Part shown: in pieces, positions 1-64,000 of the stretch
Numbering within the stretch: position 1 is the first letter of the stretch
Layout: every line of letters starts with the position of its first letter
Source of the DNA: an uncultured delta proteobacterium
GTDB taxonomy: Bacteria; Desulfobacterota; Binatia; JACPRU01
Direction of reading: 5' to 3'
NCBI GenBank assembly: GCA_963790365.1
Contig: CAWBOU010000001.1
Location: forward strand, 772 to 64,771
DNA: 64,000 nucleotides
Program-made: the position numbers and the translations under genes
The notes under the pieces: generated by a model
What the model was told of the DNA's origin: nothing
Databases searched by the model: none
What the model saw: the letters and a program-made list of their open reading frames with translations, nothing else

Positions 1-465
1 CCGACTCCGGTATCGGGCGCGAAGCAGGTCTATCAGGAGGCGCTCGCCTCCCCGTGGATCAACGCCTCGTGGAGCGCCACGGTCGACTTCAACAGCGCGG
101 TCCGCGCGTTTGCCGGCACGCGGTCGATCCGCGTGGTCGAGACGGGCTGGGGCGCGCTCAGCGTGCACCACGGCTCGTGGGCGGCGACGCAGCCGCTCAG
201 TCCCGCGAGCTACGCCGCGGTCGATCTCGTCGTCTGGAGCGAGACCGCGAACTTCCGCCCGTACGTGCAGCTGCAGAACGACGCGCAGCAGGCGTTCCCG
301 AAGGTGCCGCTCACCACGGTGGCCGTCGGTTCCTGGGTGCGGATCAACGTGCCGATGAGCCAGCTGAACCCACAGAACCTCACGTTCGATCGCGTCTCGT
401 TCGGCAACTTCAACGGCACGAACGTGACGTTCTCGGTGGATGACTGGAAGCTGATTCCGCGCTGA
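1..465 (+). CDS. C-terminal part of a protein ending in a probable carbohydrate-binding (galactose-binding-like) module, 5' truncated
   Basis: Frame open from base 1 (PTPVSGAKQVYQEALASPWINASWS...VDDWKLIPR*); PT linker then a Trp-rich beta-sandwich-like domain. Confidence 0.6.
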   Translation, partial: PTPVSGAKQVYQEALASPWINASWSATVDFNSAVRAFAGTRSIRVVETGWGALSVHHGSWAATQPLSPASYAAVDLVVWSETANFRPYVQLQNDAQQAFPKVPLTTVAVGSWVRINVPMSQLNPQNLTFDRVSFGNFNGTNVTFSVDDWKLIPR

Positions 466-472
466 GGCGACC

Positions 473-1231
473 CTAGGCGGACGGCGGCTTCGGTCCGGCG
501 GTGATGCCGCCGTCGGCGACGACGATCGAGCCGCTGCAATACGTCCCTTCCGCGAGGAGGAAGTAGGCCAGGCGCGCGATCTCCTCGACGTCGCCGATCC
601 GCTCGGCGGGGATCACGTTGCCGGTGAGATGCTCCGTCGCCGCGCCGTAGTTCTCCTCGTACATGTCGGTGCGGAAGAACCCGGGGCAGAGCACGTTCAC
701 GCGAATGCCGTCGCGCGCGCATTCGAGCGACTGACCCTTCGCCATGCCGACGATCGCGTGCTTCGATGCCGCGTAGTGAGACGCCAAGGGGAACGTCATC
801 ACGCCGCTGATCGACGAGTTGTAGAGCACCGAGCCGCCCCCGCCGTACCGGCGCATGCTCTCGATTGCGAGCTTCGCGCAGTACCACTGCCCGACGACGT
901 TCACGGTGAGGAGCTTCTGCCAGCCTTCCCACGTCTGGTCGGACACCGTCTGCAGGCCGGGAAAGATCGCCGCGTTCGCGAAGAGGTAGTCGACCTTGCC
1001 GAATTTCTTTTCGACGGCCGTGAAGGACTCGTCGATCGTCCGCTTGTCCTCGACGTCGAGCGCGACCGCGAAGCCCTTGCGGCCGAGACGCTCGATCTCC
1101 TTCACGACGGCGTCGCCCTCCTCGCGGCGCGTGCGATACGTGATCGCGACGTCGTGCCCTCGTCGCGCGAACTCGAGCGCGGTCGCCCGCCCCATGCCGC
1201 GGCTGCCTCCGGTGATCAGGGCCGTGCCCAT
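473..1231 (-). CDS. SDR family oxidoreductase
   Basis: TGGSRGMG NAD(P)-binding motif, ANAA, YAASK catalytic motif. Confidence 0.95.
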   Translation of the reverse strand: MGTALITGGSRGMGRATALEFARRGHDVAITYRTRREEGDAVVKEIERLGRKGFAVALDVEDKRTIDESFTAVEKKFGKVDYLFANAAIFPGLQTVSDQTWEGWQKLLTVNVVGQWYCAKLAIESMRRYGGGGSVLYNSSISGVMTFPLASHYAASKHAIVGMAKGQSLECARDGIRVNVLCPGFFRTDMYEENYGAATEHLTGNVIPAERIGDVEEIARLAYFLLAEGTYCSGSIVVADGGITAGPKPPSA

Positions 1232-1301
1232 CGTGTGCTCCTCGCTTCGTGCGACGGTACCAATTACCGCAACTCTGGTACCGCGGATACGACGCCCGCT
1301 C

Positions 1302-1349
1302 TGACGCCGTCAAGAAAAAAGCCCGTCCGAGCTGTTGACGCCGCGTCAA
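1302..1349. promoter_or_regulatory. Two palindromic operator-like sites in the divergent promoter region
   Basis: TGACG-c-CGTCA (1302-1312) and TTGACGC-c-GCGTCAA (1335-1349). Confidence 0.35.
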
Positions 1350-1372
1350 GGACGCGAAAAAGGCACTCGCGG

Positions 1373-2227
1373 ATGCGGGGATCGGCAGGGGTCTGGTTGC
1401 TCACCGCGGCGCTCGGCGCCGCCGAGGCATCCGAGTCGGCGAGCGCCGAAGGTGATCCGCCGCCGCGACGCCTGACGGCTTCGTTCGCGACGATCTTCGC
1501 GACCGAATACGTCGCGCAAGGGATGGTCTTCGAGAAGAAAGGCGTGATCGCCCAGCCGATCGGGCGCGTGACGCTCTCCCTGATCGACGGGGTGTCCTTG
1601 TTCGCCGGCTTCTGGACGAGCTTCCAGAGCGCGCACACCGACGCCGGCTTCGTCGATCCGCCGGACACGCGGCCGCGCATGCGGAGCTTCTACGAGCTCG
1701 ACTGGTACGCGGGGGGCTCGCTGACGCACGGCCGCGTAGATCTCACTTCTTTTTACGCCGCGTATTACTCGCCGAGCGACGCCTACGAGACCGCGAACAG
1801 CCTCGACGTCATTCTTACTTTCCTCGATCGCGGCATCCTTGCCGAGAATCTCGCGCTCGACCCGTACGTCTATTATTTCCTCGAGACGAACGAGAAGTCG
1901 GGCACCGGCATCGACGAGGGCTGGTATCTTCAATTCGGCGCCAAGCCGTCTCACCCCTTCGCGATCGCCGGGCACGAGATGCTGCTCACGCTCCCGGTTT
2001 CGACGGGGTACGGGTTCGCGGATTTCTATGCGAACGACGAGCGTTACGGCTACGTCTCGATCGGCGTCGCACCGGTGATCCCGCTCGCACCGTGGATCCC
2101 GACGACCCTCGGCCGGTGGTCGTTCACGCCGAACGTCACGTTCGTCAACCTGAACGAGGACGCGCAGGTGTTGAACGCCGACGGGAATCGGTTCTACGCG
2201 ACCGCGACGATCGCGGTCGATTTTTGA
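1373..2227 (+). CDS. Putative outer-membrane beta-barrel protein (TorF-like porin)
   Basis: ATG at 1373, signal-peptide-like N-terminus, aromatic alternating strands (YELDWYAG), C-terminal Phe. Confidence 0.65.
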   Translation: MRGSAGVWLLTAALGAAEASESASAEGDPPPRRLTASFATIFATEYVAQGMVFEKKGVIAQPIGRVTLSLIDGVSLFAGFWTSFQSAHTDAGFVDPPDTRPRMRSFYELDWYAGGSLTHGRVDLTSFYAAYYSPSDAYETANSLDVILTFLDRGILAENLALDPYVYYFLETNEKSGTGIDEGWYLQFGAKPSHPFAIAGHEMLLTLPVSTGYGFADFYANDERYGYVSIGVAPVIPLAPWIPTTLGRWSFTPNVTFVNLNEDAQVLNADGNRFYATATIAVDF

Positions 2228-2237
2228 GTTCATGGTC

Positions 2238-2475
2238 GTCGAGGCTGGCGGGCGGGGCCTCGTCTTCGCGGAAGTAAAGCGCAGCCGAGCTCTACCTACG
2301 CCGGCAGCCGGGTGTCTGGCTCGCTGCATGGCTCGCCGCTGTTGTGAGCTGCTTCCTCCGAGCCCGAGTGCGCGGACTGCGCTTTACTTCCGCGAGCCAG
2401 ACACCCGGCTGCCGACTACGCACGCGCGACGGCGAGCCATGCAGCGAAGGCGAGGCCCCGCCCGCCAGCCTCGAC
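2238..2475. repeat. Composite element of four crossing inverted-repeat pairs (four-way-junction layout)
   Basis: 2238-2269 pairs 2444-2475 (31/32); 2266-2284 pairs 2377-2395 (19/19); 2302-2324 pairs 2392-2414 (23/23); 2321-2338 pairs 2430-2447 (18/18). Confidence 0.9.
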
Positions 2476-2479
2476 CCCG

Positions 2480-3346
2480 CTACTTCCGCGGCGACGCCTC
2501 GTCGCCCTCGGGAATCGCGTCGCCGGAATCCCGCCAGCGCACGGCCTCGTGGAAGCCTTTCTCCTCGGCGAGGCGCTTGAACCACATCCCCTCCGGCGAG
2601 TGGCGCGTGATGCCGTCGAAGATCGTCGCGAACATCTGCGTCGTCGCGAGCCCCATGTTCTCGTAGACCTGATTGATCATCAGCTTCTGCATCATGAGCT
2701 GGTTCTTCGGCACGCCGGCCATGCGCTTCGCGAGCGCGTCGACGGCGGCGTCGAGCTCGCTCGGCGGCACGGCGTCGTAGACGAGCCCCATGGCCTTCGC
2801 GGTCCGCCCGTCGACGAGGTCGCCCGTGAGGAGCATCCGCTTCGCCTTCTCGGCGCCGAGCCGGAAGACCCACATCGCCGTCGTCGGACAGCCCCAGACG
2901 CGCGCGGGCGGGTAGCCGATCTTCGCGGTCTCCTCCATCACCACGATGTCGCAGCAGAGCGCGATGTCGCTGCCGCCGGCGACCGCGTAGCCCTGGATGC
3001 GGCAGATCGTCGGCTTGTAGGATCGCCAGAGCGAGAAGAAGTCGTCCGTGTTCTGCTTCATCATCCGGTAGTCGATCATCGGGTCCCAAGGATTCGTTTG
3101 CTTCGACGCCACCGACTGTCCCCCGGGGCGCTCGGCGAAGCGCTTCAAGTCGTAGCCGGCACAGAACGCCCGGCCCGCGCCTTGGAGAACGATCACGTGC
3201 ACGTCGTCGTCGGCGTTCGCTTCCTCGACGGCGAGGCGGATCTCGCGCGGCATCCGCTCGTCGATCGCGTTCAACCGTTCCGGCCGGTTCAGCGTGATTC
3301 TGGCGATTCGGTCGTTTGTTTCGTATCGCAGGGATTCGAACGTCAT
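2480..3346 (-). CDS. Crotonase/enoyl-CoA hydratase family protein
   Basis: [37 protein letters not shown]; ATG at 3346 preceded by GGAGGA. Confidence 0.93.
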
Positions 3347-3453
3347 GAGGTTTCCTCCGGGAATAAAGATCGGTTGTAGAGCGTAGATAACATGGAGGAG
3401 GTGAAGCGTGTGGGTGGATAGGCGCCGTCGGGCACGGTTCGAGACCGAGCTGC

Positions 3454-3969
3454 GTGCCTCACCTCGCGGCGCTCCATCGCTTCGCCTGCGCACTCGGCGC
3501 CGCCGCTCGAGCGGAAGACCTCGTGCAAGCCACCTGCGCCCGCGCCCTCGAGCGCTTCGACGCCTATCGCGTGGACCGGAACCTCCGCGCCTGGCTGTTC
3601 ACGATCCTCCGGAACGAGAACGTCTCCGGCTACCGGCGCCTCCGCCGCGAGCAGGATGCGGAGGGACGCCTCGCCGAGCTGCCGATCGCGGCGGTCGAGC
3701 CGAGCCTCGAGACGCTTCTGGTCGAGCGGCGCTGGTCGGAGGAGATCCGCACCGCGCTCACCGCGCTGCCGGAGAGCTACCGGAGCCCCGTCTACCTGAA
3801 GGACGTCGAGGGCTTCGGCTATCGCGAAATCGCCGCGATCGTCGGCTGTCCGCTCGGCACGGTGATGTCGCGGCTCGCACGCGGGCGGAGCATCCTCCGC
3901 GCCGTGCTCCAGCACCAGGCGCTCGAGCGCGGCCTCGTCCGTCCGGAACGCCTGCGGGAGTCCGTGTGA
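3454..3969 (+). CDS. ECF RNA polymerase sigma-70 factor
   Basis: [38 protein letters not shown]; true start may be near 3414 via a 1-nt indel. Confidence 0.92.
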
Positions 3970-4769
3970 GCGCTTGCCGCGCGATGCGCCTCCGCGTCGC
4001 AGCGTACGCCGACGACGAGCTCGACGTCGCGTCGGCGGCCGAGGTCGAGAGTCACCTCGCTGCCTGCGCGACTTGCCGTGAGGCGGTCGAGGCGCAACGC
4101 GCGCTCACGGCGGCGGTGCGCGAGCTCTATCCGCAGCCAGCCGTGCCCGACGATGCGGTGGAGCGGACCCGCATCGCGCTCTTCGGGCGCTCGATCGTGC
4201 CGCGCGCGCTCGTCGGCTTGGGCGTAGCCGCCTCGCTCGCTCTGATCGCGCTCCTGTCGGCGCTCCGGGGCTCGGTGCCCGCGACGCCCGCGAGCGTGCT
4301 CGAGGCCGCCCGCGCTCACGAGCGCGCCGACGCCGGCGAGCTCGCGCTCGAGATCCGCACGGAAGACGTGGGCGCCGTCGACGCGTGGTTGCGCGCCTCC
4401 CTGCCCTTCGCCGCGAGCCTTCCCGACGCACCCGCGGAGGCGATTCGCGTCGCCGGCGCGGCGCACGTCGCGATCGGCGGCGAGCGCGCGGGGCTCGTGC
4501 GCTATCGCGTCGGCGAGCGCTTCGCGTCCCTCTTCTTGCTCGCGCGCCCGAGCTGGGCCGAGCGCGGCCGCGCCGTCACTCTCCGCGGGATCGAGTTCCG
4601 CGTCTTCGAAGTCGACGGCCTCTCCCTCGTTGCGTGGAGCCATCCCCCGCTCTCCTATCTTCTGGTCTCGGATGTGGCCGCTCCTCTGGGAGAATCGTGC
4701 GGCGTATGCCATGGAAGCGGCCGACGGCCGGTGACCGACTTCGCGACCGCGCTCGCCGGGAGCGCCTGA
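3966..4769 (+). CDS. Membrane anti-sigma factor (zf-HC2/ZAS) with C-terminal CxxCH motif
   Basis: GTGA overlap with the sigma stop; HLAACATC (HxxxCxxC), one TM helix, CGVCH at 4698-4712. Confidence 0.85.
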   Translation: MSACRAMRLRVAAYADDELDVASAAEVESHLAACATCREAVEAQRALTAAVRELYPQPAVPDDAVERTRIALFGRSIVPRALVGLGVAASLALIALLSALRGSVPATPASVLEAARAHERADAGELALEIRTEDVGAVDAWLRASLPFAASLPDAPAEAIRVAGAAHVAIGGERAGLVRYRVGERFASLFLLARPSWAERGRAVTLRGIEFRVFEVDGLSLVAWSHPPLSYLLVSDVAAPLGESCGVCHGSGRRPVTDFATALAGSA

Positions 4770-4788
4770 CGGACGGGAGGAACCGACG

Positions 4789-7287
<2,499 letters not shown>

Positions 7288-7294
7288 GGAGAGG

Positions 7295-7996
<702 letters not shown>

Positions 7997-8058
7997 CGCA
8001 CGCGACACACGCGACACATGCGTTCGCCCATGGGGTTTCCTCCTGAGAGGAGAAACTC

Positions 8059-8520
8059 ATGAGCGAAGTCATCAAAACCGTGGACGTCCAATGCCCCGTG
8101 CGGACCGTCTACAATCAGTACACGCAATTCGAGGAATTTCCCCGATTCATGTCGGGCGTGAAGGAAGTGAAGCAGTTTGGCGATCAGATGCTGCACTGGA
8201 AGATCGAGATCGGCGGCGTGGAACGCGAGTTCGACGCGAAGATCACCGAGCAAATCCCGGACAAGCGGATCGCCTGGAAGAGCGTGGACGGCGAGACTCA
8301 CGCCGGCGTCGCCACGTTCCATCGGCTGAGCGACGACTCGTCCCGAATCACGCTGCAGATGTCGTACGATCCGAAGGGCTTCACCGAGAACGCCGCGGAT
8401 TTCCTCGGCGTGATCGGCTCACGCCTCCAGGGCGACCTCGATCGCTTCAAGGAGCACATCGAGAGCCGCGGTCAGGAATCCGGCGCGTGGCGCGGCGAGA
8501 TCGAAACGCCGGGCAACTAG
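8059..8520 (+). CDS. SRPBCC (cyclase/dehydrase) family protein
   Basis: PVRTVYNQYTQFEEFPRFM, RIAWKS, GAWRGEI. Confidence 0.92.
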   Translation: MSEVIKTVDVQCPVRTVYNQYTQFEEFPRFMSGVKEVKQFGDQMLHWKIEIGGVEREFDAKITEQIPDKRIAWKSVDGETHAGVATFHRLSDDSSRITLQMSYDPKGFTENAADFLGVIGSRLQGDLDRFKEHIESRGQESGAWRGEIETPGN

Positions 8521-8544
8521 AAACGTAGCCACTGAAGACACCGA

Positions 8545-8569
8545 CGGCGGCGCCTCAATGGCGCCGCCG
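8545..8569. terminator. GC hairpin between convergent genes
   Basis: CGGCGGCGCC-tcaat-GGCGCCGCCG. Confidence 0.5.
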
Positions 8570-8580
8570 GAACGCGGCCA

Positions 8581-9099
8581 TCAGCCAGACCCGAGCCACC
8601 GTCTGCGCGCAAACATTCGCTGCACGAAGCTCTCGCAGAGGCGCGCCTCATGGAGCCTCGCCTCGTCTTCCATCGGGAGGGTCGGCAGCGCTTCCATGAG
8701 CGCGCGTGCGAAAAGGCCGACGCCTCGCCGACTCGTCCCCTCGACAGGCACGCCCTCCATCCCGCAGCTCGGGGAGTCCTTCTTCAGCACGTAACCGTCG
8801 AGCTCGAGGCGAGCGAGGGCTGCCGTGCGAGCCTTGGCGAAGCGAACCATCCGTTCGGTGTGATCGACGCGGGAGCGCGGATCGACCAGCCTCGGCGCAT
8901 CGGGGTCGCCTTCGAGCCGAATCGGCGGGCGCGGCACGCCGAGACCGATCTCCACTTCGGGACAAACCGGCACCCACTCCACGGAGGGACCCAGCACGTC
9001 CGTGAGGAACCGGTCGCGCTTGTGACCGCCGTCGTAGCGAACCTCTTGCCCGAGCAGGCAGGCGCTCACGCCCACCCGGAGCTTCCGCTCGCCGTCCAT
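8581..9099 (-). CDS. DUF523 / 2-thiouracil desulfurase family protein
   Basis: VSACLLG, VRYDG, VCPEV, KKDSPSCG. Confidence 0.9.
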   Translation of the reverse strand: MDGERKLRVGVSACLLGQEVRYDGGHKRDRFLTDVLGPSVEWVPVCPEVEIGLGVPRPPIRLEGDPDAPRLVDPRSRVDHTERMVRFAKARTAALARLELDGYVLKKDSPSCGMEGVPVEGTSRRGVGLFARALMEALPTLPMEDEARLHEARLCESFVQRMFARRRWLGSG

Positions 9100-9120
9100 C
9101 GCGTCGACCGCGGCGGCGAG

Positions 9121-10341
9121 CTAGGCGACGGCGCGGGCTTCCCGGCGGGGTGCGCGGCTCGCGCAGCGCACGGCCGCGGTGCCGATCTGCGCGATCCGGA
9201 GGTCGCCGAGCGGCGTTCCACCCGCGCGATTGTTCACGAAGCCGAGTGCGAGCCGACGCTTCGGATCGGCCCAGCCGCCCGAGCCGCCGAAACCGAAATG
9301 CCCAAACCCGCCGCGGATGACGCCGCGACTCGTGAACGCGCCGTGATAGCCCAGCCGCCAACCAGGCCGGAATAGGATCACGCGATCGCGCTGGCGCGTC
9401 TGGATCGTCGTCGCGCGCCGCACCGTCTCGGCCGAGAGGAACCGGACGCCGTCGAGCGTGCCGCCGTCGCCGAGCGCGGCATACATCCGCGCGAGGGAGC
9501 GGGCGGTGAAAAGGCCGTTCGCCGCGGGAATCGCGCACGCGAGGATCTCGGGATGCGTGAAGAAGACGTCGCCGCCGGCCTCCGGGATCAGCGCATCTCG
9601 GAGATACGAGAGGTCGATCGGGAAGCCGACGAGTCGGCTCACGAGGCGAAGCGCACGCGCCGGGGCGCGGAGGACCTCGACCCGCGCGAACATCGCGCCC
9701 GGGCGCCCGAGCACCGCCGCCATCGCGCAGGCCTCGGCCGGGGCGCCGACGTGCAGCCCCTCGATGCCGAGCGGCGCGGCGACGGCTTCCTGGATGAACT
9801 TCGAGAAGGGCTGGCCGCTCACACGGCGGATGATCTCGCCAACGAGCCAGCCGTACGTGAGGCCGTGATACGCCGGGAATGCACCGGGCGGATACGCGGG
9901 GCGCGCGCGCTCGAGCGCGCGGGTCATGTACTCCCAGTCGAGCATCCGTTCGCCGTGATCGATGAGCGGGCGAAGCTGATGCAGGCCGGCGCGGTGGCTC
10001 AGCACGTGCGCGACGGTGATGCCTTCCTTGCCGTTCTGCGCGAACTCAGGCCAGTGATTCGCGACGGGATCGTCGTAGTCGACGAGCCCGCGGTCGACGA
10101 GCACGTGGAGCGCGGTCGCGGTCACGCCTTTCGTCGTCGAGAACGACATCGCTGCGGTCTGCGCTTCCCACGGTAAGCCGGGCGCTCGCGAGCCGGACCA
10201 CACGTCGACGACCGGCTGACCTTCGAAGTACACGCACGCCGCGGCGCCGCCGCCCGCACGGTTGACCTGACGCTCGAGCGTCGTCGCGACCTCTTCCCAG
10301 CCGCGCTCGACGTGGCCATCGGTCGGAAATCGCCTACTCAC
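9121..10341 (-). CDS. Serine hydrolase (beta-lactamase-related esterase)
   Basis: FSTTKG (SxxK), LSHRAG, AYHG, FGHFGFGGS; GTG start overlaps the YihY stop. Confidence 0.9.
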   Translation of the reverse strand: MSRRFPTDGHVERGWEEVATTLERQVNRAGGGAAACVYFEGQPVVDVWSGSRAPGLPWEAQTAAMSFSTTKGVTATALHVLVDRGLVDYDDPVANHWPEFAQNGKEGITVAHVLSHRAGLHQLRPLIDHGERMLDWEYMTRALERARPAYPPGAFPAYHGLTYGWLVGEIIRRVSGQPFSKFIQEAVAAPLGIEGLHVGAPAEACAMAAVLGRPGAMFARVEVLRAPARALRLVSRLVGFPIDLSYLRDALIPEAGGDVFFTHPEILACAIPAANGLFTARSLARMYAALGDGGTLDGVRFLSAETVRRATTIQTRQRDRVILFRPGWRLGYHGAFTSRGVIRGGFGHFGFGGSGGWADPKRRLALGFVNNRAGGTPLGDLRIAQIGTAAVRCASRAPRREARAVA

Positions 10342-11234
10342 GTCGTCGACTCTACCACGCGGCGCGGAGGCTCCGCGACGGCCGGTTCCGAGGTGCGCGA
10401 GCCGCAACGATGCGCGAACACGTAGGTCAGCTCCGAGCCGAAGAAGAAGATCGTGGACGAGTAGTAGACCCAGACGAGCAGTACGACGACCGAGCCGGCC
10501 GCGCCGAACGTCGACGCGGCGCCGCTCTGACCGAGGTAGAGACCGATCAGCGTCTTGCCGGCCGTGAAGAGGATCGCGGTGGCGAACCCGCCGACCCAGA
10601 CGTCGCCCCACGGGATGTCGCTGTCCGGCAGCAGCTTGAACATCGTCGCGAACAGGATCGCGATGACGGTCAGCGAGATGAAGAGCTCGGCGATCTGCAG
10701 GAGCGCCGGGTGGAGCGGCAACCATCCGCTGACGTACGTCCACATCGCGACGAGGATCGCGTTCACGAGCAGCGAGGCGAGAAGCACGAAACCGACTGCG
10801 ATGACCATCGCGAACGAAAGCAGCCGATCGCGCACGAGCGAGAAGAGCCCGCTAGACGCGGGCGTCTGCACGCGCCAGATGAAGTTCAAGTCGGAACGAA
10901 GCTCGGCGAAGACTCCGGTAGCGCCGAGGATCATCGTCGCGATGCCGAGCAGCAGCCCGACGAAATTGCCGGGCGTCGGCCGCGCGCCCTTCACCATCGC
11001 CTGCACGACGTCCGCCCCTTCCCGACCGATCAAGCCCTGAAGCTGGTCGTCGATCTGGCCGTGCACGGCTTCGTCGCCGAAGACGAAGCCGGCGAGCGCG
11101 GTGACGATCACGAGAACCGGAGCCAGCGAGAACAGGGTGTAATAGGCGAGCGCGGCGGAGAGACGAATCGCGTTGTCTTCGTTCCAGCGGGAGGCCGCCG
11201 CCCCGGCCATTTCGCCGAGCTCACGCAGGGTCAT
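10338..11234 (-). CDS. YihY/virulence factor BrkB family membrane protein
   Basis: SAALAYYTLFSLAP, FGAAGSVVVLLVWVYYS. Confidence 0.95.
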   Translation of the reverse strand: MTLRELGEMAGAAASRWNEDNAIRLSAALAYYTLFSLAPVLVIVTALAGFVFGDEAVHGQIDDQLQGLIGREGADVVQAMVKGARPTPGNFVGLLLGIATMILGATGVFAELRSDLNFIWRVQTPASSGLFSLVRDRLLSFAMVIAVGFVLLASLLVNAILVAMWTYVSGWLPLHPALLQIAELFISLTVIAILFATMFKLLPDSDIPWGDVWVGGFATAILFTAGKTLIGLYLGQSGAASTFGAAGSVVVLLVWVYYSSTIFFFGSELTYVFAHRCGSRTSEPAVAEPPRRVVESTT

Positions 11235-11300
11235 GCCCTCGGAAACCCCGGCGAGGGTTTCGGTGACGGAACCTCACCGGGGGGCCGTGGTTCTTCATAC

Positions 11301-11477
11301 ATGACTACGACGCAAACCCTCGCCCTTCCCCTTCTTCTCGGTGGGATTCTCGGCTTCGTCGCCGTGCTCGCGGCTCGCCGGCGGGCACCGACCGCGCCGA
11401 TCCCCGGCTGGGGCGGTCCGGACGCCTCGAATCCGCGGCGCAACGCCCCCACGGACGCGGGCCGTTCGCAAATGTAG
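11301..11477 (+). CDS. Possible small single-TM protein
   Basis: ATG followed by a hydrophobic stretch (LALPLLLGGILGFVAVLAA); no other support. Confidence 0.3.
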   Translation: MTTTQTLALPLLLGGILGFVAVLAARRRAPTAPIPGWGGPDASNPRRNAPTDAGRSQM

Positions 11478-11607
11478 CGCGACCGCTTTTTCGTCGGCCC
11501 GGGTTCGACTCGGGGCGGACGTGTGGGCAACGCCCCGTCCGCGACTGTGGACGCGGGGGTCATGATCGAACATAAGGCGGAGCCGAGAGCCTGAGCGGGA
11601 GGGTGCT

Positions 11608-13446
11608 CTGCCGCTGAATTCCCTCATCTCCAGGATCGATTCCTTCCGTCGGCGGGTCCGCGCTTCGACGGCAGGCTCCGCGCAGCTCGCGCCTCGGGCC
11701 GGGGATCCCCTCGCCGAGCCCGAGCCCGAGCCGAGCCTGGGCGAGCGCGCCGCATCCGCCGCCGACATCGCCGAGGCGGCAGAATCGACCGACGAAGCGG
11801 CCCGGACGCCCGAGCAGGGCGAAAACGCACGCTACCGCGATCTCTTCGATCTCGCTCCCGAGGCCTACCTCGTCACGAACGGTCTCGGCGTCATTCGCGC
11901 CGCGAACGGCGCGGCCGCGGAGCTTCTCGGCGTCGAGCTCCATCAGCTGACCGGGAAATCGCTGATCGCGTTCGTCCCGGAGCGCGACCGCACGGATTTC
12001 CGCGGCCGACTCGACCACCTCCCGTCGGTCGGCATCGGGGAATGGGAAGCACGTCTCTGGCCACGCGGTCGCGCGCCGATCGAGGTCTCGCTCCGCGTCG
12101 CCGCCACGCAAAGCCCGACCGGGTATCGTGGCCGGCTCCGCTGGCTCATTCGCGACATGAGCGAGAGAAAGCGCCGCGAGGACGACGTTCGGCGCGAGAA
12201 CGTGGAGCTCGAGGCGCGCGTCCGCGAACGTACGGCCGAGCTCGAGCGCGCGAACGAGATGAAGACACAGCTCCTCGCCCGCGAGCGCGAGGCCCGCGAT
12301 TTCGCCGAGCGACTGCTCGCGAAAGCGCGGGAGAACGACCGCCAGAAAGACGAATACATCGCGATGCTCGCGCACGAGCTGCGCAACCCGCTCGCACCGA
12401 TCGTCAACGCGCTCCGCACCATCGAGACCTGCGGCGAAGCGACGCCGACGGTCGATCGCAATCGCGTGATCGCGGAACGGCAGGTCCAACACCTCGTGCG
12501 AATGGTGGACGACCTGCTCGACCTCTCGCGCGTGCAGCGCGGGCTCGTGTCACTCGAGAACCGCCCGATCGATCTCGGCCACGCGGTCACGCGGGCGGCG
12601 GACGCGGAGCGCGCCGCGGCCAACGAGCGCGGGCATCAGCTCACGGTCGAGCTGTCCCCCGAGCCGCTGTGGATCCAGGGTGACTCGACGCGCGTCGAGC
12701 AGATCTTCGTGAACCTGGTGAACAACGCGATCAAATACACGCCCGCGGGCGGCCGCATCGCTCTCAGCGTCACACGCGAGGGCGCCGAAGCGGTCGCGCA
12801 CGTCCGCGATGACGGCATGGGGATCTCGCTCGAGCTGTTACCGCACGTCTTCGAGCCCTTCACCCAGGCCCAGCAAACGCTCGCGCGGTCGCAGGGCGGT
12901 CTCGGTCTCGGCCTCGCGCTCGTCCGCCGGCTCGTCGGCATGCACGGCGGCAGCGTGCGAGCGACCTCCGAGGGTGAGGACCGCGGCACCGAGTTCATCG
13001 TTCGCTTCCCGCTGAGCGCGGCTCCCGCGGAGGAGGCGATCGAGGCGGCGCCCGACGCCGTGCCCGACGCCGACAAGGCGCTGCGCGTGCTCGTCGTCGA
13101 CGACAACCACGACGCCGCGAACAGCCTCGCCGAGATCCTCCAGTTGTGGGGGTACGACACGTCCGTCGCGTACGATGGTCCGTCCGCGCTCGAGCAGGCA
13201 CGTCGCCGACGTCCCGAGGCCGTGCTCCTGGACATCGGCTTGCCCGGCATGGACGGGTTCGAAGTCTCGCGCCGCATGCGCGAGATCTCCGGCATGGAGC
13301 GGAGCTTCGTCGTCGCCGTCAGCGGCTACGGGCGCGATCAAGACCGCGCGGCGGCGAAAGACGCCGGCTTCGATCGCCACCTGACGAAACCGGTCGACCC
13401 GCAAGCGATCCATCGCCTCCTGTCCGAGCAGACTCACGCCGCGTGA
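11608..13446 (+). CDS. PAS-domain hybrid sensor histidine kinase/response regulator
   Basis: PAS ([13 protein letters not shown]) in frame upstream of the 12157 ATG; [39 protein letters not shown]; start uncertain (CTG after GGAGG). Confidence 0.9.
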
Positions 13447-13531
13447 CCGATTTCGGGCGGGAATCGGTGAACGCGACGCCCTGACCCACGGACCGGCGCC
13501 ACCGGTGCCACTTCGGCGGGTTGGGACCGTC

Positions 13532-15067
13532 GTGGCCGACGGCCCGACGAAACCGCTCTGGCGGCTCGATACCCCCCCGGGCGTGCATCCGCCGCTCGAC
13601 GAGGAACGCTCGGCCGACGTCTGCGTCGTCGGCGCCGGAATCGCCGGGCTGACGACGGCGTACCACCTCGTCCGCTCGGGCTCGAACGTTCTCGTCGTCG
13701 ACGCCGGCACCGTCGGCGCCGGCGAGACCGCACGAACGACCGCGCACCTGGTGACCGCGCTCGACCGGAAGCTCGCGGAGATCGAGCGCTTGCGCGGCGC
13801 AGACGGGCTGCGCCTGGCCGTCGAGAGCCATTCGCAGGCGATCGACGATATGGAGGCGATCGCCGCTCGGGAAGCGATCGATTGTGACTTCTCGCGGATC
13901 GACGGCTACCTCGTCGGCACGAGCGCCGAGGAGCTCGAGCCCGAAGCGGCCGCCGCGAAGAACGCCGGGCTCACCGGAGTCGAGAGCGTGCCCGCGTTCG
14001 AATTCGGTGGCATCCGCGGGCCCGCGCTGCGTTTTCCGCGCCAGGGCTCGTTCCATCCGCTCGCCTATCTCGACGGAGTCGCGCGTGCGATCGAGAGTCA
14101 GGGCGGAAGGATCTGCGGGTCGACGCGCGTGACGACGTTCGAGGTCGCCGGCGACCGTGTGCGGCTCGAGACCGCCGCCGGCCACCGGATCCACGCCGCG
14201 CACGTGGTGCTCGCGACGAACTCGCCGATCCACCGCTCGCCGACGATCCACACGAAGCAGGCGGCCTATCGCACGTACGCGATCGCCGCACGAATCGAGC
14301 GCGGCCAGCTCCCCGACGTGCTCGTCTGGGACACGCTGGATCCATTCCACTACGTGCGTACCGCGGGTGCCGCCGGTGGCGAGTTCCTCGTGGTCGGCGG
14401 GGAGGACCACAAGACCGGTCAGGACGATCGCGCGGATGCGCGCTTCGACCGCCTCGAGGAGTGGGCGCGCGATCGCTGGCCCGAGCTCCGCTGGGAGGTT
14501 CGCTGGTCCGGCCAGGTCATGGCGACGATCGACGGGCTCGCGCTCATCGGCCGCGATCCGACCGGCGGGAACGTCTGGGTCGCGACGGGCGACTCGGGAA
14601 ACGGCATGACGCACGGAACAATCGCCGGGCGTTTGCTCACCGACGAGATCAACGGGCGGCCGAATCCGTGGTCGAGCCTCTACGATCCCTCGCGCTTCCC
14701 GCTGCGCACGATCCCCGATTGGGCGACGGAGAACCTGAACGTCGCGGCGCAGCTCACCCGGTATCTCGCGCCGAGCGAGGCCGATCCGCCGGCCGGCTCC
14801 GGCGTGGTCGTGCGGCGCGGCCTTCGACCCGTCGCGTGCTATCGCGACGCCGACGGCGTGATTCACGAGCGCTCGGCGATCTGTCCTCATCTCGGCTGCG
14901 TCGTCGCCTGGAACGCCGCCGAATCGAGCTGGGATTGCCCCTGCCACGGCTCGCGGTTCGATCCTCAGGGGTGCGTGCTCACCGGCCCGGCCGCGAGCGA
15001 TCTCGCGCGTCTCGACGACGATGCCGTCGAGGGCGAGACGATTCCGGCCGCGAAAGTCGCCACATGA
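13532..15067 (+). CDS. FAD-dependent oxidoreductase with C-terminal Rieske domain (YhfW-like)
   Basis: [21 protein letters not shown]...[10 protein letters not shown]. Confidence 0.93.
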
Positions 15068-15417
15068 TCCAACGCTTCATCGATTGGCTCTCCATCCGCT
15101 GGCAGGCCCGCAGCCGCGCCGCACGGCGACGCGCGCAGCGCCTCCGCGAAGGCCGCTCCCTCATCTAGACGGCATCCCCGGGAGGGGGCCCGGCCGAGTC
15201 CGCGAAACAGGCGATTTCGGGACTCGGCCGGGGTGGGGGGATTGGGAAGACGAGCAGACGGAAGTTTCGAACGGCGACTGGCTCTGCTCGCCTCGTTCCG
15301 AAGGGACAAACCTGATCGCCGCCGCGAGGTGTCGAAATCGTGCCGAAAAACTTCGCGCGATTTCGCAGGCGCGTCACGGAGCGGAACGCCGCGAGTTTGC
15401 TCCGAAAGGAGGCACAG

Positions 15418-15640
15418 ATGGCGAGATACGGCGCGAAAGCGAAGGAGAAGGTGGAGCGCGCGATGCACGAGCGGAAGCGCGGCAAGCTCCGCTCCGGGCG
15501 CTCCGGCAAGAAGGTGACGAGCCGCAAGCAAGCGATCGCGATCGGCCTCTCCGAAGCGCGGCGAGCGGGCGGCAAGGTGCCGAAGAAGCGCGGCACGGCG
15601 CGCAAAGGGCGGAAGCGCGCGGCGCGAAAAAAAGAAGTAG
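15418..15640 (+). CDS. Small basic DUF6496-like protein
   Basis: KVERAMHE.KRGKLRSGRSGKKVTSRKQAIAIGLSEARR; GGAGG RBS; probable stop TAG 15638-15640 if the A-run has one extra base. Confidence 0.8.
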
Positions 15641-15667
15641 CGCGATGGAGCGCCAACCCGCCTGAGA

Positions 15668-16648
15668 TCACGAGCTTCCGCCGCTCGCGTATTCGCGCAG
15701 CGGAGGCTCTTCGTCGGTTTTCCCTCCGTACGTGTTCTGACGAACGACGGCGAGCAGATAGATCTCGGCGCCGCGCAGCACCGACTCGACGGGATCGGCA
15801 TGCGGCATGACCAGCTGCAGGCAGGCGCTGCGGTCCGCGCGTGCCGGATTCAGCGGGCCGTCGTGGACGAGCGCGTCGAGCGCGAGGGCCCAGACCGCCG
15901 CGTCATAGGTCTGCTGCGCATGGTCCACCGGCCGGCCCGGGCAGAAGTTCTGGACGGCGATGCTGACGGCGCCCTCGAGCGCCGACGTGGAAACGGGAAG
16001 CGATGGCTGGATGATCGCGTCGGTATGACTATAGATGCTCGTGTACGACACCTCGCCCGGCGTCTCGTCTCCGCCGTTCAGCGCTTCCAGGAACCGCGAG
16101 CCGAACGCGCGCTGTTGCCACAGCGCCGGAAGACACGGAGCCGCGAGGCATGACACATCCGCGAACAGCGCTCCGTGGTTGGTCGTCGCGAGCATGATCA
16201 GATCGTCCACGCGCTCGCGGATGTCCGGCCACCAGCGGATCGCCCAGCGCGGCTGCAATCCGCCCTGGCTCACGCCGACGACGGATATCTTGCCGCCGGT
16301 TGCATCGGACATCGCGCGGATCGCGTGGACCACGTATTCGGACGAGCGCTGGAGGTCCACGAATGCGTAGTCGGGGAGCCGCACGGTGCAGGGCACGAAC
16401 CCGGAATGCGGCAGCGCGCGGATCCAGCTCCACCCCCAGTTCTCTTCCGGCGTGACCGACGTGCCGTGCACCAGCAGCACGGCAGGCGCGCCCGGAGTGA
16501 GCGGCGCCGAGCACGCGAGCGCCGCTTCCAGCTCGGACGCGGGCTCCAGCAGCGCCGGACCCACCAGCGGGAACAGCTGCCGCACCGCCCCGGATCCGCC
16601 GCAGGAAGCGGTGATCGCGAGAGCGACCGCGACGAGCGACCGCCTCAC
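15668..16648 (-). CDS. Secreted lipase (CalB-like), probable lipoprotein
   Basis: LLVHGT, SEYVVHAI, VGVSQGG nucleophile elbow, lipobox-like TASC. Confidence 0.8.
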   Translation of the reverse strand: MRRSLVAVALAITASCGGSGAVRQLFPLVGPALLEPASELEAALACSAPLTPGAPAVLLVHGTSVTPEENWGWSWIRALPHSGFVPCTVRLPDYAFVDLQRSSEYVVHAIRAMSDATGGKISVVGVSQGGLQPRWAIRWWPDIRERVDDLIMLATTNHGALFADVSCLAAPCLPALWQQRAFGSRFLEALNGGDETPGEVSYTSIYSHTDAIIQPSLPVSTSALEGAVSIAVQNFCPGRPVDHAQQTYDAAVWALALDALVHDGPLNPARADRSACLQLVMPHADPVESVLRGAEIYLLAVVRQNTYGGKTDEEPPLREYASGGSS

Positions 16649-17514
16649 GGCACGCGATCGAGGAACGCGTTGATCGCGGCGAGTGACTCCGGCTCGTCGA
16701 GCGTCGGCGCGTGGCCGACACCCGGGATCTCGACCACCTCAACGTCGGGCTTGAGCTCGCGCATCGCCGCGACGCCGTCGGCCGTGAGGATGTCGCTCTC
16801 CGTGCCGCGGAGCACCAGCACCGGAATCGCCGCCATCGTCGCGAACTGCGCTTTCGGATCCGGAGGCAGCACGCCGGGCTTCGGGGGCGCGAACGCGCGC
16901 GCGAGCGCGGGATCGTAGTCGAGCTCGACTCGCCCGTCCGGCAGCTCCCGCGCGGAGCGGCGCGCGAACCGGAGCCAATGCGCGTCGTCGGCGTGGCGAA
17001 GCATCACGCCGTAGTTCGCTTTCACGTCGTCGACGAGAGCCGCCCACGAGGGGAACGGCCCTGTCCGTCCGATGTACTGCACGATCCGCGCGAGGCCGGC
17101 GAGATTCACGACCGGCCCCGCATCGTTGAGAATCGCCGCGGCGACGCGCGACGGAGTGCGGGCCGCGGTCGTCCACGTGATCGCCGCGCCCATCGACGTT
17201 CCGAGGAAGATCGCGCGCGGCGCGGCGATCGCGTCGAGCACCGTTTCGACGTCCGCGGCGTAGGTGTCGAGCTCGTATCGCTCGGGTCGTGGATCGCGGT
17301 CCGAACGCCCGCGCCCGCGCACGTCGAGCGCGAGCACACGCCGGCCGCCAGCGGCGAGCCGAGGAGCGACGTCCTCGAAGTCGCGCGAGCTCCGCGTGAA
17401 CCCGTGCAAGCAGAGGACGGGTAGACGATTCGGACTTCCATCCGCCTCGTACTCTCGAACGAACAGCTGGAGCCCATCGCTCGACCGAACGAAACGTTCG
17501 CGAGTTATGCTCAC
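16645..17514 (-). CDS. Alpha/beta hydrolase
   Basis: CLHGFTR, GTSMG, GVGHAP. Confidence 0.92.
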   Translation of the reverse strand: MSITRERFVRSSDGLQLFVREYEADGSPNRLPVLCLHGFTRSSRDFEDVAPRLAAGGRRVLALDVRGRGRSDRDPRPERYELDTYAADVETVLDAIAAPRAIFLGTSMGAAITWTTAARTPSRVAAAILNDAGPVVNLAGLARIVQYIGRTGPFPSWAALVDDVKANYGVMLRHADDAHWLRFARRSARELPDGRVELDYDPALARAFAPPKPGVLPPDPKAQFATMAAIPVLVLRGTESDILTADGVAAMRELKPDVEVVEIPGVGHAPTLDEPESLAAINAFLDRVP

Positions 17515-17578
17515 TGGATCTCAACTCCCGTGCGGTCCCCGGCGACGATGATCTTTGACGCCTCTGACGCCGTCGCCA

Positions 17579-20011
17579 CTAAAACTCCCAACGGAACTGA
17601 CCGAAGAACTGCCGCGGCGGCTCCGCAGCGTTGATGAAGACGCCGGCGAAGAGATCCCCTTGCCGGATCGACGTCGCCTCGTTCGTGACGTTCTCGCCGA
17701 TCAGCCGGATCGACCAGCCTTGCTCGCGATTTGCGAAACCGAAATTCGTCCGCCAGCGAAAGAACGCCGGCTGCTTCTTGCGCGGATCCAGATCGACGTC
17801 GACGTAGTGAACGTCGGTGTATTCCATGGTGAAGCCGGCCATCCAGTCCACGCCTTCGAGCCAAGACGGCATCACACCGCCGATCCCCGGCAGCGAAGTC
17901 AGCGGCGTCCGCACGATCGGCGTCAGCGTCACGTTCCACTCCGGCGCGACGAAGAACGGGCGACCGGTCGCGTCGCAGCGCCGCTCCGAGTCGCCGTCCG
18001 TGTTCTCGCGGTCGGCCGGACACTCGTTCAGCGGAAAGTCGAGATACCTGGTGTCGTTCAAACCGACCGTGCCGATGACCATCAGCCAGCTCGTGAGGAA
18101 CGCGGTGAGATCCGCCTCCGCGCCCCGCGCACGCGCCTTCTCCGCGTTCACGACCGCGGTCACGCCGAGCCCGACCGTCGAGTCCTCGGGCAAGCGCGTC
18201 AGCACCTGAAAGTCTTCGACCTCCATCCAGTAGAGCGACAGGTTGAAGCGGGCGGCGCCGCCGAGGAGCGTCGTCTTCGCATCGACGCCCCACTCGGTCA
18301 CCACCTCGGGGTCGTAGTCGAGGTCGGCCGGAATCTCCGCAAGCGGGTCGTCTTCGTCACGGAAGGCGAACGCGTTGAAGCCGCCGCCTTTGAAGCCCCG
18401 CGCCCAGTGCGCGAAGAAGCTCCAGTCGTCGGTCGGCTTCCAGTTGAGCGCGACCTTCGGGATCACCTGGAGCTCGGTGAGCTCCTTGTGCGCGGTGAAC
18501 TCGCGGAGCCCGGCGGCGAGCATCAAGACCTGGTTCGTCGAGTTGAACACCTGGTTCCAGTCGGCCTCCTTCGTCTCGTGGCTCAAGCGCATGCCGTACT
18601 GGAGCATCCATTGCGGCGCGAAGTACCACTGCGCCTGCGCGAAGCCCGCGAACGTCGTGCCGCTCTGGTCGAAGAACTGCGTCTCGTCTTCGATGATCTC
18701 GGCATCACCGAGAGTCGGCAGCAGATCGCCGACGAGATCCGGAACCGGGATCCCGGCATCGAGCGCCGCGGCCGCCGTCAGCTCCAGGAATGGGACGTCG
18801 TTGAAGACGAACCGGAGGTCGCTGCCGTCGATCGAGCGCCGCTGGTAGAAGAAGCCGGCGAGGATGTCACTCGAGCCGAGCGACATCCCGAACAGCCGCT
18901 CGAGGCCGAAGAGGCCGGGAAGGTTCGGCGACAGCGCGCGCACCTCGATCGTCGTCGTCGGCGACTCGTCGCCGCCGAAACCGACGAGGGCGGGTGCCGG
19001 CGTGAAGTCGGTGTCGATCTCGAGCTGCTCCTCGTAGAGCGAGTGCGCGGCGAGAAGGTTCAGCCCCCAGCCGGCGAGGTCGTAGCTCCAATCCGCGTGG
19101 AAGGTGTGGAGCTTCGTCGTGCGGGAGTCGGGATTGTCCATCGAGGCGACGAAGTTGTCTCCGACGATATCGACGTTCGGATCGTAGCGGCGGAGCACCT
19201 GCTCGAAGGCTGGCGACACGTGGAAGAGCTCGGCGCCCGTGCCGCCGTCCTCCATGTCGGCGTGCTCGTAGGTGAGGACGAGATCCGAGCCGAGGAGATC
19301 GGGGAAGCCGAGCTTCGCGCGGATGGCCTTCCGGTCGCGGCCGCGGAAGTTCTCATTCGCGCCGTCCACGAACGACGTCGTGTTCTCGACGAACCCTTCT
19401 TGCTCGTCGAAGAGGCCCGCGAGCCGGAAGTTCACGAAGTCCTTCAGGATCGGGCCGCCGACAGCGGCCTCGACGCGGTGGCGATCGAACTCGCCGAGCT
19501 GGACGTCGGCATAGCCGGTGTACTCGTCGGTCGGCCCGCGCGTCACGACGTTGATGAGGCCGGCAGTGGTGTTCTTGCCGAACGTCGTCCCCTGCGGACC
19601 GCGCAGTACCTCCAATCGCTCCAAGTCGAACAACGCCGAGGCGAAGTAGCCGATCCGCGTGTAGAGGACGCCGTCGACTGCGAGCCCCGCGGGCGGCTCG
19701 AACGCTTTGTTGTTGTTGTTGAAGCTGAAGCCGCGGACGCGCGGCGAGGCGAAAAAGCCCGCGACCTCGACCTTCGCGTTCGGGGTGAAAAGAAGCGCCT
19801 CGCGGACGTCGGTCAGTCCCTGCTCGGCGAGAAACTCGGCGTCGATCACCGACATCGAGATCGGCACGTCCTCGATCGCCTGCTCGCGCTTTTGCGCTGT
19901 GACGATGATCTCCTCGACGAGGCGTGGGGTAGGCTCGGCCTTCTGCGCCGCGGAGATCGACGCACTCAGCGAGACGGCCGCGACCAACAGCCCGATCCGT
20001 CGCATTCTCAT
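17579..20011 (-). CDS. TonB-dependent receptor
   Basis: EEIIVTAQKRE, EVLRGPQGTTFGKNTTAG, C-terminal FRWEF. Confidence 0.95.
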   Translation of the reverse strand: MRMRRIGLLVAAVSLSASISAAQKAEPTPRLVEEIIVTAQKREQAIEDVPISMSVIDAEFLAEQGLTDVREALLFTPNAKVEVAGFFASPRVRGFSFNNNNKAFEPPAGLAVDGVLYTRIGYFASALFDLERLEVLRGPQGTTFGKNTTAGLINVVTRGPTDEYTGYADVQLGEFDRHRVEAAVGGPILKDFVNFRLAGLFDEQEGFVENTTSFVDGANENFRGRDRKAIRAKLGFPDLLGSDLVLTYEHADMEDGGTGAELFHVSPAFEQVLRRYDPNVDIVGDNFVASMDNPDSRTTKLHTFHADWSYDLAGWGLNLLAAHSLYEEQLEIDTDFTPAPALVGFGGDESPTTTIEVRALSPNLPGLFGLERLFGMSLGSSDILAGFFYQRRSIDGSDLRFVFNDVPFLELTAAAALDAGIPVPDLVGDLLPTLGDAEIIEDETQFFDQSGTTFAGFAQAQWYFAPQWMLQYGMRLSHETKEADWNQVFNSTNQVLMLAAGLREFTAHKELTELQVIPKVALNWKPTDDWSFFAHWARGFKGGGFNAFAFRDEDDPLAEIPADLDYDPEVVTEWGVDAKTTLLGGAARFNLSLYWMEVEDFQVLTRLPEDSTVGLGVTAVVNAEKARARGAEADLTAFLTSWLMVIGTVGLNDTRYLDFPLNECPADRENTDGDSERRCDATGRPFFVAPEWNVTLTPIVRTPLTSLPGIGGVMPSWLEGVDWMAGFTMEYTDVHYVDVDLDPRKKQPAFFRWRTNFGFANREQGWSIRLIGENVTNEATSIRQGDLFAGVFINAAEPPRQFFGQFRWEF

Positions 20012-20712
20012 TTCACGATCCTCACCGCGTAGTCGGCGTACTCGTTCGCGATCTCGTCGAGCCCGAGCGGCGCACCACGGAGCCACTTCGCCGCCTCGGC
20101 ATAGGCGCGGAGCGAGCCTCGCTCGCCGGTCTGATCCGGCGTCCGGAACCACCACGCGAGCCGCATGCCCATGCCGCCGATCGCCGACACGGCGAGCCCC
20201 GGGTTCGCGCAGTGGAAGACCCCGAGCGCGTTGCCGCGCTCGATGATGGCCGCAAGGAGCGCCACGGATTCCTGACGCATCGAAAGGATGCGATCGCGGT
20301 GCGCCGGCGCGAGCCCGTGGAGCTCGGTGCTGGCGACGATCGCCGCGTAGGGATACGCGCCGAGAATGGAGACGTGGGCGCGAATCGTCTCCCGAAGCTG
20401 GGATTCCGGGTCGGCGCCGGCGCCGAGGAGCGCGTCGCGCAGGCGCGCGGCGTACTGCTCATGCACCTGGAGGACGATGCGGAAGAGCAGGTCCTCCTTG
20501 GATTCGAAGTGCGAATAGAAGGACGCGCCCTTGATGCCGATCGCGGTCGCGAGATCGCGGACCGAGACGCCGTGGTAACCGCGCTCGGCGAACGCCAAGA
20601 CCGCCTCCTCGAGAAGGCGGCGGACCGCGGGCCGCGCCTGGTCGAGACCGGGCAAGAGCTCGACCCCGGCCGGCCGTCGCCGGCGAGGCGAACGACTGTT
20701 CGCTGCTTTCAT
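20008..20712 (-). CDS. TetR/AcrR transcriptional regulator
   Basis: FAERGYHGVSVRDLA...FYSHFESKEDLL. Confidence 0.95.
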   Translation of the reverse strand: MKAANSRSPRRRRPAGVELLPGLDQARPAVRRLLEEAVLAFAERGYHGVSVRDLATAIGIKGASFYSHFESKEDLLFRIVLQVHEQYAARLRDALLGAGADPESQLRETIRAHVSILGAYPYAAIVASTELHGLAPAHRDRILSMRQESVALLAAIIERGNALGVFHCANPGLAVSAIGGMGMRLAWWFRTPDQTGERGSLRAYAEAAKWLRGAPLGLDEIANEYADYAVRIVK

Positions 20713-20767
20713 GGAGATCTGCGGCTCTTCTAGTCATTTTGCCGCCAGATCGGTCAAGTCTTTTCGG

Positions 20768-22693
20768 CTAACGGTCGTTCGCGCCGACCGCCTTCATCGC
20801 CGCGGCCGAGATCTTCTGACGGAGCCGCGCCGCTCGCGCCCAGGGATCCTTCCGCAGGCGAGAGAGGCGCTTGCCGAGCGTCGCGACGTCGTACGCGTCC
20901 GAACGCACGCGGGTCGAGAGCTCGCGCCAATCGAGCGGCACGGACACCGGCGCGCGGCCTCGCGCGCGAGTCGAATAGGCGGCGACGGACGTGTTCGTGC
21001 GATTGTTCCGCAGATAGTCGATCAGGATCTTCCGCTCGCGGCCCCGCTTCTTCACCGCGGTGGTGTACCGCGCCGGCTGGTCGGCGCTGATCCGCTCCGC
21101 CACCGCGCGCGAGAACACGAAGCACTCGTCCCAACCGCGCTCCGGCCGAAGCGGCACCACGACGTGAAGACCGTCGCCCCCCGTCGTCTTGACGAAGCTC
21201 TCGAGACCGAGCGTCTCGAGCACCTCACGGACGAGCTTCGCGGCCTCGATCACCTGCGGCCACGGCACCTCCGGTCCTGGATCGAGATCGAAGACGACCC
21301 GGTCCGGCTCCTCGAGATGATCGATCGTCGAGTTCCACGTGTGGAGCTCGAGGACGTTCATCTGCACGAGGGAAACGAGCCCCGGGACGTCTTCCACGAC
21401 GAGATAGTCGCCGACCTTGTGCTTCTCGCGGATCTTCACGCGGCGAAGCGCCGGCGGCGCCCAGAGCTTCGAGTGCTTCATGAAGAAGCAATCCTCGGCG
21501 ACGCCCTCGGGGCAACGCACGAGCGTCAGCGGCCGGCCGAGGAGATGCGGGAGGATCCAGCGCGCGATCGACTCGTAGAAGCGCGCAAGCTCGAGCTTGG
21601 TGAGCCCGGCTTCGGGATAGAGCACGCGCTCCGGGTGCGTGATTTGGATGCCGGCTACGGACACCGCGGCGTCCTTCGGCTTCGCGCGCGTGAGTTCCCG
21701 CTTCGTGGACCGTTTCGGCATGGCGGGCTCCGTGACGGGCGCGACGGCGGCTTCGCGCGTGACTTCTTTCGGCCGCTTGTCCTGCCGTAGGCCCTGGAAC
21801 GAAGGATGGCGGATCTTGCCGTCGTCCGTCCATTCGCTGAAGGCGACTTCGGCGACGAGCTTGGGCTTCACCCAGTGCGCGTTCCGCCCGAGCACCCCCT
21901 TCGGCGGCGGCGAGAACGGCGACGTCTTCTGCGCGAAGGTCTCCAGCCGCCGGCGAAGCTCGCGCGACGACGCCTGCGTGAATCCCGTGCCGACCTTGCC
22001 GGCGAAGACGAGACGCCCGTCGTCGTACGTGCCGACCAGCAGCGCGCCGATGCCGACGCGCGAGCCTTCGGGATCGGTGAAGCCGCCGATCACGAGCTCC
22101 TGGCGCTTCACGCATTTCGTCTTCTGCCAGTCGAGCGTGCGGCCCGCGCGGTACGGCGAATCGCGAAGCTTCGAGACGATGCCCTCGAGCCCGATGCGAC
22201 ACGCCTGTCGGTGAAAGCGCTCCCCGTCACCGACGACATGGTCCGAGTAGTGGAGCATCGAGGCACCGCCGGCCTCGTCGAGGAGACGACGAAGCTCTGC
22301 CTTCCGCGCCTCCAGCGGCTCGGTGGAGAGATTGCGTCCGTCGCGGCGAAGGAGATCGAACGCGAAGTATCCGAGCGTCGCCCGCCCGGAGCCGCGCCCC
22401 CAGTTTTGTAGCGCCTGGAAGCTCGTGCGTCCGTCGGCGAGCACGGCCGCCACCTCGCCGTCGATGACCGCGCGCGCGAGCCCGAGGTCGCGAACCGCCG
22501 CCGCGACCTCGGGGAAGCGGTCCGTCCAATCGTTGCCGCGCCGGCTGAAGAGGCGCACGCGATGCCGCTCGACGACGCAGCCGATGCGATAGCCGTCGTA
22601 CTTGACCTCGTGGAGCCATCGGTCGCCAGCAGGCGGGCTCTTCACGAGCGTCGCGAGCTCCGCCTGATAGGGGGAGGCGTTCGACCGCTTCAC
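20768..22693 (-). CDS. ligD: DNA ligase D (ligase + polymerase domains)
   Basis: HEVKYDGYR, EGIVSK, RHPSF, ITHPERVLYP, VFDLDPG, KTTGGDGLH, IDYLRN. Confidence 0.93.
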   Translation of the reverse strand: MKRSNASPYQAELATLVKSPPAGDRWLHEVKYDGYRIGCVVERHRVRLFSRRGNDWTDRFPEVAAAVRDLGLARAVIDGEVAAVLADGRTSFQALQNWGRGSGRATLGYFAFDLLRRDGRNLSTEPLEARKAELRRLLDEAGGASMLHYSDHVVGDGERFHRQACRIGLEGIVSKLRDSPYRAGRTLDWQKTKCVKRQELVIGGFTDPEGSRVGIGALLVGTYDDGRLVFAGKVGTGFTQASSRELRRRLETFAQKTSPFSPPPKGVLGRNAHWVKPKLVAEVAFSEWTDDGKIRHPSFQGLRQDKRPKEVTREAAVAPVTEPAMPKRSTKRELTRAKPKDAAVSVAGIQITHPERVLYPEAGLTKLELARFYESIARWILPHLLGRPLTLVRCPEGVAEDCFFMKHSKLWAPPALRRVKIREKHKVGDYLVVEDVPGLVSLVQMNVLELHTWNSTIDHLEEPDRVVFDLDPGPEVPWPQVIEAAKLVREVLETLGLESFVKTTGGDGLHVVVPLRPERGWDECFVFSRAVAERISADQPARYTTAVKKRGRERKILIDYLRNNRTNTSVAAYSTRARGRAPVSVPLDWRELSTRVRSDAYDVATLGKRLSRLRKDPWARAARLRQKISAAAMKAVGANDR

Positions 22694-22721
22694 GAGGTGC
22701 GGCGTTCGAGGCGCCGGCCGC

Positions 22722-23396
22722 TTACTTCCGCTTCGAGGGCGCCTTCTTCTTCGCCACCGACTTCTTCTTCGCGACCGAGCGCTTCTTCGCGCCGGCCTTC
22801 ACGCTGCCGCGCGCCGGGCGCTTCGTGGTCTTGCGCGGTGCGCTCCGTGCGGGGCGCGGCCCACTCGGCTGGAACATCCGCGTCACGCGCTGCGTCGCAG
22901 CCTCGGCCATCCCGAGGATCGACGTGCCCGGCGACTTCGCGGCCTGCGCCCGTGCCGGAGTCGCCGGTGCGGACTTCTTGTCGCGCGCGAGCTGCATGCC
23001 GATCTCGTTCAAGCGGCGCTCGCCGAGCTTCTTCGACATCGCGGGGAAGATCTCCCGCTCCTCTTCCTTCACGTGGTGATCAATCGCCTGGCGGAGCGTC
23101 GCCACCTTGGCATCGGCGTCGAAGGTGCCGGGCTGGCCGCCGGAGAGCTCGGCGAGGAGCCCCTTGGCCGACTCGTGCTCCTCGACCGCTTCCTTGGTGA
23201 GCTCCGGCCCGCGCTCGATCGACGTCCGCAGGACGGGATAGAGCACCCGCTCCTCGGCGACCATGTGGACCGAGAGCTCCCGGGTGATCTCACCGAGAAC
23301 CTGCCGTTTGCGGCCCTCGTCGGACGCCTTGGCGTATTGCGCGAACAGCTTCTCGACCTTGCGGTGGTCGTTCTTCAACAGTGTGACGACATTCAT
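22722..23396 (-). CDS. Hemerythrin-domain protein with basic tail
   Basis: DHRKV, HMVAEE, EH, HHVKEEE. Confidence 0.9.
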   Translation of the reverse strand: MNVVTLLKNDHRKVEKLFAQYAKASDEGRKRQVLGEITRELSVHMVAEERVLYPVLRTSIERGPELTKEAVEEHESAKGLLAELSGGQPGTFDADAKVATLRQAIDHHVKEEEREIFPAMSKKLGERRLNEIGMQLARDKKSAPATPARAQAAKSPGTSILGMAEAATQRVTRMFQPSGPRPARSAPRKTTKRPARGSVKAGAKKRSVAKKKSVAKKKAPSKRK

Positions 23397-23435
23397 ACGT
23401 CGTCAAACACCGGAATCCCCCGCCGGGATCACCGA

Positions 23436-25360
23436 TCAGCGGCGCTCGAAGTCGGCGAGGTCGGGCGTGCGCGTCCACGTCCAATAGTCGACGAGGCGCC
23501 AGGGGGAGGTCGTCACCACCCTGCCCGCCGCGTTCTTGTACCAGCTCCCGGACCCGGGGTGGGACCAGACGAGCTCCGCATGCCGCGCCTCGAAGCGCTC
23601 GTAGTAGGCGTCCTGAACGTCTTGCCGGACCTCCATCGTCGCGGCCCCATCGCGGAGGAGCGCGGCGAGACAGCCCATCACGTAACGGACCTGGCATTCC
23701 GAGTGGAAGATGATGCTGCCGGCATGCGCCAGGTTCGTGCCCGGGCCGTAGAGACAGAAGAGATTCGGGAATCGCGGCACGGTGATGCCGAGATAAGCGC
23801 GTGGCTCGTCGCCCCAGACTTCGCGGAGCGAGGCCCCTCCCCGCCCGGCGATCTCCATCGGCCAGAGGAAGCGGTTCGCGTGGAACCCGGTCGCGAAGAC
23901 GATGACGTCGACCGCGTGCTCGCGCCGTCCGCGCAGCGAATCCCGTCGCGGCGGATCTCGGTGATCCCGTCGGTGACGAGCTCGACGTTTTTCCTCTTCA
24001 GGGCCCCGAGCCAGCGGCCGTCGTCCTGGAGCATGCGCTTGATGAACGGCGGATAGGTCGGCGTCACCTTCGCGAGCAGGTCGGCGTCGTCGCCGATCGT
24101 GTCCGCCATCACCTGCGTGAACATCGCGCGCATCATGTCGTTCAGCTCGTTCACCGCGCGCTCGGGATGCGGGAACTCGGGATCGACGACGAGCGACGGC
24201 AGGAGCCCGTCCGACATCGGCCAGAAGAGCAGGAAGCGGAACCAGCGCGCATACGCGGGCACGTGCGCGAGGAGCCATTTCTTCTGCTCGCTGACGCGCG
24301 CGTGGTAGAGCGGGTTCCGCACCATCCACGGCGCGGAGCGCTGGAAGACCGACACTCGAGCGGCTTCCTCGGCGATCGCCGGCACGAGCTGGAACGCGCT
24401 CGCGCCGGTGCCGACGACGGCGACGCGCTTGCCACGGAGATCGAGGCCGCGCGGCCATCGCGCGGAGTGGAAGGCGGGACCGCCGAACGTCTCGCGGCCC
24501 GGGATCTCGGGGATCTTCGGCCGATTGAGCTGCCCGACCGCGGAGATCACCGCGTTCGCTTCGAGCACCTCCTCGCCGCCCTCGCCGCGCACGCGCATGC
24601 ACCACCGCGAGCGCGCTTCGTCGAAGCGCGCCTCCACGACCTCGGTGCGGAAGCGGATCTTCTCGCGGATGCCGTAGTCCGTCGCACAGCGCTCGAAGTA
24701 CGCGTGGAGCTCGTCCCGCCGCGAAAAGAACTCCGACCACTCGTGATTCGGCGCGAATGAATAGCTGTAGAAGTGATTCGCGACGTCGACGCGACAGCCG
24801 GGATAGACGTTCTCGAGCCACGTGCCCCCGACCGCTCCGTTCTTCTCGACGACGACGTAAGGGATGCCCGCCTCCTCGAGACGGATCGCGGCGAGGATGC
24901 CCGACATGCCGGCGCCGATGACGACGACGCGGAAGCGCTTCCGCGCTTCGGGCGACACGCCGCTCCAGGCGACGCCCCGAGAATCCCCGCCCTCGAGCGC
25001 CATCTCCTCGAGCATCATCGGCACGTACTCGCCCGGCACTTCGGTGCCGACGAGGAAGCTCATCATTTCTCTGATCGTCTCGGCGGCCGGCACCGGGGGA
25101 AGCGTGCATCCGCGATCGCGGTAGGCACGCAGCGCGTCGAGCGCGAGCTTCCGCACCGCGGCCTTGTCTTCCGCGGACATTCCGCCGTCGACGTCGAACG
25201 GCACGGCCGAGCCAGGACGCAACGCACCGCGAAGCAGGCCGACGTCACCCGTCAGGTGGACGAGCGCCATCATCAGCGTCGGGACGCTCGCGTGCTCGAG
25301 CGCGTCGGCGAGAAAGGCGTCGTCCTCGACGATCGGCAGGAGCGCTGGCGACCGGCCCAC
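23436..25360 (-). CDS. Baeyer-Villiger monooxygenase (4-hydroxyacetophenone monooxygenase-like), one frameshift near 23925
   Basis: IGAGMSG, GGTWLENVYPG, FGGPAFHSARW fingerprint, GTGASA, ATGF; start uncertain. Confidence 0.88.
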
Positions 25361-25576
25361 GGTCGCGGCTTTATCGACGTTCGTCGCGGCGCGCCAGAAC
25401 GGAAATCTCGCGACGGACAAGCGCGACGCGTGGCGCTCGCCACCGCGAGCGGAGCGCCGTGTTTTAGAGCGCGCATCCCATGTCGCAGGCCGGGTCGGAT
25501 GCTCGGGCATGGTGCTCGGGTGACGACCCGGCCGACACGGCGACGGCCCCGCTCCTCATTTCGGCTTCCATCTACT

Positions 25577-25593
25577 TTTGCCTTTTCTTCGCC
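25577..25593. promoter_or_regulatory. Putative SOS/LexA-like direct-repeat box
   Basis: TTTGCCTTTTCTTCGCC; reverse complement resembles the box upstream of imuA. Confidence 0.4.
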
Positions 25594-25610
25594 TCTGCTA
25601 CAGGGCGCTC

Positions 25611-25871
25611 GTGGCGAAGGTGGGGCGTGCGCTGACGATCAACGGAGTGCGCTACCGCGTCCTTCGTCTGAACGCCGACACGCGTGCGCGCGGACCAGCG
25701 TTCCTCCTCCGCTCCGAGCTCGGCGAGGTCTACGGCCTCTATCGCCAAGGCGCGCAGCCGATGCGCCTCTACGCCTATGCGCTCCGCGCGAGCCCGCAGG
25801 CGATCGCGTTCCAGGAGCTCGATTTCTTCGACGCGGAGGGCGAGCTGACCGTCGCGCGAAGGACGCGGTGA
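25611..25871 (+). CDS. Hypothetical protein
   Basis: GTG start, protein-like composition, 86 aa. Confidence 0.55.
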   Translation: MAKVGRALTINGVRYRVLRLNADTRARGPAFLLRSELGEVYGLYRQGAQPMRLYAYALRASPQAIAFQELDFFDAEGELTVARRTR

Positions 25872-25932
25872 CGTCGAATCACAGGATCCGCGAGGCCGGC
25901 CGACCCGTTCTTGCGGCACCGGGGTTCGCCAG

Positions 25933-26409
25933 ATGGGCGAGGAGGTTGCCGTGGGCGTACGTCGAAACACGAAAACACAGGCCGTGAGGCTGAACATCGT
26001 CGATTGGCGCCTCGGCGATGACCGGCTCGTCGCGGCGTTCGACTGGGTCGCCGAGAAGATTCCGGACGAGGACCTCGAGAGCTTTCCCGATCTCGAGGTG
26101 ATCGAGGTCGCGCAAACGACCTGGGGCGCCAACGTCAGGGCGACGGGGCCCGGAGTGATCCAGATCCAGCTCGCGCCGAGACAGCTCCTCGAGATGACGA
26201 GCGGATCGTTACCGGCGCTCGGTGGCCTGATCGCTCACGAGCTCGCCCACGCGTTCTTCCGCCATCCCCGACGTGATGCGGCCGACCGCAACGGGCTCGC
26301 CGAGGAGCACGAAGCCGACGCCAAGGCCCGCGAGTGGGTCGGAGACGACGCGGTCGACGAGTTCCGCGCCTCGGTCGGTCCGCCGGCGACCGGCGACCGG
26401 CAACCCTGA
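25933..26409 (+). CDS. HExxH zinc metallopeptidase-like protein (ImmA/IrrE-like motif spacing)
   Basis: AHELAH...EEHEADAKA. Confidence 0.6.
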   Translation: MGEEVAVGVRRNTKTQAVRLNIVDWRLGDDRLVAAFDWVAEKIPDEDLESFPDLEVIEVAQTTWGANVRATGPGVIQIQLAPRQLLEMTSGSLPALGGLIAHELAHAFFRHPRRDAADRNGLAEEHEADAKAREWVGDDAVDEFRASVGPPATGDRQP

Positions 26410-26474
26410 CGCACGAACGCGCTTAGACCCTCGCGACGCACGCCGCCGGAGCTGTAAGCTCGCCTCGAGCCGCG

Positions 26475-27146
26475 ATGTTCCTCCGCGCCGTCGTCGCCAT
26501 CGATGTCTCGCTGATTGCGCTCGGCATCGTTCTCGGCCTCCGCCGGGCGGATCCTTCGCGCTACTTCAACGAAGCCAAGTTCCTGACTTATCTCTCGTGC
26601 GCGCAGCTCTTCGCGACCGGAGTGATGAGCGGATTCATCTTTCGCTGGCGCCGAGAAGCGACGGCGGAGCTCCGCACCCTCCTTTGGCTGCTCCTAGCGG
26701 CGGGGTTCGTCTTCCTCGCGATCGATGACGCCTTCGAGATCCACGAGCAGCTCGATCCCCTGATCCATCGGGGTCTAGACCTGGAGGAGTCGGCGCTCTC
26801 CGATCGGCTCGACGACCTGCTGGTCCTCGCCTACGGCGCTGTCGGCGTCTCCATCCTCTTCGTCTTTCGCGGTGAGCTCCTCCTGCACCGAGAGATGGTC
26901 CCGTATCTCGCGGCCGGCCTCGTCCTTTCCGTCGTCGAGGTCTTCTTCGACGCCCTCGGCAACCGGCCGGACGTCATGTCGCTGGTCGATCCCGCCTCTG
27001 CCGCAGCGTTGGTGAACTGGGTCGACGTGCTCGAGGGCACGTCTCAGCTGCTCGCCGAGGCCATGTTCCTGACGGCTTTCTTCGCCGCAGGCCGGATCGC
27101 GCGGAGAGGAGCGCGAGGGAAGACGGCGTTTACCGGAACTGAATGA
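26475..27146 (+). CDS. Multi-pass membrane protein
   Basis: About six hydrophobic helices; FLAIDDAFEIHE motif. Confidence 0.75.
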   Translation: MFLRAVVAIDVSLIALGIVLGLRRADPSRYFNEAKFLTYLSCAQLFATGVMSGFIFRWRREATAELRTLLWLLLAAGFVFLAIDDAFEIHEQLDPLIHRGLDLEESALSDRLDDLLVLAYGAVGVSILFVFRGELLLHREMVPYLAAGLVLSVVEVFFDALGNRPDVMSLVDPASAAALVNWVDVLEGTSQLLAEAMFLTAFFAAGRIARRGARGKTAFTGTE

Positions 27147-27231
27147 AGCCCGTCATCACGGCGACGATCGCAGCGAAGAAGCAGACCGGAAACAGCTTCG
27201 TCATCACTTCTTGCATCACCGAGGTCCCCAT
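27130..27231 (-). CDS. Possible 33-aa membrane peptide
   Basis: MGTSVMQEVMTKLFPVCFFAAIVAVMTGFIQFR*, read manually. Confidence 0.3.
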   Translation of the reverse strand: MGTSVMQEVMTKLFPVCFFAAIVAVMTGFIQFR

Positions 27232-27319
27232 GGGCCACTCAACCCTGAATGTTCGCGCTCGTAGCGACCGCGCGACTTTGGTCTAGGGCGCCGCGATGAT
27301 CCCTCGCCGTGACGCGGCC

Positions 27320-27517
27320 CTAGTGCTCGCCGCGCGCCTTGTCCTGCATCTCCTCGCCGGCGTCCTCCATCTTCTCGCCGAGCTTCTCCATGCCCTCGTC
27401 GATCTTCGAGCCCGCACGCTCTGCCGGCCCCTGATCACTCTCCTTGGGGCAAGCGACCAGCAGACTCCCGGAAACCATCAGCGCACCGAACAACAATGCT
27501 CGTGAACGTTTGTCCAT
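27320..27517 (-). CDS. Small lipoprotein
   Basis: LVAC lipobox, GPAERAGSKIDE motif. Confidence 0.75.
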   Translation of the reverse strand: MDKRSRALLFGALMVSGSLLVACPKESDQGPAERAGSKIDEGMEKLGEKMEDAGEEMQDKARGEH

Positions 27518-27575
27518 GACGCGGCCCCTATCATCCATCAGACGCCGAACGAAAGCGTGGGACTCGGCTCGTTCC

Positions 27576-27854
27576 CTACGAGCGCCCGGTCGCCTTCGCG
27601 ATGATCGCGTCGACGACTTCAGCCGAGGTCGGCTGGTGGAAGAGCAGCTTCCACCGATCGCCATTGCCGGTGATCTCGCGAAGATCGGCCTGGATCTCCG
27701 ACAGGGCCTGGTCCGAGACGTACTCGAAGGAAAGGATTCGCTTCCCTGCAACGTCGATCCAGACGCTGTAGTCGTAGATCCAGCTGAAGCCCCCGCGGTC
27801 GAGCCACGCGAGCTTCACCGGTCCAACGTCTTTCGGGTTGTCGAGCGCGCCCAT
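27576..27854 (-). CDS. Hypothetical protein
   Basis: 92-aa ORF with protein-like composition. Confidence 0.45.
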   Translation of the reverse strand: MGALDNPKDVGPVKLAWLDRGGFSWIYDYSVWIDVAGKRILSFEYVSDQALSEIQADLREITGNGDRWKLLFHQPTSAEVVDAIIAKATGRS

Positions 27855-27959
27855 CGCACCAGCAACCGTAAACCCGCCGCGGCGGAATGCAAGGACCGGT
27901 GCGAACGGTTGTCGCGTCGCCCTGATCTCCTACGTGTTCCGTCAGACAGGAGAATCCGA

Positions 27960-28277
27960 ATGAAACGACTCGCACTCGCCGCCTTCCTCGTCGGCCTCGC
28001 CACGCCCGCCTTCGCCGGTGACTTGAGCGCCGGCTTCAATTACCAGCCGCAGCAGCAAGGGCGCGCAACCTCGGCGCCGAGCTACTCCGCGCCGAGCTAC
28101 GGGCACGGTGAGTACTACCGGCCCCGGCGCCTTCCTGGCCGGGAGGTCACGACGATCACGCCGACCGACGACGGCGGGACGCGCATCGAGACAAAGCGCT
28201 ACTACGAGAGCGGCGGCACGGCGGGCACGAAGTCGAGCTCGGGCGCGTGGTCGAAGAGCTCGCCTCTAGCGAAGTAA
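27960..28277 (+). CDS. Secreted hypothetical protein
   Basis: AGGAGA RBS, MKRLALAAFLVGLATPAFA signal peptide. Confidence 0.65.
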   Translation: MKRLALAAFLVGLATPAFAGDLSAGFNYQPQQQGRATSAPSYSAPSYGHGEYYRPRRLPGREVTTITPTDDGGTRIETKRYYESGGTAGTKSSSGAWSKSSPLAK

Positions 28278-28313
28278 CGAACCGGCGTCGCGTCTCGGCG
28301 GGAGGGCGGCGCT

Positions 28314-29156
28314 CTACGCCGGCCGCTGCGCTGCGAACGGCATGGCGAGGATCTCCACGATCCCAATCTCCTCGGAGTCTCGGTACTCCGGTATGCCGAT
28401 GGTCAGCTCGGCCTGCGGCACGTTCAGCTCGTGAGTTCCGTGCACGTAGTCGGGCAGCGCGAGAATCGTCGACCAGTTGGAATTCGTCTCCTCCGGTACG
28501 ATCGAATGATGGATGCCGTGCATCCGCGGCGTCATGAAGAGGCGGCAGAGCCGGCGCTCGACGCCGACCGGCAGCTCGACATTCGAGTGGTGGAAGAGAA
28601 TCGCGACGATCGTTGCGGTCTGCCAGCCCGAGAGCGAGAGCGGAGCGGCACCGATCAGCAGCACCTGCGCTGCACGCCACGGGACCGACAGCACCATCTC
28701 CGCGAAATGAAACCGTAGCGCCGTCGAGGTGGTCAGATCGAGATCCGCGTGGTGAACCCGGTGGAATCGCCAGAGGAACGGCAGCCGATGCGTCAGCACG
28801 TGCCAGAGGTAGAGCGTGTAGTCGAGGAGGACGAAGGCTGTCGCGACCTCGACCGCGGGCGGTAGCTTCATCGCCTTGACCACGCCCCAGCCCCGTTCGT
28901 GCACGAGGCGTGTCAGACGGTCCGTGAGGGGCTTCTCCGTCACCTGGATCGCCGCCGCGCTGAGGACCGCCATCGCGAGGTTCCGGGCCTCGTGATTGAC
29001 CTCGCGTTCGGTCCGACGCCGAAGCGGCCGACGGCGCTCGAGCCAAGACAGCATGACGAGCGTACCGGCGATCGCGATGATGCCGACCCAGGGCGGCAGC
29101 GGTCGAGCCAGCGCATCCGTGGATCGAGAAGCCCGCAGCGCCGCGAGCGGGCTCAA
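28314..29156 (-). CDS. Sterol desaturase/fatty acid hydroxylase family protein
   Basis: His boxes WHVLTH, FHRVHH, FHHSN, MHGIHH. Confidence 0.9.
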   Translation of the reverse strand: MSPLAALRASRSTDALARPLPPWVGIIAIAGTLVMLSWLERRRPLRRRTEREVNHEARNLAMAVLSAAAIQVTEKPLTDRLTRLVHERGWGVVKAMKLPPAVEVATAFVLLDYTLYLWHVLTHRLPFLWRFHRVHHADLDLTTSTALRFHFAEMVLSVPWRAAQVLLIGAAPLSLSGWQTATIVAILFHHSNVELPVGVERRLCRLFMTPRMHGIHHSIVPEETNSNWSTILALPDYVHGTHELNVPQAELTIGIPEYRDSEEIGIVEILAMPFAAQRPA

Positions 29157-29160
29157 GGGC

Positions 29161-29307
29161 TCACAGGCGCCCGGTGAGCGCCATCACGACCAGCACGATG
29201 AGCAGGATTCCACCGATCCCCAATCCGCCACGCGGCCCGTAGGCGTAGTAACCGCCGCCGCCGCCGAACAGCAACAGTATGATCAGAATCAGCAATAGAG
29301 GGGACAT
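29161..29307 (-). CDS. DUF3309-like small membrane protein
   Basis: LILIILLLFGGGGGYY...GGILLIVLVV; GGAGG RBS. Confidence 0.8.
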   Translation of the reverse strand: MSPLLLILIILLLFGGGGGYYAYGPRGGLGIGGILLIVLVVMALTGRL

Positions 29308-29433
29308 TCGGACCTCCTTTGAAAGCTGCTCCCGGTTGCGCGCCCTGATGCACGCTCCTTCCCCCCATGACAGAAAGAACCGAAGGGGAACTATAAGGGA
29401 CAACCCCACGTGGAGCCGGCTTTTCCCGGCGGA

Positions 29434-30528
29434 TCAGTACCCGTAGACGTAGATCGTTACGCCGAGATTTTTCCGCTGGCTCGCAAGCAAGAGTCGGCGA
29501 CCCGCAGTGTCGACGGTCATGCCGCCCAGGCCTGCCGTCTCGGCGGAAGGCTCCGTCAGCTGGCGATACGCGTAGGGGTGGACGTCTGTGGGTGCGAGCT
29601 GGCCCGCGCGCACCGCTTCGAGATCGGCGCGGTCGTACAGATAGAGCCACGATGAGTAGGGGTCGTGGTGGTAGCCCCTCGCGGCTGATCGCGGTGCGAA
29701 GCCGTAGAGCGCTTCGAAGTCGGCCGGGTTTCCGTAGAACTCTCGCTCACCCTCCTCGACGGACCAGACGAGCGTATCGTCGATGATCGCCGACCCGAAA
29801 GCTGGGAGCGACGTCAGCCAGTCCCGGCCGTCCGCCATCTTCTCGCGCAGCGTCGCGGTGTGCTCCATCAACGGGAGCACGTTCGTCGGAGACGCGAGAT
29901 CGAGCTCGTACGCCGCAGGACCGAAGTTGCTCGAACCGGCGCCCGGTACACCCGTAAGACCGATCAGCGCCTTGCCGTCGCCTGCGTCCGCGATCGGGCC
30001 AGAGATCTTGTTGTTCGAACCGACTTCCCATGGCCCCGAGACGTTGACCGCGCCGTGATCGACGCATCCGGCGTCTTGTGCGTCCTGGTTGCTCACGTTG
30101 TACCAGATGGTCTGCGTCCAGCAGAGTCGATCGCTCGGCCCGTCCCAGAGGAGGCCGTGAATCCGCGTTTGTCTCGTCGTGTTGATCTTCGGGATGCGCG
30201 CCCAGACGCGCTCGATGACTACCGCCGTCGGTTCTCCTACGAGACTTTCCGGCACGGCGAAGAGCCCGACACACGTCGGATCCTGCCCGTGCGACGTGAC
30301 AAAGATCGAATTGTCGGCCGCCCGATACGCGATCGTGCCGAAGGAGTACGCCTGTTGATTGCACTTCGGCTCCTGCGTGCTGCCCGGCGGGATCTTGAAT
30401 GACCCCTGGTAAGTAAACTGCGGCGTCCGGGCGAGAGCCCGTTCCGCGCCGTCGCCGCCACCTCCACCTCCGCCACAGCCGATACCGACCACCAGCAGCA
30501 ACGATGGGAAGGTGATGATTTTTTCCAT
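29434..30528 (-). CDS. Hypothetical lipoprotein, copy 1
   Basis: Signal peptide + GCGGGG; near-identical to 30686-31798. Confidence 0.75.
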   Translation of the reverse strand: MEKIITFPSLLLVVGIGCGGGGGGGDGAERALARTPQFTYQGSFKIPPGSTQEPKCNQQAYSFGTIAYRAADNSIFVTSHGQDPTCVGLFAVPESLVGEPTAVVIERVWARIPKINTTRQTRIHGLLWDGPSDRLCWTQTIWYNVSNQDAQDAGCVDHGAVNVSGPWEVGSNNKISGPIADAGDGKALIGLTGVPGAGSSNFGPAAYELDLASPTNVLPLMEHTATLREKMADGRDWLTSLPAFGSAIIDDTLVWSVEEGEREFYGNPADFEALYGFAPRSAARGYHHDPYSSWLYLYDRADLEAVRAGQLAPTDVHPYAYRQLTEPSAETAGLGGMTVDTAGRRLLLASQRKNLGVTIYVYGY

Positions 30529-30685
30529 CCGTGCTCCACCATGCGCCGAGGCGCGCGCCAAGCAAGCTTAATGCGCCTCCCATGCAAATCGAACACGACG
30601 ATGACGCCGACCGACGACGGCGGGACGCGCATCGAGTGCAAGAGGGGGCGAACGCGCTCTATCTGCCGATGATGGTCCCGGCGGA

Positions 30686-31798
30686 TCAGTACCCGTAGAC
30701 GTAGATCGTTACGCCGAGATTTTTCCGCTGGCTCGCAAGCAAGAGTCGGCGACCCGCAGTGTCGACGGTCATGCCGCCCAGGCCTGCCGTCTCGGCGGAA
30801 GGCTCGGTCAGCTCGCGGTACGCGTAGGGGTGGACGTCTGTGGGTGCGAGCTGGCCCGCGCGCACCGCTTCGAGATCGGCGCGGTCGTACAGATAGAGCC
30901 ACGATGAGTAGGGGTCGTGGTGGTACCCCTTACCGGTTGATCGCGGTGCGAAGCCGTAGAGCGCCTCGAAGTCCGCCGGGCTTCCGTAGAACTCTCGCTC
31001 ACCCTCCTCGACGGACCAGACGAGCGTATCGTCGATGATCGCCGACCCGAAAGCTGGGAGCGACGTCAGCCAGTCCCGCCCGTCCGCCATCTTCTCGCGC
31101 AGCGTCGCGGTGTGCTCCATCAACGGGAGCACGTTGGTCGGAGACGCGAGATCGAGCTCGTACACCGCAGGACCGAAGTTGCTCGAACCGGCGCCCGGTA
31201 CACCCGTAAGACCGATCAGCGCCTTACCGTCGCCTGCGTCCGCGATCGGGCCAGAGATCTTGTTATTCGAACCGACTTCCCATGGCCCCGAGACGTTGAC
31301 CGCGCCGTGATCGACGCATCCGGCGTCTTGTGCGTCCTGGTTGCTCACGTTGTACCAGATGGTCTGCGTCCAGCAGAGTCGATCGCTCGGCCCGTCCCAG
31401 AGGAGGCCGTGAATCCGCGTTTGCCTCGTCGTGTTGATCTTCGGGATGCGCGCCCAGACACGTTCGATCACTGCCGCCGTTGGTGTTCCGATGAGACTTT
31501 CCGGCACGGCGAAGAGCCCGACACACGTCGGATCCTGCCCGTGCGACGTGACAAAGATCGAATTGTCGGCCGCCCGATAGGCGATCGTGCCGAAGGAGTA
31601 CGCCTGTTGATTGCACTTCGGCTCACGCGTGCTCCCCGGCGGGATCTTGAATGACCCCTGGTAAGTAAACTGCGGCAACCGGGCGAGAGCCCGTTCCGCG
31701 ACCTCGACGTCGCCGTCACCGTGGCCGCCACCTCCGCCTCCGCCACAGCCCATCGCTACCACCAGCAGCAGCGACGAGAAGGTGATCATTCTTTCCAT
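30686..31798 (-). CDS. Hypothetical lipoprotein, copy 2
   Basis: Signal peptide + GCGGGG; near-identical to 29434-30528. Confidence 0.75.
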   Translation of the reverse strand: MERMITFSSLLLVVAMGCGGGGGGGHGDGDVEVAERALARLPQFTYQGSFKIPPGSTREPKCNQQAYSFGTIAYRAADNSIFVTSHGQDPTCVGLFAVPESLIGTPTAAVIERVWARIPKINTTRQTRIHGLLWDGPSDRLCWTQTIWYNVSNQDAQDAGCVDHGAVNVSGPWEVGSNNKISGPIADAGDGKALIGLTGVPGAGSSNFGPAVYELDLASPTNVLPLMEHTATLREKMADGRDWLTSLPAFGSAIIDDTLVWSVEEGEREFYGSPADFEALYGFAPRSTGKGYHHDPYSSWLYLYDRADLEAVRAGQLAPTDVHPYAYRELTEPSAETAGLGGMTVDTAGRRLLLASQRKNLGVTIYVYGY

Positions 31799-32330
31799 GT
31801 AGATCTAACGCGACAATCGCGCAGAGGGTTCGAGCCGCTACGATATGAGCGACGAGCGCGACCAGCGCGAAATCCTTCGGCGCGTCGATCTATACGTCGC
31901 CCGCCTATCCCGCATCGTGAAGCGATGAGCCCGCACAGAGCCCGCACAAAAGCAGCTCGCTGCGCTCTACCAAGGGTTGCAGATGGCGGCATGTGAATGA
32001 CCGAACGACGACCGATCCCACGGTCGGGTGCGATTCCAACTGTGGGATCCCGGGAACTCCCTTAAGGTATTCCCCCTATTTACTCCCTGGTCACTTCCGC
32101 GCTTCGTTCTGAGCATCGAAGACGAATGAGCCCCAAGAGATTCACACCGATGCAGCAACGCCATCCCACGCCGCCGGCCGCAGAGCTATTCACGGCTGCG
32201 AGACGTTTGGGCTCGACAGTGGCCGGGCGCAGTCGTCACTCCAGACCTGGCGCGAACGGCATCACGCTCCTACCTTTGTCACCGTTCCCCGAAGCGAAGC
32301 CGCCTAACCCCCGGAGGAAGGTGAAGGCGC

Positions 32331-33266
32331 TCAGGGTTGTCCTTCAAAATTTGTCCGCGGCGTCGGGCGAAGATACCGATCCAGCCACGCGAGAGTGGCC
32401 TCCCAGGCTTGCGTCGCCTGCTCCGGCTGACGGAAGTTGAAGAAGCGCCCTGCGCCCGGCACGGCCAACACCTCCGTGGTGGTGCCCTGGGCTTTCAGAC
32501 GCTCGGCCATGCGGGTCGACTCCTCCAGCGGGAGCAGCGTATCGTCTTCTCCGTGCACGAAGAGGACGGGGGCGCGGATGTACTCGGCCATGTACATGGG
32601 CGATGCGAGCCGCAGCATCTTCTGGAACTCTTCCTCGTTCTCCGCCCCGGCCTCGTCCCGCATCATCCACTTGCCCAGGGCGAAGATGATCCGCGGAGAG
32701 AAGCCGGAGCGCTCGCCCGCAAACCAGTGCGGGAAGTCGGTGATCGGGTAGTAGGACACGACCGCCTTGATGCGATCGGGATCATGCGCGGCCATGAGCA
32801 AGCTGACGCAAGCGCCCTCCGAGAAGCCGATCGCCGCGATCCGGTTCTGATCGACCTCCGGGAATTTGACCGCCGCATCGATGATCAGCGTGATGTCGCC
32901 GCTCGACCGCCAGGCGAACATGTTCCGTTGAAATTCGCCATCGATCCGACGGTAGTAGTCCGCGGCGATCGCGAGGTATCCGCGGGCTGCGAGATCCCAG
33001 ATCACGCCGCGCATGGCCTCGGCCGTCTCCTCCTCCTCCGGATGAACGATGACGGTGGGGAACGGTCCTGGACCAGGCGGACGCGCCCCCTCGAGGTGCA
33101 CCTTGAGATCATCGCGGGTGAGGTCGTCCGACCAGACGACGACCTCCGGAGCCGCTTGGGTGGGATGGATGAGATGGTGATCGGTGGTGGCACAACCCGC
33201 GAGCAGGATCATGCTGATTCCGAGTAGGATGATCATAGACCGTCGTATCCTGCCCGCAGACCTCAT
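32331..33266 (-). CDS. Dienelactone hydrolase-like alpha/beta hydrolase, probable lipoprotein
   Basis: LAGC lipobox, IGFSEG, VHGEDDTL. Confidence 0.85.
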   Translation of the reverse strand: MRSAGRIRRSMIILLGISMILLAGCATTDHHLIHPTQAAPEVVVWSDDLTRDDLKVHLEGARPPGPGPFPTVIVHPEEEETAEAMRGVIWDLAARGYLAIAADYYRRIDGEFQRNMFAWRSSGDITLIIDAAVKFPEVDQNRIAAIGFSEGACVSLLMAAHDPDRIKAVVSYYPITDFPHWFAGERSGFSPRIIFALGKWMMRDEAGAENEEEFQKMLRLASPMYMAEYIRAPVLFVHGEDDTLLPLEESTRMAERLKAQGTTTEVLAVPGAGRFFNFRQPEQATQAWEATLAWLDRYLRPTPRTNFEGQP

Positions 33267-33325
33267 GCGAACGAATCCCGTCGATCCCGCGGCTCTCGAC
33301 CCCGTGGTCGCCTGACGAGGTTGCC

Positions 33326-33949
33326 TTGGTACGGTCGATCGTCGCCGGTATCGTCGTCACCTTCGCCATCCTCGTCGCCGGAGGTCCGGAGCGCTTCGAC
33401 ACCCTGCCGCTGGCATTGATCGGTGGCTGGACGTTCTTCGATCTCACCCGGCGCGGATTTGCCGAGGTGCAGGTCGGTGAGCGCGACTCGACGGACTTCT
33501 GGATGTCGGCGAGCTTCGCGCTCGTTCTCGTCGCCGCGGCATGGTCGCGTCGGGGCCGACCCGAAGCCTTGCCCGTCGACGGCAACGGTCCCGAGCTCGC
33601 CGCCGGCTTCACGTTGATCCTGCTCGGCGTGATGCTGCGGCAGTGGACCGCGCGCACCATGGGCAAAGAGTTTCTCGTTCGCCTCGATCTACGCCCGGAG
33701 CACCGGCTCGTCGATTCGGGCCCGTTCCGCACGATCCGACATCCGAGTTACGCGGCCCTGCTGCTGGTCGCGATCGGTACGGCGACTATGCTCGAGAGCT
33801 GGCTCGCGCTGATGGTCACGCTCGGCCTCTGGCTGCCGGTGGTGATCCTCCGCGTCCAGCGCGAGGAGCAGCTGCTCGGCTCGCGCTTCGGGCAGGTCTA
33901 CGAAGCGTACCGCCGGCGCACGCACCGGCTGATTCCCGGCGTCTACTGA
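33326..33949 (+). CDS. Isoprenylcysteine carboxyl methyltransferase family protein
   Basis: HRLVDSGPFRTIRHPSY, REEQLL, RLIPGVY. Confidence 0.88.
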   Translation: MVRSIVAGIVVTFAILVAGGPERFDTLPLALIGGWTFFDLTRRGFAEVQVGERDSTDFWMSASFALVLVAAAWSRRGRPEALPVDGNGPELAAGFTLILLGVMLRQWTARTMGKEFLVRLDLRPEHRLVDSGPFRTIRHPSYAALLLVAIGTATMLESWLALMVTLGLWLPVVILRVQREEQLLGSRFGQVYEAYRRRTHRLIPGVY

Positions 33950-33979
33950 CCGCGGCGGGCGCTGCGCGGCGGGTGCGGG

Positions 33980-34783
33980 CTACTCCAGGAGCGTATCCAG
34001 CCCCACACTCGTCCACTCACGATCGTCGAGCAGGCGGAGGAGCTCCGGGAGCGCCCGCACCGACGCCGGCTCGAAGTCGTCGTGCTCGGAGGCGTCATGG
34101 AGCATCACGATGGCGCCGTCGGTCACGCTGCGCGCGACGCGCGCAACGACGGCCTCCGGCGTTCGACTCCGCATGCCGTCGAAGCCTCGGGCGGACCAGC
34201 CGACGATGGTCATCCCCGCATGACGCGCGCCCCGGGTGGTGGTCAGGCTCGTGTGGCCGAGCGGCGGACGGAAGAAGCGGGGACGGACGCCCGTCGCGTC
34301 CTCGACCGCCCGCGCTGCCTGGAGGAGCTCGTCGCGCACGCGCCACGGCATGCGGAAGGAGTGCAGCCGGTCGTGACGATCGCCATGCACCCCGAGCGTG
34401 TGGCCGGCCGCATGAATCTCCCGAACCACCTCCGGATGAAGACGCGCCTTCGTGCCCAGCACGAAGAACGTCGCGCGATGGCGGGTCGCGGCGAGCGCCG
34501 CGAGAATCCGGCGCGTCGTCACCGGGTGCGGGCCGTCGTCGAACGTCAAGGCCACCGAGCGCCGGCCGGCCGGACCGCGGAGGACGATCGGGCCGTACAT
34601 CTCGAGCCAGGGGAAGAAGACCCCGATCGTGGCGACGGCATACCACGCGGCCGACAGTACCCCGAGCCGTCGCAGATCGAGCTCGCCGTGCACGGCGGCC
34701 AGGACGGCCAACGTCCCGAGCGCCGCGCTCCAAGCGAGAAATGCGACGCGAGCCGGGCTCGGTGTGTGGGGTGTCCGTCCCAT
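33980..34783 (-). CDS. Polysaccharide deacetylase (NodB)
   Basis: ALTFDDGP, FFRPPLG, IVMLHD. Confidence 0.92.
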   Translation of the reverse strand: MGRTPHTPSPARVAFLAWSAALGTLAVLAAVHGELDLRRLGVLSAAWYAVATIGVFFPWLEMYGPIVLRGPAGRRSVALTFDDGPHPVTTRRILAALAATRHRATFFVLGTKARLHPEVVREIHAAGHTLGVHGDRHDRLHSFRMPWRVRDELLQAARAVEDATGVRPRFFRPPLGHTSLTTTRGARHAGMTIVGWSARGFDGMRSRTPEAVVARVARSVTDGAIVMLHDASEHDDFEPASVRALPELLRLLDDREWTSVGLDTLLE

Positions 34784-34913
34784 CGTTTCAGTCTAGCGAA
34801 TTCCCGCACAGCCGCATTGGCAGCGGCCTACCCAGAGGCTACGGTCGGTTGATCAGCCTGCCGCGCATTCTCGCGCGCCGAGCAGCACGTGAGAACCCTT
34901 GGAGGGGACCGAC

Positions 34914-35456
34914 ATGACCATCCGGTCGAAGCGAATGCGCGCACTGCTCATCCTGCTCGCGGTCGTGGCCATCGTGGGTGAGTCGACACCGACCCACGCC
35001 GAGGACACGAAGGCGCAGCCGCAGCAGATGGTCACCTTGAACCCATATTCATTGAAGTTCACGCCGGTCCCCGACATGCCGAGCTGTGCGACTGCGGCGA
35101 TTCTTCGCGGCAATCCGCGCTCGGAGCCAGCGTGGGTGCTGCTGAAGCTGGCTTCAGGCTGCCGAGTCCCGTGGCACTGGCACACGGCGAACGAGACCTT
35201 GGTGGTCATCAGCGGGCAAGGGAGGGTGGAGATGAAGGACGGCCCGCCCCTCGACTTCGTGCCCGGCGCCTACGCCTCCCTGCCCAGTCGTCACGCACAC
35301 CAGGCCATCTGCTCTCGCGAGTGCCTGCTCTTCAACGGCGCCGATGCCGCCTTCGACGTCCACTACGTGGATGCGAACGGGGAAGAGATTCCCCTCGAAA
35401 AGGCACTGAAGCCATCCCAGAAGCCACCGCCGACGCCGAAGCCAAAGAAGAAATGA
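34914..35456 (+). CDS. Secreted cupin-domain protein
   Basis: PWHWHTANE, PSRHAH, signal peptide. Confidence 0.85.
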   Translation: MTIRSKRMRALLILLAVVAIVGESTPTHAEDTKAQPQQMVTLNPYSLKFTPVPDMPSCATAAILRGNPRSEPAWVLLKLASGCRVPWHWHTANETLVVISGQGRVEMKDGPPLDFVPGAYASLPSRHAHQAICSRECLLFNGADAAFDVHYVDANGEEIPLEKALKPSQKPPPTPKPKKK

Positions 35457-35538
35457 CGGGTGCTGCTCCTTCGCCGAGCTCGCGAGCGCGCTTGATCGCC
35501 GCCGCTTTACTCTTGTGAAGAGAGTCCGCCGGGGATTT

Positions 35539-35568
35539 TCGCGGGGTTGGCATCTGCCAACCCCGCGA
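35539..35568 (-). terminator. Hairpin immediately downstream of tRNA-Asn
   Basis: TCGCGGGGTTGGCA-tc-TGCCAACCCCGCGA. Confidence 0.6.
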
Positions 35569-35576
35569 TCTTCCAG

Positions 35577-35649
35577 CTCCCCGGGCCGGACTCGAACCAG
35601 CGACCATCCGGTTAACAGCCGGACGCTCTACCGACTGAGCTACCGGGGA
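35577..35649 (-). tRNA. tRNA-Asn(GTT)
   Basis: TCCCCGG acceptor, TAGCTCAGTCGGTAGAGC D arm, CTGTTAA loop, GGTTCGAGTCC T arm; CCA not encoded. Confidence 0.97.
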
Positions 35650-35730
35650 TCAGAGTCGCCCTAGGTTCCATTTTTCCCGCAGCGCTGCAACGGGTGGCCG
35701 CGCGCAACCACCGCGTGGTAGCGACGGCTT

Positions 35731-36669
35731 ATGGAGCTTCGCGAGATCGCCCGTGACGTCTACGCGTGCCTGCAGGAGGACCGCGGGCTCGGCTACAGCA
35801 ACTCCGGTCTCGTCGCGCGCGCCGGCGGGCTCGTGCTCGACACGTTCTGGGACTTGCCGCACACGCGCGAGCTGATCGCGGCCTACGCGAGCGTGCTGGA
35901 CTCGCCGGCGCGCCGAGTCGTCAATACCCACAACAACGGCGACCATTGTTGGGGAAACCAGCTCTTCCCCGACGCGGAGATCATCGGCCACCGCCGTTGC
36001 GTCGAGACGTTCGGCCGGGAGAGCCCCGAGATGCTGCAGGCGCTCCGGAACGCAAGCGCGAGCGACGATGCCGCGCTCGCCAGCGTCGCGCGGAAGCTCG
36101 CGGAGTGGGATTTCACGGGCGTGGTGCCGACGCCGCCGACCACGATCGTCGACGACAGGTTGGAGCTCGATCTCGACGGGATCCCCGCCCTACTCCTCTA
36201 CGTCGGCCCGGCGCACACGTCGGGCGATCTGATCCTCCATCTCCCCGAGCAACGCATCATCTTCACCGGCGACGTCCTCTTCCGTCGCTGCACGCCGATC
36301 GGCTGGGACGGCACGTACGCCCAATGGGAGGCCACGCTCGACACGATCGTCGCACTCCAACCGGACGTGGTCGTGCCGGGGCACGGGCCGATCTGTGGCG
36401 TCGAGGGGCCGCGCGAGATGAAGGACTACCTCGTCTACGTGCGCGGCGAAGCGAAGCGCGCATTCGACGCGGGACTTTCGGCGCTCGAGGCGGCGAAGTC
36501 GATCGATCTCGGCCCCTATGCCGGTTGGACCGAACCGGAGCGGCTCGTCTTCAACGTCGAGCGCGCGTACCGCGAGCTTCGCGGTGAGCCGTACGACACG
36601 CCGGTCGACGTGCTCGCGCTCTTCCGCGACATGCATTCGCTCGCGGCGCACCGCTCGCGCGCGGCGTAG
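35731..36669 (+). CDS. MBL-fold metallo-hydrolase (cyclase-like)
   Basis: THNNGDH, PAHTSGD, TGD, VPGHG. Confidence 0.92.
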   Translation: MELREIARDVYACLQEDRGLGYSNSGLVARAGGLVLDTFWDLPHTRELIAAYASVLDSPARRVVNTHNNGDHCWGNQLFPDAEIIGHRRCVETFGRESPEMLQALRNASASDDAALASVARKLAEWDFTGVVPTPPTTIVDDRLELDLDGIPALLLYVGPAHTSGDLILHLPEQRIIFTGDVLFRRCTPIGWDGTYAQWEATLDTIVALQPDVVVPGHGPICGVEGPREMKDYLVYVRGEAKRAFDAGLSALEAAKSIDLGPYAGWTEPERLVFNVERAYRELRGEPYDTPVDVLALFRDMHSLAAHRSRAA

Positions 36670-36674
36670 CTTTC

Positions 36675-36712
36675 GCTCCGTCAGGAACAAACATCGTTCC
36701 TGACGGAGCTAC
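36675..36712. repeat. REP-like hairpin / terminator
   Basis: GCTCCGTCAGGAAC-N7-GTTCCTGACGGAGC, reading GTAG... on the minus strand. Confidence 0.5.
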
Positions 36713-36871
36713 TCGCTATTGGTGCCCGCCTTCGACGTTTCGCTTGCAACGGCTCGGTGCGTCTCCGATGCAAACCATCTCAGCGAATCACCTGAGCTTT
36801 CAAACCTCCGGGCTCCCAGTGAGTGTCGGCGGTCGCCACCGTTTTTGTCGTCGGGGTTACTTTCTCCTCTG

Positions 36872-37975
36872 ATGGACGTGCGCCTCGCCGCTACCGGCCC
36901 CCGCCGCATCGAGCCCTCCGACGATCGCCCGCGCCTTTCGCGCGCGCGGATCTCGCTCTGGGCGCTGATCGCGATCACCGCAATCGCGGCGTGGATCACG
37001 TACCAGGTGAGCCTGCCGTTCCTCGCGCCGGCGGCCTGGGCGCTGGCGCTCGCGGTGGTGACGAGGCCTCTCTACCGCCTGCTCGCCGGCCTCCTCCCCT
37101 CGAAAGCCCTCGCGTCGATCCTCTCCGTCGCGATCGTCGCCACGGTGCTCATCGCGCCGACGATCATCATCGCGCGCGCGGTGGCGATCGAGATCGGCGC
37201 TCACGCCGATCAGCTCCCGGATGCCGAGGACGCCGAGCGCTGGACACAGCTCGCGACGCGACACCCGCGGGGCGCGCCGGCGCTTCACTGGCTCCAGCGC
37301 CAGGTCAACGTTCGCGACCAGGTGAAGGCGTTCGTCGGCGAAGTCGTCGGGCGGCTCTCGGGCATCGTCAGCGGCTCGTTCTGGGCGGCCGCGCAGCTCT
37401 TCGTCACGTTGTTCTTTCTCTTCTATTTCTTCCGCGATGGGGATGATGTGCTCCACGCGGTCCGTTCGCTCGTGCCGCTCACGAACTGGGAGACGAACAT
37501 CATGTTCGCGCGCGTGTCCGACACACTGCACGCGACGCTGCGCGGCACGTTTCTCGTCGCCGCGGTCCAGGGCATCTTGGGCGGTCTCATGTTTCTCGTG
37601 CTCGGCCTGCCCGCGCCGCTCGTCTGGGGAACGGCGATGGGATTCTGCGCGGTGATTCCGATGCTCGGCACGTTCGTGGTGTGGGCGCCGGCAACGCTGT
37701 TCCTCTTGATCGACGGGAGCTACGTGCGCGCGCTCATCCTCGCCGGCTGGGGGGCGGGCGTGGTCTCGCTGATCGACAACCTCCTCTATCCGGTGCTGGT
37801 CGGCCGCGATCTTCGCCTGCACACGACGCTCGTGTTCGTTTCGCTGGTCGGCGGCATCGCGGTCTTCGGCTTCGTCGGCTTGATCCTCGGACCGCTGACG
37901 TTCGCGGTGACGCTGTCCCTCGTGGAGATCTGGCGGGCCCGCGTCGGTCTGCAAGCCTCGCCGACGGCGACTTGA
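36872..37975 (+). CDS. AI-2E family transporter
   Basis: FFLFYFFRDG, IDNLLYPVLVG, GFVGLILGP. Confidence 0.93.
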   Translation: MDVRLAATGPRRIEPSDDRPRLSRARISLWALIAITAIAAWITYQVSLPFLAPAAWALALAVVTRPLYRLLAGLLPSKALASILSVAIVATVLIAPTIIIARAVAIEIGAHADQLPDAEDAERWTQLATRHPRGAPALHWLQRQVNVRDQVKAFVGEVVGRLSGIVSGSFWAAAQLFVTLFFLFYFFRDGDDVLHAVRSLVPLTNWETNIMFARVSDTLHATLRGTFLVAAVQGILGGLMFLVLGLPAPLVWGTAMGFCAVIPMLGTFVVWAPATLFLLIDGSYVRALILAGWGAGVVSLIDNLLYPVLVGRDLRLHTTLVFVSLVGGIAVFGFVGLILGPLTFAVTLSLVEIWRARVGLQASPTAT

Positions 37976-38000
37976 CCGAAGGAGAAGAAAAAACGAAGAT
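37972..38000 (+). promoter_or_regulatory. Putative imuA promoter with SOS-like box
   Basis: TTGACC-17 nt-GAAGAT with GAAG-N7-GAAG (37984-37998) overlapping it. Confidence 0.45.
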
Positions 38001-38006
38001 CGGCGG

Positions 38007-38678
38007 GTGGCCGTCGCTTCGCTCCGCCCCTCGCTGCCGTTTCTCCCCTCCGCGCCGGAAATCGTCCGTCTCGCCACGGGTGATCCGGCGCTCGACGGCC
38101 TCCTCGGCGGGGGATTCGCCCGCGGCCAGCTCGCCGAGGTCGTCGGCGCAGCCTCGACGGGACGGACATCTCTCGCTCACCGGCTGCTTTCAGCCGCGAC
38201 CCGACGGGCCGAGGTCGCCGCGCTGGTCGACGCCGCCGATCGCTTCGATCCGCGTCGTGCCGAAGCGGCCGGGGTCGATCTCGCCCGCCTCCTCTGGGTG
38301 CGTCCGCCGGATCCGGTGGGGGCGCTCCGCGCCTGCGAGGTGCTCCTCACGACCCGCGGCTTCGGAGTCGTCGTCCTCGACCTCGCCGACGGGGTTCCCT
38401 CGGCGACGCGCGCTCGTCTGGCTACCGTATGGTCGCGTCTCCGTCTCCGTGCGGCGAGCTCGCGGGCGATCTTCCTCCTCCTCGCTCGCGATCGGCTGAG
38501 CGGCGGCGCGGCCGACGTCTGTCTCACACTCCGCGAGCGGAGGCCGCTTTGGTCGCGCAATTCATCGAGTTTGGGGGGCGTCACGCTTCTCGACGGCATC
38601 GAAGCTCGTGCTGAGCTCGTCCGTACCCGGCACGGCGCGCCCGGCGCGCGCGAGCGCCTGCAGTTCCTCGAAGGATGA
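38007..38678 (+). CDS. imuA: ImuA (RecA-like mutasome protein)
   Basis: TGDPALDGLLGGG, degenerate Walker A STGRTS, GVDLARLLWVRP; first gene of the imuABC cassette. Confidence 0.85.
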   Translation: MAVASLRPSLPFLPSAPEIVRLATGDPALDGLLGGGFARGQLAEVVGAASTGRTSLAHRLLSAATRRAEVAALVDAADRFDPRRAEAAGVDLARLLWVRPPDPVGALRACEVLLTTRGFGVVVLDLADGVPSATRARLATVWSRLRLRAASSRAIFLLLARDRLSGGAADVCLTLRERRPLWSRNSSSLGGVTLLDGIEARAELVRTRHGAPGARERLQFLEG

Positions 38679-38681
38679 AGC

Positions 38682-40163
38682 TTGGCTCGCATTGCTTGTC
38701 TGTACGTGGCCGATTTTCCGCTCGCGGCGCTCCTCCGCGCGGAGCCCGATCTCGCCGGGCGCGCGGTCGTCGTCGTCGATCGCACGGATCCGGCGGCGCC
38801 GATCCTCGCGGCGTCCCCCGAGGCACGGCGCGCGGGTGTTCGGCCCAGTCTCTCGCTCGCACAGGCACGGACGATCGTCGCCGATCTCGAGGTCCGGGTC
38901 GGCAGCGGCGAGCGGCTTGCCGCTGCGTCCGAAGCACTCGGTGACGTCGCGGCGTCGTTCTCGCCGCGCGTCGAGAACCGCGTTGACGGCACGGTCTGGC
39001 TCGACGCCGACGGCCTCGAGACGCTCTGCGGAGACGAGACGCATCTCGCGACGCTGCTCGCCGCGCGCTGCCGGCGGGTCGGCCTGCCCGGAGTGGATGT
39101 CGGCATCGGCTCGAGCCGCGCCGTCGCACATCTCGCCGCGCGTGGTGGGCTCGGCGTGGTGCCCGCCGGCGCCGAGGCGGAGCTCCTTGCGCCGTTGCCG
39201 ATCTCGTTTCTCGAGCCTCCGGTGGACGTCGCGGCGGCGCTCGCGCGCTGGGGCATCGTCACGCTCGGCGCGCTCGCGGCGCTGCCGCCCGAAGCGGTGG
39301 CGACGCGCCTCGGCGAAGGCGCGCTCCGCCTCGCCCGGCTCGCGCGCGGCGAGGACGACGAGCCGCTCGTCCCCAGGCACCCCCCGCTTCGCTTCGAAGA
39401 AACGGTCGACTGCGAGTGGCCGATCGACACCTTCGAGCCTCTCTCGTTCCTCCTGCGCGCGGCGCTCGAGCGTCTGACGGCGCGGCTCGAGCTCCGGAGC
39501 TATCGCGCGGGCGATCTCGAGCTCGCGCTACGTTTGGCGAATCGAGGATTCGAGCAACGACGGATCGCGATCGCCGCGCCGACGAACGAGGTGAAGTCAC
39601 TGCTCGTGCTCGTCCGCACGAGCTTCGAGACGCATCCGCCGAGCGCGCCGATCGAGGGCTTCCGGCTCTCGGCGGTGGCCGAGCGGCTGCGTCCCTTCGA
39701 GCTCGACCTCTTCCGCCCGCCGGGGCCGATTCCCGAGGAGCTCGCGACGACGCTCGCGCGCCTCGCCGCGATCGCGGGAGTCGAGCGCGTCGGGCGGGCG
39801 GCGACGGTCGACTCGCATCGCGCCGAAGCGTTCGCCGTCGAAGCGTTCGCGCCGCCGGAAAATACTTACGAAGTATTTTCCTCTCATGCGAGCGTGCTCG
39901 CGCTCCGTTCGTTCCGGCCGCCGCTCGCGATCGAGGTCGTCTGCGATCGCGGCCGCCCCGACTTCGTGCGCTCTGAACGCATCGAGACGCCGATCCAGGG
40001 GCGCGTGGTGGGCTGCGCCGGCCCGTGGCGCACGACCGGAGAATGGTGGGGCGAGCGGCTCGCGCGCGACGACTACGATCTCGAGCTCAGCGACGGCGGC
40101 CTCTATCGCGTGTACCGCGAGCACGCGACGAACCGCTGGTTCGCGGTGGGAACGTACGACTGA
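38682..40163 (+). CDS. imuB: ImuB (inactive Y-family polymerase)
   Basis: FSPRVE, WGIVTLGALA, GPWRTTGEWW, RDDYDLEL..G.LYRVYR. Confidence 0.9.
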   Translation: MARIACLYVADFPLAALLRAEPDLAGRAVVVVDRTDPAAPILAASPEARRAGVRPSLSLAQARTIVADLEVRVGSGERLAAASEALGDVAASFSPRVENRVDGTVWLDADGLETLCGDETHLATLLAARCRRVGLPGVDVGIGSSRAVAHLAARGGLGVVPAGAEAELLAPLPISFLEPPVDVAAALARWGIVTLGALAALPPEAVATRLGEGALRLARLARGEDDEPLVPRHPPLRFEETVDCEWPIDTFEPLSFLLRAALERLTARLELRSYRAGDLELALRLANRGFEQRRIAIAAPTNEVKSLLVLVRTSFETHPPSAPIEGFRLSAVAERLRPFELDLFRPPGPIPEELATTLARLAAIAGVERVGRAATVDSHRAEAFAVEAFAPPENTYEVFSSHASVLALRSFRPPLAIEVVCDRGRPDFVRSERIETPIQGRVVGCAGPWRTTGEWWGERLARDDYDLELSDGGLYRVYREHATNRWFAVGTYD

Positions 40164-40223
40164 TGGGGACGCTGCTTCCGATCGTCTCACCTTCAAACGC
40201 AACGCATCAGAAGCGGTGCGTCA

Positions 40224-43200
40224 GTGAGTGAGACGTTTGGAAGCAGCGTCCCTGACTACGTCGTCCCTGACTACGTCGAGCTTCGCGCGCGAAGCTCGTT
40301 CAGCTTTCTACGCGGCGCTTCCAATCCCGAGGATCTCGTCGACGAGGCGGCGCGGCTCGGTCACGGGGCGCTCGCGCTCGGCGACCGGAACGGCCTCTAC
40401 GGCGCGCCGCGCTTCTTTCAGGCGGCGAAACAGGCGGGGGTTCGCGCGATCGTCGGCGCGGACCTCGCGATGAGCGACGGCTCCTCTCTCTACGTCCTCG
40501 TCGAGAGCCGCGCCGGCTACCGGAATCTCTGTCGCCTCCTCACCCGGGCGAAGCTCCGCGCCGCGAAGGGCGAGGCACGGGTCGAGTGGAGCGACCTCGA
40601 GCCTCATGCCGAAGGGCTTTTCGCGCTCGCCGGGGGCGACGAGGGACCGTTCGCCCAGGCCGCGGCGGCGCGCGACGAGAATGCCGCGCGCGAGGTCGTG
40701 ACACGGCTACGAAGAGTCTTCGCGGATCGTCTCTACGTCGACTTGCAGCGCCATCTCGACGCCGGCGAAGAGCGGCGGAACCGGTTCCTCGCCGCGCTCG
40801 CGGAGGCCGAGCGGATCCCGCTCCTCGTCACGAACGACGTCCGGCACGCGACGCGGGAGCGCCGGGCGCTTCTCGACGCGCTCACCTGCATTCGCGAGAA
40901 GACGACGCTCGACCGCGCCGGACGGGTGCTGCTCGCGAACGCCGAGCGGCATCTGAAGCCTGCGCGCGCGATCGAACAGCTCTTCCGCGACCGGCCCGGC
41001 GCCGTGCGCGCGACGCGCGCGGTCGCCGAGCGCTGTGAGTTCACGCTCGCCGATCTCGGCTATCGTTTCCCGGATTATCCGCTGCCGGACGGCGTCTCGG
41101 CGGACGCCTACCTCCGCGAGCTCGCCTTCGCCGGTGCGCGGCGCCGCTACCGGCCGATGACCGACAAGGTCGAGCGGCAGCTCGAGCACGAGCTCGCGAT
41201 CATCGCGAAGCTCTCGCTCGCCGGGTACTTCCTGATCGTCTGGGACATCGTCGAGTTCTGCCGGCGCGAGGGCATCCTCGTGCAAGGGCGCGGCTCGGCG
41301 GCGAACAGCGCGGTCTGCTTCTGTCTCGGCATCACCGCGGTCGACGCGGTCGGCATGGATCTCCTCTTCGAGCGCTTCCTCTCCGAGGAGCGCGGCGAAT
41401 GGCCGGACATCGACATCGATCTCCCGAGCGGCGACCGGCGCGAGCGCGTGATCCAGTACGTCTACGACCGCTACGGCAAGCACGGCGCGGCGATGACCGC
41501 GAACGTGATCACCTATCGCTCGCGGAGCGCGGCGCGCGAGATCGGCAAGGCGCTCGGCTTCGCCGAGAGCGAGATCGACAAGCTCTCGAAGTGCCTCCGC
41601 TCGTACGGCTACGTCGACCAGTTCGACCGGCTGGCGCCGCAGGTGAAGCGCGCCGGGCTCGATCCCGACGCGCCACGCGTCCGCTGGCTCGTCGAGCTCG
41701 CGGGGCAGATCGAAGGCTTGCCGCGGCACCTCGGCCAGCACTCGGGCGGCATGGTGATCGCCGCGGGACGGCTCGACGAGGTGGTGCCACTCGAGCCCGC
41801 GCGCATGCCCGGCCGCGTCGTCGTCGAGTGGGACAAGGACGATTGCGCGGACCTCGGCATCATCAAGGTCGATCTCCTCGGCCTCGGCATGATGGCCGTG
41901 CTCGAGGAGGCGATTCCGCTCGTCCGCGAGCATGAGGGACATGAGCTCGATCTCGCGGCGCTGCCGGCGAACGATCCCGCGGTCTACGCCGCGCTCCAGC
42001 GCGCCGACACGGTCGGCGTCTTCCAGGTCGAGAGCCGCGCGCAGATGGCGACGCTGCCGCGCATGAAGCCGACGCAGTTCTACGATCTCGTCGTCGAGGT
42101 CGCGATCATCCGCCCCGGGCCGATCGTCGGGCAGATGGTCCATCCGTACCTGTCGCGTCGAGCCGGCCGGGAGCCCGTCACGTACCTCCATCCCGCGCTC
42201 GAGCCGATCCTCGCGCGGACGCTCGGCGTGCCGCTCTTCCAGGAGCAGCTCCTCCGCATGGCGATGGCCGTCGCGAGCTTCACGCCGGGCGAAGCCGAGG
42301 AGCTCCGGCGCGCCCTCGGCTTCAAGCGCTCCGCGCAGCGCATGGGCGGCATCGAGAAGAAGCTCCGCGCCGGCATGACCGCGAACGGCATCACCGGCGA
42401 GACGCAGGAGACGCTCGTGAAGAGCATCACCTCGTTTGCGCTCTATGGCTTCCCGGAATGCGTCGTCGGTGAGACTCGAGTGATCGACGCCGACAGCGGG
42501 CGATGGGTGACCATCGAGGACGTCGCGAAGGGACGAGCTTCGCTCGAGACGACACTCGCGTGCGGAGAAGACTTGCAGCTGCGTCGCCGGCGAGTGCTGC
42601 GAGCGATGTGTAGCGGCCGAAAGACGGTCTATCGACTACAGAGCTCGGGTGGAAAAGAAATCACGGCGACAGCCGAGCATCCGTTCCTGACGCCGACCGG
42701 CTGGCAAGCGCTTGGCGCACTTCGGAAAGGCGTTCCGCTCGCCGTCGTCCCCACCTCTCCCTTTGGGGAGAGGTCGACCGCAGGTCGGGTGAGGGGGAGA
42801 CACCGCGACGACCTCCCCCTCACCCTAGCTCTCTCCCCAAGGGGAGAGGGAATGAGAGTCGACTGGGATCGCGTGACGACGATCGAGCCCGCCGGCGAGC
42901 GCGAGACCTACGACCTCGAGATCGAAGGCGATCATAACTTTCTTGCCAACGACTTCGTCGTCCACAATTCCCACAGCGCGAGCTTCGCCCTGCTCGCATA
43001 CGCCTCCGCCTATCTCAAGGTGCATCACGCTGCTGCGTTTCTCTGCGCGCTCCTCAATCAGTGGCCGATGGGGTTCTATCATCCCGCGACGCTCGTGAAG
43101 GATGCGCAGCGCCACGGCGTGCGCGTGCTGCCGGTCGATGCGGCGCGATCGGGCTGGCTCTGCACCTTGGAACGCCACGAGACTCTCTGCGTGCGGCTCG

Positions 43201-43889
43201 GCTTCCGTTACGTGCACGGGCTTCGCGAGGCGGCCGGCAAGCGGATCGAGGAAGAGCGCGGGAACGGTCCGTTCCTGTCGCTCGCGGATTTCGCGCGGCG
43301 GACCGCGCTTCGCGCGGACGAGCTCGACCGGCTCGCCCACCTCGGCGCGTTCGCGCCGTTCGGGCACACGCGCCGCGAGGCGCTCTGGCAGGCCGCGGCG
43401 CTCGAGCGCGATCCGCAGAGCCTCCTCGCGCGCGTGGAAACGAAGCGCGGCGGCAAGGCGCCCCTCCCCGAGATGAACGACCTCGAGCGCACGCTCGCGG
43501 ACTACTCGGCGAGCGGCATGACCGTCGGCCCGCACGTGATGCGCCATCTCCGCGAGGAGCTTCGCGCGCGCGGCGTCCGGAGCGCCATGGAGCTCCGGGG
43601 CGTGACGAGCGGCCAGCGAGTGCGCATCGCCGGGCACGTGATCGTCCGCCAGCGGCCGGGCACGGCGAAAGGCCTCCTCTTCCTCACGCTCGAGGACGAG
43701 ACCGGCGTCTCGAACGCGATCGTCATGCCGGATCGATTCGAGGAGCACCGCGCGCTGCTCCACGCCTCTCCCCTCCTCCTCGTCGAAGGTCCGGTGCAGA
43801 ACGTCGACGGCGTGATCCACGTGCGCGGCGAGCGCTTCGAGGCGATCCCGCTCGCGGGCACCACGCCCGCGTCACACGATTTTCACTGA
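40224..43889 (+). CDS. dnaE2: Error-prone DNA polymerase DnaE2 (ImuC), intein-containing
   Basis: PHP SSFSFLRGAS, GRGSAANS, PDIDID, PRHLGQHSGG, RQRPGTAKG. Confidence 0.96.
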   Translation: MSETFGSSVPDYVVPDYVELRARSSFSFLRGASNPEDLVDEAARLGHGALALGDRNGLYGAPRFFQAAKQAGVRAIVGADLAMSDGSSLYVLVESRAGYRNLCRLLTRAKLRAAKGEARVEWSDLEPHAEGLFALAGGDEGPFAQAAAARDENAAREVVTRLRRVFADRLYVDLQRHLDAGEERRNRFLAALAEAERIPLLVTNDVRHATRERRALLDALTCIREKTTLDRAGRVLLANAERHLKPARAIEQLFRDRPGAVRATRAVAERCEFTLADLGYRFPDYPLPDGVSADAYLRELAFAGARRRYRPMTDKVERQLEHELAIIAKLSLAGYFLIVWDIVEFCRREGILVQGRGSAANSAVCFCLGITAVDAVGMDLLFERFLSEERGEWPDIDIDLPSGDRRERVIQYVYDRYGKHGAAMTANVITYRSRSAAREIGKALGFAESEIDKLSKCLRSYGYVDQFDRLAPQVKRAGLDPDAPRVRWLVELAGQIEGLPRHLGQHSGGMVIAAGRLDEVVPLEPARMPGRVVVEWDKDDCADLGIIKVDLLGLGMMAVLEEAIPLVREHEGHELDLAALPANDPAVYAALQRADTVGVFQVESRAQMATLPRMKPTQFYDLVVEVAIIRPGPIVGQMVHPYLSRRAGREPVTYLHPALEPILARTLGVPLFQEQLLRMAMAVASFTPGEAEELRRALGFKRSAQRMGGIEKKLRAGMTANGITGETQETLVKSITSFALYGFPECVVGETRVIDADSGRWVTIEDVAKGRASLETTLACGEDLQLRRRRVLRAMCSGRKTVYRLQSSGGKEITATAEHPFLTPTGWQALGALRKGVPLAVVPTSPFGERSTAGRVRGRHRDDLPLTLALSPRGEGMRVDWDRVTTIEPAGERETYDLEIEGDHNFLANDFVVHNSHSASFALLAYASAYLKVHHAAAFLCALLNQWPMGFYHPATLVKDAQRHGVRVLPVDAARSGWLCTLERHETLCVRLGFRYVHGLREAAGKRIEEERGNGPFLSLADFARRTALRADELDRLAHLGAFAPFGHTRREALWQAAALERDPQSLLARVETKRGGKAPLPEMNDLERTLADYSASGMTVGPHVMRHLREELRARGVRSAMELRGVTSGQRVRIAGHVIVRQRPGTAKGLLFLTLEDETGVSNAIVMPDRFEEHRALLHASPLLLVEGPVQNVDGVIHVRGERFEAIPLAGTTPASHDFH
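42459..42968 (+). mobile_element. Mini-intein (170 aa, no homing endonuclease) in DnaE2
   Basis: Interrupts YGFPE|SH; starts CVVGET, block B ATAEHPF, block F TYDLEI, ends VVHN before Ser. Confidence 0.93.
42749..42850. repeat. Palindromic REP/MITE-like doublet in frame inside the intein
   Basis: CCTCTCCC-N-GGGGAGAGG...GGGTGAGGGG...CCCCTCACCC...CTCTCCCC-N-GGGGAGAGGG; similar to 57811-57913. Confidence 0.8.
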
Positions 43890-43899
43890 CGCGCGCCGG

Positions 43900-44637
43900 C
43901 TACGGCTGCTCGGCGACGCGCGCGCGCCCGATGAGATCCGCGAAGACCACGCAGCCGTGGATGCCCAGGCCGTGCTTGCCGATCAACGCGGCCATGCGTC
44001 CTTCGGCCTTCACCTTGCCGATGCCGCATTGCTCGGTGTCGTTCGTGAACTGCTGATCGAAGCGAGTGAGCCCGTGCTCGCCGAGCGTCCACCAGCTCAC
44101 CACTCCGGGCAAGCCCGGGTGCACGATGCCTTCGAAGATCCCGTGGTGACTGTACGCACCGTCCTCGTGATCCACGTAGCCGCTCGAAGTCGCGATCAAC
44201 AGGCCCGGCTTGTACGAAGTATCGACCGCGGCCTCGCTGGTCGGGATGTCCCAAGCTTCGTTCAGCTGCAGCCATTCCTCTCGATCGGTCACGTGCCAGA
44301 GGCGATAGAGGTCGAACGTGACCGACTCGAGGTTGAGGCCCGTCGGCGGTGCAATCAACACACCGACTTCGCTCCAGTTCGTCCGCTCCTTGGGACCTCC
44401 GTTCAACGACACGTCGCAGCTGACGACCATGACGCCGACGATCGCGATTCCCGCGGGCTCACCGAGAATCGCGAACCGCTTCGGCACGCCGGCACCGCGA
44501 GCGCGGGCGGCCGTCGTCGGCACGAAATAGTAGGAATTCTCGCAGCGAGTCGCGCGGTAACGGAATTCCGGAAGCTCCTCCGCCGCCGCCGGTCGCGCGA
44601 AGAACAAAGCGGCCGCGACGATCGTGACCCAGATCAT
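43900..44637 (-). CDS. Secreted hypothetical protein
   Basis: Signal peptide ending PAAA|E, 245 aa. Confidence 0.65.
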   Translation of the reverse strand: MIWVTIVAAALFFARPAAAEELPEFRYRATRCENSYYFVPTTAARARGAGVPKRFAILGEPAGIAIVGVMVVSCDVSLNGGPKERTNWSEVGVLIAPPTGLNLESVTFDLYRLWHVTDREEWLQLNEAWDIPTSEAAVDTSYKPGLLIATSSGYVDHEDGAYSHHGIFEGIVHPGLPGVVSWWTLGEHGLTRFDQQFTNDTEQCGIGKVKAEGRMAALIGKHGLGIHGCVVFADLIGRARVAEQP

Positions 44638-44729
44638 GAGCGCTCTCCTTCAGCTGGATGTCGGGAACGCCGAGAGTCCTAGCCGAAGAGGCGGCCGGCC
44701 GCTAGGACGGATGGTCGGGGCGTTACTCC

Positions 44730-46030
44730 ATGGCGAGCAAGGGCGAACGGGTCGTGCTCGACGTCGCCGGCCGCGAGGTCGCGGTCTCGAACCCGAGCAA
44801 GGTCTACTTCCCCGAGGCGGGCATCACCAAGCTCGACGTCGTCCGCTACTACCTGGCCGTCGCCGACGGCGCGCTGCGCGGCGCGGGCGGGCGGCCGAAC
44901 GTGCTCGTCCGCTACGCCGACGGCATCCACGGCGAGTTCTTCTACCAGAAGCGCGCGCCCGCCTCGCGGCCCGACTGGATCGAGGTCGTCGCGCTGCGCT
45001 TCCCGTCCGGCCGCGAAGCCGAGGAGGTCGTGCCGCGCGACGCGGCGGCGCTGGCCTGGATGGCGAACCTCGGCTGCCTCGAGCTGCATCCCGCATCCCG
45101 GTGCGCGCCGAGGACCTCGAGCATCCCGACGAGCTGCGCGTCGACCTCGATCCGATGCCCGGCATCGAGTGGTCGCAGCTCCAGGACGTCGCGCGCGTCG
45201 TCCGCGAGGTGCTCGCCGACTTCGGCCTCGTCGGCTGGCCGAAGACCTCGGGCTCGCGCGGCATCCACGTGAACGTGCGCATCCATCGCGCGCTGGTCGT
45301 TCACCGAGGTGCGGCGCGCCGCGCTCGCGCTCGCGCGCGAGGTCGAGCGGCGCGCGCCCGACGCTCGCCACCAGCAAGTGGTGGAAGGAGGAGCGCCACG
45401 GCGTCTTCCTCGACTACAACCAGAACGCCAAGGACCGCACCGTCGCCGGCGCGTACTCGGTGCGCCCGAAGCCCGACGCGCGCGTCTCCGCGCCCGTCAC
45501 GTGGGACGAGCTCTTCGACGTGCGCGCCCGAGGACTTCACGCTGCGCACGATGCCCGCGCGCTTCGCCGACGATCGGCGACCGGCACGCGGGGATCGACG
45601 AGCATGCCCGGCTCGCTCGACGCGCTGCTCGAGCTGTCGGCGCGGCAGGAGGCGGAAGGGCTCGGCGATGCGCCCTGGCCGCCGCACTACGCGAAGCAGG
45701 CCGGCGAGCCGCCGCGCGTCGCAGCCGTCGCGGCGCGAAGAACGGCCGAAGCCGCAGCGGCCGGCGTGCGCCCGACGAAGCCGCTCATCGAGATCGGCCG
45801 CGCCGCGAAGAAGGACGACGCGCTCGCCGGGCTCGAGCGCTGGAAGGCGCGCCATCCGCGACGCCGCCGCGCATCTCGCAGCCCGCCGACGTGCTGGTCG
45901 ACGCGATGCGCGGGCGCTCGTCGACCTGGACGCGCGTGCGCGTGAACCTCGAGCACGTGCCCGAGGCGCTCCGGCCGGAGCAGGAGCCGCTCGATCCCGA
46001 CTACGATCCGTGGGCGCGGCTCGAGAAGTC
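44730..46030 (+). CDS. Stand-alone LigD-type primase-polymerase (Prim-PolC-like), frameshifted, 3' end uncertain
   Basis: VSNPSKVYFP, FYQKRAP, ELRVDLDP, KTSGSRGIH, WWKEER, VFLDYNQNAKDRT. Confidence 0.85.
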
Positions 46031-47134
46031 CGACCGTCCGGAAGATCTCGGCGAGCTCGGCGGGCGGAGTGACCTCGAGCTGGTCGTAGCGGCAGTCCGC
46101 CGGGCGGCTTGTCGGGACGCCAGCGCAGGAAGATCGCGGCGTGCCGGAAGCGATCGCCCTGCAGGTGGTCGTACTTCACCTCGCAGACGCGCTCGATGCG
46201 GAGCGGCTCCCACGAGAGATCCTTGCCGGCGCTCCAGCGGCTCTGCGCGCCCGGCATGCGGACCGCGCCGTCGGTCGACGCTCGCCCACTCGCGCCACGG
46301 ATGCGCCGCGAGCGCGTCCTTCCGGAGCGGCTCGAGCTCGGCGGCGAGCTGGCGCCGCGCCTCCATCGTGAACGACGACGTCACGCCGACGTGGTGCAGC
46401 GCGCCCGCGTCGTCGTAGAGGCCGAGGAGCAGCGAGCCGACGTGCGTTGCCCGGGCCGTGCTTGTGCCAGCGAAAGCCCGCGACGACGCAGTCCGCGGTG
46501 CGCACGTGCTTCACCTTCACCATCGCGCGCTTGCCGGGCTGGTAGGTCGTGCGCTCGTGCTTGGCGATCACGCCGTCGAGCCCGGCGCCCTCGAAGCGAT
46601 GGAACCACTCGCCGGCGAGCGCCGCGATCGCGGCTGCAGGGCGTGAGGTGCACGCGGCCCGCCGCGTCTGCGCGAGCGCGCTGCTCGAGCCGCGCGCGCC
46701 GCTCGGCCTGCGGCAGCGCGCGCAGGTCGTCGTCGCCGTCGGCGAGCAGGTCGAACGCGACGAACGACGACGGGCGTCTCCGCGGCGAGCTTCGCGACCC
46801 GCGAAGCGGCGGGATGGAGGCGCAGCTGCAGCGCGTCGAAGTCGAGGCCGTGCTCGGTCGCGATCACGATCTCGCCGTCGACGACGCAGCGGGCGGGCAG
46901 ATGCTCGCGCGGAACGCCTCCGCGAGCTCCGGGAAGTAGCGGTCGAGCGGCTTCGAAGTCGCGGCTCTGGATGTAGAAGCGGTCGCCGTCGCGAAAGACG
47001 ATCGCGCGAAAGCCGTCCCACTTGGGCTCGAAGAGCCAGCCGTCGCCCGCGGGCAGCTCGGTCGCGAGCTTCGCGAGCATCGGCTCGATCGGCGGCTCGA
47101 TCGGAAAATCGGCCTTTGCGTCCGTTCTGGCCAT
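46030..47134 (-). CDS. ligC: ATP-dependent DNA ligase (LigC-like), frameshifted, 3' end uncertain
   Basis: PMLAKL, EPKWDGFR, EGAGLDGVIAK, KVKHVRTADCVV, GDRFRH. Confidence 0.85.
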
Positions 47135-48016
47135 CAGCGCTTTCCGAGCCGCGCGGCGATTCGGCCGTCGGCCGAGGCCCAACCCGCGTCGAAGGCTCGG
47201 CCCGCCTCGTCGAGGTCGACTCACGAGCGGAGCGTGATCGGAGGGAAGCGGCTTGCCCTTGCGCGCCTCGCGATCGATCTCCGCCCAGACGATGCGCTCG
47301 GCGATTCCGGTCGTACCCAGCAAGTGATCGATGCGCATGCCGAAGTTCTTGTGGAAGTTTCCGGCGCGATAGTCCCACCAGGTGTAGCGGCCCGGCTCGG
47401 GATGGTGCTCGCGATAGACGATCGACGAGGCCCCAGCGACGGAGCTTCTCGAACGCTTCACGTTCCGGCGGCGAGACGTGCGTGCCGCCGTGGCAGGCGC
47501 GCGGATCCCACACGTCGGCGTCCTCGGGCGCGACGTTGAAGTCGCCGCCGATGACGAGCGGCTCGTCGGGGTTCGCGGCCTCGGCGAGCCAGCGGGCGAG
47601 GCGGTCGAACCAGGCGAGCTTCGCTGCGTAGAACGGCGAGCCGACGCTCCGTCCGTTCGGCGCATAGATGCAGACGACGCGGACGCCGCCCGTCGCAACC
47701 GCGATCATCCGCGCCTCGGCGAGCGGCTCGTCGTCGGCCGACGTCCGGGGTCTTCACGGGCGCGAGCGGGCGACCGAAGTTCGTGACGACGTCGGTCGAT
47801 TTCGCCGCGGCTCGCGATGGCGACGCCGTTCCAGCGCCCTTCGCCGTGGTGCGCGAGCGCGTAGCCGGCGTCGCGAAACGCCGCGACCGGCGCGTCCGCG
47901 TCGGCGAGCTTGGTCTCCTGCATGAGGAGCACGTCTGGCCGCGCACGCTCGAGCCACCAGAGCACCTTCTCGAGCCGCGCCTGCAGCGAGTTGACGTTCC
48001 AGGTCGCGATCCGCAC
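47134..48016 (-). CDS. xth: Exodeoxyribonuclease III (AP endonuclease), frameshifted
   Basis: IATWNVNS, MQETK, GDFNVAP, YTWWDYRAG, RIDH, PSDHAP. Confidence 0.9.
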
Positions 48017-48037
48017 TCGGATCCCTGTAGCGCGGCC

Positions 48038-48580
48038 CTACTTCCGCTTCCAGAACTCCTGCGAAGGGATCCGCATCGCGCGGTTGAACTTGCTCGAGCA
48101 GTTCTCCCACGCGATCGTCGCCGTCAGCTCGACGATCGCCTCCTCTTCGTAGACCGCACGCAGCCGCTCGAAGAGCTCGTCGGGGACCTCACGACCGGTG
48201 ATCGTCATCGAGTCGGCGTATTCGAGTGTGACCTTCTCGACGTCGGTGAAGAGCGGGCTCGTCGCGTAGTCTGCGAGCGCGGCGATCTTCTCGTCCGAGA
48301 TGCCGGTGGCGCTGCCGACGGCAGCGTTGATGTCTTGTCAAAAGACGCAGCCGTTGAGCGACGCGACCCGGCGGTTGACGAGCGCGACGAGGCCGCGATC
48401 GACGAGACCGGACTGCGCGAGCCCGACCCACATGCCCTGCACCGCGCGGAAGATCGTCGGCCGGCGCGCATAGACCGGGTACGGCGCGAGCACGGTGCCC
48501 CAGGTTTTCTCCTGACCGCGAAAGGCTTTCTCCACTTCGGGCGAAACGGCCGCGCGGTCCACGTCTTTCACTCTGGCCAT
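48038..48580 (-). CDS. AhpD/carboxymuconolactone decarboxylase family selenoprotein (CxxU)
   Basis: NGCVF-TGA(48340-48338)-QDIN; the same frame continues with AhpD-like sequence (EKVTLEYADSMT, IVELTATIAWEN) to TAG at 48038. Confidence 0.8.
48310..48326 (-). promoter_or_regulatory. Putative bacterial SECIS hairpin
   Basis: CGCTGCC-GTC-GGCAGCG beginning at nt 12 after the in-frame UGA, G first in the loop. Confidence 0.6.
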
Positions 48581-48612
48581 GACGGCGCCCTCCTGAGGCG
48601 GCGAAAAAATCG

Positions 48613-50530
48613 CTACGCGGAGCTCGCGAGAGCTTCGTCGAGCTTCGAGTAGAGCGCGGTGATCCGCGCCTTCACCTCGCCGTAGCGGGCGATCAACCCG
48701 TTCGGATCGGGGTGACTCGAGATAGAAGTCGGGCTTCGAGAGCTCGGCGCTGAGCGCGGCCTGCTCTTCCTCGCACCGCGCGATCTCGTCGGTGATGCGC
48801 GCGGGGTCGAGATCCGGCCGCTTCTTCGCGCGCGGTGCCGCGGGCTTCGCAGCCGGCGCGGGCTTCGCCGCCGGGGCCGCGGCCGCCTTCTTCGCGGGCG
48901 GCGGAGCCGCAGAGGGCGCGTCCTCCGCGGCCTTCTTCCGCAGATAGTCCTCGTAGTTCCCGATGTAGCGCGTCGCCTTGCCGCGCCCGACCTCGATCAC
49001 GCACGTCGGCAGCACGTCGAGGATGTAGCGATCGTGCGAGACGAGCACGATCGTCCCCTCGAAGTTCGCGAGCGCCTCGAGGAGCACGTCCTTGGCGTGG
49101 ATGTCGAGGTGGTTCGTCGGCTCGTCGAGGAGGAGGCAGTTCATCGGCGTGAGCAGGAGCTTCGCGAGCGCGACGCGGTTCCGTTCGCCGCCGGAGAGGA
49201 CCGAGGTCGGCTTGTGCACCGCCTCGCCCGAGAAGAGGAACGCACCGAGGATTTCCCGGAGCCGCGGCACCACATCGTAGGGCGCGACCGCCATCATCTC
49301 GTCGAGCACGGACTTCGTGGGGTCGAGCTCCGTCGACTGATCCTGCGCGAAATAGCCGAGTGCGACGTTGTGGCCGATCTTCCGCTCGCCCGCCGTCGCG
49401 GGCTCGACACCGGCGAGGAGCTTGACGAGCGTCGTCTTGCCGGCCCCGTTCGGCCCGACGAGCGCGATCTTTTCGCCGCGCTCGATCGCGAGATCGATGC
49501 CGTCGTAGACCACGAGGTCGCCGTATTGCTTCGTGAGGCCGCGCACCTCGAGCACGGACCGGCCGCTCCGTGGCGCGGGCGGTAACCGGAAGTGGAGCTT
49601 CGCGAGGCCGGGCGGCAACTCCAGCCGCTCGACCTTCTCGAGCTGTTTGACCCGGCTCTGCACGAGCTTCGCCTTCGAGGCCTGGTAGCGGAACTTGCGG
49701 ATGAAGTTCTCGGTCCGCTCGATCTCCTCTTTCTGCACCTCGTACGCATGCCGCGCGAGCTCGAGGCGCTCGGCCTTCTGCACCTCGTACCTCGAGAAGT
49801 TGCAGGAGAAGTCCGTGACCTTGCCCGCCTCGACCTCGGCGATGCGCGTGACGGTGACGTCGAGGAAATAGCGGTCGTGTGCAACGAGGATGACCGCGCC
49901 CGGATACGCCTTGAGAAACTCCTCGAGCCAATTCCGCGCCTCGAGATCGAGGTGGTTCGTCGGCTCGTCGAGGAGAAGCACGTCGGGACGCTCCAGGAGG
50001 AGGCGCGCGAGCGCGACGCGCATCTGCCAGCCGCCGCTGAACTCGCCGACGTCGCGAGTCATGTCCTCGTCGCGAAAGCCGAGGCCGTGGAGGACCTCTT
50101 CGGCGCGCGCACTCGAGATCGTAGGCGCCGCGGCGATCCCATTCCTCGCGCACATGCGCATAGCCGTCGAGGATCGCGGCATACGCCGGATCCGACGAGT
50201 CCTGCGTGGCGAGCGCTTCCTCGAGCTCCCGCGCATCGCGCCTCGAGCGCGTGGAGCTCCTCGAACGCCTCGAGCGCGGCCGCGCGCACGGGCCGCCCGC
50301 CCATGCCGACGATCTCCTGCGGCAGATAGCCGACGCGCATTCCCTTCCGCAGGCAGACCTCGCCGCGATCGGGCTCGACGCGTCCGGCGATCGATCCGGA
50401 GGAGCGTCGATTTCCCGGCGCCGTTCGCGCCCGCGAGGCCGACGCGCTCGCCCTCGCCGACGAACCAGTCGACGTCGCGAAGCACGGTTTGCGGCCCGTA
50501 GGATTTCGAGACCGAGACGAGGGAGAGCAA
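48613..50530 (-). CDS. ABC-F family ATPase (a few indels)
   Basis: Two ABC cassettes: GANGAGKS, FSGGW, LDEPTNHLD, GPNGAGKT, LSGGE; true stop TAG at 48613. Confidence 0.92.
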
Positions 50531-51127
50531 CTACATCTCCCGGCGGCCTTCGAGCGCGCGGGAGAGCGTCACGCCATCGGCGTACTCGACGTCGGCGCCC
50601 ATCGGCAGGCCGTGTGCGATGCGCGTGACCTTCAGGCCGAGCGGCTTCGTGAGCCGCGCCAGCGCCATCGCCGTTGCCTCGCCCTCGACCGTCGGGTTGG
50701 TGGCGAGAATGAGCTCGCGCACGATCCCCTGTTTCACGCGCTCGAGAAGCTCGGCGATCTTCAACTGCTCGAGCCCGATGCCGTCGAGCGGCGCGAGCAC
50801 GCCGTGAAGCACGTGATACTTGCCGCGGAAGTCGCCGGCGCGCTCGATCGCCATCACATCCGCGGGATCCTCGACGACGCAGACCGTCTCTTCACTCCGC
50901 GCCGGGTCGCCGCAGATCGCGCACGGGCTCACGTCCGAGAACGACAGACAATTCGTGCAGAGACAGATCTCGCCCTTCAACGCGGCGACCGCCTCGGCGA
51001 GCGAGCGCGACGTCTCTTCCTCGGCTCGGAGGAGGAAGAACGCGAGCCGCGTCGCCGTCTTCTCGCCGATGCCGGGGAGACGGCTGAATTGCTCGACGAC
51101 GCGGCGGAGCGGAAGGGGAAGCGCCAT
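50531..51127 (-). CDS. recR: Recombination mediator RecR
   Basis: LPGIGEKTA, C4 zinc finger, ILATNPTVEGEATA. Confidence 0.97.
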   Translation of the reverse strand: MALPLPLRRVVEQFSRLPGIGEKTATRLAFFLLRAEEETSRSLAEAVAALKGEICLCTNCLSFSDVSPCAICGDPARSEETVCVVEDPADVMAIERAGDFRGKYHVLHGVLAPLDGIGLEQLKIAELLERVKQGIVRELILATNPTVEGEATAMALARLTKPLGLKVTRIAHGLPMGADVEYADGVTLSRALEGRREM

Positions 51128-51136
51128 CTCGGACGG

Positions 51137-51472
51137 CTAGCCTCCGAAGCCGGGAATCTTGATCCCGCCCGTCAGCTCACTCATCTCTTTCGCCATCATC
51201 TCCTGCGCGCGTCGGACCGCTTCGTTGACCGCGGCGACGACGAGATCCTGGAGCATCGCTCGGTCGCCCGACTCGAAGACCGCGGGCTCGATCTTCAGCT
51301 CGACGAGCTCGTGCTTGCCGTTCACCACCGCCGTGACCATCCCGCCGCCGGCCGTCGCCTCGACGGTCCGCCGCTGCGCGTCCTCCTGGACGCGGGCGAG
51401 CTTCGATTGCAGCTCCTGCGCGTGTTTCAGGAGATCGCCGAATCCACCGAGGTCGCCGGGAAGCTTGGGCAT
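51137..51472 (-). CDS. ybaB: YbaB/EbfC nucleoid-associated protein
   Basis: AGGGMV, LQDLVVAAVNEA; lies between dnaX and recR. Confidence 0.96.
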   Translation of the reverse strand: MPKLPGDLGGFGDLLKHAQELQSKLARVQEDAQRRTVEATAGGGMVTAVVNGKHELVELKIEPAVFESGDRAMLQDLVVAAVNEAVRRAQEMMAKEMSELTGGIKIPGFGG

Positions 51473-51483
51473 GATTCCTCCGA

Positions 51484-53205
51484 TCAGCGCCGGCGCGCGT
51501 CGCGCACCTCGCGAACCGCGCCGCCGAGGATGTTGACGGCCTGCTGCACGGCGGGATCGCTGCGTACTTCATCGTTCAGGTCTTCGCGTGTGTCTTCGAC
51601 GGCCGCGTCCGCCGCTTCGACGCGGACCGGCGTCGGCGCGCCGAAGTGCTCGCCCGCGAGAGTCGCGAGCATCTCGAGATTCTCGCGCCGCGAGAGCTCG
51701 CGCTGGAAATGCGTGTCGCGCGCGACGGCGAGGACGACGCCGCCGGCGCGGCACTCGAGCGGACGCGCCTGCATCAGGTTGAGATACAGAGTGAGGCGAC
51801 GCTCCTGAACGAAGCGGAGGAAGTCCTCCCACCCCGCGGCGGAAGCGCCGTCCGCGGCCGGGCGCGACGGTTTCGGAGCCGGCTCCGCCGACGCCTCGGC
51901 GACCGGCGCGGGATCCGATGGCGCGCTCCGCTGCGGCTCGCGCGGAGCCGGTCGTTCGGGCGCCGGACGCGGCGCGGGCTCCGTTCGCGGTCGCGGTCCG
52001 CCGGACGGCCCGGGACGCCCCCCGCCGCCTCCGAGACGCGCCTCGATGTCCTCGAGGCGCTCGAGCGCTTCCTCGACGCCGAGCGCGGGCTCGAGCGTCG
52101 CCTGGCGAACCGCCAACATCTCGAGCACGAGCCGCGGGTCCGACGCGCTCCGGAGCTCCGCCTCACCGCGAAAGATGACGCGGAAGAGGCGCTGGAGGTC
52201 GGCGAGCGAGCGGAGCCCCGCCTGGCGGACGAGCTCGCTCTTCTCCTCTTCCGGAAGATCGCGCAGGAGGTCCGGACCGCCCGCGACCTTCACGACGACG
52301 AGATTCCGCCAGTGCTCGAGGAGGTCGCGCGTGAAGCGCTCGAGGTCGGCGCTCGATTCGTAGAGGCGATCGACGACGCCGAGCGCGGCGCGCGCATCGG
52401 ACGCGAGCGCCGCATCCGCCGCTTCGAACACGAGCCGGCGATCCGCGATGCCGAGGATCTCGGTCGCCTGCGCGGCGTCGATCTTCTTCCCCGCGAACGC
52501 GATCAGCCGGTCGAGCAGCGACTCCGCGTCGCGCATGCTCCCTTCCGACTCGCGCGCGACCTGGAAGAGCGCCGTCTCCTCGATCTTCACGCCTTCCTTC
52601 TCGGCGAGCTCGCGGAGATGCGCGGCGATCTTCGTGAAGGGAATCCGCTTGAAGTCGTAGCGCTGGCAGCGCGAGACGATCGTGTCCGGGAACTTGTCGA
52701 TCGCGGTCGTCGCGAAGATGAACTTCACGTGCGGCGGCGGCTCCTCGAGCGTCTTCAGGAGCGCGTTGAAGCCCTCGCGCGTCACCATGTGCGCTTCGTC
52801 GATGATGAACACGCGATAGCGGCACTTCGCGGGAGCGTAGCGGACGCTCTCGGTGAGCTCGCGGATCGAATCGATGCCGCGATTCGAGGCGCCGTCGATC
52901 TCGGCGACGTCGACCGAGGAGGACGAGGCGATCTCCCGGCAGTTCGAGCAGGCGCTCTTCGCCGCCGGATCGGCGCACGGCTCGGGCGTCGGCCCGTCGC
53001 TCTTCTCGCAATTGAGCGCCCGCGCGAGGAGCCGCGCCGCCGTCGTCTTGCCGACGCCGCGGATACCGGTGAAGAGGAACGCGTGCGCGATCCGGCCGCT
53101 CGTGACGGCGTTCTTGAGCGTCCGCGAGAGCGCTTCCTGGCCGACGAGGTCCTGGAAGCGCTGCGGGCGATACTTGCGGGCGAGAACCTGAAATTCAGCG
53201 GGCAC
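51484..53205 (-). CDS. dnaX: DNA polymerase III subunit gamma/tau
   Basis: LARKYRPQ, GIRGVGKTT, IIDEAHM, LLKTLEEPP, SRCQ. Confidence 0.97.
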   Translation of the reverse strand: MPAEFQVLARKYRPQRFQDLVGQEALSRTLKNAVTSGRIAHAFLFTGIRGVGKTTAARLLARALNCEKSDGPTPEPCADPAAKSACSNCREIASSSSVDVAEIDGASNRGIDSIRELTESVRYAPAKCRYRVFIIDEAHMVTREGFNALLKTLEEPPPHVKFIFATTAIDKFPDTIVSRCQRYDFKRIPFTKIAAHLRELAEKEGVKIEETALFQVARESEGSMRDAESLLDRLIAFAGKKIDAAQATEILGIADRRLVFEAADAALASDARAALGVVDRLYESSADLERFTRDLLEHWRNLVVVKVAGGPDLLRDLPEEEKSELVRQAGLRSLADLQRLFRVIFRGEAELRSASDPRLVLEMLAVRQATLEPALGVEEALERLEDIEARLGGGGGRPGPSGGPRPRTEPAPRPAPERPAPREPQRSAPSDPAPVAEASAEPAPKPSRPAADGASAAGWEDFLRFVQERRLTLYLNLMQARPLECRAGGVVLAVARDTHFQRELSRRENLEMLATLAGEHFGAPTPVRVEAADAAVEDTREDLNDEVRSDPAVQQAVNILGGAVREVRDARRR

Positions 53206-53235
53206 GGGATTCTCGGAGGGCCGAAGGAAACTGGG

Positions 53236-53363
53236 GAAGGTGGTCGGTGATCGCTAGGTTTCCCTGCGGCACAGAGGTTTGGCCGGTACCGTTGCTTCCT
53301 TCCGGACCTGGCGGGGTTCGCGGCTTCCTCTTGCGCAGGACCTAGCGATCACTCACCACCCTC
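53236..53363 (-). ncRNA. ffs: Signal recognition particle RNA (4.5S)
   Basis: CAGGTCCGGAAGGAAGCAACGG core in a long hairpin, directly upstream of dnaX. Confidence 0.92.
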
Positions 53364-53395
53364 GTTGCTCTCTTCTACCAGCGTTTCCGGCGAAA

Positions 53396-53481
<86 letters not shown>

Positions 53482-53558
53482 TCAAAGGAGCTGCTTCGTC
53501 CGTCAATATAGAGGTCGCTCGTCCCCGGTAAACCCCCGGCTGCCCGACGCTCCATCAA

Positions 53559-53645
53559 CGGAGAGGGTGGGATTTGAACCCACGGTACCCTTCCGGGTAC
53601 ACACGCTTTCGAGGCGTGCGCCTTCAACCACTCGGCCACCTCTCC
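53559..53645 (-). tRNA. tRNA-Ser(CGA)
   Basis: GGAGAGG acceptor, CTCGAAA loop, long variable arm, GGTTCAAATCC. Confidence 0.95.
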
Positions 53646-53742
53646 AAAACGCTGGTGCCTACCACGTTCGGAAGAGTGTGGCGAGCAGGCAAGTGCTGGC
53701 GATTGACGGCGGAATGGGACCGCCGGTACGGAGGGCGCGCTC

Positions 53743-55065
53743 GTGTCGCGAATGGCGCTGTGGTTGATCCGGCTGGGTCTCGTGGTCCTCAGTCTCGAGG
53801 TCGCGAGCTTCCTCGCTCTCCGCATCGTCGAACGCCAGTGGACGACGCCCGGCGAGCTCCGCGCGCAACGCATGGCCGTCCTCGGCGTCGAAACGAACGA
53901 AGGAGCGCGCGAGGCACCGTACCGGATTCGGTGGAAAGCGGGCACGCTGCGCGAAGTCGTTCATCCTTATCTGGGCTTCGTCCACGAAGCCTCGAGACCG
54001 AACGATCCCCACGCCGGCGACCCGCTCCGCGAGCTCGGTTTCCTCGAAGATGCGACGCCGATCCCGCGATCCGCGGGGGCGAACGACTTCGTCGTCATCG
54101 TCTTCGGCGGCTCCGTCGCCGCAGCATTCGAGCGCTTCGGCGGCGCGGAGGCGATCGTCACGAGGATCGCCTCTCTTCCCGGCGTCGCGGGCAAGAAGGT
54201 GCACGTCGGTGCCGCCGCGTTGGGCGGGTACAAGCAACCGCAGCAGCTGATGGCGCTCGCCTTCCTGCTCTCGCTCGGCTTCCACATCGACGTCGCCATC
54301 AATCTCGACGGATACAACGACGCGGTCCTCGGGCCGGTCGAGAACGTGCCGCGCAAGGTGGCGAGCTTCTTCCCTCGCCTTTGGGCCCTCCGCATTCGAG
54401 ACGTTCCCGACCGTGCGCGGCTGGAGGGCATCGGCATGCTGCAGGTGCTCCGAAATCGCCGCGAGCGCTGGGCGCGCGCGCTCGATCATCGGGCGCTTCG
54501 CTGGAGCTCGGCGCTGGGGCTCGTCTGGAAGTTGGGAGATCGCCGGCTCGAGTACGCCATCGCCGCCCACGAGCGCGCCATCGTCGACGAGGCTCCCAAG
54601 AAGCGGGGTTGGACGGTTGCTCCGCCACGTCCGGCGAGCGGATCGAAGGTGGACATCCTGCCGGAGATCGTCGCCACGTGGAGAGACGGCAGTATTCAGA
54701 TGAATCGCCTCGCCCGCGCGAACGGCGTGCGCTACTTCCACTTCCTCCAGCCGAACCAATACTTCTCCGGATCGAAGCCGATGGACGCGCGCGAACGGGC
54801 CGTCGCCATCGCCGAGAAGAGTAAGTACGGCGAATGGGTCGAGCGCGCGTATCCCGCGATGATCGAGAGCGGGCCCACCCTCCGCGCGGCGGGGGTCCCG
54901 TTCTTCGATCTGACTCGCGCGTTCGCCCAAACGAACGAAGCGCTCTACATCGACAACTGCTGCCACTTTCACGAGGGCGGCTATCGGATCCTCGGCAAGC
55001 TCATGGCGGATGCGATCGCGGAGACGTGGCAGACCGAAAGCCCGGAGCCAACGAATCCGGAATAG
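53743..55065 (+). CDS. Membrane-anchored SGNH/GDSL-like protein
   Basis: N-terminal TM, FGGSVA, LDGYND, YIDNCCHF. Confidence 0.7.
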   Translation: MSRMALWLIRLGLVVLSLEVASFLALRIVERQWTTPGELRAQRMAVLGVETNEGAREAPYRIRWKAGTLREVVHPYLGFVHEASRPNDPHAGDPLRELGFLEDATPIPRSAGANDFVVIVFGGSVAAAFERFGGAEAIVTRIASLPGVAGKKVHVGAAALGGYKQPQQLMALAFLLSLGFHIDVAINLDGYNDAVLGPVENVPRKVASFFPRLWALRIRDVPDRARLEGIGMLQVLRNRRERWARALDHRALRWSSALGLVWKLGDRRLEYAIAAHERAIVDEAPKKRGWTVAPPRPASGSKVDILPEIVATWRDGSIQMNRLARANGVRYFHFLQPNQYFSGSKPMDARERAVAIAEKSKYGEWVERAYPAMIESGPTLRAAGVPFFDLTRAFAQTNEALYIDNCCHFHEGGYRILGKLMADAIAETWQTESPEPTNPE

Positions 55066-55090
55066 CTCGAACACCAAGAGCTTCGCGTCG

Positions 55091-55552
55091 TCAGCGGCGG
55101 GACCGGAAGAAGGATCGAAGGAGCTCGCGGCTCTCGGCCGCGAGCAGTCCCTCCTCGAACGCGATCCGGTGGTTCAGCCGCCGGTCCGAGGCCAGCTCGT
55201 AGAGCGAGACGACGGCGCCGGCCTTGGGGTCGCGGCAGCCGAACACGAGGCGCGCGATCCGCGCCTGCACCATCGCGCCGACGCACATCGCACAGGGCTC
55301 GAGCGTGACGTAGAGCTCGACGTCGGGTAGGCGCGCCGCGCCGAGTCGGCGGCCTGCCTGGCGGAGCGCGACGATCTCCGCGTGCGCGCTCGGATCGCAG
55401 GCCATGATCGTGCGGTTGTGCCCGCGCGACACGCGCTCCCCGTTCCGCACGACGACGGCGCCGATCGGTACTTCCCCGCGCCGCTCGGCGAGGAGCGCCT
55501 GCGCGAGCGCCTCGGCCATCCAGCGCTCGTCGTCGGTCCGCTCGGCCGTCAC
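55091..55552 (-). CDS. tadA: tRNA adenosine(34) deaminase
   Basis: EVPIGAV, AHAE, TLEPCAMC. Confidence 0.96.
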   Translation of the reverse strand: MTAERTDDERWMAEALAQALLAERRGEVPIGAVVVRNGERVSRGHNRTIMACDPSAHAEIVALRQAGRRLGAARLPDVELYVTLEPCAMCVGAMVQARIARLVFGCRDPKAGAVVSLYELASDRRLNHRIAFEEGLLAAESRELLRSFFRSRR

Positions 55553-57117
55553 GAGAGTCGCCGGCGGAGCTCTAGCTTGTCGACCTTGAGCATCGCGTTC
55601 AGCGGGATCTCGTCGACGATCGTGAGACCGTCGGGGCGTTTGTAGCTCGCGAGCTCCTCGCCCACGAACCGGCGAAGCTCGTCGAGCGTCGGCGGATCCG
55701 CCAGATCCCGCGGCACGACGAACGCCCAGCCCTTGGCGCCGAGCTCGTCGTCGGGCACGCCGAGCACCGCCGCCTGGGCGACCTGCGGGTGCCGCACGAG
55801 CACTTCCTCGACCTCGCCGGGGTACACGTTGAACGCGGCGCGGAAATACATTTCCTTCTCGCGGCCGAGGAGATGGAGGTAGCCGGCATCGTCGAGGAAG
55901 CCCATGTCCTCGGTGCGGAGCCAGCCGTCCGGCGCGATCGCGCGCGCGGTCGCCTCGGGGTTCCTCCAGTAGCCGCGCATCGTCGCGGGCGAGCGGACCG
56001 CGATCCGCCCCGGCGCGTTCGCGGCGACCGGGGCGCCGTTTTCGTCGAGGATCGCGATCTCGACGCCCGGAGTCGGCCGTCCGACAGTGCCCTCGCGACG
56101 CTCGGGAGGATCCGTCGGGAGGGTCGCGGAGATGATGAGAGTCTCCGTGCAGGAGTAGCCGGTGAACACCTCGGCGCCGAGGCGCTCACCGATTTCGCGG
56201 GCGAGCCGCGGCGCGAGCGGCGCGCCGCCGAAGCTTACACTCTTCACGAACGAGAAGTCGGCGTTCGCCGCGGCCGGCACGCGGATCATCTTCATCAGCA
56301 CGGGCGGGAACCCACCGATCGCCGGCGGCCGCCGACGGAGGATCTCGCCGAGGAGCCATTCCGCGTCGAAGCGATCGTGAAGCACGAGCGTGCCGCCCGA
56401 CGCCATCTGCAGATGAATGCGGCCGGTCGCACCGACGTGGGTCAGCGACACGCCGGGCCAGAAGCTCGGGGCGCCGGGAACCGGGGGCTCGCGCCAGCGG
56501 CTCGCGAAGAGGCGGGTCAGCGCCGTCATCGCGCGCGAGTCGTAGACCGCGCCCTTCGGCGGCCCGGTCGTGCCGCTGGTGTAGACGATCGTCAGCGGAT
56601 CGTCGGGCGTGACGAGCGCCTCGGCGGCTTCGAGATCGACGCTCGCGCGATCGCCCGTCGCGAGCATCTCGGCGAGGGAACCCGGGCCCTCGCCGTCGAA
56701 GCGCACGATCTCCGGAGCCGTCGCGGCCGCCGAAGAAACTTCCAGGAGTAGCGCCGGGAAGTCGATGCCGGCCGAGCTCCCGATCGAGACGACGAGCCTC
56801 GGCTCGGCATCTGCGAGGATGTGGCGGAGCTCGTGACGGCGATAACGAGTCGAGATCCCGACCGTGATCGCGCCGACGATGGCACAACCCAGGTATCCAA
56901 TGAGGTAGCCGGGATCCGTCGGTAACAGGAACGCGACGCGATCGCCGCGGCCGATGCCGCGCGCGAGGAGCGCGCGCGCGAAGCGCCGCGAGGCCGCGTG
57001 CCACTCGGCGTACGTGACGTCACGCCCGTGAAAATGGAACCCGGGCACGGCCGCGAATCGCTCGGCCGCGATCGCGAGCGACTCACCGAGCGTCTCCCCG
57101 AAGCTCACGCGTGCCAT
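55549..57117 (-). CDS. AMP-binding acyl-CoA synthetase
   Basis: YTSGTTGPPKG, GYSCTE, GYWRNPEAT, NVYPGEVE. Confidence 0.92.
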   Translation of the reverse strand: MARVSFGETLGESLAIAAERFAAVPGFHFHGRDVTYAEWHAASRRFARALLARGIGRGDRVAFLLPTDPGYLIGYLGCAIVGAITVGISTRYRRHELRHILADAEPRLVVSIGSSAGIDFPALLLEVSSAAATAPEIVRFDGEGPGSLAEMLATGDRASVDLEAAEALVTPDDPLTIVYTSGTTGPPKGAVYDSRAMTALTRLFASRWREPPVPGAPSFWPGVSLTHVGATGRIHLQMASGGTLVLHDRFDAEWLLGEILRRRPPAIGGFPPVLMKMIRVPAAANADFSFVKSVSFGGAPLAPRLAREIGERLGAEVFTGYSCTETLIISATLPTDPPERREGTVGRPTPGVEIAILDENGAPVAANAPGRIAVRSPATMRGYWRNPEATARAIAPDGWLRTEDMGFLDDAGYLHLLGREKEMYFRAAFNVYPGEVEEVLVRHPQVAQAAVLGVPDDELGAKGWAFVVPRDLADPPTLDELRRFVGEELASYKRPDGLTIVDEIPLNAMLKVDKLELRRRLS

Positions 57118-57800
57118 GGGCTCGAGAGGAAGTGGCGCGCGCGAAGGACGAGCGCTTGGCGGCGCTTCAGGCCCTGCAATGCCCGCGCTCGCCAGCGGGC
57201 GACGGCGCCCTCCCCGCCCGCGTGCCAGCTCGACGCGTAGGCGGCGAGCGCCGCCGGCGACGGAAACGCGGCGAGCGTCACGGCCTCGTCGTCGCGAAGG
57301 ATCGCGCGATAAGCGCCGACGAGCGTTCCGCCCGCGGACGCGAGCGCCGCCGCGCCTTCCTCCTCGACGGCAGCGAGATAACCGTCTCGCATGCCGCGCT
57401 CGAGCTCGACGATCTCGTGGAGAAAGACTTCGGCGCGAATCGGCAGCGCGCGCAGCTCCGGCACGTCCGGCGAAGCGTCCGTCGACTCGAGGAGCCGGTC
57501 GAAGCCGCCCCGTCGAAGCTCGAGGTTGCCGAGCCACCACGACTTGAGCGCGGGATCTTGCGTGCGCGGTTCGAACTGGCGACCGAGGATCGCCGCCGCT
57601 TCCCCCCACTCACCCCACCGCCAGAGGTTCACGCCCTGCGGAGCATCGCCGCTCACTTCGAGCACGCGAAACACGCCGACGAGCGTGTCGCGCCGCCCTG
57701 CGCTCGTGGCGGAGCGGCCTTGGTGCTCGGCCACGCTGTCGAGGTACGCATCGGTCCGCGTCCCGACGGTGCGCACGAGCTCGTGGAGAAAGATCGCCAT
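57105..57800 (-). CDS. NIPSNAP-like dimeric alpha/beta barrel protein
   Basis: Two repeated FLHE-starting domains. Confidence 0.55.
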   Translation of the reverse strand: MAIFLHELVRTVGTRTDAYLDSVAEHQGRSATSAGRRDTLVGVFRVLEVSGDAPQGVNLWRWGEWGEAAAILGRQFEPRTQDPALKSWWLGNLELRRGGFDRLLESTDASPDVPELRALPIRAEVFLHEIVELERGMRDGYLAAVEEEGAAALASAGGTLVGAYRAILRDDEAVTLAAFPSPAALAAYASSWHAGGEGAVARWRARALQGLKRRQALVLRARHFLSSPWHA

Positions 57801-57810
57801 TCAGCGAGAT

Positions 57811-57913
57811 CCCCCCCTCTCCCCGTTGGGGAGAGGGCCGGGGTGAGGGGGAGACCGTCGCGGAGCCTCCCCCTCACCCGCGCTTCGCGCGGCCTCTCCC
57901 CAAGGGGGAGAGG
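57811..57913. repeat. Palindromic REP/MITE-like doublet (intergenic)
   Basis: CCCTCTCCCC-N-GGGGAGAGGG..GGGTGAGGGG / CCCCTCACCC..CTCTCCCC-N-GGGGAGAGG. Confidence 0.85.
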
Positions 57914-57931
57914 CGTTGGGAAGGAGTGGCC

Positions 57932-58600
57932 TTACCATACCTTCACGTCGGTCGCTTCGCCGCGGGGCCAGAGCGGTCCGCCCGGCGAGGAGAACGCCCA
58001 GTGCGTGGACGACGAGGCGACGAGCGCGCCGCCGAACGCTTCCCGCTGCGCGCTCGCGGCGAGCGCCGCGAGATCGCGTTGACCCCAGACGGCCGTGATC
58101 TCTCCTTCGCCCCACGCCTCTTCCCAGAGCCCGACGAGCTCGCGCCCCGTGCCACGCTCGCTTTCCGCGAGCTTCGCGAGCGCGGCGGCGAGCTCGCGCG
58201 TGTGCCCGCGAACGGCCGTGTAGCGCGTGAACGCGTACGCCTTCGCCTCGACCGCGCGGCGACGGAGGTCGGCGAGCGACGGCGAGCCCGGCGCGGCCAC
58301 GAGCGTGCGGTGCCGCGACCGCTCGCGGAGCGGCGCGCACTCCTCGCGCCAGCCGCAAAGCTCCGCGTCCTCGGTGCTCGCGAGCGCCGCCGTCCACGCG
58401 CCCCACGCCTCCCACCCGTCGAGCTCGAAGAGCGAGAGCGCCTCGGGCCAGGCCCCGGTGCTGCCGATCGTGCTGCCGACGAAGAGGAGGCGCCCACCGA
58501 CGCGCCGCTCGACGAGCGGCGCGAGCTTCACCCGCACCGCCTCGAGGTACGCTTCCTTGGCGCCGCCCGCGATCGCCGCGACGTCCTCGACGACGAGCAC
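57932..58600 (-). CDS. NIPSNAP-like protein
   Basis: STIGSTGAWPEA motif; similar architecture to the neighbouring gene. Confidence 0.55.
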   Translation of the reverse strand: MLVVEDVAAIAGGAKEAYLEAVRVKLAPLVERRVGGRLLFVGSTIGSTGAWPEALSLFELDGWEAWGAWTAALASTEDAELCGWREECAPLRERSRHRTLVAAPGSPSLADLRRRAVEAKAYAFTRYTAVRGHTRELAAALAKLAESERGTGRELVGLWEEAWGEGEITAVWGQRDLAALAASAQREAFGGALVASSSTHWAFSSPGGPLWPRGEATDVKVW

Positions 58601-58604
58601 CTGG

Positions 58605-59378
58605 CTAATCCTTTTTCACCCACTTCGGCGGACGCTTCTCGACGAACGCCTGGAAGCCTTCCTTGACCTCATCGGAGCGGAGCGACGCCGCGAACATCAC
58701 GTGATCGATCGGCGGGAGATTTCGGTTCATGTCCGCCTTCACCGCGCTCCGCGCCGCGGGCCCGGTCTCGCGAATCCACCCGACGGTCTCGGCGACCGCG
58801 CGCTCGAGGTCCGCGTGCGGCACGACCCGCGAGACGAGCCCCATCGCGCCGGCCTCCGCCGCCGAGAACGAGCGCGCGGCGAAGAGCAGATACTTCGCCC
58901 GCGCGAGCCCGACACGCGCGGCGAGGCGCGACGAGAGGTAACAATCCGCCACACCGCGGAGGAGCTCGGGCGTCCGGAACTCGGCCTTGTCGGAGCTGAT
59001 CGCGATGTCACTCATCAGCGTCAGCACGAGCCCGCCCCCTTGGCAGAGGCCGTTGATCGCCACGACCACGATCTTCGGGCAGCGTTCGAGCGCGACGAAG
59101 GGCACGAGGTCGAGCCCGTCGGTCTCGCGATCGAGCCGGTCGCCGCCCTCGTGCTTGCCGCCCATCTCGCCCCCGACGCAGAACACGTCGCCCCGCCCCG
59201 TGAGCACGACGACGTCGATCGCATCGTCTCGCCCGGCGAGCACCGCCGCCTTCTTGATCCCATGGTACATCTCGATCGTACAGGCGTTTCGACGCTCCGG
59301 CCGGTCGAGCGTGACCGTCAGCACCCCCCCGGAGAGCTCGCCGTGGAGGTGGTTCGAGTCGAGGTCGATGCCGGCCAT
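58605..59378 (-). CDS. Enoyl-CoA hydratase/isomerase family protein
   Basis: TLDRPERRNA, AINGLCQGGG, EGFQAFVEKRPP. Confidence 0.93.
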   Translation of the reverse strand: MAGIDLDSNHLHGELSGGVLTVTLDRPERRNACTIEMYHGIKKAAVLAGRDDAIDVVVLTGRGDVFCVGGEMGGKHEGGDRLDRETDGLDLVPFVALERCPKIVVVAINGLCQGGGLVLTLMSDIAISSDKAEFRTPELLRGVADCYLSSRLAARVGLARAKYLLFAARSFSAAEAGAMGLVSRVVPHADLERAVAETVGWIRETGPAARSAVKADMNRNLPPIDHVMFAASLRSDEVKEGFQAFVEKRPPKWVKKD

Positions 59379-59505
59379 GGCGGGAGCGTTAACATGCGTT
59401 CACCCGCCCTGTCACTCGCGGCTTCCGCATCAATTTCCCCATTCGCGGGTTGAGGTTATCGGAGAATCCCAACCTCGGCAGTTCAACTTCAGGGAGGACA
59501 GACGC

Positions 59506-60198
59506 ATGAAGAAGACGACATGGATGAGTCTCGGGGTCGCCGCGGTCGTCGCGGCCGGCGCCTTGACGTTCGCGGCGTGCGGCGGCAGCGACGACGATGA
59601 CGAAGGTCTCGACAGTCCGCTGCTTGCGGGCGGAAGCAACATCACGGGCACGGTCTCGACCGCAAACACCAACGGCGACCTGACCTTGGCGGGCATCACG
59701 GTCACGTCCCAGAGCGACGCGACCGTCAGCACGACGACGAACGCCTCCGGCGCCTTCAGCTTGCCGGCGTCGGGCACCGGCGACGTGGTCGTATCGTTCT
59801 CGCGCGGCGTCGGATGCACGTCGAGCTTCGTGCTTGGGAACGTGATTTCGCGCTCCTCGCTCACGCTCGGCGGCGTCACGGTCACCTGCGGCGCGGCCAC
59901 GGTCGCGTCGATCAGCGAGACGTTCAACGGTGTCATCCACGAGGATCCTCCCGGCGTGCTGTCACCGATCGACACCTGTGTACGCGTCGGCTCCGACAAC
60001 CAATTCCGCGACATCGACGCCAACGGTGCGACCGTCCTCGACGTCGACGGCTCGACCACCAACTTCGAGCAGTTCGCAGACGAGAATCTGATCGAAGCGA
60101 CCGGCACACGCCCGAGCGTCGGCGCGGCCGGCGTGCTCGATGCCTCGTCGATCCGCATCATCGAGGGCGACGTCCTAGACCCCTGCGATGTCCCGTAG
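59506..60198 (+). CDS. Lipoprotein with a carboxypeptidase-regulatory-like beta domain
   Basis: GGAGG RBS, FAAC lipobox, TTTNASGAFSL. Confidence 0.75.
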   Translation: MKKTTWMSLGVAAVVAAGALTFAACGGSDDDDEGLDSPLLAGGSNITGTVSTANTNGDLTLAGITVTSQSDATVSTTTNASGAFSLPASGTGDVVVSFSRGVGCTSSFVLGNVISRSSLTLGGVTVTCGAATVASISETFNGVIHEDPPGVLSPIDTCVRVGSDNQFRDIDANGATVLDVDGSTTNFEQFADENLIEATGTRPSVGAAGVLDASSIRIIEGDVLDPCDVP

Positions 60199-60241
60199 TT
60201 CTGCTTGACAGGCCGGCCATGAGCGACCACCAAGGCCGCTC

Positions 60242-61240
60242 ATGGCCGGCACGTATCGCATCTTCGGCAACGAGCTCTCCCCCTACTCCATCAAGGTTCG
60301 CTCGTTCTTCCGCTACAAGCGGATCCCGCACGAGTGGATCGTCCGGAACGCCTCGAATGAGGAGGAGTTCCGGAAGCACGCGAAGCTCCCGCTGATCCCG
60401 CTCGTGATCACGCCCGACGGACGCGGCCTTCAAGACTCCACGCCGATCCTCGAGACGCTGGAGAAGATCCATCCCGAGCCGCCGCTCCAGCCCGCGGATC
60501 CGACGCTCGCGTTCCTCTCGGCGCTGATCGAGGAGTACGCCGACGAGTGGGGCAACAAGCCGATGTTCCACTTCCGCTGGACGTACGAAGCGGATCAGCA
60601 AGCGGCCGGCGAGCGCCTCGCGAAGAGCATGATGCCGAATCTCGGCGACGCCGAGATCGCCGGCGCCGTCGAGATGATCAAGGGCCGCATGGTCCCGCGC
60701 CTCCGTCTCGTCGGCTCCGCGCCTGAGACGCTCGAGGCGATCGAAGGCTCGTTCCGCCGCCAGCTTGCGATCCTCGAGCCGCACCTCGCTCGGCGGCCGT
60801 ATCTCTTCGGCGGCCGTCCCGCGCTCGCGGACTTCGGTCTCGGCGGACAGATGTACCAGCTCCTCGATCGATCCGACCCCAGCGGCGATCGTCCGCCGCG
60901 AAGCGCCGAGCGTCGTCGCGTGGGTGGAGCGCATGCTCGAGCCGCGCGTCGAGGGCGAGTTCGAGCCCTGGAGCGCGCTCCAGGCGGCCTCCTGCCGCTC
61001 CTCCGCGACGAGGTCGCCGCCGTGTTCCTCCCGTGGTCGGACGCGAACGCGCGCGCGATCGCCGCCGGCCAGACGAGCTTCTCCCTCGAGCTCGGCGGAC
61101 GGCCTTTCGGACAGGAGACGCAGAAGTACCACGCGAAGTCGCTCGCCGTGCTCCGCGAGCGGTACGCGCGCGTCCCCGACCGCTCCGCGCTCGACCCGAT
61201 CCTCGACGAGAGCGGCCGCCTCGCCGGGCTGCGCGCCTGA
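60242..61240 (+). CDS. Glutathione S-transferase family protein (compensating internal indels)
   Basis: SPYSIKVRS, QDSTPI, YLFGGRPALADFG. Confidence 0.88.
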   Translation: MAGTYRIFGNELSPYSIKVRSFFRYKRIPHEWIVRNASNEEEFRKHAKLPLIPLVITPDGRGLQDSTPILETLEKIHPEPPLQPADPTLAFLSALIEEYADEWGNKPMFHFRWTYEADQQAAGERLAKSMMPNLGDAEIAGAVEMIKGRMVPRLRLVGSAPETLEAIEGSFRRQLAILEPHLARRPYLFGGRPALADFGLGGQMYQLLDRSDPSGDRPPRSAERRRVGGAHARAARRGRVRALERAPGGLLPLLRDEVAAVFLPWSDANARAIAAGQTSFSLELGGRPFGQETQKYHAKSLAVLRERYARVPDRSALDPILDESGRLAGLRA

Positions 61241-61323
61241 TCCTCGATTTCCTGGACGCCGTGCCCGGACGGCGCTAGGCTCCCCGGCGATCGGCATCGC
61301 CGTTTCCGGAAGGAGGACTCGCC

Positions 61324-61850
61324 ATGAGCCAGGCCCTCGAAACCGGAGCCCGGCCGCTCCCGACCGAGCTGTCGCCCCCGAGGAGCTCGACCACGTTCGG
61401 GGAGGGCATGATCGCCGGCGTCCTCGGCGCCGCCACGATCGCGCTTCTCTTTCTCGCGGTCGACGCGATCCGCGGGCGGCCGCTCCTCACGCCGACCGTG
61501 CTCGGCACCGCGATCTTTCGCGGCGGGCAGGGTCGATTCGCCCGAAACGCTCGCGATCTCCGGCGAGATGGTGTTCCTCTTCACGTGGATTCACACGCTC
61601 GTCTTCGCCGCGATCGGGGGCCGTGCGCCACGGCGTCGCGCTCGCCGAGCGCGACGAGCATCTCGGGTTCGGCCTCGTGCTGCTCTTCGTCGGGCTCGAG
61701 ATCGGCTTCGTGCTCGCGAGCCTCGTGATCGCGGAAGGGGTGCTGAAAGCGATCCCCTGGCAGGCCGTCCTCGTCGGCAATCTGCTCGCGGCCGCGGTGA
61801 TGGCGACGTACTTGGTCCGCCGGCATCCGAACCTGCGCATCCTCCCGTAG
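61324..61850 (+). CDS. Four-TM membrane protein (frameshifted)
   Basis: Hydrophobic helices in successive frames; GRPLLTPTVLG. Confidence 0.65.
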
Positions 61851-61968
61851 ACGTCCGCGCCGCTCCGGTGAATTTCAGCTGGCGCGGCGCGGCGCGCCTC
61901 CTGTAGCAAGGGGCCCCCGCTCGAAAGCTCGGGCCGCAGCACGCAAGTGCGGGGTGGGAGGTACGCAG

Positions 61969-63829
61969 GTGGGGAGACACGGCGCAGCGCATCGCGCTCG
62001 CGGCGAGCGTCGCGCTGATCCTGCTCGACGCGGCGTCGAGCTTCGCGACGATTCGCTACGGGGATGTGCAGATCTCCGGCAACATCGAGACGCAGACGCT
62101 GTTCCGGCTCGGAACTCGTTCGACTTCGATCCGGTCCAGCTCCGGAACACCTTGCGCCTGCAGTACGAGCACAAGCTCGCGAACGAGGGAGCCTTCTTCG
62201 GCGGCACGTGGAAGCTCCCGGGCGTCCGCGACGTCGACTTCTTCGCTTACTACCGCGGCGTCTACGACGGCATCTATGACATCGAGCCGGGCGGGAATCT
62301 CTACACGCAAGACGGCAGTACTGGCGGGAGCCTCGACGACATCCCGAAGCGGAGCCGCAACGAGCTCGCGTGGGAGAACGTGCTTCGCGAGATCTACGTC
62401 GACGTCAATACGAGGAGCCCGTTCTCGTTCCGCATCGGTCGCCAGCAGATCATCTGGGGCACGGCGCTCGACTTCGCGCGCTCGACCAGCACAACGCGCT
62501 CGATCTCACCTGGCACTTCCAGCAGGAAGCCGGGCTGCTCGGACGCGTCGGCTTCTCCGAGCTCCGCGTGCCGCACTGGGCGATCAAGGTGCTCGGCGAC
62601 TTCGGCACGATCGGGCCGTTCTCGAACGTCTTCGCCGAGGCGTACGAGATGCCGTTCGGCTTCAACCCGACGAAGCTCCGCTTCCTGCCGGCGCCGTGGG
62701 GCATCCCGCTTCGCTATCCCCTCCGTGGCGGTCTCATCGACGCCGCCGAAGCGTTCGGCGCGCCGGTCGGCGAGGGCCTGGTCTTGCTGCAACCTTGCTT
62801 CGACACGACCGGCAACACGCAGCCGAACGCGACCGCCAATGCCGACTTCTCCCGCGCGAGCGAAACCGGGCTCTGCCCTTCCGCCGGCATCGAGCAGACG
62901 ACGTTCAGCAAAGGCCACTACGATCGCCACGATCCATCGGAATCGCATCAGCTCGGCGCGCGCGTCGGCGCGCTCGCGCCGCTCGGGCTCGAGTTCACGC
63001 TGAACTACATCTACGGCGCGCACCGGGTCTCGGCCTCCCGGGCTCGAGCTTCGTGAAGACGCAGCTCGGCACGCTCGCGGGCACCAACGCCCTCAACATG
63101 CTGCAGATTCCCGACATCCACGACACCACGGACCCGATCACCGGCGAGACCACGAACGTGCTCGGCTACGTGCGCGTGCCGCTCGAGTTCTACTACCCGT
63201 ACGTTCACATCTTCGGGCTCTCGCTGAACTATCCCGAGAATTGGTCGGGATCGGTGCTGAACCTCGAGCTCACCTGGATGGAGGACATCCCGTCCGGAAA
63301 CGCGAACCCGGTCGGCAACGGCGTGAAGAAGAAGGACTTCGTCGTCGGCGCGTTCAACGTCGACCGCCAGACCTGGATCCGCCCGTTGAACAAGCGGACG
63401 ACGTTCACGACGATCTTCCAGGCCAACTTCGTCTACAACACGCAGCACGAGGACTTCCGCGTCGGCGCCGACGGACAGGCGTACGCCGGCGACATCGGCA
63501 CGCCGAGCAGCACGTTGATCCCGCGTCTCTACGGCGATCTCGATCGCATCGACAAGTCGAACGAGCTCGAGCTCCTCACGCTCTTCGTGATCACCACGTT
63601 CTACAAAGGTGGTACGGTCGTCCCCCTCTTCGGCTGGATCTCGGACTGGGGGAACGCGCCGTCGATGGAATTTCTCTTCCTCGTGGACTGGTATTTGACG
63701 AACAACTTCTTCATCGAGCCGGGGCTCCGCATCTTCACGAACTTCGGGCGCAACGTGGACGATCCGTTCGGGATCGGACGTCTCTCGGAGTGGGACGAGT
63801 TCCAGCTCAAAGCCACCTGGCAGTTTTAG
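61969..63829 (+). CDS. DUF1302-like outer-membrane protein (frameshifted)
   Basis: Signal peptide, LREIYVD, RIGRQQIIWG, C-terminal KATWQF. Confidence 0.75.
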
Positions 63830-63962
63830 TCGTGAGGGACGCTCCTCCTCGGCTCTTTCGTCGTGACGGCCATCTCCGTCGAGCCGGAGAGGAACGTCCC
63901 CTACCCGGCTCAAACGCGATCGCGTTTTTGAGCCGGCAGCGAGATCCCGGCAGAGGTAGCAA

Positions 63963-64000
63963 ATGTACGACGGCCTGCCGGTCATCGACGCCGACGCCCA
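63963..64000 (+). CDS. Start of an amidohydrolase-family protein (3' truncated)
   Basis: MYDGLPVIDADA(H) metal-binding start, GAGG RBS. Confidence 0.6.
   Translation, partial: MYDGLPVIDADA

Follow-up and report, generated by a model that had tools for sequence, protein, structure and literature searches.

The intergenic block at positions 2238-2475 of the window, by which we mean the whole 64,000-nt stretch of DNA analysed here, consists of two hairpin units of the same kind that form a nested, inverted doublet: the seeming built-in Holliday junction is two copies of a single unit, one of them nested backwards inside the other. We are highly confident of this architecture. We further propose, with a probability of roughly 60% for the explanation as a whole, that the nested doublet is a non-autonomous, REPIN-like element that would be read as a folded single strand by a putative factor. 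The preliminary description of this DNA had proposed instead a four-way junction with a migratable TCGC core, or a site-specific crossover at TCGC, and we now regard either of these as very improbable.

A repeat search of the block returned all four of the inverted repeats originally reported, at the same coordinates: A (2238-2269/2444-2475, 32 nt, 97%), B (2266-2284/2377-2395, 19 nt, 100%), C (2302-2324/2392-2414, 23 nt, 100%) and D (2321-2338/2430-2447, 18 nt, 100%). The order of their arms, A B C D B' C' D' A', was also the same, and the block does lie in the gap between two convergent genes, being enclosed by ORFs at 629-2227 (+ strand) and 2480-3493 (- strand). When the 238 nt were shuffled 300 times, perfect inverted repeats reached at most 6-13 nt, and the four inverted repeats are far above chance level. 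In the window copy the four blocks S1-S4 that carry the arms abut with zero unpaired bases between them. Each unit consists of a variable pairing stem (P1), a split module, a short helix (P2) and an apex that tolerates inserts, and the outer unit (A/A'), on the + strand, has the inner unit (C/C'), on the - strand, in its apex. The features of the locus are as follows.

629-2227, + strand: left flanking ORF of 532 aa with no Pfam family; its stop codon is 10 nt before arm A
2228-2481, no strand assigned: segment without counterpart in a related empty-site contig, which has 2 other letters instead
2238-2475, + strand: outer hairpin unit, its module read on the + strand (repeats, covariation, + strand wobble bias)
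2238-2269, + strand: arm A, the 5' arm of the outer stem P1, 97% complementary to 2444-2475
2270-2284, + strand: 5' half of the outer module, GGAAGTAAAGCGCAG, corresponding to arm B minus the core; near-invariant in 41 copies
2284-2288, + strand: 5' strand of the outer short helix P2, partner 2430-2433; 99% of cells paired in 41 copies
2285-2301, + strand: linker 1, conserved, with CTACGC in 39/41 copies
2302-2414, - strand: inner hairpin unit, in the apical insert position of the outer unit, its module on the - strand
2302-2324, + strand: arm C, which with 2392-2414 makes up the inner stem P1; 23 nt, 100% complementary
2321-2338, - strand: arm D, complement of the 3' half of the inner module; 18 nt, 100% to 2430-2447
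2336-2339, no strand assigned: inner short helix P2, partner 2372-2375; 100% paired, supported by mutual information
2340-2371, no strand assigned: variable apical region of the inner unit, the least conserved internal stretch of the 41-copy alignment
2377-2395, - strand: arm B', complement of the 5' half of the inner module; 19 nt, 100% to 2266-2284
2392-2414, + strand: arm C', second arm of the inner stem (repeat search, covariation)
2415-2429, + strand: linker 2, with CTACGC in 1/41 copies, the window copy alone
2430-2447, + strand: 3' half of the outer module, formerly arm D'; near-invariant in 41 copies
2444-2475, + strand: arm A', the 3' arm of the outer stem (repeat search, covariation)
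2480-3493, - strand: right flanking ORF of the enoyl-CoA hydratase family (PF00378, E 8e-39); its stop is 4 nt after A'

BLAST searches of this genome identified 44 dispersed loci on 24 contigs, in both orientations. Near-full-length copies account for 41 of the 44 and show 76-89% identity to the window copy in their best BLAST alignments. The search for further copies that had been suggested thus succeeded, with the arm geometry kept in 41 of the 44 loci, and an assembly chimera or fold-back artefact, named at the outset as a possible source of the pattern, is ruled out because the 44 loci have different flanks and the near-full-length copies differ from that of the window. No ORF spans a copy at any of the 44 loci and none lies inside the block, which agrees with the original view of a non-coding, non-autonomous repeated element. 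At 26 of the 44 loci the stop codon of a GC3-filtered ORF lies within 25 nt of the projected copy end. A single architecture is common to all 41 composites, compared with 3-4 single-unit loci in this genome. These include three variant loci that have A and B followed by D' and A', with another hairpin insert of 190 nt and without B' or D, and one copy in which the inner unit has collapsed.

The alignment of the 41 copies allowed the crossing and nested arrangements to be compared directly. In favour of a junction, all four complementarities are perfect or nearly so, the blocks abut, and 91% of cells are paired under the crossing four-helix model. However, the changes seen on both sides of a pair under that model fall in A (24/28 pairs) and C (9/19), while compensated change in B and D is confined to one cell each (1/19 and 1/18 pairs, respectively). 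Seven pairs of B and five of D depart from pairing solely via unpaired cells, nine pairs of D never vary, and singleton changes break pairs rather than restoring them. B and D are therefore invariant modules whose rare changes are uncompensated. A nested model made up of A, its P2, C and its P2 has a covariation score of 0.269, versus 0.191 for the crossing model; this score was reached by 0 of 500 shuffles, and slid controls gave at most 0.078. Under the nested model 26 of the 32 stem-A pairs and 10 of the 23 stem-C pairs change on both sides, and the outer stem is the most variable part of the element. The outer P2 (2284-2288) shows zero variation in the 41 copies, its fifth pair being lost in the window copy through a 1-nt deletion. 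A mutual-information scan that assumes no model places the A pairs, the C pairs and 2337:2374 on top, the last ranking third. Positions 2337 and 2374 are C:G in 22 copies and U:A in 18, whereas 2337 with its supposed partner in D' is C:G in 22 and U:G in 18, so that 2337 covaries with 2374 and not with D'.

The shared core fared similarly. It is correct for the window copy that all four blocks contain TCGC or its complement, but in the family one 4-nt core is present in all four blocks in only 10 of the 41 copies, with one further copy having CCGC in all four; CCGC/TCGC/GCGA/GCGG, found in 19/41, is the most frequent combination. Covariation of the first core base is confined to the nested helices (S1-S4 and S2-S3), the base following A and C rather than B and D, which speaks against a core open to branch migration. 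The CTACGC reported in both linkers is likewise true of the window copy, but is a family trait of linker 1 and not of linker 2. Thus, of the arm covariation around a conserved core that had been suggested as a check, the covariation was found for A and C, but not for B and D, nor was the core conserved.

Folding predictions gave a consistent picture. The minimum-free-energy fold of either strand is a nested rod of A and C (-165 and -169.8 kcal/mol, with z-scores of -10.6 and -10.8 for the two strands), and nested folds that use B or D in place of C are 10-13 kcal/mol worse, crossing helices being outside the model of the programs used. The wobble pairs reveal an asymmetry between the two stems. 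Read on the + strand, stem A has G.T in 21 cells versus A.C in 8 in this genome, and stem C has G.T in 2 versus A.C in 43, favouring the - strand, with 36 of the 43 cells coming from two polymorphic sites and the copies within one genome not being independent of each other. The wobbles of A thus lie on the + strand and those of C on the - strand, so that each stem is tuned for a different strand. In 48 simple units, G.T outnumbers A.C by 47 to 11 and the strand that carries the module folds better in 41 of the 48; tolerance of G.T does not discriminate single-stranded DNA from RNA. Stems tuned to opposite strands, together with core bases that follow the nested helices, are not what would be expected if the arms were the substrates and products of a crossover at TCGC, as had been suggested. 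Helix geometry also argues against a stacked junction, since two arms of ∼41 bp stacked coaxially would have far ends too distant for linkers of 17 and 15 nt to connect, and one strand would then be unable to close the whole junction.

The existence of single units accounts for the crossing pattern. These have one B and one D' and lack B' and D, as at the three variant loci, and the crossing complementarity follows once two copies of the module are present in inverted orientation. In the doublet the module occurs once per strand, and its halves then seem to be extra crossing repeats, which creates the appearance of a Holliday junction: B pairs with B' and D with D' solely because there are two oppositely oriented copies of one module. 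The B:B' and D:D' complementarities are nevertheless genuine, and may be used, for example in alternative folds.

Simple units in other genomes share one plan: after the variable stem come GGAAGTAAAGCGCAG, an apical insert and GAGCCATGRAG, with the second stem arm last. In these units GAGCCATGRAG lies 6-110 nt 3' of the 5' module half, and the apical position accepts unrelated inserts of 6 to 110 nt and also of about 190 nt. On four metagenome contigs (L016-L019) the unit stems are 23-26 bp long and 96-100% complementary, three of the four being perfect. In the fetched loci we counted 69 units from metagenome contigs and MAGs, the carriers among the MAGs being labelled Deltaproteobacteria, Myxococcota, Desulfobacterales, Bdellovibrionales, Gammaproteobacteria and others. 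Across 27 units of other genomes, 12 of 13 P1 pairs change on both sides. The module of ∼26 nt (15 + 11 conserved bases) is conserved nearly letter for letter in MAGs labelled Deltaproteobacteria, Myxococcota, Bdellovibrionales and Gammaproteobacteria and in this genome; in its canonical form it has three consecutive opposed purine-purine pairs, and in two divergent variants opposed positions have been swapped in a compensatory manner. A covariance model, R1, matches the inner unit on the - strand (window 2310-2406, contig positions 3081-3177) with an E value of 3.2e-12, which is partly so by construction, as the model was built from simple units of other genomes together with the inner unit. 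With R1, units turned up in one of the 7 family genomes searched, in 2 of 150 further genomes from this phylum and, in a second phylum sample, in 1 genome of another 150, amounting to ∼1% of the genomes sampled. Carriers have from 2 to at least 32 copies each, and the overall range extends to more than 40.

Several shorter matches were set aside. Three exact 17-mer matches in viral contigs were attributed to chance, as all lack the 3' module half, and 18-mer matches in MAGs labelled Firmicutes, Bacteroidota, Chloroflexota and Actinomycetota and in two alphaproteobacterial isolates were taken as chance for the same reason. A search of plasmids with the minimal unit gave no match and an exact 23-mer scan of the genome-contig collection gave 0 matches. 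Against Rfam 15, window 1800-2900 returned five chance-level matches at E values up to 10, far under gathering scores; 11 loci with simple units returned 0 families at gathering score, and the minimal unit returned only sub-threshold matches to generic hairpins (miRNA precursors). In the full-text literature, supplementary files being outside the search, the 15-mer module string returned nothing; a 13-mer returned only work on a plant virus and on Acinetobacter biofilms, unrelated as far as titles and the beginnings of abstracts indicate. A literature search by concept returned nothing pertinent.

Inverted pairs of units also occur outside this genome, on contig L018 and on one complete Myxococcota chromosome, where four units (too few for a replication-strand test) form two pairs. 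Such side-by-side inverted units could be taken to mean that pairing between units matters, and to that extent they favour a junction. They also bear on another account of the doublet, in which it has no present function: one unit landed in another by neutral historical accident and the composite was then copied as single units are. The apex that accepts unrelated inserts would permit such an event, one family relative has simple units only, and the one architecture found in all 41 composites is what a single founding event predicts. Nevertheless, an accident leaves unexplained both the abundance of composites here (41 versus 3-4) and the recurrence of inverted pairs in other genomes, and inverted doublets may be the replicating form of REPINs, as PMC3337134 suggests. 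We consider mere accident improbable.

Evidence of turnover came from a comparison of the locus with related DNA, as had been suggested, which yielded one related metagenome contig without the whole block. This contig of 255 nt (run X1) joins 2227 to 2482 and skips 254 nt, in place of which it has 2 letters with no direct repeat evident; it is a single contig of low depth (5.7), aligned at 85% likeness, with 36 letters on its short side and a right part (2482-2697) that has 9 differences in 216 nt (∼96% identity). Since the block is missing at the same site in a relative, it was gained or lost as a unit. A comparison of sister genera (G174 versus G142) showed that one genus lacks the unit at all 3 of the orthologous intergenic sites examined, where flanks have diverged and boundaries are fuzzy. 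The right-hand gene has orthologues in 5 family genomes, in which the left gene is not syntenic. Each sequencing run contained at most 13% of the sampled words, and gaps in the coverage of the window by the four aligned runs carry no information. We also considered whether the outer stem was a pre-existing terminator into which an element had been inserted, and rejected this at the locus because the empty-site contig has no hairpin and the stems are homologous between genomes.

A different view takes the unit to be a structured RNA that serves the cell, for example a protein-binding hairpin, a hairpin that protects mRNA ends or an independent small RNA. The many copies would then result from duplication or transposition of a useful RNA gene, and the doublet would provide one functional RNA per strand. 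Covarying stems around a module held in sequence, strand-specific wobble pairs, and opposed module positions that switch together in variants and include three purine-purine pairs in a row are all compatible with this; many RNA protein-binding loops have similar purine-purine oppositions. Many copies also lie directly behind stop codons, and a metatranscriptome contig covering 2465-2691 reaches 11 nt into A', being a contig only, which gives neither transcript ends nor strand. Orientation, on the other hand, shows no preference. The 24 simple units of low-GC genomes are spread 7/6/6/5 over the four arrangements relative to neighbouring genes, 7 of the 24 being in divergent promoter regions, and the 18 composites of this genome that abut an upstream stop comprise 8 on the + and 10 on the - strand. 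Our reading of unit flanks found no common T-run or promoter. Sister genera do not share the unit at orthologous sites, one close relative lacks it, it matches no Rfam 15 family, and its presence in ∼1% of sampled genomes, in bursts of at least 30 copies, is more in keeping with a selfish element than with a housekeeping RNA. For these reasons we think a cellular RNA unlikely, and prefer a mobile element.

How such an element might move is less certain. No mobilising enzyme for the element was found, the genome being 66% complete, such that a missing gene is possible. As to the co-occurrence of RAYT genes, another suggested check, this genome has three PF01797 (Y1, RAYT-type) genes, but they are flanked by three unrelated inverted repeats of their own, which share at most 13 nt with the element. 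Of 5 other unit-bearing genomes, 2 gave no PF01797 match, both being incomplete MAGs, and with model R1 there were 0 units within ∼1.5 kb of 11 Y1 loci in four genomes. Given Y1 genes with other repeats and no unit near these 11 loci, a RAYT as mobiliser is unsupported. A longer element or parent IS with the same ends was not found in this genome either, none of the module-half matches outside known loci flanking an ORF-sized gap. The orientation of the composite relative to local GC skew (11 versus 14, with 19 ambiguous) was random, as it was relative to neighbouring genes, giving no positive sign of a replication-strand mechanism; the skew test is limited also by the composite holding both orientations.

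With these results in mind, we suggest that the element would spread within the genome as REPINs do, each unit being recognised in folded form on its own strand by a putative trans-acting factor that would read the conserved module. That the element is non-autonomous mobile DNA recognised in this manner is a tentative proposal, to which we would give slightly less than even odds. A broader and more doubtful possibility is that the hairpin unit represents an undescribed, ancient class of structured mobile element, copied within genomes and crossing phyla, whose module caps stems of any sequence and might be the docking or cleavage site of a putative single-strand-specific enzyme, or part of a self-acting RNA; the nested doublet might then be the form in which it replicates best here, a counterpart of REPINs that does not depend on RAYT. 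Palindromic intergenic repeats are common and their signatures usually lineage-specific, whereas here distant lineages share the module and the stems drift with compensation. If there is a dedicated trans-acting factor, the element would add a second REPIN-like system, its enzyme still to be named; if an RNA form is relevant, a widespread motif is absent from Rfam 15. The covariance model and copy lists make the question directly testable. More generally, where crossing inverted repeats are met in a repeat family, nesting should be tested for before a knotted fold or recombination site is proposed.

Several known systems resemble the element in part. With a four-way junction it shares four perfect or near-perfect helices that on paper meet at one point with no unpaired base, but two of the four helices are without evolutionary support and the strand order crosses. 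Like the structured RNAs of Rfam 15 it has a covarying stem around a conserved irregular internal region, but it belongs to no family there at gathering score. It resembles MITEs in being small, non-coding, dispersed, bounded by inverted repeats and polymorphic for presence and absence; unlike them, its terminal repeats are its least conserved part, and no parent IS with the same ends was found in the genome. At the sole empty site, represented by one low-depth contig, no target duplication was visible. In attC sites and in IS200/IS605 elements a specific strand is selected, and structure and a few positions are fixed while the stem sequence is free. The unit is similarly strand-specific, its structure fixed while its stem sequence is free, but GTTRRRY was found in the last 12 nt of 0/41 copies and the copies are dispersed over 24 contigs with no cassette array, in contrast to attC, and no Y1 gene lies beside units at the 11 Y1 loci, in contrast to IS200/IS605. 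There is also a parallel with REPs and REPINs. PMC3337134, PMC3116915 and PMC6006769 describe REPINs as short, non-coding, multicopy intergenic hairpins in which inverted doublets are abundant and singlets rarer, and PMC6006769 places a GTAG or GTGG tetranucleotide 0-2 nt 5' of the REP palindrome. Here one unit of the doublet lies inside the other instead of beside it, GT[AG]G occurs within 6 nt 5' of stem A in 2/41 copies and its complement 3' of A' in 2/41, the RAYT-type genes adjoin other repeats, and the stem varies while a split module of ∼26 nt is conserved across phyla, whereas in REPs the palindrome is the family signature. In common with REPs and REPINs, however, the element is short, non-coding, multicopy and intergenic, often lies behind genes, forms a hairpin, has no internal gene and is found predominantly as an inverted doublet, here at 41 of 44 loci.

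The preliminary description placed four inverted repeats (arms A to D, complements A' to D') at 2238-2475, and re-examination of this 238-nt element confirmed their coordinates, their quality and the arm order A B C D B' C' D' A', with two abutting half-arms in each of four blocks. Shuffling the 238 nt 300 times gave longest perfect inverted repeats of 6-13 nt. As described, the element occupies the gap between two convergent ORFs.

Features of the element and its neighbours
629-2227, + strand: left ORF, without Pfam family
Helix A: 32 nt, 97% complementary
Helix B: 19 nt, 100% complementary
Helix C: 23 nt, 100% complementary
Helix D: 18 nt, 100% complementary
2480-3493, - strand: right ORF, enoyl-CoA hydratase family protein

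A BLAST search of the genome under study (4.61 Mb, 69 contigs, 68% G+C, 66% complete) returned 44 similar loci on 24 contigs, in both orientations, which excludes the assembly chimera or fold-back artefact considered in the preliminary description. Forty-one of the 44 are near full length and have 76-89% identity to the window copy in the best BLAST alignments; the other three are one with a collapsed inner part on contig C11, a truncated one at C18:71312-71436 and a variant at C8:238651-238919. The motif CTACGC is indeed present in both linkers of the window copy but is not a family trait, a second CTACGC occurring in 1 of 41 copies. By a crude GC3-filtered ORF call, a stop codon lies within 25 nt of the projected element end in 26 of the 44 copies, and at both ends in five; these counts are lower bounds because the filter missed the window's own left gene. 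No ORF in this call spans any of the 44 copies.

We counted paired changes in an alignment of the 41 near-full-length copies under the crossing four-helix model proposed initially.

Pairs changed on both sides, crossing model
Helix A: 28 pairs, 24 changed on both sides
Helix B: 19 pairs, 1 changed on both sides (single cell), 7 departing only by unpaired cells
Helix C: 19 pairs, 9 changed on both sides
Helix D: 18 pairs, 1 changed on both sides (single cell), 5 departing only by unpaired cells

The reading of the element as a Holliday junction, or as the substrates and products of a crossover, is not supported by these counts: arm covariation was found in A and C, whereas B and D have one compensated cell each and the 4-nt core is not conserved. 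The top mutual-information pairs in a model-free scan were those of A and C together with a previously unproposed pair, 2337:2374. A nested model combines helices A and C with two short ones, 2284-2288/2430-2433 and 2336-2339/2372-2375. Its covariation score of 0.269 exceeds the 0.191 of the crossing model; no shuffle out of 500 attained this value, and slid controls gave at most 0.078. Three features discriminate directly between the two models. Position 2266, the first core base of the first block, forms C:G in 25 copies, U:A in 13, U:G in 2 and G:C in 1 with its A' partner, and is paired with its B' partner in only 16 of 41. Position 2337 forms C:G in 22 copies and U:A in 18 with 2374, against C:G in 22 and U:G in 18 with its D' partner. 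Finally, the TCGC core said to be shared is a family exception, since only 10 of 41 copies have an identical 4-nt core in all four blocks; the commonest state is CCGC/TCGC/GCGA/GCGG (19 of 41). In these core states the first base tracks helices A and C, with CGC alone shared throughout.

We conclude, with a probability of about 0.9, that the element is a nested inverted doublet of one hairpin repeat unit. Such a unit would run from a stem, P1, through GGAAGTAAAGCGCAG, a short helix P2 with an apical insert, and GAGCCATGRAG to the second P1 arm, so that a conserved module is split into B and D' halves; GAGCCATGRAG is preceded by GGC/GC. The outer unit (stem A) would be written on the + strand, and the position of its apical insert would be taken by the inner unit (stem C), which reads on the - strand. 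Reverse-complementing a unit gives the order stem, D, insert, B', stem, so two opposed units yield B/B' and D/D' as perfect inverted repeats; they also bring the same junction bases, which accounts for the abutting arms and the shared CGC. The module is part of an irregular helix, its halves facing each other in register between P1 and P2, since opposed positions swap together. One genome of the same phylum carries at least 31 copies of a divergent variant in which C:G has become G:C at the pair formed by the last module base and the base preceding the module, and an opposed A:U has likewise become G:C. In a family relative, Watson-Crick pairs replace all three opposed purine-purine positions.

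Units also occur singly. At three loci in this genome (C8:238640-238930, C37:46030-46350 and C47:337310-337630) an outer stem of 25-27 bp accompanies one B and one D', without B' or D, and the apical position holds a different nested hairpin of about 190 nt. The left flanks of this three-copy subfamily are alike for about 20 nt beyond the stem, so the copies may exceed the stem length or have paralogous contexts. An exact scan with a 21-mer of the module found four metagenome contigs with simple units of 81-175 nt. Stems in three of the four are 23-26 bp and 96-100% complementary; the minimal unit, of 81 nt, has an imperfect 24-bp stem and module halves 6 nt apart, and two adjacent units of opposite orientation lie on one of the contigs. 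An exact 18-mer scan of species-representative genomes gave at least 85 matching stretches. Over metagenome contigs and MAGs, at least 69 units have the second module half 6-110 nt downstream, most with a flanking stem, a count that includes two long-gap matches (168 and 343 nt; stems 7-8 bp) that are probably chance. Among the matches listed, unit-bearing MAGs labelled Deltaproteobacteria have 35-40% G+C and many copies, MAGs labelled Gammaproteobacteria carry units (one in many copies), and further carriers are labelled Myxococcota, Desulfobacterales, Deferrimicrobiaceae, Bdellovibrionales, Nevskiaceae, Woeseiaceae and Legionellaceae; one Coxiellaceae-labelled MAG has an almost stemless unit (4 bp), and 18-mer matches in other phyla, being without the second half, were treated as chance. 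The first module half is identical across these units because the search demanded it; the second half and the architecture are conserved independently of that demand. Among 27 aligned units, the window's inner unit included, 12 of 13 P1 pairs have changed on both sides, with a covariation score of 0.563 where shuffles give 0.189 and slid controls at most 0.176.

Two arrangements were observed besides. A complete Myxococcota chromosome has only four units, as two inverted side-by-side pairs bracketing one ordinary-looking gene of about 1.2 kb (L090, G041:C1:907683-909132). A sub-hairpin starting CCGGAGCCCC is common to apical inserts across genomes (loci L016, L019, L018 and the JBQTJQ / JBOICR loci, e.g. 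L045 and L069), and the insert position thus seems to hold its own recurring passenger modules.

Comparing orthologous loci for an empty site was suggested at the outset. Contigs of four public runs were aligned to 1500-3200, and in one 255-nt DNA contig of run X1 (depth 5.7) two other letters are all that separates 2227 from 2482; this relative lacks all 254 nt and has its two stop codons back to back. The empty site was found as this single contig, whose alignment was made at 85% likeness and covers 36 letters on its shorter side. Over the right part 9 of 216 positions differ, and no target duplication is evident at the site. The right-hand gene's stop at 2480-2482 is TAG in this genome and TGA in the element-free contig; the present stop codon thus takes two of its bases from the right edge of the element. 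Five family genomes have orthologues of this gene but no synteny for the left gene. In a comparison of two genera from another family, 3 of 3 orthologous intergenic sites that hold the unit in one genus are without it in the other, with flanks too diverged for exact ends. A covariance model of the unit gave 55 matches in this genome, with inner units at E 1e-9 to 1e-14, including window 2310-2406 (-); the score of the window's inner unit, and those of its near-identical paralogues, are partly by construction because that unit is among the 27 model sequences. Matches were found in 1 of 7 other family genomes (2 matches), in 2 of 150 other same-phylum genomes sampled (31 and 3) and in 1 of 150 other genomes sampled from the phylum of a gammaproteobacterial carrier (5), the carrier itself having at least 32. 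The distribution is one of rare carriers with bursts of copies.

An A.C mismatch on one strand is a G.T on the other. Over 48 simple units across genomes (stems of at least 15 bp), module-strand mismatches are G.T in 47 cases and A.C in 11, and in 41 of the units the module strand has the better fold of the two. On the + strand in this genome, G.T and A.C number 21 and 8 in the inner 20 bp of stem A, and 2 and 43 in stem C, where two polymorphic sites account for 36 of the 43 cells; copies within the genome are related. One strand is selected, a different one for each unit. The opposite biases of A and C are predicted by the nested-unit model and fit poorly with a single strand that folds into all four helices. 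The minimum-free-energy fold of either strand is a nested rod of A and C (+ strand, -165 kcal/mol, z -10.6; - strand, -169.8 kcal/mol, z -10.8), and forcing B or D in place of C costs 10-13 kcal/mol in programs without crossing helices. In either stacked form of the four-way junction, one linker of 15-17 nt would need to span about 41 stacked base pairs; by helix geometry, the full junction probably could not close in one strand.

Tolerance of G.T fits single-stranded DNA and RNA alike and does not distinguish them. A structured RNA with a cellular role is the second-ranked explanation, and one that we consider rather unlikely. At gathering thresholds, Rfam 15 gave no family on 11 unit-bearing loci, and E-value searches with the window stretch and the minimal unit gave only chance-level matches far below threshold. 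We saw no link between unit orientation and neighbouring transcription: among 18 copies abutting an upstream stop codon in this genome, 8 are + and 10 are - composites, and 24 simple units of low-GC genomes with two called neighbours fall 7/6/6/5 over four neighbour arrangements, divergent promoter regions holding 7. Orientation against local GC skew in this genome divides 11 to 14 with 19 ambiguous, too uneven a record to bear on the replication strand.

The best-supported mechanism, which we advance tentatively, makes the unit a mobile element that a putative factor would recognise as a folded single strand; the non-autonomous character proposed earlier agrees with our results. A co-occurring RAYT, also envisaged, was not supported as its partner. 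This genome (G000) has three PF01797 (Y1/RAYT-type transposase) genes (G000:C41:32037-32381, C12:106361-106690 and C25:22300-22623; loci L013-L015), each of which has its own 23-28-nt inverted repeat on its flanks. These repeats have 14-36 BLAST matches elsewhere in the genome and are unrelated to the element; at least three REP families besides it are therefore present here. At about 40165-40252 of the window (G000:C1:40936-41023) lies an inverted pair of a different 25-26-nt repeat, the one flanking the PF01797 gene on C25; the pair resembles a REPIN from a separate, conventional REP family. No unit lies in any of 11 Y1 loci, PF01797 had no match in 2 of 5 other unit-bearing genomes, both incomplete MAGs, and none of the viral contigs and plasmids searched carries a unit.

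The motif strings led to no relevant paper in a literature search, and supplements could hold such sequences; the remaining interest is that the unit family spans distant lineages and was not found in the catalogues searched. A classical MITE was rejected, as the termini are the variable part and no parent IS was found, and so was an attC site, GTTRRRY occurring in 0 of 41 copies and the copies being dispersed. A further paper reportedly concerns GTAG-tagged repeats. The element stands apart from REPINs in that their GT[AG]G tag lies near it in only 2 of 41 copies and that it is not linked to a RAYT gene. By analogy, however, it appears to work most like a REPIN, which in the accessible parts of the published accounts (PMC3337134, PMC3116915, PMC6006769) is likewise a non-coding hairpin repeat with the inverted doublet as its abundant form.
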